Below are positions 1-36,533 of a stretch of 36,533 bases of DNA, piece by piece (position 1 is the stretch's first letter; each line of letters begins with the position of its first letter). The position numbers and the translations under genes are program-made. The notes beneath the pieces are model-generated. The model saw nothing but the letters and a program-made list of their open reading frames with translations, was not told the origin of the DNA and ran no database searches. Source of the DNA: Thainema sp. (GTDB lineage Bacteria; Cyanobacteriota; Cyanobacteriia; Phormidesmidales; Phormidesmidaceae); assembly GCA_052168235.1 (NCBI GenBank), contig JBQLZK010000011.1, positions 95,010 through 131,542 on the forward strand, read 5' to 3'.

Positions 1-1389
1 TCTCCTCAATCTCAACCCTCACATCAAAGTGCGAATCAAGGTTCTCTCAATCCTAATTTTTCTCAAAAAGAAGTGCCTTGGGATATAGTGCTACTCAATT
101 ATTTAGCAGCATTAAAGGTTACTCCTGGCTCTTTACTAAGGTGGGGAATAATACTAACAGTTTTGGGAATTATATCTTCGCCTTTATCGCTTAAAAGTAT
201 AATACGATTTTCATTTAATCGCAAAACCGATTTATCAGATAGAGATAGTTCTCACGAATTAGAATATGCTGAAAGTGCTCTGCCTAAATCAGAGTTAGTT
301 GAAAAAGCCAAAACGCATTTGGAAAGCATCAGGTTTCAGCAGAGCTATACCTCAGGCTGGGTGGGATCCATAAAGCTTCCTGTATTATTTGAAACTTCAG
401 CAAATCAAGCAATTACAATTTCAAAATTGCAAATGACTTTTCCTGAAATCATACAAAAATATAAGCAATTTGTCAGCTATTTCTTAAAGGAAACAAAAAG
501 TGTATTAATTATTGGAATTGACGAGTTAGACAAACTAGACGCCGAAAAATCGAAAATCTTTTTAAACGAAATAAAGGCGCTTTTTGGGATGGAAAACTGC
601 TTTTATTTGGTTTCTGTTTCAGAAGATGCAATGAGTAGTTTTGAGCGTAGAGGCATTCCTTTTCGTGATGCATTTGATAGTACTTTCGATACAATAATAT
701 ATATAGATTATCTTACTCTCGATGAGGCTAGAGAGCTCATTGATAAACGAGTGATTGGACTGCCCAAATTAGCATTTTACTTTATATATTGTTTTTCAGG
801 TGGATTAGCTAGAGACTTGATTCGCTCATGCCGAAGTTTACTGGGAGATCTGGATGACAGTCAGCCAGAATCATTTAGAAAAACCTCTATTTTAGACCTT
901 TGTAGATATATGATTTGCAAAGATATCACAGCAAAGATACGCTCAATTTATATTGAGGCCAAGAAGACAACTGCAGAATCTACTGCAAGCAATTTTTTGC
1001 AGGCAACCCGTAAGCTAGAAACCCTCATATATGAGGAAAGATTGTCATCAAATGATTTATTGGAAATTTGTAAAATACTAAAAACTCGTGTAACGCTACA
1101 AGATGAAAAGGACGCAGCTGCTCCTCTAAATAAAGAAGATGATTTAAATTTCAAAACCAGTTTAGAAAGCTTGCAGATTGAACTAACAGCTTATTTATAC
1201 TATATGGCAACTCTATTTGAAGTTTTTGTAGAAAAAAGTTGTGTCAGTTTACTAAATGACTCAGTTGAATTAACTGTTTATATGACTAACTTGACAAGAG
1301 CTCGGCAATTTTTTACTGTAAATCCAGAATTTGCTTGTTCGCTCATTTCTGATTTTCGAGAGCTACAGAAATTAGAGTGTATTACTTAG
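1..1389 (+). CDS. KAP-family P-loop NTPase, C-terminal part (5' end outside the window)
   Basis: Frame is open from base 1. A hydrophobic TM stretch precedes the Walker B-like LIIGIDELDK, followed by FLNEIKALF...CFYLVSVSEDA...DAFDSTFD, typical of KAP NTPases. AT-rich, no HIP1. Confidence 0.7.
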   Translation, partial: SPQSQPSHQSANQGSLNPNFSQKEVPWDIVLLNYLAALKVTPGSLLRWGIILTVLGIISSPLSLKSIIRFSFNRKTDLSDRDSSHELEYAESALPKSELVEKAKTHLESIRFQQSYTSGWVGSIKLPVLFETSANQAITISKLQMTFPEIIQKYKQFVSYFLKETKSVLIIGIDELDKLDAEKSKIFLNEIKALFGMENCFYLVSVSEDAMSSFERRGIPFRDAFDSTFDTIIYIDYLTLDEARELIDKRVIGLPKLAFYFIYCFSGGLARDLIRSCRSLLGDLDDSQPESFRKTSILDLCRYMICKDITAKIRSIYIEAKKTTAESTASNFLQATRKLETLIYEERLSSNDLLEICKILKTRVTLQDEKDAAAPLNKEDDLNFKTSLESLQIELTAYLYYMATLFEVFVEKSCVSLLNDSVELTVYMTNLTRARQFFTVNPEFACSLISDFRELQKLECIT

Positions 1390-1520
1390 CCCTCTCTATA
1401 GACTGCGGTTACCCATCTAATGTGGGAACCTCTGGAGTGCACTACTGCCAAATTTAACAGTTGGCTTACAACTCCTATGTCATTAGGAGCAAAGCTAGTA
1501 TTTCTGTCAGTGAACCTAGA

Positions 1521-1549
1521 TTGACTCCACAGGCCAAATCCCGTACTGT
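1521..1549 (+). promoter_or_regulatory. Sigma70-type promoter for the 1793..2071 gene
   Basis: TTGACT (1521-1526), 17-nt spacer, TACTGT (1544-1549). Confidence 0.55.
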
Positions 1550-1606
1550 GAAACGTTAAGTTGTCAATGCGCTTCCTTCTTTATCTCTGCGCGACAACTG
1601 GATACC

Positions 1607-1691
1607 AAAAATCTAGTCAACGCCACCCAGAGTTGCGGTCACAACTCTGAGCGGCTGACCTGTAAACGTTGGGCAAGCAACGCACAGGCTT
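1607..1691 (-). ncRNA. Putative ~85-nt antisense small RNA within the 5' leader of 1793..2071
   Basis: Minus-strand TATAAT at 1697-1702. Hairpin 1622-1655 has two A-C mismatches on + that become G-U pairs on -. It is followed on - by a T-run (1607-1611). Confidence 0.5.
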
Positions 1692-1792
1692 GGGAGATTA
1701 TAGCCTCAGCCGCTCTGCATTGCACTTCATCCGTTGCAGGGGGCTAGGTTTTTGGCTTTCCTCCCCGAAAGTCAAAACCAAAGGACAACACA

Positions 1793-2071
1793 ATGACATA
1801 CTTCATCCTCGGTGCTTCATCCCAAGCAGCGCCACAGTCTGCTGCGACCAACTCCAATATCCGCGACGATCGCCATCCCCTGCGGCTCATCCTGCTCGGC
1901 TCCCGCCCCGACATCATTGTCACCATCAAAAACCTGCATCGGCGCGGCTTTGCCGAAGCCAACGAATGGAGCCAGCTCATCCCCTGCCCCAGCGCAGGCG
2001 ACGTAGCGCGTATCCTCGCCCAGCGCCACCCCGACGACCACATCAGCATCCTCACCCGCTATCTCAACTAA
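1793..2071 (+). CDS. Small cyanobacterial hypothetical protein (92 aa)
   Basis: AAGGA RBS before the ATG. Motif LRLILLGS...TIKNLHRRGFAEANEWSQLIP resembles a recurrent family of small cyanobacterial hypothetical proteins (from memory, not searched). Confidence 0.75.
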   Translation: MTYFILGASSQAAPQSAATNSNIRDDRHPLRLILLGSRPDIIVTIKNLHRRGFAEANEWSQLIPCPSAGDVARILAQRHPDDHISILTRYLN

Positions 2072-2093
2072 CCAGTTGAGGCTGAGATGTCCC

Positions 2094-2159
2094 AAAAACC
2101 GGGTTTCTTGTTCTAGGTATCCTGTATGGCCAAACACTGACTACAGAAGCCCGGTTTCT
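2094..2159. repeat. REP-like inverted pair AAACCGGGTTTCT...AGAAGCCCGGTTT
   Basis: Same paired palindromic motif at 35450-35512 and 36285-36348. Confidence 0.7.
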
Positions 2160-2740
2160 AGTGCGGCTGGAGTGCGTTGTGTTGCGTCAATAAATGCGAT
2201 CGCACTTTCCAGGGCTAGTCGCTTATGGTATTCATCTGGTTTTGCGACCTAAGTGTGTGATTGTGCGATCGCAAACCCGCTATCACAAACGACAATATGC
2301 CATCTAAGCTGATTCTTGTTGTATTTATCACTGAGTCAAGCACCAAAACTACGGGTATTAGAAACAAAAAATAATGGCTATAATCCCAATGATTTCTAGG
2401 TTTGCTCGCTGCGCGATCCCCGTTTAATTAGGGTTACACTAGTAAGTGCTTCTTCATCAGTAAAAGCAACAGTAACGGACTAAACGTATCGGTGTAAAAC
2501 TTATATCTTGCATCTATGCTTTTGCAGCTACATCATCAGCCTCAAGTACTGTAGAGGCTGGCTCGACAAAGCTTACCGTAACTCCCATAGCTCTTTCAGC
2601 AACCGCTCTAGGCCACTATATTTCTATTTCCAGAGGCGGAGATTTAACTTTTTTCTGTCCACCTTTTTATTGCTGTGCTTACAATGGAGTCTTGTTAATT
2701 TGAGGATGATTTGAGTGTGAACTAATCCTGAGCTTTTGCT

Positions 2741-3166
2741 ATGATGCATCTCCTTCAAAAAAATCTTCAAAAGAATAAAGAAGTCTTACGGGTTATCTTG
2801 GCGGTTTGCATTATTGTCGCGGGCGTATTGCACTTTGCCGTGCCGGTGCCATTCATTCGCATCGTGCCGGGCTTCTTACCCTATCCAGCAGCACTGGTTT
2901 ATATCAGCGGCGTGATTGAAATCGGTTTGGGGATTGCGCTGTTGATCCCATCGATTAGCCACTTGGCGGCTTGGGGACTGGTCGCACTGTTCATTGCCGT
3001 GTATCCAGCTAATCTCAATATGGCGATTAACGGAATTGAAATTGCTGGCATTCCCAATACCTGGTGGTTCCAAGCTATTCGGTTGCCGTTTCAGTTTGTC
3101 CTAATTGCTTGGGCCTATTGGTACACCAGCCCGAATTCACCGGAATCAAGCAGTGAGGTGAAATAG
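2741..3166 (+). CDS. DoxX-family membrane protein
   Basis: AGVLHF...LVYISGVIEIGLG...AAWGLVALFIAVYPANLNMA...RLPFQ; four TM helices. Confidence 0.85.
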   Translation: MMHLLQKNLQKNKEVLRVILAVCIIVAGVLHFAVPVPFIRIVPGFLPYPAALVYISGVIEIGLGIALLIPSISHLAAWGLVALFIAVYPANLNMAINGIEIAGIPNTWWFQAIRLPFQFVLIAWAYWYTSPNSPESSSEVK

Positions 3167-3170
3167 CAGT

Positions 3171-4001
3171 ATGGCTAATTTTGCGACTCGTGAACAACTC
3201 AGAGCCACAATCACAGAAGCAATGGCAGCAGGTACTACCAGTTTCTCTGAATTAGTTAGCGTACTGAAGATTGACCTGCTTCATGATCTGGCCGGAGTCA
3301 ACTTGAGTGGATTCGATCTCAGTGGAGGTTCATTTGCTCAAGCGAATTTGGTCGAAACAGACTTGAGCGGAGCTAATTTGAAGGGCGCTAATTTTCACGG
3401 CGCTGACTTGAGACTCGCCAATTTGCGCAATGCCTATCTCAGCCAAACCAATTTCAGCGGTGCCAATCTCAAAGATGCCAATCTCAGAGGTGCGACCCTG
3501 AGAGGAATGTTGATTGACCCCACAACCAAACTACCTAGCCAGTGGCGTCTGATCTGGGAATTAGCCAATAGCGGCGGCGAAAATCGGGTTTTGAAGGGAG
3601 CTGATCTAGAAGGGGCTGATTTAAAGGGCGCAAATTTGCACAATATTAACCTCATCCGGGCCAATTTGCGTCATGCTAGCCTGAATGATGCTTATCTCAA
3701 GCAGGCCGATATCAGAAACGCCGATTTGTCTGGTGCCAATCTGAACGGTGCGTACTTGATTAACGCTAATTTTGGTAAGGCTAACCTTCGAGCAGCCGAT
3801 TTTAGCCAGTCGGATCTCGGTCGTGCCAACTTAATCAACGCTAATCTCGAAGGGACAAATTTCCAAGCGGCTACCGTTGACCGAGCGCTATTTGGCAATA
3901 ATAGAGGGCTGACTGCATTCGATAAGCGAAATTTGCGAGCCCGAGGAGCCATTTTTGAAGACTTCTATGGCTCTCTGACCAAAGTATTTACTCGGAAATA
4001 A
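3171..4001 (+). CDS. Pentapeptide repeat protein
   Basis: Two long runs of A(D/N)LxX pentapeptides. Confidence 0.92.
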   Translation: MANFATREQLRATITEAMAAGTTSFSELVSVLKIDLLHDLAGVNLSGFDLSGGSFAQANLVETDLSGANLKGANFHGADLRLANLRNAYLSQTNFSGANLKDANLRGATLRGMLIDPTTKLPSQWRLIWELANSGGENRVLKGADLEGADLKGANLHNINLIRANLRHASLNDAYLKQADIRNADLSGANLNGAYLINANFGKANLRAADFSQSDLGRANLINANLEGTNFQAATVDRALFGNNRGLTAFDKRNLRARGAIFEDFYGSLTKVFTRK

Positions 4002-4022
4002 CGCAACGATTTGTTGAATCAG

Positions 4023-4913
4023 CTATTTGGAGTGGAGCCAGCGCTTGCGCCATTGGGAGGTTGGTGACAGTGACGATTCGGCTTGCTCCTGCTGACGCTG
4101 CTGCATGATGTCCTGAGCAGTGGCCATTAAAGTGCGATCGCGATAAGGAACGGCAGCCTTCGTTTGCAGATGTTCTAGTTCTCGCTGGGACAGGGGGGGT
4201 AAATTCTCATCCCGACCGTTTAACACGGCAATCGTTCCTGGCCACTGGCGACCAGCGGCTGCGATCGCACCAATTTGGAATCCGGCTTCTTGCAGTCCGG
4301 CTCGCACTGCCGCCGCACAGGAATAGGTGGCCAGCCGACCATCTGGTTTGAGGCACTGGCGCACCTGCTGGAAAAAATCAACGCTCCACAACATGGGACA
4401 GCGGGGCGGCGAAAAGGGATCAAAGAAAATGGCATCGGCCTGAAATCCCTGCTGCACCAGCGGTTGAATCTGCTGGCGAGCATCGCCAATCAGGAGTTTA
4501 GCCTTGAGACATTCGGTGTTGATCACTTGAGCTTGAGCGAGTTCTGTGAGGATATCTTGAATTTGCGGTGTCCAAATGTGGGTGAACTGATGTGCGATCG
4601 CAGCGTGTGGCACGTCCAAGTTCAACTCCAGTCCCACCACCGTCACCTGGCAGTTGGGATTAATTCGCCAAATGGTTTCCAGCGCTGCCGCTGTGTTGTA
4701 GCCCAAACCGTAGCAAACATCCAGAAGCGTCAGGTTCTCTCGCTGGGCTTTTTGCAGTAGCTGAGTCGGTTCTACATAAGTTTCGAATGCTTCTTGATAA
4801 GCTCCATGACGGCTGTGAAACCATTCGCCAAAGGCTGCTGAATAAAAGGTATATGACCCATCAGCTGTGGCTTCTGGGGTGATGCTATCTAGAGGTAAGG
4901 GAGAATTGGTCAT
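4023..4913 (-). CDS. MnmC/MnmD-type SAM-dependent tRNA methyltransferase domain protein
   Basis: TADGSYTFYS...FHS..GA, LDVCYGLGYN, IFFDPFSPP.CP.LWS, LATYS motifs. Confidence 0.85.
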   Translation of the reverse strand: MTNSPLPLDSITPEATADGSYTFYSAAFGEWFHSRHGAYQEAFETYVEPTQLLQKAQRENLTLLDVCYGLGYNTAAALETIWRINPNCQVTVVGLELNLDVPHAAIAHQFTHIWTPQIQDILTELAQAQVINTECLKAKLLIGDARQQIQPLVQQGFQADAIFFDPFSPPRCPMLWSVDFFQQVRQCLKPDGRLATYSCAAAVRAGLQEAGFQIGAIAAAGRQWPGTIAVLNGRDENLPPLSQRELEHLQTKAAVPYRDRTLMATAQDIMQQRQQEQAESSLSPTSQWRKRWLHSK

Positions 4914-4980
4914 AGTATTATGGACAGCCGAGACGGCTATCCTACACTACTCGATCTATGACAATAACGTTGGCATCGCG

Positions 4981-5514
4981 ATGATTTCAGCCGCTAAACC
5001 CATTACTCCAGACGAGTGGATACAAACCGCTAAACGCCTCTTCACCGTACCCAAACCGGAACATTTTACAGATTATCGCCACTGTTGCGAATGTGCCGAG
5101 CATGATGAGACGCTGCTGGCGCATGATGTCGATTCTATTGGACTGGAGCAGTTGGGCAACCCTGGCTGGGATCCGATGTGTTTTTCAGCGGCGACGGGAT
5201 TGCTCTACTACATGCCTGCGCTGGTGCGGTTAACCCTCCAGACGCTAGAGCAGCCCCAAGTAGCTTATTTGGATCAGTTCCTGTTTCACCTGCATCGGTC
5301 GGATTTGCTGGACGCCGCGAATGCACAGCAGCGGCAGTTTATCGTCGCGTTTTTGGAGTATTTGATTGATCAGGAGCGCGAAGAGGAGTTGGGGATGAAA
5401 GTGCGATCGCACTTTCACCTTGACCTGGAAGACTATGCTGACGACCTGCTGGATGTACTGCAAATTTGGAGCAATTGTGAAGTGCTGGATGATGCTTCTT
5501 GCAGATTAGAGTAG
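4981..5514 (+). CDS. Hypothetical protein with HCCECAEHD motif
   Basis: ATG at 4981 chosen because the longer ORF start overlaps the divergent methyltransferase gene. Cys/His cluster and LLYYMPAL helix. Confidence 0.7.
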   Translation: MISAAKPITPDEWIQTAKRLFTVPKPEHFTDYRHCCECAEHDETLLAHDVDSIGLEQLGNPGWDPMCFSAATGLLYYMPALVRLTLQTLEQPQVAYLDQFLFHLHRSDLLDAANAQQRQFIVAFLEYLIDQEREEELGMKVRSHFHLDLEDYADDLLDVLQIWSNCEVLDDASCRLE

Positions 5515-5603
5515 TGGGAGAATCTAACATGGACATTACCGTCCTGACAGACTTATCGTAAATGCATTCCCTTCAATACCCTTCACCCATTTGATACGGA
5601 TAT

Positions 5604-6860
5604 ATGGCAAACCAGCGCCCCTCGAAACCCAAGCATATTGTCCTGACTTCCCATCCCAGTCGCTTTGGGACAAAGCCCATTCCGATTCACTGGGGCAAGT
5701 CTGATCCCATGCAGCGCGGCCCGATTATTGGCACCGTAACGAACGCCAGTCATCGCAACGTCGTCGGCACACATTCTGGTTCCTATGCAATTTATCGAGC
5801 GCTAGCGGTTGCTCAGGGGACGCTACAGCCGGATCACAAGGCGGATTTAACGAATACCGCTCCGATTATCAATATTGGGCCATACCCAAGCTGGTTTGAT
5901 GCCGACAAGATTGTGTCTCTCGATCCGTTTGGGGCGCTGGTCGGTGAGGCGTTTGCCGATTATATCCAGCAGGGTCACGACATTCGCCCCACAATCGCCA
6001 TTACCAAAGCCCATATCAACATGCCGGAACTTCATGCGGCGGCGCAGATGGGGCGGATTCCGGTTGACGGCAAAATCATGAAACCGGGCGGCGATTTAGT
6101 CGTCACCAAAGCGGCGATTGAACCTGTCTGGTATTTACCGGGAATTGCTAAGCGGCTCAACGTATCTGAAAGTGACTTGCGCCACGTCCTGTTTGAGCAG
6201 ACGGGCGGCATGTTTCCGGAACTTGTCACCCGCTCTGATCTGGACATATTTTTGCCGCCCATCGGCAGCATGACTGCCTACATTCTGGGTGATGTCAACG
6301 CGATTACCGATCCCGCTCGGCCCGTGACGGTGCGAGTCCATGACGAATGCAACGGCTCGGACGTATTCGGCTCTGATATTTGCACCTGTCGGCCTTATCT
6401 CGTCCACGGCATTGAGGAATGCATCAAAACCGCTCAATCCGGCGGGGCTGGAATAATTGTCTACTTCCGCAAGGAAGGTCGGGCATTGGGCGAAGTGACT
6501 AAGTTCCTGGTCTACAATGCGCGTAAGCGGCAGGAGGGCGGCGATAATGCCAATGCCTACTTTGAGCGCACCGAATGCGTGGCGGGTGTACAGGATATGC
6601 GGTTCCAAGAACTGATGCCGGATGTACTGCACTGGCTGGGAATTACGCGCATTGATCGGCTGATTTCCATGAGTCACATGAAATACAATGCCATTGTCCA
6701 TTCCGGCATTGAAGTTGTCGAGCGAGTGCCCATTCCAGACTATTTAATTCCTGCAGATGCAATGGTTGAAATGGAGGCCAAGAAAGCGGCGGGATACTTT
6801 ACGACGGGCAGCGTGCTGGATCAAGATGGACTAACGCAGGTGAAAGGGCGCGATTACTAA
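5604..6860 (+). CDS. GTP cyclohydrolase II-like protein, URC1 type (uracil catabolism)
   Basis: N-terminal RNVVGTHSGSYAIYRALA domain, plus RVHDECNGSDVFGSDICTCRPYL and RKEGRALG. Confidence 0.92.
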   Translation: MANQRPSKPKHIVLTSHPSRFGTKPIPIHWGKSDPMQRGPIIGTVTNASHRNVVGTHSGSYAIYRALAVAQGTLQPDHKADLTNTAPIINIGPYPSWFDADKIVSLDPFGALVGEAFADYIQQGHDIRPTIAITKAHINMPELHAAAQMGRIPVDGKIMKPGGDLVVTKAAIEPVWYLPGIAKRLNVSESDLRHVLFEQTGGMFPELVTRSDLDIFLPPIGSMTAYILGDVNAITDPARPVTVRVHDECNGSDVFGSDICTCRPYLVHGIEECIKTAQSGGAGIIVYFRKEGRALGEVTKFLVYNARKRQEGGDNANAYFERTECVAGVQDMRFQELMPDVLHWLGITRIDRLISMSHMKYNAIVHSGIEVVERVPIPDYLIPADAMVEMEAKKAAGYFTTGSVLDQDGLTQVKGRDY

Positions 6861-8110
6861 TGGTTTATGTCCCTGAAAATGACGCTGAGGCCGTCACGTA
6901 TTTTCTCTCGCCAGCGGCGATCCGCGATCGCAGTCGCTACCTTTACGATCTGGCCCTGAACGACCAGCTTGATCACTTTGCCATTAATCTGCATCAGCTT
7001 CATCCTGTCGCTGACTATGTAATGGAGGTGACTAGGGAAGAATATCCAGATTTTGACGTGCCGTTTCACTCGCGCTGGCGGCATTTTGAAGTCGGCGGCG
7101 TCCCGCGTTTACCCCAACTAGAGCATAGGCTAGCCGATCAATCCGCGATTGAGCAAACCCGCAGCAAGTTTGACCTGGCCATCATCAGCGTGCTGCTGGA
7201 TGCCGGAGCGGGTAGCCGCTGGCAGTATCACGAACCAGGGACGTACTTGGTTGTTAAACGCTCGGAAGGCTTGGCTCTGGCCAGCTATCACATGTTCTGC
7301 AATGGCCTTTTCTCCAGCGATCCCGATTTACCGCTGCAAGCGGATGCAAAAGGCTTGGCTCAGCTCACTGAAGACCAACTGGCCAATGGCTTTCAAGCCG
7401 ACGAACATAATCCGCTGGTTGGTCTGCCGGGTCGGCTCCAGCTGCTGCAAAAACTGGGGCATGTGCTGAGCCAGCATCCAGATCTATTTGGGTACAAACA
7501 GTCACGGCTGGGCAATCTGGTTGATTATCTAATTGCTCAAGCTAAAGATAAAGATCAGCAGATCAGTGCGGTTACGGTACTGCAAGCGATTCTGCGCGGG
7601 TTGGGTGAGATCTGGCCGGGACGAATTGCGATCGCAGATACAAACCTGGGCGACACTTGGCAGTCGAATAAACTGGCCGGACTGGATCGGCGTTATCCCT
7701 ACATTCCGTTTCATAAGCTGTCCCAGTGGTTGACATACTCACTACTGGAGCCGCTGCAGGATTTGGGCTATCAGATTACCGATTTAGACCAGTTGACGGG
7801 TTTGGCTGAATATCGCAATGCCGGACTGTGCCTGGATATGGGCTTACTGGTGCCCAAACAGGCAGAAATTCTGCATCAGCCCCAAGAGCTTAACTCATCA
7901 GTGATTGTGGAGTGGCGGGCCACGACGATTATTCTGCTCGATCAGATTGCGGCAGTAATTCGGCAAAACCTGAATCAAACTGCTGATCAACTGCCGCTGG
8001 TCAAAGTGCTACAGGGCGGCACCTGGACAGCCGGACGCCGTATCGCCGCCGAACGTCGTCCGTCGGGTGCGCCGCCGATTCAGTTGATTAGCGATGGAAC
8101 GGTCTTCTAA
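6860..8110 (+). CDS. URC4/urg3 (DUF1688) family protein
   Basis: PFHSRWRHF, SVLLDAGAG, RSEGLA, PFHKLSQWLTYSL, GLAEYRN, VEWRA, SDGTVF. Overlaps the upstream gene by 1 bp (TAATG). Confidence 0.92.
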   Translation: MVYVPENDAEAVTYFLSPAAIRDRSRYLYDLALNDQLDHFAINLHQLHPVADYVMEVTREEYPDFDVPFHSRWRHFEVGGVPRLPQLEHRLADQSAIEQTRSKFDLAIISVLLDAGAGSRWQYHEPGTYLVVKRSEGLALASYHMFCNGLFSSDPDLPLQADAKGLAQLTEDQLANGFQADEHNPLVGLPGRLQLLQKLGHVLSQHPDLFGYKQSRLGNLVDYLIAQAKDKDQQISAVTVLQAILRGLGEIWPGRIAIADTNLGDTWQSNKLAGLDRRYPYIPFHKLSQWLTYSLLEPLQDLGYQITDLDQLTGLAEYRNAGLCLDMGLLVPKQAEILHQPQELNSSVIVEWRATTIILLDQIAAVIRQNLNQTADQLPLVKVLQGGTWTAGRRIAAERRPSGAPPIQLISDGTVF

Positions 8111-8119
8111 TTTCCACTT

Positions 8120-8187
8120 GTAGGGTCGGGTTTAGCCGAAACGTAATCGGTCTGAAATAAAGTTGGTCAACAAAACCTGCTCCCTAC
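8120..8187. repeat. GTAG-type REP/REPIN-like element
   Basis: GTAGGGTCGGGTTT ... AAACCTGCTCCCTAC imperfect inverted ends. Confidence 0.6.
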
Positions 8188-8239
8188 GGATATCCATCAT
8201 TCCTACCGATACTGTCGATCATTTACAACCCAATTTGTC

Positions 8240-8641
8240 ATGCTGCCCCAGGACTATCAAGACCGCTATCAAACGCTCTCCCAGTCCCTACAGACGCTCC
8301 AGAATCAAGTTACTCAGGCCAACCCAGACCAAATGAAACTGCGATCGCAGTTTTTAGAGGCGCAGCAGTGGTTCCAGCAGAAGATTATTGGTCTAGAAGT
8401 TGATGATCAGCTAGAGCCAGCCGACGAGTCTACCGTGCGCTCCCATAACACCGAAATTAATAAGCACCTGCGGCTTTTGGGTATGGATTTGACGTTTTTG
8501 CAGGCGGCTAAGCAGCCCACCACTGCCCAGCAGCGCCAAGCCCAAATCCGCGATCGCATTCAAACGCTCCTGACGTTTTGTCACAATATTTTGAATCCAG
8601 CGGATGCGTCTTCTGATGCGTCTTCTGATGCGTCTTCTTAG
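8240..8641 (+). CDS. patD: PatD-family protein
   Basis: QQWFQQKII...TEINKHLRLLGMDLTFLQAAKQP.TAQQRQ.QI.DRIQTLL.FC. Confidence 0.8.
   Translation: MLPQDYQDRYQTLSQSLQTLQNQVTQANPDQMKLRSQFLEAQQWFQQKIIGLEVDDQLEPADESTVRSHNTEINKHLRLLGMDLTFLQAAKQPTTAQQRQAQIRDRIQTLLTFCHNILNPADASSDASSDASS
8603..8638 (+). repeat. 12-bp tandem repeat x3 (GATGCGTCTTCT, encodes DASS) at the 3' end of patD
   Basis: Three exact copies directly before the TAG stop. Confidence 0.95.
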
Positions 8642-8647
8642 ACCTGG

Positions 8648-8720
8648 GCGTTGCCTTATCTGGGATGAATGGTGATCTGGGGTGCCCCCACATCACCATT
8701 CATCCTTAAATCAGCAATCC
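8648..8720. repeat. Palindromic REP/MITE-like element, family GCGTTGC...AAATCAGCAATCC
   Basis: Inner stem GGATGAATGGTGAT/ATCACCATTCATCC; homologous copy at 20318-20391. Lies between convergent patD and cnaT, possibly acting as a bidirectional terminator. Confidence 0.75.
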
Positions 8721-9782
8721 CTAAACCTGTACCGCCGACTTGAGATCTGCGATCGCGCTTTTCAAGTCCTGTAGCTGCTGCTGCACGGCACCCGTCATCA
8801 AAAGCTGCCGTGCCCGCTCAATCCCGGCTGCAACGGAATCACAGGCTCCACTGCGCCACAGATAAAAGCCACCGTTCCAAATGGCAGACTGACTCAGTTC
8901 AGTGACATCACCTGCCAATACAGCCTGCATCGCTCTAGCAAACTCCGCGTCTTCCAGCAGCGGCACATCAGTTCCAGCCAAATCGTAATCTCTGGGTACC
9001 AGCAGCAAACGCTCAAATGAGTCATGCTCACCGATGCCCAGGATGGCTGTGCGATCGCGGGGCAGATCGCCGCTGCCCTCCAGTCCTTTCACCGTCGTAT
9101 AAAACGCTTCGCCTCGCATCTGATAAGCAATGCAGGTACGCTCCTCGGTGGGAGGATGCACAAAACCACTGACCACGTGGGCCTCACCGCTATAGGGTGC
9201 CCACATAATCTCAATCGTGGCGAGCGGGGGACGCTTACCAATTTGGTCGCGGTAGGGAATCAGCGCCTGTGCAGCAGGGAAGTCGCGGGGTAGGTAAACA
9301 AACCCCAGCCCCGTCTGCTCAAAGACATGCTGCGTTTCAGCATAGGACAGTACCGTCCAGTCAATCCCCAGCAGTTGCCACACTTCAACCAGCGGTAAGC
9401 CATACTTAGTGGGAATGCGATCGCCACCGTGCATCACCACTGGACAGTTGGCTGCCGCTAAAATCAGTGCCGTTAGTGGCGTCACCGGGGCAGTACGGGA
9501 ACGGCCATCATAGGGCGAATTAAACACCGTCACCCGATGCTGAGCCGGGATCGCAGCCAGCTTGGTGCCCATCTCATCATAGGCATCCATCATCCCCACC
9601 AGTTCCTCAGGCGTGGGTCGCTTAATCCGGTGAGCAATCATAAATGCACCAATCTGCGCGGGTGTCGCCTCCTGAGTCAGCATCATCCGGGTTGCGGCTG
9701 CCGATTCACTGCGGGATAAATCCTTGCCCGTATGAACGCCACTACCAATCGTCTTCAGAAACGTGCGAAACGCATTGCTCAT
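8721..9782 (-). CDS. cnaT: Anthranilate phosphoribosyltransferase-like protein CnaT
   Basis: ATPAQIGAFMIAHRIKRPT, PYDGRSRT, GKRPPLAT, GFVHPPTE. Lies directly downstream of ntcB, as in Anabaena. Confidence 0.8.
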   Translation of the reverse strand: MSNAFRTFLKTIGSGVHTGKDLSRSESAAATRMMLTQEATPAQIGAFMIAHRIKRPTPEELVGMMDAYDEMGTKLAAIPAQHRVTVFNSPYDGRSRTAPVTPLTALILAAANCPVVMHGGDRIPTKYGLPLVEVWQLLGIDWTVLSYAETQHVFEQTGLGFVYLPRDFPAAQALIPYRDQIGKRPPLATIEIMWAPYSGEAHVVSGFVHPPTEERTCIAYQMRGEAFYTTVKGLEGSGDLPRDRTAILGIGEHDSFERLLLVPRDYDLAGTDVPLLEDAEFARAMQAVLAGDVTELSQSAIWNGGFYLWRSGACDSVAAGIERARQLLMTGAVQQQLQDLKSAIADLKSAVQV

Positions 9783-9835
9783 AATCAGTCGTCGTCAACC
9801 TTGAGTTGCAGGTGGGTTAGAAGTATCAAAAATCA

Positions 9836-10867
9836 TTAGAAATAGATGTAGCCGTTCTGTTCGGTCGGGCGAGCCGCTGATCCACCAACGGATCGATCCA
9901 TTGTTGCCCAAATCGCCGACGTATTTTTAGCCGAGGTAGCTGAAACAGGTAAGTCTACACTATCTAAGCTAATTGCTTCCTTCAGTTCTTGCTGAACAAG
10001 CTGGCAAAAATGGCGAATGGGCGGGATGGTCAACCGATCTTCCGTCGTGACCAAAACAACCTCGCGAGTCAGCACCGGATCAGCGGTTGAACGCACCGTC
10101 AGATTGGCCTCCTGGTGAATATCAAAAATTGCGCTCCGAGGCAACAGGGCAATCGACTGGCCTTGCCGCACTACTCCTCGAAATGCATCTAGAGTATTCA
10201 ACTCCAGCACGGCTTTTAGCTCCGCCCCCTGCTGCTGAAACTGCTCCTGCACCAGCCGCTGCATACCGTAACCATCTTTAAAGACAACTTGGGGATAGCG
10301 AACAATTTCTGACCAGGGCACAATCTGATGTTCGGCCAGGGGATGATCCGCCGCCATCAGAATCTGTACAGGCTCTTGATAGAGCACCTCGGTAATCATT
10401 TCGGCGCTCGTGGTCAACCGCCGATTATTCATCACAATCGCGAGGTCAACCAAGCCATCTCGCAGCACCTTCAACGCGCGATCGCTACCCAGAGAAGTCA
10501 CCCGCAACTGCACATCTGGATAGGTCTGACAGAACTGCTGCAGCACTGGCGGCAGGAAATAGGAGCAGACGGAGTGAATCGCTGCGATACAGAGTTCAGG
10601 CTGCTTGCCCGCCATCAAATCCGACAGCTCTTGAACCGCTGTATTCCACTCCTGACACATCCGACGCGCCCTCGGCAATAGGCACTCCCCGGCCACCGTC
10701 AGTTTGGCCTGGGCTGAACGATGAAAGAGCGCGACTCCTAGTTCGGCCTCAATCGCTTGAACTTGGCGGCTAACCGTTGATTGCGTCACATCACACTGAC
10801 GGGCCGCCTGCTGAAAACTGCCCGTTTCGGCAACGGCTAAAAATGCCTTGAGCTGCTCTAGGCGCAT
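9836..10867 (-). CDS. ntcB: LysR-type nitrate assimilation activator NtcB
   Basis: MRLEQLKAFLAVAETGSFQQAA...TQSTVSRQ HTH, LRVTSLGSDRALKVLRDGLVD, FKDGYGMQRLV. NtcA promoter upstream and cnaT downstream. Confidence 0.88.
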   Translation of the reverse strand: MRLEQLKAFLAVAETGSFQQAARQCDVTQSTVSRQVQAIEAELGVALFHRSAQAKLTVAGECLLPRARRMCQEWNTAVQELSDLMAGKQPELCIAAIHSVCSYFLPPVLQQFCQTYPDVQLRVTSLGSDRALKVLRDGLVDLAIVMNNRRLTTSAEMITEVLYQEPVQILMAADHPLAEHQIVPWSEIVRYPQVVFKDGYGMQRLVQEQFQQQGAELKAVLELNTLDAFRGVVRQGQSIALLPRSAIFDIHQEANLTVRSTADPVLTREVVLVTTEDRLTIPPIRHFCQLVQQELKEAISLDSVDLPVSATSAKNTSAIWATMDRSVGGSAARPTEQNGYIYF

Positions 10868-10900
10868 GGGATACCCAAACTTACCGATAGATTGATCTTG

Positions 10901-10942
10901 ACTGTATCGGATGTGCGATCGCGAAATCGTAGAGATTGATAC
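10901..10942 (-). promoter_or_regulatory. Canonical NtcA-activated promoter of ntcB
   Basis: Minus strand reads GTA-TCAATCTC-TAC (10942-10929), then 22 nt, then TACAGT -10 box (10906-10901). Matches GTA-N8-TAC-N22-TAN3T. Confidence 0.8.
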
Positions 10943-11159
10943 AACACAAAAGCTTTATTCGCGCTAAGCGATCAATCATAGCTAGCAATTCTGCATATTC
11001 TGATCCTTTGGAATTCTTTGTATAAGGGGAACATTCCACTTTGATAACAATAGCCCCAAAGCATTGACGCTTTGAGGCTATTCTCAAGATTGGGTTTAGT
11101 ATCCAGAGTAGTGATGCCCGTAAATCATAAATGATGCTTGGATTAAGGATGGATACAGG

Positions 11160-11381
11160 CTAATCGTTGTCCCATTCTTCTTGCCCCATCAAATCACCGA
11201 TTCGATCCCTCAGTAAGAAATCACACCGCTCTAATTCACATTCAACAAACGCCCATTCACGCGCTGGGATGTAGTTGCAAAGCACATAAATTGGCTGCTG
11301 ACGGCTAACAACACCTTTTTCAACTAATTGGCGAGCCTCATCTTTAATTGCATCGATCGAAAACTGAAGTGACTGAAGCAT
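11160..11381 (-). CDS. DUF4327-family small protein
   Basis: IKDEARQLV.KG.VSRQQPIY.LC.YIPAREW..VE.ELE..DFLLRDRIGDL...EW.ND. Confidence 0.85.
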   Translation of the reverse strand: MLQSLQFSIDAIKDEARQLVEKGVVSRQQPIYVLCNYIPAREWAFVECELERCDFLLRDRIGDLMGQEEWDND

Positions 11382-12294
11382 AATTGACCCTGCTGCGTTC
11401 TGTTAATGTCTAAATTCCTGAGCTAACCACTCAGGCGCGATGATGATGTTAAACACGATATTCTGCGAACATCGCTTTGGACGTTTTGCAGAAATATCGC
11501 TCCAACGGTAGAGGGAGAAAATCAGGCTTTACTATCCAAACAGACAAGATTTATCATAAGCCAGATCTGTAGTCTCGTATACTGAAGGATTTTCTACTTT
11601 AAATTACTAACATTGAAATTATATGAACAATTGCGAAGAGAGTCATCTGTCCTACGCCATTGACCTACTTGGTTTTCTATAGACTGAAATCAATCAATTG
11701 ACGTAGACATATTGGCGAGTTTTGGATTTAATCGGTTCTGATTAGCTTGCGGCATTTGCAGTTTAAGACTCTTCAAACCTAGCTATATCAGCCGTTTGCT
11801 TTGCGATGCCACACATTCACAGATAATGAAGATGGTCATTATGCGCTAACGGTGGATAACTCTTTCTTTACCTGATTGTGGAGGATAGATGAAAACTTTA
11901 GCGTGTAGTTAAATGTTTTCTTTAGCAATGTAAGGTTGATTTTTCTTGTTTTTGTTATGTTTTCTTGACAATTCATGTCGCCCAAACACCTCAAACTCCA
12001 GCCTGCTGAATCACATCACCATTTATCAGCCACCCATTAACCCTTTATCAACCATCGCTGGTTTACTGCATAGCGTTTGTCACCCTATCGAAAAAGACAG
12101 GGCGCTACTTAATCTGGGTATGTCGATTTTGCTTTGTGCCCATTGAGCATGCAGGGCAACATTGCCGCTGCGAGTTTTGGTGCGAAATGTAAGACGACTT
12201 ACTATCTTGTTTTCAGCGTTGGCTCAGGAAAAACTCAGATTGCTGGGACATGCTGGTGGCATTCGTCTTACAGCATCAAGCCAAGGAGTTTACG

Positions 12295-12804
12295 ATGAAT
12301 CGCATAATTGGATGGGTGAGTGGTCTTGCCTTAGTTGCGATCGCAGGTTGTTCAGGCTCGACGCCCAACGCTCAAGCCCCGTCAGCTAACAGTTCAACCA
12401 GTGAAACCATCACGGCAGCGGCAGAACCTACGGTGATCGAGTTAACTCAAACGGGCTGTCAGTTTCTGGAAGTGGAAAATCGGGACTATGGCTACACCCC
12501 TGCTAGCGCTGAGCAGTGTGAGGAAATTAACGCTGAAACAATTCGCGATCGCGAATCGGCCTTTCAACCCCTTCAACTCGCAGCAGGCGAATACATCTTT
12601 CGCGTTGCTAACCAAGACGTTCCTTACGAACTCGGCTTCTACCTACGCGGTAAAGGTATCCAGCAGGCCACTCTACCTAAAGTCAGCGGCGGCGGCCTCA
12701 CCGAAGGCACAACTCAGGAGTACCGCGTCACCCTCAAACCCGGCGAATATGTCTTTAGCTGCCCGCTTAACCCTACGCCTGACTATCCGATTGTTGTTCA
12801 GTAA
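12295..12804 (+). CDS. Cupredoxin-fold lipoprotein
   Basis: AAGGAG RBS, lipobox IAG-C, C-terminal VTLKPGEYVFSCPLNPTP. Confidence 0.75.
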   Translation: MNRIIGWVSGLALVAIAGCSGSTPNAQAPSANSSTSETITAAAEPTVIELTQTGCQFLEVENRDYGYTPASAEQCEEINAETIRDRESAFQPLQLAAGEYIFRVANQDVPYELGFYLRGKGIQQATLPKVSGGGLTEGTTQEYRVTLKPGEYVFSCPLNPTPDYPIVVQ

Positions 12805-12810
12805 TATTTC

Positions 12811-13431
12811 ATGCCTAACACCAACTGGTTGATCACTAACACAGGCGAATCTCATGCGTTTTCGGTCAGTGATGACGCTGATAACATTTTAGAAATCGAT
12901 CGGCCCTATCGGCTTTATCGATTTCTCACCGATGTGGAAAATATCTTGTATGCCGAAGCAGATGATTGGGTGCGGTTGCAAAGGATTTGTCCACTGGTGC
13001 GCCGCTTACTGAACAGTTCCTGGTGGCTGCAAGGAGAGTATAAGGAACCGAATCCGCAAACGGGCTGGTCAGTCAAATTCCTCTATGAGGAACCAGACTT
13101 TCCGCTGACGGTGCAAACGGTGGTGTGGCTACCGGGGCAGGTGTCGTCGATTCACAATCACGGTGCATTAGGGATTGTGGCGTTAATTGACGGGCAGGAA
13201 AAGAATCAGCTTTGGCGACGAGTTGGGGATCCAGACTATTGCGATCGCATTGAACCTGTGGGCGATCTGGTTCTTGAACCGGGCGACATTATTGGTCTCA
13301 TGCCAGATGCTATCCATCATGTTGAGGTAATGAGTGAACAGCCCACGATTAGCTTTAACCTCTATGGCCCAACCAATTACGACCAGCGCTATGAATTTGA
13401 TGTGAAGCAGCACACAGCGAAGCAGTTTTGA
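12811..13431 (+). CDS. Cupin / cysteine dioxygenase-like protein
   Basis: W.PGQ.S.IHNHG and PDAIHHV metal-binding motifs; SFNLYG. Confidence 0.8.
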   Translation: MPNTNWLITNTGESHAFSVSDDADNILEIDRPYRLYRFLTDVENILYAEADDWVRLQRICPLVRRLLNSSWWLQGEYKEPNPQTGWSVKFLYEEPDFPLTVQTVVWLPGQVSSIHNHGALGIVALIDGQEKNQLWRRVGDPDYCDRIEPVGDLVLEPGDIIGLMPDAIHHVEVMSEQPTISFNLYGPTNYDQRYEFDVKQHTAKQF

Positions 13432-13641
13432 TGGTTGAAGAAGTGGTAAACCCGGAAAAGGTTATTACGAGAGGGTTTAGGGCAATATGCTTGACTTTGG
13501 TTTAACTCTTTGGCGATTCAATCCGCCTTTGCCACAGCATGCAATGTAAAAATTAGACTTTTTTGGCAAAACATCGGGAATCAGCCGGGCCAGCGGTGAA
13601 AGATGTAAGTAGACATTTCAGTCTATTGAAATAATTTTGCT

Positions 13642-13812
13642 ATGGCCTGTTTACTGTTCCTGATTGTCATCGCTATCGTTTTGCGTTCGTTTACGGGAGA
13701 AGTTTTCAAAAAGCCCAAGCCCAAATCGCCGGAGAAAGAGCTGGGAGAGGCTTTAACTAAGTACCTGGAAGCGGGCGTCATCATCCGCACGGCTCCCGAG
13801 AAAAAGAATTAG
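13642..13812 (+). CDS. Small single-TM hypothetical protein (56 aa), below the ORF-track cut-off
   Basis: MACLLFLIVIAIVLRSFTGEVFKKPKPKSPEKELGEALTKYLEAGVIIRTAPEKKN*. Fills an otherwise empty gap. Confidence 0.55.
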   Translation: MACLLFLIVIAIVLRSFTGEVFKKPKPKSPEKELGEALTKYLEAGVIIRTAPEKKN

Positions 13813-13875
13813 CAGCCACCGGAATCGACAATACGGTCTGCGTACGTTGATCGAGACGTTGATACTCATATTGAA

Positions 13876-14529
13876 CTAATAATGCTGACCCGTGACGATA
13901 TAGGCGACGCGACGCCCAATATTGGTTGCGTGGTCAGCCATGCGCTCTAAGTAGCGAATTACAAGCACCAGCAGCACAATGGGTTCGACGGCTGTGACCG
14001 GATCGGTCTGCACCAGCAAATCGTACAGTTCGTCGTAGTCGGTATCAATCAGATCATCTTTGGCCTTAATATCGAGTCCTGATGTCGCATCTAGATTGGC
14101 GAGTGCGGCTAAACTCATCGCCAACATTGAACGGCAGCGATCGCTCATGAGCTGGACGCGATCCATGCAGGGATGAATGGGGCAGGGAAAGAGCTTTACA
14201 GCGACTTCTGCCATATCAACAGCATAGTCGCCAATTCGCTCTAGATCGCGTACTAGCTGCATAAAAGCGCTAATTAGGCGCAAATCCTGCGTTACGGGAG
14301 CCTGTAGCGCCAGCAGGTTGACACAGTCCAGTTCAATTTGGCGGTAGAGCCGATCAATTTCTTTATCGTGACTTTTGATGCAGCGAGCCGTTTCTAAATC
14401 TCGGCTAAAAAGGGCTTGATCTGCCATCCAGCAAGACTGTTCAACCAATGCTCCCATTCGCAACACATCCTGTCGTAGCGATCGCAGCTGGCGCTGAAAT
14501 TGAGTTCGAGTTGGTCTGGGAGCTTCCAA
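13876..14529 (-). CDS. phoU: Phosphate signalling protein PhoU
   Basis: LRMGALVE, QAPV.QDLR, DLERIGDYA, LERMADHATNI. TTG start after GAGGA. Confidence 0.95.
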   Translation of the reverse strand: MEAPRPTRTQFQRQLRSLRQDVLRMGALVEQSCWMADQALFSRDLETARCIKSHDKEIDRLYRQIELDCVNLLALQAPVTQDLRLISAFMQLVRDLERIGDYAVDMAEVAVKLFPCPIHPCMDRVQLMSDRCRSMLAMSLAALANLDATSGLDIKAKDDLIDTDYDELYDLLVQTDPVTAVEPIVLLVLVIRYLERMADHATNIGRRVAYIVTGQHY

Positions 14530-14691
14530 CGATGTCCTCGCTTGTCATAGTTGTATGCGAGCCACACGATTCAACGATGGCTCATCTATGCTCAATATTA
14601 ATTAATCTCCTGATATCTTGCATCAAAACTCAGGCGGGAGATGTTGCCGTTGCATTGCGGCAGTGACATCCTTCTCCTCAGTTTTGAATAA

Positions 14692-14781
14692 TAGACCTTA
14701 TCGGAAATTGTTTTGTAGCGCGACTCTGCCGCGCTACAAAACAATTTCCAACCCCAAAAACTTTATTTCCAATAAAGTCTA
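14692..14781. repeat. MITE/REP-like element with 20-bp perfect inner hairpin and imperfect terminal inverted repeats
   Basis: Stem 14703-14722/14730-14749; ends TAGACCTTATCGGAAAT / ATTTCCAATAAAGTCTA. Confidence 0.7.
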
Positions 14782-14953
14782 ATGGAGTCTACACAGTTCT
14801 TGCATCTTACTGCGCCTATGAGGCATCGTACATCATGCGATTGGGGTTTTGACTGGGTTGCCTATATTACGTCATGTAACAAAGCGTGCCAGAGCCATTA
14901 GATTTGAAGGAAATTAATGAAGATTGAAGACATTATGAGGAGTCTAGATCAAT

Positions 14954-15043
14954 ATGTCTGATTTACAAGTCTATGTTGCTTTGGTTGTTGCCCTAATCCC
15001 TGGCGTAATGGCCGTTCGCTTAGCAACAGAACTCTATAAGTAA
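14954..15043 (+). CDS. psaM: Photosystem I reaction centre subunit XII
   Basis: MSDLQVYVALVVALIPGVMAVRLATELYK*; GAGGAG RBS. Not in the ORF track. Confidence 0.95.
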   Translation: MSDLQVYVALVVALIPGVMAVRLATELYK

Positions 15044-15051
15044 GTTACTGT

Positions 15052-15077
15052 TTGGGCGAGTCAACGCACTTGCTCAA
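15052..15077 (+). terminator. Hairpin downstream of psaM
   Basis: TTGGGCGAGT/ACTTGCTCAA stem with G-U pairs favouring the + strand. No strong T-tract. Confidence 0.45.
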
Positions 15078-15200
15078 ATGAAGTGCCTCCTAGCTAGGGC
15101 TGGAGCAGTTAGCTGACCTGCGTTGATAGATGACTAATCTAAACGGCGTTGGCAGCTAAAGGCGCAGCCCTTTTTAACTGTGTTACAGGCAAATTACAGG

Positions 15201-16427
15201 CTAAACCTGTTTTTTGTTGACTGGTTCGGTGGGAGATTGAGGTTCAAACGCTTCGTGAACCACGATACGCGGCAACCGATGCTTAAAGCCGCAGAGAATT
15301 TCCCAGGAAATGGTGCCGAGCTGATTGGCCCAGTCTTCTGGAGTGATGCACTCTGGGCCACACTGTCCCAATAGCGTAACGACTTCGCCTTCCTGCAAAT
15401 CGGCAATAGCACTCACATCGACCATGAGCTGATCCATGGTCACCGCACCAATTTGAGGCAGCCGCTGGCCCCGGATCAGCACCTGAAGCTGATTGGATAA
15501 ATTGCGCGGTACGCCATCGGCATAGCCAATCCCGACAACTGCAATCCGCATCGGTCGCTGGGCAATATAGCGATGGCCGTAACTGACCCCTGTACCAGCC
15601 GCTATGGTTTTAACTTGGGTGACGCGGGCTTTCACCTGGAGGGCAGGCTGAAGCTGGACGGTCGGGGCCAAATGGGGCGCAGGATACAGGCCGTAGGTGG
15701 CTAATCCAACCCGCACCATGTCGTAGTGGAGCTGTGGATCAGCCAGGGTGGCGGCAGAATTGGCAATGTGTAATCGGGGCGGCGTGTAGTCGAGCTGCTG
15801 CTGCAACTGTGCGATCGCAGATTGATAGCGTTTGTGCTGCTGCTGCATGACGGCTGGATCGGGATCATCGGCTGTGGCCAGATGAGAGTAGATACTGGCA
15901 ATTTGCAGCTGCGGCAAGCGCTGCACAAACTGGACAAACTCCACCGCTTGATCCCAGTTGGTGCCCAATCGCGACATGCCCGTATCCAGCTTTAAGTGAA
16001 CGGGTAAGGGCTGCTGTCCGGAATCGGCCTGGAGCGTTTCAGCAAACACCAGCGCCTGCTTCGGGGTGCCAATTGTCGGTTGGAGTCGCCAGTGGGCCAT
16101 CGCCCGAATTTGAGCAGGCATATTGGTCGCGCCCAGCATCAAAATTGGCGCTTGGATGCCCGCTTCCCGCAATTCGATCCCTTCTGGTACGGTTGCCACA
16201 CCCAGCCAGGTCGCGCCAGCGGCGAGAGCGGTTTTGGCGATGGTAACGGCACCGTGGCCATAGGCATCGGCTTTGACAACGGCCATCAGATCGGTTTGCG
16301 ATCGCAACAGCGCTTTCAGCGCCTTCACGTTATGTTGAACTGCTGCAACATTGATTTCGATCCAAGCTCGCTCTTGTCGCATCGACAACAAACTTGGGGT
16401 TTGATCCCAACTCAACATTTCCACCAC
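15201..16427 (-). CDS. alr: Alanine racemase
   Basis: MAVVKADAYGHG, HLKLDTGMSRLG, GYADG, GTISWEILCG. Confidence 0.97.
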   Translation of the reverse strand: MVEMLSWDQTPSLLSMRQERAWIEINVAAVQHNVKALKALLRSQTDLMAVVKADAYGHGAVTIAKTALAAGATWLGVATVPEGIELREAGIQAPILMLGATNMPAQIRAMAHWRLQPTIGTPKQALVFAETLQADSGQQPLPVHLKLDTGMSRLGTNWDQAVEFVQFVQRLPQLQIASIYSHLATADDPDPAVMQQQHKRYQSAIAQLQQQLDYTPPRLHIANSAATLADPQLHYDMVRVGLATYGLYPAPHLAPTVQLQPALQVKARVTQVKTIAAGTGVSYGHRYIAQRPMRIAVVGIGYADGVPRNLSNQLQVLIRGQRLPQIGAVTMDQLMVDVSAIADLQEGEVVTLLGQCGPECITPEDWANQLGTISWEILCGFKHRLPRIVVHEAFEPQSPTEPVNKKQV

Positions 16428-16484
16428 ACTCCTTCATTACACACCACACACCACACGTCATATTAAGTCCGCGTGTAAGAACCC

Positions 16485-16537
16485 TATTTATTTTTTGCGA
16501 AATGCTGGCATAGCCAGCATTTCGCAAAAAATAAATA
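16485..16537. repeat. 25-bp perfect inverted repeat (REP/MITE-like)
   Basis: TATTTATTTTTTGCGAAATGCTGGC-ATA-GCCAGCATTTCGCAAAAAATAAATA. Confidence 0.8.
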
Positions 16538-16844
16538 ATGGGTTTTTAACCGGATTTCATATAACCCTTCAGGACGAGAGATTGACCTCATCCTAAAACC
16601 ACTTAACATCACACGAATTCAGCTTCAGGATGTTTCTCCTGCGTTACCTTTTACACCACAACTCAGAAGGGAAACTTACCGCCGCGAAGCGGCAGTAAGT
16701 TCCTGCTTCAGGTTTTAGGTTTACAAGGTGCAGGAGGTAAATCATCCTAAAATTACCTAGCAGTCTACCAGGGGAATCCGAAAAGGGCACAACTGAAACT
16801 CCTGTGCTACCATCGGAGAAATCTATACCTACCCTGATCCCGCT

Positions 16845-17342
16845 ATGAGCAAGGTTCTGGTGCTAAACGCTTCCTACGAACCGTTGAACATTACAAGCTG
16901 GAGACGAGCGGTCGTCTTGTTAATCAAGGGAAAGGCAGAGCAGGTTGAGCATAATGGCAAAGTGATCTACAACCAAATGCCGCTGCCAACGGTCATTCGC
17001 CTCCGTCACTATGTCCGCGTGCCTTATAAGGAAATTCCGCTGACTCGTCGCAATCTGCTCCATCGCGACAACCATACCTGTCAATACTGTGGTGATGCCA
17101 AAGAGGGCCTCACTCTCGACCATGTGATTCCGCGATCGCGGGGCGGCAAGGATACCTGGGAAAATATGGTCGTGGCCTGTGTTCGCTGCAACGTCAAGAA
17201 AGGAAATCGCACGCCTCAAGAAGCCAGTATGCTGCTGGCCTGCCATCCCCGCCGACCTCACAGCAGTCTTTATTTTGAAGTGACAAAACACGTCCGCAGC
17301 GGCGGTCATCAAGAATGGCGCAAGTATGTGATTGGGACTTAA
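16845..17342 (+). CDS. HNH endonuclease (McrA-like)
   Basis: VLVLNASYEPL, RD.HTCQYCG, LTLDHVIPRSRGG, WENMV.ACVRCNVKKGNRTP. Confidence 0.93.
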   Translation: MSKVLVLNASYEPLNITSWRRAVVLLIKGKAEQVEHNGKVIYNQMPLPTVIRLRHYVRVPYKEIPLTRRNLLHRDNHTCQYCGDAKEGLTLDHVIPRSRGGKDTWENMVVACVRCNVKKGNRTPQEASMLLACHPRRPHSSLYFEVTKHVRSGGHQEWRKYVIGT

Positions 17343-17442
17343 TTGAGACTCAACCGGGACTTTAAGAACCAATCGAGTCGATCATGAACTAAGTGCGTGA
17401 TTGGAATCGAAGGGTCGATCAGGTTGCTCATGAAGATGATGC

Positions 17443-18978
17443 TTAAGAATCTTGCCAGAGATCGTCGGGTTGGGTGGCAGACTGATTGAGCTGGGCAGGT
17501 GAGCTATTGGGTTGAAATGAGGTCTGTTTCGCCTGTCGATTGAGCTGCTTAAGCGCCCACGCTGCTGTGTCCCGCACGGTTGGATCGGTATCTTCCATCG
17601 CGTGGCGCAGCAGGGGGGCAAGCTGAGCCACCTGATCGTAAATGCGGGTCAAGTCGCGAATTGCGTTCTTGCGTACCTCAGCATTTTCGTCCTGTAGCGA
17701 CAGGGCCAGTGCCCGATGCATCGGATTCAAGGTACGTTCACCAATTTCTGATAAGGCCGCCAAGATCAGGCTGCGCTGCTGGGAATCCGAATCGATCATC
17801 AGATTAACCAGGGGCTGAATCGCTTGAGTTGTACCCTGCTGGCCCAGTTGCCAAATGGCCTTACGGCGCACGGTCGAGTCAATATTGTCTAGATCTTGAA
17901 TTAACGATTCGATTAGGTTCGTTTTGCTGAACCGGGTGGTGGGGCTGACGTTCGCGGGCTGAAGCGAGGCTGAACCATTCGCCTCGCCAGCCTGAGGGCC
18001 GTCAGTTGGCTCAGGCGATGGTATATCCTTTGCGATCGCAGCCGCCGCATCGTGATTGACAGATTCGGGATTGATAGATGGTGATTCAGCGGCAGGAATG
18101 GGCTCTGAATAAGGTTCGGGTGGAGGTGAAGCGGGGACGCTAACCGAAGCGGCTGCATGGGAACCGTTGCCAATCGGTGTAGCGGTTGTATTAATGGCGT
18201 GAAAGGCCGCGTCGGAACCGGTCAGATCTGCGACGGGTGACTGGTTATCTACATCGTTGCCTAAAGCTTTATCGGATTGAGTGGATGGCTGGGTGAACCA
18301 CTTCCAGACCCATAAAGACATGCCTGCGATCGCAACTAGACCAAAAACGGCAACGCCGCCAATCAGCAAAATGCGCTTCAGCGTCCAGTCAGCCTGCTCT
18401 GGCGCTTGGGCTGGAGCAGGTTGCTCGGGGGCTGCTCCAGCTTCGGGGTTAGCTGAATCGGAAGGCGGAGTGGTTTCTGCTTCGCCTGCCTCAGCGGAGG
18501 ATTCTGACGGCGGCGTTTCAGTCACTAAAGCTTTGTTACTGGTTTGAATCCGCTCCCACGTTCTCAAATCAATTCGTCCGGTAGCCTCTAATCCCTCGGT
18601 CTCCTGAAACTGTTGAACGGCAGCGGCTGTAGTATCACTGTAAAGGCCATCCACAGTGCCGCTGAAATAGCCCAGTTCAGCCAATTTTTGCTGGACTGAT
18701 TCCACGCCCGGCCCTTCACTCCCTAGCTGCATCAGGGCGCGGGGAGATTCCTCTTCGACATCCTCCAGTAAGGAGCTGCCTGTATCTTCCTCACTCTCTG
18801 GATCCAGCGCGGATTCATCTAGTAAAGAGCTGCCCGCATCGGTATCCGCTTGAGCCAGCAGATGCAGGTAATCCAGTGGTGGATGGGCAAACGAATCGGA
18901 TCTGGCTTGAGCCTTTTCAGGCGTACTCAACCAGCACGTCCAAATTGCAATCAGTAGGGGCAAAAAGCGGTGGGACAT
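17443..18978 (-). CDS. Membrane protein with peptidoglycan-binding domain and HEAT/PBS-lyase repeats
   Basis: Signal peptide, PG_binding_1 motif (VQQKLAELGYF...VDGLY...T.AAV.QFQ...GL.ATG), TM helix, Pro-rich linker, C-terminal HEAT repeats (VRRKAIWQLG, VRKNAIRDL, VRDTAAWAL). Confidence 0.85.
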   Translation of the reverse strand: MSHRFLPLLIAIWTCWLSTPEKAQARSDSFAHPPLDYLHLLAQADTDAGSSLLDESALDPESEEDTGSSLLEDVEEESPRALMQLGSEGPGVESVQQKLAELGYFSGTVDGLYSDTTAAAVQQFQETEGLEATGRIDLRTWERIQTSNKALVTETPPSESSAEAGEAETTPPSDSANPEAGAAPEQPAPAQAPEQADWTLKRILLIGGVAVFGLVAIAGMSLWVWKWFTQPSTQSDKALGNDVDNQSPVADLTGSDAAFHAINTTATPIGNGSHAAASVSVPASPPPEPYSEPIPAAESPSINPESVNHDAAAAIAKDIPSPEPTDGPQAGEANGSASLQPANVSPTTRFSKTNLIESLIQDLDNIDSTVRRKAIWQLGQQGTTQAIQPLVNLMIDSDSQQRSLILAALSEIGERTLNPMHRALALSLQDENAEVRKNAIRDLTRIYDQVAQLAPLLRHAMEDTDPTVRDTAAWALKQLNRQAKQTSFQPNSSPAQLNQSATQPDDLWQDS

Positions 18979-19146
18979 GACCTATGGCAAAGAAACGGAC
19001 GATTAAGCAGGAGCAGCACCCAGAGCCATCGTACTTCATTGCTTCTTATCCTACCTGCGATCGCACAGGCTGGAACAATCAGGAGAGGTGCGATCGCAAT
19101 TTAGAAGGTAGAAAAACGACTTGCCACCGAATATCAAAGCCGACAA

Positions 19147-20208
19147 CTACAGCATTGGATTTCCTGAAGAACCGAGATCTTCAGATTTGCTAGCAGTTTG
19201 AGTCAATGCTGTTTCCGGTTTGGGATGCCCCAACAAGCCCTTCAGATGGAGGACTTCTAATAAGTGTTCCCGCTGATTCACCAAATAAATACTCACCAGC
19301 GTTAAACAAACACCAATCCACTGAATTGAACTGAGCTGCTCTGCTAAAAATAAGTTGCCAAATAGTAATGCAAAAACGGGTGTCAAAAATGTCAATGAGC
19401 TAAAACTGGTCAAGTTACCCGATGAGGCAATCCAAAAGAAAACCGCATAAGCTAAGGCGCTGCCCAATACCGTAGAGTAGGCAAGAGCCAGCCAGTCTGC
19501 CCCCGTCAAGGCTGACCACTGATTGGACTCGTGGAGTCCAGACAACACAAACAAGGGAATGCCACCGAAAATCATGTGCCAGCCTGTTGCAACCACCGGA
19601 TCAACATAGCGACTGACAAAGCGCACCATTACAGTCCCCAGCGCCATCGACAGCGCCGCCAGCAGCATGAGCCACTCGCCCTGATTAAACAAAGACTCCA
19701 GTAAAGACAGCTCAAATTGAATATTCAGATGCGCCAGGTTGCCATGCAGTGCCTGCACAATCCAGTCGTCCGGCAATCCTAAAAAGCTGATGCCAATTAC
19801 ACCGATGCCCAGTCCCAACCAGCCCCACAGACCAATCATCTCGGCAAACAAGAATCGTGCCATAATCGCAACGGCCAGCGGTTGGGAATCGATCATGACG
19901 GAACCCAAGCCCGCTCCAGTTCGCACCAGACCTTCAGCCAAAAATCCTTGAAATAAGGCTCCATCCACCAGCGCAAACAGCAAAATCCACAACCATGCCT
20001 GCCAGCCTTTGGGCTGTGACCGTCCCAGCAGCGCAGCCACGAGGAGAACCAAGACTCCGGCTGGCAGCAGGCGTATCCCAGCCATAAAAAACGGCGTGGT
20101 GTGGGGAATAGCCCCTTTCATGGCCACCATTGCCGTTCCCCAGAGGAAAAAGGGTGAAATTAGCACCAGTGACTTGGTCAACGTGGATTCTGTGAGCTTG
20201 GTTTGCAT
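19147..20208 (-). CDS. DMT/EamA-family transporter
   Basis: PFFLWGTAMVAMK, GAGLGSVMIDSQPLAVA, LTFLTPVFALLFG; about 10 TM helices. Confidence 0.93.
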   Translation of the reverse strand: MQTKLTESTLTKSLVLISPFFLWGTAMVAMKGAIPHTTPFFMAGIRLLPAGVLVLLVAALLGRSQPKGWQAWLWILLFALVDGALFQGFLAEGLVRTGAGLGSVMIDSQPLAVAIMARFLFAEMIGLWGWLGLGIGVIGISFLGLPDDWIVQALHGNLAHLNIQFELSLLESLFNQGEWLMLLAALSMALGTVMVRFVSRYVDPVVATGWHMIFGGIPLFVLSGLHESNQWSALTGADWLALAYSTVLGSALAYAVFFWIASSGNLTSFSSLTFLTPVFALLFGNLFLAEQLSSIQWIGVCLTLVSIYLVNQREHLLEVLHLKGLLGHPKPETALTQTASKSEDLGSSGNPML

Positions 20209-20317
20209 GAACGGCCTCTAAACAATCCTAATCGGAGTCCGACTGTATACTTATGTTAAGGGATGACTAATATTTTGCCCCAGCAATTTGTCTGATTAAG
20301 CTGTAATAGAAGAAGAA

Positions 20318-20391
20318 GCGTTGCTTAATCTAAGTATGAAATGAGATGTGGGGGCGGTGCCCCCACATCTCATACTTAAAATCAGCAATCC
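20318..20391. repeat. Second copy of the GCGTTGC...AAATCAGCAATCC palindromic element
   Basis: Inner stem ATGAGATGTGGGGGC-GGT-GCCCCCACATCTCAT; aligns with 8648-8720. Confidence 0.75.
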
Positions 20392-20499
20392 CGAAGAAAA
20401 AGCCTCATAACTCTAAACTGGAGGGATTCTCCTTCGGGCTGATCCCTCGGTTTGGCACATTTGATTGACTAGTCCAATTGTTTCAGTTCTGAATAACCC

Positions 20500-21321
20500 A
20501 TGATTTGGCCGTTTAAGCCACCGTATCGTAAACAGATCGCCCGCATCGAAATCTCAGGTGCGATCGCAGGTAATACTCGTAAGCAGGTTTTAGAAGCGTT
20601 TGAGGATATTGAAGACAAAGGCTTTCCTGCTCTACTTCTCCGCATTGATAGTCCGGGAGGAACCGTTGGTGATTCCCAAGAAATTTTTAGTGCTCTCAGG
20701 CGTCTCAGCGAAACCGTCAAAGTCGTCGCTAGTTTTGGCAATATTTCCGCCTCGGGCGGGGTTTATATTGGCATGGGTGCGCCGCACATCATGGCTAACC
20801 CTGGAACCATCACAGGCAGCATTGGCGTCATTTTGCGTGGCAACAATCTAGAGCGCCTTCTCGACAAAGTTGGCGTCTCGTTTAAAGTGATCAAATCCGG
20901 CCCTTATAAAGACATTCTGGCCTTTGACCGTGAACTCACTGAAGCGGAACAGCTCATCCTGCAAGAGATGATCGACGTTAGCTACAACCAGTTCGTTACC
21001 ACCGTGGCCGAATCGCGGGGCTTGACCGTCGAGAAGGTGCGTGAGTTTGCCGATGGCCGCATCTTTACTGGAGAACAGGCTGTGACGCTCGGCGTGGTTG
21101 ATCGGCTGGGGACTGAGGAAGATGCCCGCCGCTGGGCGGCAGAACTCGCTGGACTCGACCCCGAAAAAGCGGAAATTCACACGATTGAGCAAAAGAAATC
21201 GGGCTGGCGGCGGTTCGTACCCGGTAGCCGACTGCAGTCTGCCCGTCTGGCGACGGCAATGGACTGGCTCGATTTTGAACTCTCAACTAATGGGTTGCCA
21301 CTCTGGCTATATCGTCCATAA
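20500..21321 (+). CDS. sppA: Signal peptide peptidase SppA (short form)
   Basis: LRIDSPGG, SASGGVYI, TITGSIGVI, KSGPYKD, ADGRIFTGEQA. Confidence 0.95.
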   Translation: MIWPFKPPYRKQIARIEISGAIAGNTRKQVLEAFEDIEDKGFPALLLRIDSPGGTVGDSQEIFSALRRLSETVKVVASFGNISASGGVYIGMGAPHIMANPGTITGSIGVILRGNNLERLLDKVGVSFKVIKSGPYKDILAFDRELTEAEQLILQEMIDVSYNQFVTTVAESRGLTVEKVREFADGRIFTGEQAVTLGVVDRLGTEEDARRWAAELAGLDPEKAEIHTIEQKKSGWRRFVPGSRLQSARLATAMDWLDFELSTNGLPLWLYRP

Positions 21322-21426
21322 ATATTACCGTTTGAGGACGCCCCATCCTTAGATTTAGTGCTGTGTCAAAACCCACCAGAACAACGTTGACAAACCACTA
21401 GTCTTGAACCTAAGACGCATAACAAA

Positions 21427-21473
21427 AACGAGAGGGAGATGGTGCTGCAGTGTAGCACCATCTCCCTCTCGTT
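21427..21473. repeat. 20-bp perfect inverted repeat (REP-like, possible terminator)
   Basis: AACGAGAGGGAGATGGTGCT...AGCACCATCTCCCTCTCGTT. Confidence 0.75.
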
Positions 21474-21610
21474 CATCTCAGTTCTGACGGTGGATTAACC
21501 CTGTTGGGGTAATTTTGAGATGATGAGCTGATGGTTTTGCGGATTTTCGGAGTGACAGAATGTTTCTTGAGGGGACTCACCTGATGCCGACGCATTAGCC
21601 AAAACTCACC

Positions 21611-22717
21611 ATGACTTTTTCTGCGATCGCACAAATGAATCATGTGCCTCACGATCGTCCGCCATTTCTGTCTACTTCGTTACGGCATCCTCCAGGCCGC
21701 GACGACAGAGATCCGGCAGCTCATTCTCACTCAGCGCTCAACCCATCCTGGCGCTGTACGCATACCATTGCGGCTCATCACGCCTGGGTGCGCTGCGTTG
21801 CGATTAGCCCAGATAGCCAGTGGATAGCGAGCGCTAGTGGCGATCGCACTATCAAAATTTGGTCTGCGAAGACAGGCGAACTGATTCGCACGCTGCGGTG
21901 GCATGCGGGTTGGGTACGGGGTGTTGCGTTTAGTCCAGATGGCCGAACTGTCGCAAGTGTGAGTAGCGATCGCACGTTACGCCTGTGGGATACGCGCACC
22001 GGGGAACTACGGCGAACCTGGCAAGCCCATGCCGCTTGGGTCGGAACGGTTGCCTTCAGTCCTGATGGTCAACTGATTGCCACAGGTAGCCAAGACTGCC
22101 TGATTAAAATTTGGTCTGTTCAGTCCCCGTCCACAGAACCTGCACAGGTGCTGTCTGGGCATACACATTGGATTCGCACCCTAACGTTTAGTGTCGATGG
22201 TCGCTATTTAGCCTCTGGCAGTCGCGATCGCACAGTTCGCATCTGGCAAGTCACGACGGGAGCCTCTAGCCAACCCATTGAGGCGCATAACGGCGAAGTG
22301 TGGTCTGTTGCTTTTGATCCGCACCACTGCGATCGCATTGCTAGCAGCGGTGCAGATGGTGTTGCCAAACTCTGGAAGTGGACGATCGGTGATCAACTGG
22401 GTGCGTTTACTCCGCCAGCAACCGCGCGATCTGCGGATGACAGCCAGTCTCAGTCTTCAACCAACCGTCCAACGGACGATTCTGCTCAACCTTCAACTCG
22501 TGCTTTGACAACGCTGGCTTTTCATCCAAGCCAGCCCGTTCTGGCTACGGCTGGACAAGACAAAACCATTTGCCTCTGGCACTCCACCACTGGCAAACTG
22601 CTGGCTGCTTTGGATGAACACCGCAGTTGGATCTGGTCGGTCGATTTTAGCTGCAATGGTCAGTTGCTGGTCAGTGGCGATTGGGAGGGACTAGTCAAAA
22701 TCTGGCAATTAAGCTAA
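21611..22717 (+). CDS. WD40 repeat protein (7 repeats)
   Basis: Repeats of H..WV..VAFSPDG..IAS.S.D.TI.IW. Confidence 0.92.
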   Translation: MTFSAIAQMNHVPHDRPPFLSTSLRHPPGRDDRDPAAHSHSALNPSWRCTHTIAAHHAWVRCVAISPDSQWIASASGDRTIKIWSAKTGELIRTLRWHAGWVRGVAFSPDGRTVASVSSDRTLRLWDTRTGELRRTWQAHAAWVGTVAFSPDGQLIATGSQDCLIKIWSVQSPSTEPAQVLSGHTHWIRTLTFSVDGRYLASGSRDRTVRIWQVTTGASSQPIEAHNGEVWSVAFDPHHCDRIASSGADGVAKLWKWTIGDQLGAFTPPATARSADDSQSQSSTNRPTDDSAQPSTRALTTLAFHPSQPVLATAGQDKTICLWHSTTGKLLAALDEHRSWIWSVDFSCNGQLLVSGDWEGLVKIWQLS

Positions 22718-22726
22718 TCGTCTGAA

Positions 22727-22984
22727 TTAATCGTCTGCTGCTTGATTGGCTCGCTTTTCGTCTTCCATTGCCTGAATAGCCAACAGTAACTCTTCTTCCT
22801 GCTCCTCGAATTCCTCCTCTTCAATCTCGCCCATATCGAAGGCTAGCTGTAGAGCGAGTAAACGCTTTTGCAGGTTTTCGGTATCGTCGCGTTCAACTTC
22901 GGCCTGTTCTAAAATCTTGTCGCCAACCCAGGTGACACCATAGATCGGCCCTAAAATTGGCAGTGTGAGCAGGCGTAAAACCAT
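22727..22984 (-). CDS. gvpG: Gas vesicle protein GvpG
   Basis: LLTLPILGPIYGV.WVG.KI.EQA...NLQKRLLALQLAFDMGEI.EEEFE.QEEELL. Confidence 0.88.
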   Translation of the reverse strand: MVLRLLTLPILGPIYGVTWVGDKILEQAEVERDDTENLQKRLLALQLAFDMGEIEEEEFEEQEEELLLAIQAMEDEKRANQAADD

Positions 22985-23118
22985 ATGTTGATCCTCATCT
23001 GTCTCCTTCAGTGTAGAAGTTCATTCAGAACTCCTGTGGGTTCTGATCACAGAGATATACAAAGCTTGTTTGAGCTCTAGCTAACATCTGACAATGTTTT
23101 TCTTGGTAGTGGTATTCA

Positions 23119-23171
23119 GGTAATGATTTTTGGGTGCGTGGGCACCGCCCACACACCCAAAAATCATTACC
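23119..23171 (-). terminator. Long hairpin downstream of alaS (REP-like, probable terminator)
   Basis: 25-bp stem whose single mismatch becomes G-U on the - strand. Loop core GGGCGGTGCCC is shared with the 20318 element. Confidence 0.65.
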
Positions 23172-23197
23172 TTTTGAGGACTATCTGTTGGTTTGGG

Positions 23198-25840
23198 TTA
23201 AGCCAGCTCTGTCGCTAACTGCTCCCGTGCAGCCTCTAGAGCGGCAGGAAGCTGATCGGGATTGCGCCCCCCCGCTTGGGCCAGGTTGGGACGACCACCA
23301 CCACCACCGCCGCACAGCTTGGCGATACCGCCAATGAACTTACCTGCCTGCAAGCCCTTCTTATTCACTGCCGGACTGAATGCGGCTACCAGGCTCACCT
23401 TACCTGCCTCTGGAATTGAACCCAGGACAACAGCACTATCGCCCAGCTTTTGCGAGAGCCGCTCGGCTGCCGTCTTCAGCGCATCGGCATCGGCATCTAG
23501 TTGAGCGACCAAAACGTTAAATCCGCCGATATTTTCAGCCTTGGCCAAGAGCTGATCCGATTGTGCGATCGCAAGTTCTGATTTGGCGGCATCGAACTGT
23601 TTCTGCGTCGCCTTCAGCTCGTTTTGCAATGCCGTCACGCGAGTTGGGATCTCCTCTGGCTTGACCTTGAAGCGGTCGCTCAGATCGCGCACCACGTCGT
23701 CGCGCACTTTGAGGTAATCCAGCACCGCAGGCCCAGCTACGGCTTCAATCCGGCGAATGCCAGAAGCGACACCCGCCTCGGAGATGATCTTGAACAGACC
23801 AATTTCTGCCGTGTTGGTCACGTGGGTGCCGCCGCACAGCTCCATTGAGACACCGGGGAAGTCAATGACGCGCACTTCTGCGTCATACTTTTCGCCAAAC
23901 ATTGCGATCGCACCTTTGGCTTTGGCTTCCTCCAGCGGCATGACAACAATATCAGCCACGTGACCTTCAGCAATCCAAGTGTTGATTTGGTCTTCAATCT
24001 GCTGCAGCTCGTCAGTAGTGACCGCGCGGGGACAATTGAAGTCAAATCGCAGCCGATCAAAGGCGACCAGCGAACCCGCTTGAGATACGTTGGGATCAAC
24101 AATTTTCTTCAGTGCCGCCTGCAGCAGGTGCGTCGCCGTATGGTTGGCCTGTAGCCGTCGCCGACAGGCCCGGTCAATCTGTGCTGATACCGTATCGCCC
24201 AGATTCAGCGTGCCGCGCTCAATCCGACCGTAGTGGACGAAGATGCCTGACTCTTTCTGGACATCTTCAACCCGCACAACAACGGTGTCACCAGACAGAT
24301 AACCGCGATCGCCAATTTGACCACCGGATTCTGCGTAGAACGGCGTTTGATCCAGGACAACCTGCACCTCATCGCCTGCGCTAGCGGACTCCACCTGCTG
24401 GCCCGCCGCCAGCAGCGCCATGACTTGAGATTGTCCTAAGAAATCCGTATAGCCCAGAAACGCTGTGGCGTGAATATGTTCGGCTAGCTTGTCCAGGCTG
24501 CCCTGAATCGTCAGGTCAATCGTCTCGTGGGCATCCTTCGAGCGCTGCCGCTGCGCCTCCATTTCGGCTTCGAACTCAACCAAGTCAACCGTCAGACCCT
24601 GCTCCTCAGCGATTTCCTGGGTTAGCTCCAGCGGGAAGCCATAGGTGTCATACAGCGTGAAGGCATCAGCACCGGAAATCTGCTGGTCGCCGCGAGCAAT
24701 GATATCGGCCAGCAACTTTTCACCTCGCTCCAGGGTTTCCAGGAAGCGCGACTCTTCCCGCTGCAGTTCGGATTTGATCGCCGATTCGCGATCGCGCACA
24801 GCGGGATAAGCTTCTTCGGAAATTTGAATCGCCGTTTCTACTATTTTGGTAGTGAATTCGCCCTCAATCCCAATCAGCCGCCCGTGACGCACTACCCGCC
24901 GAATCAAACGGCGCAGGATATAACCTCGACCCACGTTCGACGCTGACACGCCATCGGCAATCAGGTGCATCACAGCGCGAACGTGGTCGCCGATTACCTT
25001 CAGCGACACCTTAGTCTTCTCGTCGCTCTTGCTGTATTGAATACCTGCCAGATCTGCCGCCGTGTCGATAATCGGCAGAATCAGGTCGGTTTCGTAGTTA
25101 TTTGGCACCTGCTGTAGGATTTGCGCCATTCGTTCCAGACCCAGACCTGTATCAATATTCTGATTCTTCAGCGGCGTCAGATTGCCCTCAGCATCGCGGT
25201 TGTACTGCATAAAGACGAGGTTGTAATACTCGATAAAACGAGTGTCGTCTTCCAGGTCAATCTTGTCGTCACCCAGTTCGGGATGAAAGTCGTAATACAG
25301 CTCCGAGCATGGCCCGCACGGCCCGGTTGGCCCCGCTGCCCAGAAGTTATCGTCCTTGCCCATGCGCTGGATGCGGTGTTCGGGAATGCCAATCACGTCG
25401 CGCCAGATGGCAAACGCTTCGTCATCTTCTTCATAAACGCTGGGTACAATCCGCTCCGGCGGCAGGTTGAACACGGTGGTAGACAGTTCCCAAGCCCACT
25501 TAATCGCTTGTTCTTTAAAGTAGTCACCAAAGCTAAAGTTGCCCAACATTTCAAAGAAGGTATGGTGTCGCGCGGTGCGGCCCACGTTTTCGATGTCGTT
25601 GGTGCGGATACATTTCTGTGAGGTGGTGGCGCGATCGCACTCGGCCTCGCGCTGTCCCAAAAAGATTGGCTTGAAGGGCAGCATTCCCGCAATCGTCAGC
25701 AGAACGGTGGGGTCTTCTGGAATCAGCGAGGCACTCGGCAAAATTTGGTGTCCCTTCGCTGCATAGAAGTCTAGAAACTGCTGGCGGATTTGAGCGCCAC
25801 TGAGCTTTTTAAGTTTCTGAGCAGAAGGGGAAGTAGCCAT
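23198..25840 (-). CDS. alaS: Alanine--tRNA ligase
   Basis: [50 protein letters not shown]. Confidence 0.99.
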
Positions 25841-26050
25841 GACAGGGTTTCGCGAAAGATAATTACAAGAATTTACAACTCTAGAGTTCTATTGTGACTG
25901 ATGGTGCGGGTTTTCAACAAAAAGATGGATAGATTTGCTCCATGCCAGCCACGGTTTATCCCAAAAGTTAGTGCGATCGCACTTTGTTCGCGCAATGCGA
26001 TCGCGTTTTAATCTGGGTGTAGTTCTTTGTAGCGGATGGAGAACGCTGTT

Positions 26051-26422
26051 ATGGCCAAAATGAATCGGGATGCGAAGCGGGAAGAGCGAATCACGATGGA
26101 GATTGTGGTGGATGCCTATGGCCCAGAGGAGCAGGCGATGGGCTGGTATTACTATTTACAGGATACGATGCAGTGTCCGTTTACGGCGGTTTGTGTGGGT
26201 AAGCGACGCATTTCTCCTTTGAAGGAGGGTGAAACGGTTGAAGTGGTGGGCATGGCACCGGAGGAGGAGTGTGAGCGAAAAATGTTTGTCGAGATTACGT
26301 GGGAAGGTGATGTCTTGGCGGTGCCGCTGATTCAGCTAGAGGCGACCGAGGCAGATGAGGAGACGCAACAAGCGATCGCAGATTGGCATTACTGGGTCGA
26401 TCAGGGCTATGAGTTTGGATAA
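26051..26422 (+). CDS. CcbP-family calcium-binding protein
   Basis: REERITMEIVVDAYGPEEQAMGWYYYLQD...FTA...LAVPL.QLE...TQQAIADWHYWV. Alternative start at 26036. Confidence 0.8.
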   Translation: MAKMNRDAKREERITMEIVVDAYGPEEQAMGWYYYLQDTMQCPFTAVCVGKRRISPLKEGETVEVVGMAPEEECERKMFVEITWEGDVLAVPLIQLEATEADEETQQAIADWHYWVDQGYEFG

Positions 26423-26483
26423 TGCGATAGTGGATAAAGCGACGGTGGATTGCGATCGCAACTTGGAATAAATCGTTTACGGC

Positions 26484-26560
26484 TTTTGTCTCGATTTGAG
26501 ACTACAGTAAACTACATTAAGTCTATTTTTAATACTTGCAAGACTTGACATGAGACAAAA
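26484..26560. repeat. Phased GWC-box element E1
   Basis: GWC cores at 26488, 26500, 26521, 26542, 26554 (spacing 12-21-21-12). Terminal inverted repeat TTTTGTCTC/GAGACAAAA. Confidence 0.85.
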
Positions 26561-26570
26561 TTACGGTTGC

Positions 26571-26598
26571 GTAGGGGCGAATGGCCATTCGCCCCTAC
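26571..26598. repeat. GTAG-type REP (28-bp perfect palindrome)
   Basis: GTAGGGGCGAATGGCCATTCGCCCCTAC. Confidence 0.85.
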
Positions 26599-26769
26599 AG
26601 GATGTTATTCATCTTCGAGATAAACGCGAGCCATTTCTAATGGAATGCCAACGGGAACAGTGATCAGGTTTTGTTGGGTTACGCTAAAGCTAATAAAATC
26701 TGCGAAAGACTATAGCCAAATGTGCATTTATACTAGCTTGCAATTTATTCATTAATCCGGAATATACGT

Positions 26770-27333
26770 ATGAACTACAGTGATGAAGACGACACTCAAT
26801 ATGACCACGAAAAGCTTGATGAAGTAGCTTTGGCGTTAATCTATCTAAATATTCTAGAAACAGGAAACGCATGGAAGGGCGTTCCTCGGTCTGCTACGGA
26901 TCGACTCCACGATAAGGGGTATCTATTTCATCCTGGTAGTAAAGAAAAGTCATTTACATTGACAGATAAGGGCAGAGTTAGAGCAAAGGAGCTATTTCTC
27001 AAGCATTTTACAGATGCGAAAATTAGCCTGACTAATTTCTCTAAAGCTGTAGTTTTTGAACAAAATAATGAAAAAGATTATGTCTTGAATACTTCTCTAT
27101 ATGAGCTAGAACGAGCTTTTGAGAATACAAATTGGAAGACCAAATACTTTTTGAATTTAGAAACAGGTGAGATTGAGGCATCTTTTCCGTCTGCTTTGGT
27201 TGGAGGAATCTGGCTGACGATTCCAGGTTATACATCAGGTAAACAAAGTCGCAGTGAGGAAGAAGCACAAGAAATATTGACTTGGCTGAAGGTAAATCGG
27301 ATTACGCTAGTTGATGAAGATAATCTTGAGTAA
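26770..27333 (+). CDS. DUF6429-like N-terminal domain fused to UPF0158-like C-terminal domain
   Basis: DEVALALIYL...AWKG...DRLHDKGYL..P.SK.KS..LTDKG...AKELF; then LYELERAFE...YFLNLETGEI. AT-rich. Confidence 0.65.
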   Translation: MNYSDEDDTQYDHEKLDEVALALIYLNILETGNAWKGVPRSATDRLHDKGYLFHPGSKEKSFTLTDKGRVRAKELFLKHFTDAKISLTNFSKAVVFEQNNEKDYVLNTSLYELERAFENTNWKTKYFLNLETGEIEASFPSALVGGIWLTIPGYTSGKQSRSEEEAQEILTWLKVNRITLVDEDNLE

Positions 27334-27355
27334 CGGCGCGTTTCCAAGTTAGGGA

Positions 27356-28009
27356 GTGATGGCGATGGTTGTGATTCAGCTTGGACAACTGGATGTTCCA
27401 CCGGGACAGCGCTTGCTGTTGCGAGATGTGAACTGGGCTGAGTTTGAAGCGATTTTGGTCGAACTAGGCAATCATCGCGGCACTCGGATCGCTTATGACA
27501 GGGGTGTGTTAGAAATCATGGCTCCCTTACCTGAACACGAATATTTCAAAGAAACAATTAGTGATGCTGTCAAAGATATCTGTGAAGAACTGGATCTAGA
27601 CTATGAAAGCTACGGCTCAACGACTTGGCGAAAGCAAACAGAGCAAGCGGGGCTAGAGCCAGATAACTGCTTTTATTTTCAAAATGAAGCCCGTGTGCGG
27701 GGCAAGCTCACCTTTGATTTAACCCAAGATCCGCCGCCTGATTTGGCACTGGAAATTGATCTCACTAGTCGATCGCTGAATCGGTTACCGATTTATGTGC
27801 GATTAGGAGTGCCAGAAATTTGGTGCTATGACACAGGTGTTTTGAGCATTTATTTGCTGCAAGGTGATCAATACATTCAGGCTGAGCAAAGCCAAGTTTT
27901 TCCATCACTAAAAATTCAAGAATTGCCGGGGTTGATTGTTGAGTATCGGGGGCAAGGTAGGCTGGCGCTGCGGCGAAGAATTCGTGAATGGGTGAAAGAT
28001 CAGCTTTAG
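27356..28009 (+). CDS. Uma2-family (PD-(D/E)XK) endonuclease
   Basis: RIAYDRGVLEIMAPLPEHE, GSTTW, EPDNCFY, PPPDLALEIDLTS, LGVPEIW. Confidence 0.93.
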   Translation: MMAMVVIQLGQLDVPPGQRLLLRDVNWAEFEAILVELGNHRGTRIAYDRGVLEIMAPLPEHEYFKETISDAVKDICEELDLDYESYGSTTWRKQTEQAGLEPDNCFYFQNEARVRGKLTFDLTQDPPPDLALEIDLTSRSLNRLPIYVRLGVPEIWCYDTGVLSIYLLQGDQYIQAEQSQVFPSLKIQELPGLIVEYRGQGRLALRRRIREWVKDQL

Positions 28010-28135
28010 ATTGGTTGCGGTTGATTATCGCTGAAGCACTTGACTGATAGGTGTTGTATGTTGCTCGACGGAATAAACTGCGATCGCGCAATGTCTACAT
28101 CGGTACAGTTTTGCTGCTACAGGACTACAACAAAT

Positions 28136-28200
28136 TTTTGTCTCAACTTAAGACTTGAGTAAATTGCAGTGAGTCTATTTTTAATATCTATTGGACTCAA
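28136..28200. repeat. Phased GWC-box element E2
   Basis: Cores at 28140, 28152, 28173, 28194. 47/62 identical without gaps to E1 (26484-26545 vs 28136-28197). Confidence 0.85.
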
Positions 28201-28301
28201 GGCAATAAATCGAACTAAAAGCACTGGTTGGGGATAGGGGAGTGTAACGAATTCTGGAAATTTGCTGGGTTTTGCGGCGGGTTGAAAATTAGGTTTGGAT
28301 A

Positions 28302-31300
28302 ATGGCTAGGAAACCTGTTTCAAGATGGGTTGCTAGTCGTAATTTGGGTTGGGTAATGGTGGAGCCAAGTCAGGTTATCCAAGTTGTTTTGAGAGTTGCA
28401 GCAACAGCGGCGGCAATGGGCAAGAAGACGCTGGAGCGTAAGCCGCTAGTTATCAAGGCATTGAAAAAACTAGGGCTAGATCCGGAGCATCCACCGGCTG
28501 AGTTTGGGGCGGTTTATGCGTATGCGCTGGTCGAGTATGCGCTGGTAGAAGAGGAGACGAAGCCAGAGGAATTACTGGAGCTATTTGCGGAACCGGAAAT
28601 CAAGGAAACGTTTCGGCAGGCGTTTGATCGGTGGGATGGAACGTTACTGCAAGGGGAATTGGAGCAGCGGCTGGACTGGCAAGAGTTTGGTAATGAGTGG
28701 AATTTTGTTGGCAATGCGATTCGTGAGCAGAATGTTGATGTGCAGCGAGAAGTAGCTGTATTCTTTGCGGTGTTTTTGGATGTGGTGCGACGAAGCCAGA
28801 CACCGAAGGAGCAGTTGCAGACGGTGTTGCTGACGGATGTGCAGCAGGATTTGAAGCAGGTGAGGGCGCAGCTAGAGACTGTCTCAAGCTTGGAATCGTT
28901 GCCGAGACAGTTGATGGATGCGGTGGGTGAGCTACGGGCTTTGTTGCCAGGGGTAGCTCAGGATGCAGGACAGAGAGAGGATGGGCTGGCCAGCCAGTTA
29001 AGAGACTGGTTTGAGGTGTTGGGCTATGGCTGGGAAAGTCATGACGTAGCTGAGGATCGATATTTTGAGTGGATGATTACGATTCCGGTGCGGCGGAAGC
29101 GGTATGACCGGGTGTTGGTACGGGGTGTGACGGGAGAAGCAGGACTGCCGGATTTGCGGGCGTTGCAGGAAGCGGTCGAGCAGCAGGATGCGGATGAGGG
29201 CTGGCTGGTGGCGACGATGCGGGTGAGTAGCGGTGTGCGTCAGGCGGTGCGGGATGAAGACGAGTATGAGTTGATTTCTTGCTACACGCTGGATGAGCTG
29301 CTGGATGAGGATGCGGATTTTGGTCAGTATTTGGAGTGGTTGGAAGCGGAAATTAAGCAGCGAGAGATTAATCAGGACTATATTCCGTTGGGGTGTCGGA
29401 AGGATGAGATTGATCCGAGGTCGCAGCAGAAGATTGGGATTAGTCATTACGGAGAAGAGGAAGGCTGGATTGAGGGGTATGTGGATCAGTGGTTGGCTGA
29501 TCCGTCGAAGGAGCATTTGTCGGTTTTAGGGGAGTTTGGCACGGGGAAAACGTGGTTTGCGCTGCATTATGCTTGGGTGGCGTTGCAGAAGTATAAGGAG
29601 GCGAAGCGGCGGGGGGTGGAGCGTCCGCGATTGCCGCTGGTAATTCCGCTGCGGGACTATGCGAAGGCGGTGAGCGTAGAATCGCTGTTTTCGGAGTTTT
29701 TCTTTCGCAAGCATGAGATTCCGCTGCCGGGGTATAGCGCGTTTGAGCAGTTGAATCGGATGGGGAAGCTGCTGCTGATCTTTGATGGGTTTGATGAGAT
29801 GGCGGCGCGGATTAATCGGCAAGCAATGATCGACAACTTTTGGGAACTGGCGAAGGTGGTGGTGCCGGGGGCGAAGGCAATTTTGACCTGTCGGACGGAG
29901 CATTTTCCGGATGCGATTGAGGGACGGAAGCTGCTGAATGCGGAGCTAAAGGCTTCGACTTCTAACCTGACGGGGGAACCGCCGCAGTTTGAGGTGCTGG
30001 AGCTGGCAAAGTTTAGTGATGAGCAGATTGCAGAACTGCTGGGGCGGAAGGCGCAGGAACAGACGGTGCAGGAAGTAATCGGGAATCCGCAACTGTTGGA
30101 TTTGGCGCGGCGTCCGGTGATGGTGGAGCTAATTTTGGAGGCGTTGCCTGCGATTGAGGCGGGGAAGCCTGTGGATATGGCGCGGGTGTACTTGTATGCG
30201 GTGACGCGGAAGATGAAGCGGGATATTCGGAGTGAGCGGACGTTTACGTCACTGGCGGATAAGCTTTATTTTCTGTGTGAGCTGGCATGGGAGATGCTGG
30301 CAACGGATCAGATGAGTTTGAATTACCGGGCATTTCCAGAGCGGCTGAAGCTGATGTTTGCGGAGCGGGTGCAGGAGGAGAAGGAACTGGACTATTGGCG
30401 CTACGACATGATGGGGCAGACGATGCTGATCCGCAATTCGGAGGGAGATTATAGTCCGGCGCATCGGTCGCTGCTGGAGTTTTTTGTGGCGTACAAGATT
30501 GTGGCGTCGCTGGGGGTATTGGCGGAGGATTTTACGGAGGTGGCGCGGCAGCAGTCGCATTTGATTGCGGGAGCAGCGGCGCAGGACTATACGTGGCATG
30601 GCTATTTTCGGCGGGTTTGTGATAGGGAAGGAACGCCGGAGGCGATGGCTCCACTGGGGCAGTTTGCGACGATGGAGTTTGATGGGTTGCTGCCGTTGTT
30701 GCGGGAGGCGAAGCTGGCAAAGGCGGTGCTGGATTTGGCGTATCCAATGGTAGATCGGGAGACGATGCGGGAGCGGTTGTTGCCGCTGTTGCAGGCGACA
30801 CGGGAGCGAACGTTGGAGCAAGTGGGGTATTTGGGTGGGAATGTGGCACAGTTGATGCTAGCGAGATCACCCCATGCGTTGGTGGATAGTGATTTGAGTG
30901 GAACAAAGTTATGTGGAGTGGATTTTACGAAGGCGTATTTGCGACGGGTGAATCTGCGGGATGCTCAATTGCCTGAATCGATTTTCTCCAAAGTGTTAGG
31001 TAGTGTGTACTCAGTAGCGATTAGTCCTGATGGTAGATATTTGGCTGTTGGAGATAGTAAGGAAACCGTACAGATTTGGGATGCACTAACAGGACAAGTG
31101 ACGTGGTTCTGTGTGGGCCATCTGGATATGGTTAGATCGGTAGCATTTAGCCCTGATGGCGAACAACTAGCTTCTGGTAGCAATGATCAAACAATCAAGC
31201 TGTGGTCAGTGAAGACTGGTGAATGCCTACAAACTCTAGACAAGCACCTGAATTCAGTCTGGTCAGTAATCTTTAGTCCTGATGGCAAACAGTTAGCTTC

Positions 31301-32861
31301 TGGCAGTTATGACCGAACGATCAAACTATGGTCTGTTGAAACGGGTGAATGTCTACAGACTCTAGAAGGACATTCGTTTTCAGTTTTATCAGTAGCTTTT
31401 AGTCCTGATGGTAAACAGTTAGCTTCTGGCAGTTATGACCGAACGATCAAACTATGGTCTGTTGAAACGGGTGAATGTCTACAGACTCTAGAAGGACATT
31501 CAAACGCGGTTTTATCAGTAGCTTTTAGTCCTGATGGTAAACAGTTAGCTTCTGGTAGTGATGATAAGACAATCAAGCTGTGGTCAGTTAAGACTGGTGA
31601 ATGTCTACAGACCTTGGAGGGGCATTCAAATCTAGTCAGGTCAGTAACGTTTAGTTCAGACGGTAAACAATTAGCTTCCGGTAGTTACGACCAAATGATT
31701 AAGTTGTGGTCAGTTAAGACTGGTGAGTGTCTACAGACCTTAGAGGGGCACTTTTATTCAGTTCGATCAGTAATATTTAGCCTAGATGATCAACAGATCC
31801 TCTCTGGCGGTTCTGATAATACAGTGAAATGGTGGTCAGTACAAACGAGCGAATGCCTTCACACTTTAACAGGTTATTCCAATTTAATTGGAACCGTAGC
31901 ATTTAGCCCGGATAGCCATTTACTCGCATCTTCTGGTTATGACTGGACGGTCAAATTATGGTCAGTTAGTTCTGGTGAGTGTCTACGGACTCTAGAAGGA
32001 CATTCAAATCCAGTTGGAACAGTAGCATTTAGCCCAAACAGTGAACGATTAGCTTCTGGTAGTGATGATCAAACAATCAAGCTGTGGTCAGTTAAGACTG
32101 GTGAGTGTCTACAGACTCTAGAAGGACACTCAAATCACGTATGGTCGATAATGTTTAGCCCTAATGGTAAATACCTGGTTTCCGGTGGCTACGACAAAAC
32201 GATAAAGCTATGGTCAGTTGAGACTGGTAAGTGTCTACAAACCTTAAGAGGACATTCAGATTGGGTCTCTTCAGTGGCGTTTAGCCCTGACGGCCAACAA
32301 CTAGCTTCTGGCAGTTTTGATCAAACAATCAAGCTGTGGTCAGCAAAGACAGGTGAATGTGTAAATACTTGGGATGATCATACGGCTCGAATTCGTTCAA
32401 TAGTATTTAGCCCTAATGGTAAATACTTAGTTTCTGGTAGTGATGATAAAACGATAAAACTATGGTCAGTTGAGACTGGTAAGTGTCTACAAACTTTCAA
32501 AGGACATTTGAATTCAGTTTTATCAGTGAGCATGAATCCGAATAATAATCAGATAGCTTCCGGTAGTAATGATCAAACAGTAAAACTTTGGAGAATTGGC
32601 ACAGAAGAGTCTACACAGACTATAGAGGGTCATTCAGGTTTGGTTCGATCAGTTGATTTCAACAAAGATGGCCATCAGCTAGCTTCTGGCAGCAATGACA
32701 ACAAAATCATGTTGTGGTCAGTCGCGACAGGTAAGTGCTTACAAGTATTAGATGATCGAGTTTGCGCTAGCGCAAATATAACTAGTATAAACGAACTAAC
32801 CTTAGGGCAGAAGGCAACATTAAAGCTATTAGGCGCTATTGACGAAAATGAGTTTGATTAA
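28302..32861 (+). CDS. NLR-like STAND protein: helical N-domain, REase-like domain, NACHT, short pentapeptide stretch, 14 WD40 repeats
   Basis: Walker A GEFGTGKT, Walker B LLLIFDGFDEM, ILTCRTEHF, HRSLLEFF; 14 WD repeats counted. True start may be 28356. Confidence 0.9.
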   Translation: MARKPVSRWVASRNLGWVMVEPSQVIQVVLRVAATAAAMGKKTLERKPLVIKALKKLGLDPEHPPAEFGAVYAYALVEYALVEEETKPEELLELFAEPEIKETFRQAFDRWDGTLLQGELEQRLDWQEFGNEWNFVGNAIREQNVDVQREVAVFFAVFLDVVRRSQTPKEQLQTVLLTDVQQDLKQVRAQLETVSSLESLPRQLMDAVGELRALLPGVAQDAGQREDGLASQLRDWFEVLGYGWESHDVAEDRYFEWMITIPVRRKRYDRVLVRGVTGEAGLPDLRALQEAVEQQDADEGWLVATMRVSSGVRQAVRDEDEYELISCYTLDELLDEDADFGQYLEWLEAEIKQREINQDYIPLGCRKDEIDPRSQQKIGISHYGEEEGWIEGYVDQWLADPSKEHLSVLGEFGTGKTWFALHYAWVALQKYKEAKRRGVERPRLPLVIPLRDYAKAVSVESLFSEFFFRKHEIPLPGYSAFEQLNRMGKLLLIFDGFDEMAARINRQAMIDNFWELAKVVVPGAKAILTCRTEHFPDAIEGRKLLNAELKASTSNLTGEPPQFEVLELAKFSDEQIAELLGRKAQEQTVQEVIGNPQLLDLARRPVMVELILEALPAIEAGKPVDMARVYLYAVTRKMKRDIRSERTFTSLADKLYFLCELAWEMLATDQMSLNYRAFPERLKLMFAERVQEEKELDYWRYDMMGQTMLIRNSEGDYSPAHRSLLEFFVAYKIVASLGVLAEDFTEVARQQSHLIAGAAAQDYTWHGYFRRVCDREGTPEAMAPLGQFATMEFDGLLPLLREAKLAKAVLDLAYPMVDRETMRERLLPLLQATRERTLEQVGYLGGNVAQLMLARSPHALVDSDLSGTKLCGVDFTKAYLRRVNLRDAQLPESIFSKVLGSVYSVAISPDGRYLAVGDSKETVQIWDALTGQVTWFCVGHLDMVRSVAFSPDGEQLASGSNDQTIKLWSVKTGECLQTLDKHLNSVWSVIFSPDGKQLASGSYDRTIKLWSVETGECLQTLEGHSFSVLSVAFSPDGKQLASGSYDRTIKLWSVETGECLQTLEGHSNAVLSVAFSPDGKQLASGSDDKTIKLWSVKTGECLQTLEGHSNLVRSVTFSSDGKQLASGSYDQMIKLWSVKTGECLQTLEGHFYSVRSVIFSLDDQQILSGGSDNTVKWWSVQTSECLHTLTGYSNLIGTVAFSPDSHLLASSGYDWTVKLWSVSSGECLRTLEGHSNPVGTVAFSPNSERLASGSDDQTIKLWSVKTGECLQTLEGHSNHVWSIMFSPNGKYLVSGGYDKTIKLWSVETGKCLQTLRGHSDWVSSVAFSPDGQQLASGSFDQTIKLWSAKTGECVNTWDDHTARIRSIVFSPNGKYLVSGSDDKTIKLWSVETGKCLQTFKGHLNSVLSVSMNPNNNQIASGSNDQTVKLWRIGTEESTQTIEGHSGLVRSVDFNKDGHQLASGSNDNKIMLWSVATGKCLQVLDDRVCASANITSINELTLGQKATLKLLGAIDENEFD

Positions 32862-33066
32862 TTGCGGGTCAGGCAAATATTCAAAGGCCTCCAACTCCTT
32901 TGAATTAGGGCTTTTAGCTATCACGCAATTTTGCTGGACTAAAATTGGACTAAAATTTTCGGACTATTTTGAGGCGAATTTCAGTCCGATCGCAACTTAG
33001 ATTAGCCCATGCCATAGCTTACTCCATGAGCCAAAAACGCGATCGCACCTCGCACCATCAAGTTTT

Positions 33067-33141
33067 ATATTCTTGTAACGAGACTCAATCTAACTTATTT
33101 GAGACCCTGCTCAATACCCGTTAGTCTCAATCCGAGACTAA
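33067..33141. repeat. Phased GWC-box element E3
   Basis: Cores at 33070 (degenerate TTC), 33082, 33103, 33124, 33136. Confidence 0.8.
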
Positions 33142-33238
33142 ATTTACAACACAAGTTTTGCAGAAGTTGAAGTACGTAAGTCGGGATACAGATGACCACG
33201 TACACTTGTGATCCCGGCATCAACCTACATCAGAGATT

Positions 33239-33985
33239 ATGTTTTTGAATTTAAAGCGATCGCACTTTTTAAGAGGCGTCATCATCAGTGGATTGCTCAT
33301 CATACTTCTGTATGCCGACCCAGCATTTGCTAATACCTGGCCCCCCATCGCAATTCAGTTAATCTATACTCCCCTTACTGTTGCGATCTACACCCTCGGG
33401 ATTGGATTAATCGCAATCGTAATTATCGAAAGCATTATTCTCATGCGGCGAGAGCATGTATCCCTACTATCAGCACTTAGACACACCATCGGAGCAAATC
33501 TGCTATCTACCGCACTTGGATTTCTGTTAACCATAGGATTTGGCATGCCACCCCTGACATTAATCTCCTGGGGCATTTTTTATGTTTGCATGGTGTTCAT
33601 GTCCATCCAAAGCATACCGTTGTTAAACCTAAAGCGATTCCCGTTGTGGCTGAGTTGGGGATTGCTTTGGCTCATCATATTAGTGGGCATCATTTATCTT
33701 TTTATTGCTATCTCTGAGATAAACCCAGCTACTACCAGCGGCAAACCCTTTCCAGATTGGGATGTGCCGTTCTACATCAACATTATCCAATTACTCCTTA
33801 CTGTTGGATTTATGGCTATCGGCTTCTTTGTAAGCTTCTGTTCTGAGGGATTTTATCTCAGCAAAATGCTCTCCAAACCAACACCGTCAGTTCTACAAAC
33901 AGTGTGGATCATGAATCTACGCTCATACGTCTACGTTGCCTTACCGCTAACCGTATTTCTGATGAAGTATCACAAAGCCATTTAG
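33239..33985 (+). CDS. Multi-pass membrane hypothetical protein
   Basis: Signal-like PAFA, then about 7 hydrophobic helices with IIES...ANLLST and SEG...MNLRSY internal repeat. Confidence 0.75.
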   Translation: MFLNLKRSHFLRGVIISGLLIILLYADPAFANTWPPIAIQLIYTPLTVAIYTLGIGLIAIVIIESIILMRREHVSLLSALRHTIGANLLSTALGFLLTIGFGMPPLTLISWGIFYVCMVFMSIQSIPLLNLKRFPLWLSWGLLWLIILVGIIYLFIAISEINPATTSGKPFPDWDVPFYINIIQLLLTVGFMAIGFFVSFCSEGFYLSKMLSKPTPSVLQTVWIMNLRSYVYVALPLTVFLMKYHKAI

Positions 33986-34043
33986 AGTTTTGACGATGAC
34001 AGCCCCACTTTAATTTCCCATCCACCCATCCACCCATCTACCC

Positions 34044-34670
34044 CTATCCCCCATACGGCCTAAACGTCCAATTCACCCTCACCCCCACATCCTTCACCGT
34101 CTTCATCACCGCATGCTGATACGCTTCCTGACATCCCGGCTCCATCACCACCAGCGACCCATGCGTCAACTCATAGCTCATAGGCTTCTCCTTACCCAAC
34201 CGCGATCGCAACTTAAACACCCGCGTCGCCCCCAAACTCACCGATGAGATCGCAGGTTTCACCCCCAAACTCGGCTCATCATCCGAGTGATAGCCCATGT
34301 GGTCACGACCCGACCGATACTGATTGCCAAACGCAACCTGATACTTGTACCCCGTAAATTCCTCCAACCGATCGCGTAGCTCCCGCAAAAATGGAGCCTC
34401 ATCCCACGACCGTGCCTCTACCTCCACCGACCCGCTATAGAGATACCGATAATCCGCCGAATCGCCAAACATAATCTCCAAACGCGGCAGCGGAATCCAG
34501 CGATTAAACATCCGAGGAATCCAGCGATTAAACATCCGAATTTGATTTTGCTGCCAGTCCAACTCCAAACTCTGTCGCAGCAACAGATCCGCCTCCGCCA
34601 CACTCAAAAAATCAGGATAAAACCGCACTAGCGGCACCTCTCCATCCAAAGCCAATAAATTGAGCTGCAT
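34044..34670 (-). CDS. AlkB-like 2OG-Fe(II) dioxygenase
   Basis: NQYRSG.DHMGYHSDDE, ISSVSLGATRVF, L.HGSL.VM, YQHAV.K, RVNWTFR. Confidence 0.92.
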   Translation of the reverse strand: MQLNLLALDGEVPLVRFYPDFLSVAEADLLLRQSLELDWQQNQIRMFNRWIPRMFNRWIPLPRLEIMFGDSADYRYLYSGSVEVEARSWDEAPFLRELRDRLEEFTGYKYQVAFGNQYRSGRDHMGYHSDDEPSLGVKPAISSVSLGATRVFKLRSRLGKEKPMSYELTHGSLVVMEPGCQEAYQHAVMKTVKDVGVRVNWTFRPYGG

Positions 34671-34745
34671 GTCCTTACCCTAACCAAACCAATACAGAAA
34701 TACGCGCCATAATCCGATTTCTAATTCCACCCAAATCCTAAATAT

Positions 34746-34820
34746 TTAATCTTGCATTGAGACTCGTAATCCCAAAGTCTGGACTCAAAAAAGCATTTAA
34801 TAGACTCATGGTAAGACGGA
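34746..34820. repeat. Phased GWC-box element E4
   Basis: Cores at 34749 (degenerate ATC), 34761, 34782, 34803, 34815. Confidence 0.8.
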
Positions 34821-35106
34821 TATCGCCTTCAGACCGTCTTTCGGAACTGCGGATACAAACCCATTCTCAGCAATCGACACTCAGAAACTAACACCCAGTA
34901 CCTATTACCCAACAAGAACGGGTTTCTCAAAACAGCAACCTAACTACACTCCTCCACCTCTCCGTTTCGCAGCCCACCCATCAAATCGCCCATATTGAGT
35001 AGTATTCATCCAGTTCTTTTGGAAAAGACCGTTTTGCACAGGTAGTTCACGATGTAAGCAATCAACGCTTACATCCAAAGCCCCCTAAACAATAAGGAAT
35101 AAAATC

Positions 35107-35391
35107 ATGCAATCAACTGCCCCCAGCCGTGGCCCCGTCGCTTGCCGTAGCCTACCTGTTCTACGTCGCAATGATCGGCAACGCACGCCCAACGAAGATG
35201 TCAAAGTGCTACAGCGCTATCTGAATTACTATGGTTTTCCTCTCACAGTCGATGGTTACTTTGGGCCTAAAACCGAAGACGCCGTCAAAGGATTCCAAGA
35301 ACGAGTTAATGACCACGATCTATCGTTTCTAGTAGATGGCATCGTTGGGCCTCGAACCTGGGGCGCGCTAGGCGCTTGCGTCGGTGCATAG
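35107..35391 (+). CDS. Small stand-alone peptidoglycan-binding (PG_binding_1) protein, paralog 1
   Basis: DVKVLQRYLN..GF.L.VDGYFGPKTE.AVK.FQ...VDGIVGP.TW.AL; AAGGA RBS. Confidence 0.88.
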   Translation: MQSTAPSRGPVACRSLPVLRRNDRQRTPNEDVKVLQRYLNYYGFPLTVDGYFGPKTEDAVKGFQERVNDHDLSFLVDGIVGPRTWGALGACVGA

Positions 35392-35449
35392 CTAGCGCAT
35401 CATCACCGATAAACAGTTATCGTCTCAATCTAATTTTCAACTAATCTCC

Positions 35450-35512
35450 AAAAACCGGGGTTCTTTAGCGACTTGAGCACACCACTCAAATCAACAGAGG
35501 ACCTCGGTTTTT
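35450..35512. repeat. REP-like inverted pair (AAACCGGGGTTCT family)
   Basis: AAAAACCGGGGTTCT...AGAGGACCTCGGTTTTT. Confidence 0.65.
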
Positions 35513-35551
35513 TACTGTGCCCCAATTTTGCCTTCTGAATCTTCTTGCAAT

Positions 35552-35626
35552 TTAGTCCAAAAACAAGTCTCATAAATATTTTTACAGGACTCATATAGAG
35601 GCGATCTAGTCTCAAATTGAAACAAA
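35552..35626. repeat. Phased GWC-box element E5
   Basis: Cores at 35555, 35567, 35588, 35609 and 35621 (degenerate AAC). Confidence 0.8.
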
Positions 35627-35958
35627 GCGTTCAACTTTCTGAGTGCTGTTAACTAACGCTCTAGAACTGTTCCTAAACTCTATCTCGATAACTCGACTGA
35701 TGGATTCATAGGAAACTGCGATCGCAGTTTCTTCTTATGAGCACCTACACCTCAAACTCCAGTGAATGGCACAGAAAAATCTAAAAAATCAGCTTATCTA
35801 CAAGTATTTATCGATCAATTTCGTAAGCAATAAAACAGATTGCCCGATGCGAGTAATATTCAATCAACCTTCAGGAAAAAGCAGTTTGGCACAGGTAGTT
35901 CATCATGTAAGCAATCAACGCTTACATCCAAAGCCCCCTAATCAAAAGGAATCAAACA

Positions 35959-36258
35959 ATGCAATCAACTGCCCCTACTCAACCTCCTATCTCTTGCCAC
36001 CGCCTTCCTATTCTGCGTCGCAACGATCGCCAAATCCGGCCAGAAGACATTGTAGAATTTCTACAGCGCCGCTTAAATTTCTCTGGCTTTAATCTACGTG
36101 TAGATGGTTTCTTCGGCCCCAAGACCGAAGCCGCCGTTCGAGAATTTCAAGCTAGAGGAAATGATCACGATCCAAGCGTTCTAGTCGATGGAATTGTTGG
36201 CCCTCAAACCTGGAACGCCTTAGGAGTTTGTGAAATCTACACCGAAGGCTGCTGCTAA
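35959..36258 (+). CDS. Small stand-alone peptidoglycan-binding (PG_binding_1) protein, paralog 2
   Basis: Same motifs as 35107..35391; both begin MQSTAP. Confidence 0.88.
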   Translation: MQSTAPTQPPISCHRLPILRRNDRQIRPEDIVEFLQRRLNFSGFNLRVDGFFGPKTEAAVREFQARGNDHDPSVLVDGIVGPQTWNALGVCEIYTEGCC

Positions 36259-36284
36259 AAATATTGAACAACTGAATAACTCAC

Positions 36285-36348
36285 GAAACCGGGTTTTCTA
36301 TGTTAGCTAAATCATTTTGCTTAACACCAGTAGAAGAAACCCGGTTTC
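36285..36348. repeat. REP-like inverted pair (GAAACCGGGTTT family)
   Basis: GAAACCGGGTTTTCTA...AGAAGAAACCCGGTTTC. Confidence 0.7.
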
Positions 36349-36376
36349 TAACTAGAAACTCGCACAAATTATCGCT

Positions 36377-36440
36377 TCAAGTCTTGCAAGTATCACCGCA
36401 AGACTCAAAATAAGTCAAATGAGTCTCGTGTCGATATTTG
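36377..36440. repeat. Phased GWC-box element E6
   Basis: Cores at 36381, 36402, 36423; outer boxes degenerate. 36377-36393 is the exact reverse complement of E1 26532-26548. Confidence 0.75.
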
Positions 36441-36533
36441 ATACTCAATCAGCCAAACAATTCTGCCAAACAATAGTGTGATGGGAACCTCGATTAATTG
36501 AGGTTTTGGGACAAGGGTGTCTCATTTGAGACC

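Follow-up and report, generated by a model that had tools for sequence, protein, structure and literature searches.

Gene layout and box arrays of the locus

The window analysed here is a stretch of 36,533 nucleotides from contig JBQLZK010000011.1 of Thainema sp. (genome G000), and all coordinates refer to it. Pfam searches confirm the gene order described in the first-pass annotation, which begins with alaS on the minus strand, ccbP, DUF6429 with Uma2, and a gene with NNH5, NA-iREase1, NACHT, pentapeptide and WD40 domains. It ends with a 248-aa protein without a family match, a 2OG-FeII_Oxy_2 (alkB-like) protein on the minus strand, and two PG_binding_1 proteins. The contig ends, and the accessory island is truncated, because of a multicopy insertion sequence (IS) whose terminal repeat also ends at least 13 other contigs. 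Six intergenic elements in this region have TGAGWCTCA-like boxes in common, with centres at 0/12/33/54/66, where a box is defined by a GWC core and at least 6/9 matches to TGAGWCTCA.

E1, 26484..26560, no strand: between ccbP and DUF6429; five-box array with centres 26489, 26501, 26522, 26543 (weak) and 26555
E2, 28136..28200, no strand: between Uma2 and the NACHT-WD40 gene; four boxes at 28141, 28153, 28174 and 28195
E3, 33067..33142, no strand: upstream of the 248-aa membrane-like gene; boxes at 33083, 33104, 33125 and 33137
E4, 34746..34820, no strand: between the divergent alkB-like and PG_binding genes; boxes at 34762, 34783, 34804 and 34816
E5, 35552..35615, no strand: beyond the first PG_binding gene and its terminator hairpin; boxes at 35556, 35568, 35589 and 35610
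E6, 36377..36430, no strand: beyond the second PG_binding gene and its terminator hairpin; partial array at 36382, 36403 and 36424, plus 36415 out of register
IS terminal repeat, 36484..36533, plus strand: multicopy IS, outside the element family

A GTCTC-N4-GAGAC motif in the last bases of the window was considered as a seventh element and rejected, since it is the IS terminal repeat. The six intergenic elements themselves had been claimed earlier and are all confirmed, as is the exact 21-bp spacing of three boxes in 6/6 of them. The complete 0/12/33/54/66 set, proposed as their common layout, is found in E1 only; in E2-E5 one of the five boxes is missing (E3 and E4 being in mirror order), and E6 has the three 21-bp boxes plus the out-of-register box. 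The ungapped identity of E1 and E2 (47/62), the inverted ends of E1 (TTTTGTCTC/GAGACAAAA), and the exact inverted 17-mer common to E1 and E6 (26532 / 36377) are reproduced. Each element consists of a 15-bp inverted repeat (GTCTC-N5-GAGAC) in two copies at a distance of 54 bp and an AGWCT box halfway between them, and the array layout is dyad-symmetric. The spacing places all boxes on the same face of the helix.

The array model R1, whose building set includes E1, matches E1 with an E of 3e-11 and recovers E6 (E 4.8e-7), which is absent from that set. An alignment of 42 elements from 20 genomes is gapless over 85 columns, with the boxes conserved and the spacers not. The boxes of E3-E6 and their spacing are retained between G000 and G001, which are different species of one genus, whereas the spacers have diverged; E4 is an example, its ortholog in the sister species keeping both boxes and spacing. 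The retention of boxes and spacing with drifting spacers supports the multi-site protein-binding structure that had been proposed.

A chance origin of the E1-E6 layout is excluded. The strict four-box layout occurs four times in 7,542,204 bases, always inside the window, against a chance expectation of ~0.002 computed from 25,335 boxes. In a relaxed scan the top real scores (24-30) all belong to E1-E5, while a block-shuffled genome has a maximum of 23. Scanning for three boxes at 21 bp gives six matches scoring at least 18, which are exactly E1-E6, and the other spacings tried between 18 and 24 bp give 0-6 matches each, mostly of score 17-18. One match of score 23 at spacing 18 is unexplained. 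A fixed pattern run over the whole genome matches E1-E5 and nothing else; the layout is absent from the rest of the 7.5-Mb assembly. The earlier statement was that the core region has no complete copy.

Several known classes of element have been compared with E1-E6. A dispersed repeat of the MITE/REP type is rejected because the copies lie at one locus per genome and their spacers are unrelated. A known RNA is rejected because an Rfam scan of 25800-36533 (E up to 1) has no above-threshold match; the sole match, below the gathering score, is a plant miRNA precursor model (E 0.0046) on the terminator hairpin at 35449-35513, which is none of the six elements. Promoter and terminator consensus scans perform no better than shuffles. 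Integron attC sites end in RYYYAAC / GTTRRRY (R''/R') with paired L boxes. Both E1-E6 and the 42-element consensus end in GTCTC/GAGAC, so attC identity is rejected, as it had been before. The attC-type hairpin is also not found, the DNA-parameter MFE of an 81-nt element being -3 to -10 kcal/mol in six elements (mean z -1.6), and in single-strand folding box1:box5 pair in 11/63 and box2:box4 in 14/63 cases.

A palindromic core with GGACT repeats

A second conserved element lies between E2 and E3 (32854-32972) and is formed by a palindrome followed by tandem GGACTAAA repeats.

Core palindrome, 32854..32884, plus strand: 12-nt arms and a 7-nt spacer, consensus TTGAnTAGTTGC-N7-GCAAATAnTCAA
Tandem direct repeats, 32935..32972, plus strand: TGGACTAAAAT twice and a third GGACT, ~50 nt past the core

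We will use the term “composite” for the core together with its direct repeats, as captured by model R2 (window 32854-32961). The window copy matches R2 with an E of 3.9e-21, and the central box of E3 lies 143 nt past its end. The stop codon of the NACHT-WD40 gene falls in the left arm of the core. In G000 the core matches at 21/22 arm positions, and the genome has one other strong copy, on contig C87. The 12-7-12 palindrome is present in 20/20 aligned copies. Its arms are conserved, whereas the spacer varies freely, even from G000 to G001. On the composite, RNAalifold finds the palindrome only, with a covariation term of 0.02.

Integron attI and the Tn4430 IRS combine an inverted core with two direct repeats, a layout that the composite resembles. 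The core palindrome is also a candidate dif-like recombinase site. Inverted arms around a 6-8-nt centre, as in dif, are found in the composite (32854-32972). The 12-nt arms and 7-nt spacer set it apart, with no likeness noted to the 28-bp dif. The idea of a recombination site in the island is borne out in a broad sense, but by a different, overlooked element of recombinase type (32854-32884); for E1-E6 it is not supported. A systematic prediction of dif sites was unsuccessful for the whole phylum, with none obtained in the 5 Cyanobacteria tested (PMC3025954), and a 2019 genome paper states that cyanobacteria have no predicted dif site (PMC6416890). A later report of a cyanobacterial dif site was not found in the literature searched.

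Occurrence and chromosomal position

The fixed array pattern is present in 95/173 genomes of the family and 17/19 genera, usually clustered on one contig. The model scan of related genomes that had been suggested gives matches confined to one locus per genome: in whole-genome R1 searches of 7/7 genomes, all 34 matches (E <1e-3) lie within ~21 kb of the composite (G000 6, G001 4, G005 3, G014 4, G042 8, G119 4, G131 5). The composite is found in 52/151 genomes of the class, in one copy in 46 and in two copies in six, and one copy per replicon is also a property of dif. Because these genomes are related, they are not independent samples, and the counts make the support look stronger than it is. 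A single strong R2 match per chromosome is seen in G005, G042, G119, G131, G032 and G039. A weak R2 match in G031 (E 0.006, 22% from dnaN) has been treated as noise.

The six second-copy loci examined are on G000 C87, G262 C34, G206 C111, G131 C2, G303 C137 and G208 C487. Three of them are on short contigs, 190-320 nt away from a small parA, and a fourth is on a 196-kb second replicon. Box arrays are absent from all six (0 R1 matches in 93 kb).

The terminus call uses dnaN as the origin proxy. In 7/7 closed chromosomes the composite lies 45.7, 49.9, 46.5, 46.2, 48.4, 47.7 and 37.6% of the circle away from dnaN. Where the dnaA gene is apart from dnaN, the site is closer to dnaA, at a distance of 5.5% in G032, 11.8% in G039, 11.5% in G250 and 20.4% in G119. 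Two drafts do not fit: a single contig of G030 has site and dnaN 238 kb apart, and the distance in G299 is 32.6%, provided that contig C5 is a whole replicon. Within ±200 kb of the G005 site, GC skew, gene-strand bias and skewed 6-8-mers show no switch beyond that at control split points. Composite and arrays form a conserved one-per-chromosome module opposite the replication-origin marker gene in many cyanobacteria, and we take this position to be the replication terminus.

The arrays are distributed unevenly around the core. On its GGACT side lie 45/63 arrays, 42 of them within 5 kb. The central box has an A:T ratio of 33:12 on the GGACT side and 9:9 on the other. The alaS adjacency mentioned in the first-pass annotation is incidental, since the same array is found elsewhere in the sister species, whose alaS flank diverges from window position 25928 onward.

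Candidate proteins and proposed function of the module

ORF clustering of 21 loci (20 fetched and the window) reveals no universal neighbour gene, with no family in more than 6 loci. An AraC regulator, a neighbour in 6/20 fetched loci, was dropped because it reflects synteny within one genus. Two proteins of the kinds that the first-pass annotation suggested looking for, a recombinase and a DNA-binding protein, have been found as candidates. The first is a small HTH protein present in 98/151 genomes, always in single copy, and in 51/52 composite-positive compared with 47/99 composite-negative genomes. Its gene lies at most 10 kb from the composite in 14/51 composite-positive genomes carrying it, where ~0.2 would be expected. 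This linkage spans families f1, f10, f16, f17 and f26, and three further linked loci in the family bring the total to 17 cases. The order core, arrays, HTH gene in one direction is seen in 12/17 linked cases. Box arrays occupy the interval between core and HTH gene in 6/7 of those read (G021, G248, G232, G212, G033 and G039); in the 158-nt interval of G197 an array was not seen. In G000 the gene is not at this locus but on contig C45, and no array precedes it.

Pfam matches of the small protein to HTH_17 and HTH_7 are below threshold, and its AF2 model combines an HTH with a long C-terminal helix. Foldseek gives nothing at E 0.001 or better, with all matches above E 0.5, and the best VIA-align Z is 4.7, all being below Z 5. 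The weak structural neighbours are HTHs of the MerR and Xis types and of partition proteins, RacA and pSK1 Par among them. A MerR/Xis-like HTH is therefore no more than plausible.

The second protein is a candidate tyrosine recombinase of ~390 aa with RHAWA...GHS...Y motifs and 60-69% identity across families. It is present in 110/151 genomes, including 49/52 composite-positive ones, and is encoded away from the composite. Its best fold match is XerA (E 1.8e-4). The N-terminal part of the model, a three-strand sheet with a helix, resembles an arm-binding domain, with an Arm-DNA-bind_2 Pfam match of E 0.025 only, and the protein is below the integrase threshold of Pfam. Both proteins also occur in families without a detected composite (f2, f5, f6 and f21).

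We give about even odds to the proposal that the small HTH protein binds the arrays, which would mark the terminus around a site resembling dif. It builds on direct observations of the anatomy and its conservation, the clustering at a single locus, the position with respect to dnaN, the core copies on plasmid-like contigs, and the gene linkage. The six elements would be double-stranded binding arrays for a sequence-specific protein, probably the small HTH protein. The module would run from the palindromic core through the GGACTAAA direct repeats and one to several arrays to, ancestrally, the small HTH gene. The core would serve in replicon dimer resolution by the divergent ~390-aa tyrosine recombinase, as an analogue of dif. 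The arrays would clothe the chromosomal site in a terminus-specific nucleoprotein coat, whose exact function could be to arrest forks, as for RTP/Ter, to organise or anchor the terminus, as for MatP/matS and RacA/ram, or to control recombination. Accessory genes located between arrays would be passengers in a terminus-proximal variable region and not cassettes mobilised by the arrays; a terminus module would explain this patch of accessory genes without a new mobile-element mechanism.

The likeness to dif/Xer lies in the inverted arms around a short spacer, the recombinase encoded elsewhere, and the putative protein-binding sequences flanking the core on one side. Like dif/Xer and cer/psi sites, the composite is found in a single copy on each replicon; on chromosomes it faces the origin marker, and on plasmid-like contigs it adjoins par genes. 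The ~390-aa candidate differs from Xer in its length, its extra N-terminal domain and its sub-threshold integrase match, and cer/psi differ in that here arrays accompany the chromosomal copy and not the plasmid copies. RTP/Ter of B. subtilis is a replication terminator with dyad-symmetric sites. The arrays resemble it as dyad-symmetric pairs of short inverted repeats ~50-60 bp apart, in several copies at the presumed terminus, with a small (~120-aa) winged-HTH protein with a C-terminal helix encoded beside the sites in many genomes. They differ in their unrelated box sequence, the distant protein gene of G000, and the lack of evident polarity; given the dyad symmetry, a polar fork barrier is not evident. 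A fold match to RTP was not obtained in the weak-scoring searches, and its absence from them is no evidence against RTP likeness. MatP/matS and RacA/ram are chromosome-domain markers with dozens of single sites over hundreds of kb. They have in common with the module short palindromic boxes in one chromosomal region and a small dimeric DNA-binding protein, whose binding here is presumed, but the module has 3-8 multi-box arrays within ~20 kb and a fixed 12/21/21/12-bp phasing.

More tentatively, and with somewhat less than even confidence, the arrays, the core with its GGACT repeats, the HTH protein and the ~390-aa recombinase may together be the cyanobacterial terminus system, in which a dif analogue is served by a lambda-Int-like heterobivalent housekeeping recombinase and is wrapped in arrays that bind a new terminus protein, which would arrest forks or anchor the terminus. 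Under this terminus-system reading, such a combination of dif analogue and arrays for a terminus-binding protein would be undescribed in any phylum. The arrays lie beside a likely chromosome-resolution site, a type so far not reported from the cyanobacteria. Cyanobacteria are often polyploid, and the module bears on how they complete replication and separate their chromosomes. The locus brings together, in a testable form, a site, candidates for its recombinase and its binding protein, and the phased arrays, and it can serve as a sequence marker of the terminus when genomes are available as drafts only.

The boxes could instead be arm-type or accessory sites acting directly in core recombination, in an intasome like that of lambda attP or cer/psi, which we consider rather unlikely. 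The lambda attP intasome combines a core-type site with arm-type and Xis sites. The module resembles it with a core-type site, tandem repeats, arrays of presumed sites for an Xis-like HTH protein and a recombinase with a probable arm-binding N-domain; this domain, the Xis-like protein or both would bind the boxes and provide resolution selectivity or sister-site pairing. Core, direct repeats and arrays all on one side, a nearest array 122-218 nt from the composite in 8/21 loci, the N-terminal sheet and helix with its weak Arm-DNA-bind_2 match, and the weakly excisionase-like small protein agree with this, as does the GACT core that GGACT and AGACT boxes have in common in the same orientation. 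On the other hand, the distance of many arrays from the core, 1-15 kb, exceeds what a single intasome could span, and no similarity between core arms and boxes is evident. The plasmid-type core copies lack arrays, though plasmids are the best-known setting of accessory filters. Lambda attP also differs in that the composite is a single-copy housekeeping chromosomal site without a prophage or att pair, and its arrays span kilobases.

A role of the arrays as operators, through which the small HTH protein or another regulator controls the adjoining, mostly accessory units and for which the terminus position is incidental, appears less probable still. Every island transcription unit in the window is adjoined by one array, 62/63 arrays are intergenic, and in at least four loci an array immediately precedes the small HTH gene, as in autoregulation. 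The operator or silencer idea of the first-pass annotation is weakened because 11/60 classified arrays lie between convergent genes, which matches the intergenic background of 36/189. Runs of 3-5 arrays without an intervening ORF of at least 70 aa occur, the neighbour proteins scanned have no common function, and a one-locus regulon conserved across families would be unusual.

That the arrays are recombination or attachment sites that shuffle cassettes, as integrons or dif modules do and as first proposed, is very unlikely, since E1-E6 have no crossover-type core in common with each other or with the palindrome and fold weakly as single strands, only one core-type site is present per chromosome, and no integrase is seen among 13 window proteins (ORFs from 17443 on) or 121 neighbour proteins from 20 other loci. 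The arrays also differ from integrons in lacking the R/L consensus and in not being copies of the core. The likeness to integrons and to the Acinetobacter pdif modules, as the latter are outlined in PMC6449649, is that repeated short elements divide variable gene units, and a recombinase-type core does lie within the same locus. The suggested strain comparison shows that the content between arrays differs: G000 has two extra units compared with G001 (E1-DUF6429/Uma2 and E2-NACHT-WD40), the second PG_binding gene occupies a different inter-array slot in G001, and genus g17 has the same gene modules in varied orders with arrays at module borders. The homology breakpoint between G000 and G001 is at 32919, just past the core (32854-32884) and outside any array, and intergenic regions naturally serve as rearrangement borders. 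Given the differing gene content in relatives, the arrays could still be boundaries of rearrangement. No alternative junctions were seen in metagenome contigs from four DNA runs, but these contigs are only 150-390 nt long and uninformative on this point. The loose contig ends at 28138 and 32888 are diverged spacer and not new junctions. One of these contigs skips 630 nt inside the WD40 repeats.

Phased box arrays

The window corresponds to the final 36.5 kb of contig C11 of the Thainema sp. assembly (G000; 7.54 Mb in 205 contigs, cyanobacterial), and GCGATCGC is abundant in it. The first-pass annotation had described six intergenic elements built from TGAGWCTCA-like boxes with GAC/GTC cores, three boxes of each element being placed at exact 21-bp intervals. 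Direct reading of the sequence locates all six elements at the expected positions, with these cores and intervals, and the surrounding gene layout is as described. The finer claims are also exact, including the 47/62 matches between E1 and E2, the inverted 9-nt ends of E1, and the 17-mer common to E1 and E6 in inverse orientation.

Elements of the window (start positions)
E1, 26484: five boxes at 0/12/33/54/66, the fourth weak; between ccbP and DUF6429+Uma2
E2, 28136: four boxes; between Uma2 and NACHT-WD40
E3, 33067: four boxes in mirror order; before the 248-aa protein and alkB-like genes
E4, 34746: four boxes in mirror order; between the alkB-like gene and the first PG_binding gene
E5, 35552: four boxes; between the two PG_binding genes
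E6, 36377: three boxes at 21 bp and one out-of-register box; after the second PG_binding gene

The strict four-box layout has 4 matches in the genome, every one inside the window, against ~0.002 predicted by the density of boxes. In a relaxed scan, the top scores of 24–30 belong to E1 to E5 and the shuffled genome reaches a maximum of 23. Six high scorers are obtained at the 21-bp spacing only, and the fixed pattern has no other matches in the 7.5 Mb. Chance is excluded as the origin of the six-element layout. Isolated box pairs and triplets 11–12 bp apart occur outside the island at 17337–17348 and 8609–8633, the box at 17348 being a perfect 9/9; the 21-bp layout is absent from these groups.

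The fixed pattern matches 95/173 genomes of the family in 17/19 genera, mostly clustered on a single contig. Scattered single matches are also obtained with a reversed-pattern control, and therefore only the clusters carry weight. A sequence-only covariance model of the array (R1) was run on whole genomes. In seven genomes, all significant matches fall within one small region per genome, with 6 elements in G000, 4 in the sister species (G001), 3 in G005, 4 in G014, 8 in G042, 4 in G119, and 5 in G131. The neighbours of the arrays are heterogeneous, housekeeping as well as accessory, and a search for a shared neighbour gene found no protein family present in over 6 of the 21 loci.

From the window and 20 loci of relatives, 63 elements were collected, 42 of which align gap-free across 85 columns. 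Their consensus, GTCTCA-nnn-TGAGACT ... AGACTC ... TGAGTCTCA-nnAnn-AGACT, consists of two GTCTC-N5-GAGAC copies with centres 54 bp apart and one AGWCT box midway, giving dyad symmetry over the entire array except the central base. The spacers are unrelated among elements. Between G000 and G001, whose coding DNA is ~89% identical, the boxes and their spacing persist in the orthologues of E3 to E6, and the spacer sequences have drifted.

Several other identities were rejected. An Rfam scan (E up to 1) gave no family at gathering score, the sole match being sub-threshold and at a terminator hairpin outside the elements, and the array was rejected as an RNA. An attC-like hairpin was rejected because folding of single strands is weak, with the outer boxes seldom paired. 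A MITE was rejected as well. Nearly all elements (62/63) lie outside ORFs of at least 100 aa, and a tie to promoters was rejected since tandem, divergent and convergent placement equals the intergenic background (convergent 11/60 vs 36/189). With boxes and spacing kept, weak folding, no Rfam family, and background placement, the array is a predicted duplex protein-binding array.

The composite site and its position

A k-mer census of the array loci surfaced the non-HIP1 word TGGACTAAA, which is part of a ~110-nt composite of fixed length that the first-pass annotation had missed. In the window it occupies 32854–32972, between E2 and E3, and the NACHT-WD40 gene has its stop codon in the left arm. 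It has three parts.

Parts of the composite
Part 1: 12-7-12 palindrome (the core), TTGAnTAGTTGC-N7-GCAAATAnTCAA
Part 2: ~47 nt without conservation
Part 3: tandem (GGACT) repeat, TGGACTAAAAT-TGGACTAAATTTT

The 7-nt spacer of the palindrome varies freely, even from G000 to G001, and no RNA covariation was found in the composite. A model of the composite (R2) gives one strong match per chromosome and detects it in 20/22 array-bearing loci of relatives, missing L015 and L026. Across the class, 52/151 sampled genomes carry the composite, 46 of them in single copy.

Six second-copy loci were examined (G000 C87, G262 C34, G206 C111, G131 C2, G303 C137, and G208 C487). The first three are on short plasmid-like contigs with a small parA 190–320 nt away, and that of G131 is on a 196-kb second replicon. 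The G000 copy (C87:15774–15876) is 190 nt downstream of the small parA and an RHH-like partner gene; C87 is probably a plasmid, because this 22.8-kb contig also encodes a TacA/GNAT toxin-antitoxin pair. The second copies lack box arrays, R1 having 0 matches in 93 kb, and they too fit one site per replicon.

On the chromosome, 45/63 arrays (21 loci) are on the GGACT side of the composite, 42 of these 45 within 5 kb, and eight arrays are 122–218 nt from it. The central box has A:T = 33:12 on the GGACT side and 9:9 on the other. Four genomes of other families (G039, G032, G030, and G299) have weaker AGACT/AAGAC box arrays 0.2–2.3 kb off on the GGACT side. In the small genome G250, where no box arrays were found near the composite, a tRNA-like sequence directly follows it (C1, L061, about 2343700–2343995).

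The gene dnaN was set as origin proxy before positions were inspected; the oriC of Synechococcus elongatus is located at dnaN. Distances were measured on seven closed chromosomes.

Distance of the composite from dnaN (% of the circle)
G005: 45.7
G042: 49.9
G131: 46.5
G119: 46.2
G039: 48.4
G032: 47.7
G250: 37.6

By our own arithmetic, the probability of all seven being at least 37.6% under uniform positions is ~6e-5. The composite is read as a terminus-linked site, with the caveats that it is only 5.5–20% of the circle from dnaA where dnaA is apart from dnaN, that draft G030 has it 238 kb from dnaN and draft G299 at 32.6% if the contig is the whole replicon, and that no signal came from GC skew, strand bias, or skewed oligomers across 400 kb of G005.

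Candidate proteins and proposed function of the module

Genome G032 carries the composite and no Pfam-level integrase, and encodes a ~400-aa divergent tyrosine recombinase with RHAWA...GHS...Y motifs. Orthologues of this recombinase are present in 110/151 genomes, including 49/52 composite-positive ones, with 60–69% identity among orthologues and 46–69% among stronger matches. The G000 gene (contig C26:55658–56809; L089:1507–2679) encodes 390 aa; one in-match TGA is reported, yet the ORF is intact. Its Pfam matches are below threshold (Phage_integrase, E 1e-4; Arm-DNA-bind_2, E 0.025). In the AF2 model (pLDDT 70), an N-terminal three-strand sheet and helix reach pLDDT 80–90, and the best fold matches are XerA (E 1.8e-4), lambda integrase, Tn1549 integrase, and Cre. 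The gene is unlinked to the composite.

The second candidate is a small HTH protein of 119–139 aa, first noticed adjoining an array in 4 loci, with sub-threshold HTH_17 and HTH_7 matches and labelled "resolvase" in NCBI records. It is found in 98/151 genomes of the class sample, always in single copy, and is 50–69% identical across families; in families f4, f15, f20, and f22 of this sample neither the protein nor the composite was found. It is present in 51/52 composite-positive vs 47/99 composite-negative genomes. Its gene is at most 10 kb from the composite in 14/51, where ~0.2 are expected (0.16 kb in G197, 0.4 kb in G212, 0.5 kb in G039 and G248). Three more family loci bring the linked cases to 17, and 12 of these run core, arrays, gene in a single direction. 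Seven core-gene intervals were read; box arrays with 21/12-bp spacings occupy those of G021, G248, G232, G212, G033, and G039, and no array was seen in the 158 nt of G197. The G000 gene lies apart from the window's contig, at C45:46405–46739, and no array precedes it. The AF2 model (pLDDT 71) has an HTH, a loop or wing, and a long C-terminal helix; its structural neighbours, all weak, are MerR-type regulators, BldC, RacA, pSK1 Par, and excisionases.

Only 2 of the 22 genomes in genus g4 match the strict array pattern, yet G021 of this genus has the composite and the small HTH gene adjacent, with looser-spaced arrays between them. Array architecture therefore varies between genera.

Core, direct repeats, and box arrays make up a conserved module, often accompanied by the small HTH gene. 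Each chromosome has one such module, far from dnaN, and core-only copies are located on plasmid-like contigs. The core would act as a dif-like site at which the conserved recombinase resolves dimers, and the small HTH protein would bind the arrays. Since the arrays accompany the chromosomal copy only, their role is probably specific to the terminus and not part of the recombination chemistry. This role could be fork arrest, as in RTP/Ter, or organisation and anchoring, as in MatP/matS or RacA/ram. The arrays may instead be direct accessory sites of recombination at the core, or operators. The integron-like cassette sites proposed by the first-pass annotation are the least supported. A better account of the variable genes between arrays is that they are passengers of a variable region close to the terminus.

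Resolution sites and terminus-binding arrays are known kinds of system. For the site sequence, the phased five-box array, the recombinase family, and the small protein, no description was found. A systematic dif prediction was unsuccessful for each of the five Cyanobacteria it included (PMC3025954), and according to a 2019 paper no dif site is predicted in cyanobacteria (PMC6416890). No later description of a cyanobacterial dif site was found in full texts outside subscription journals.

Other features of the island

The inverted repeat at 36484–36533 is the ~50-nt terminal repeat of a multicopy IS, and contig C11 stops there because of it. The same repeat ends at least 13 other contigs (C4, C31, C35, C49, C58, C84, C97, C108, C111, C118, C148, C160, and C167); a recently active multicopy IS therefore breaks up the assembly and cuts the island immediately beyond E6. 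Just after E1, a perfect GC-rich palindromic hairpin (26575–26602) recurs widely in G000 and several relatives as a REP-like dispersed repeat with no relation to the box arrays.

Gene content between the arrays is variable. The two small PG_binding_1 genes are paralogues, 70% identical, with 88-nt leaders (35016–35103 and 35869–35956) that are 84% identical, and downstream of each gene come a long terminator hairpin and then an array. G001 has the pair side by side, with both arrays placed after the second gene. The alkB-like gene contains an exact 24-nt tandem duplication (34492–34539), one copy of which is missing from one metagenome contig. The WD40 part of the NACHT protein (31011–32744) is encoded by at least 12 tandem copies of a 126-nt unit; five units (630 nt) are skipped in one metagenome contig, and the repeat number therefore varies between strains.
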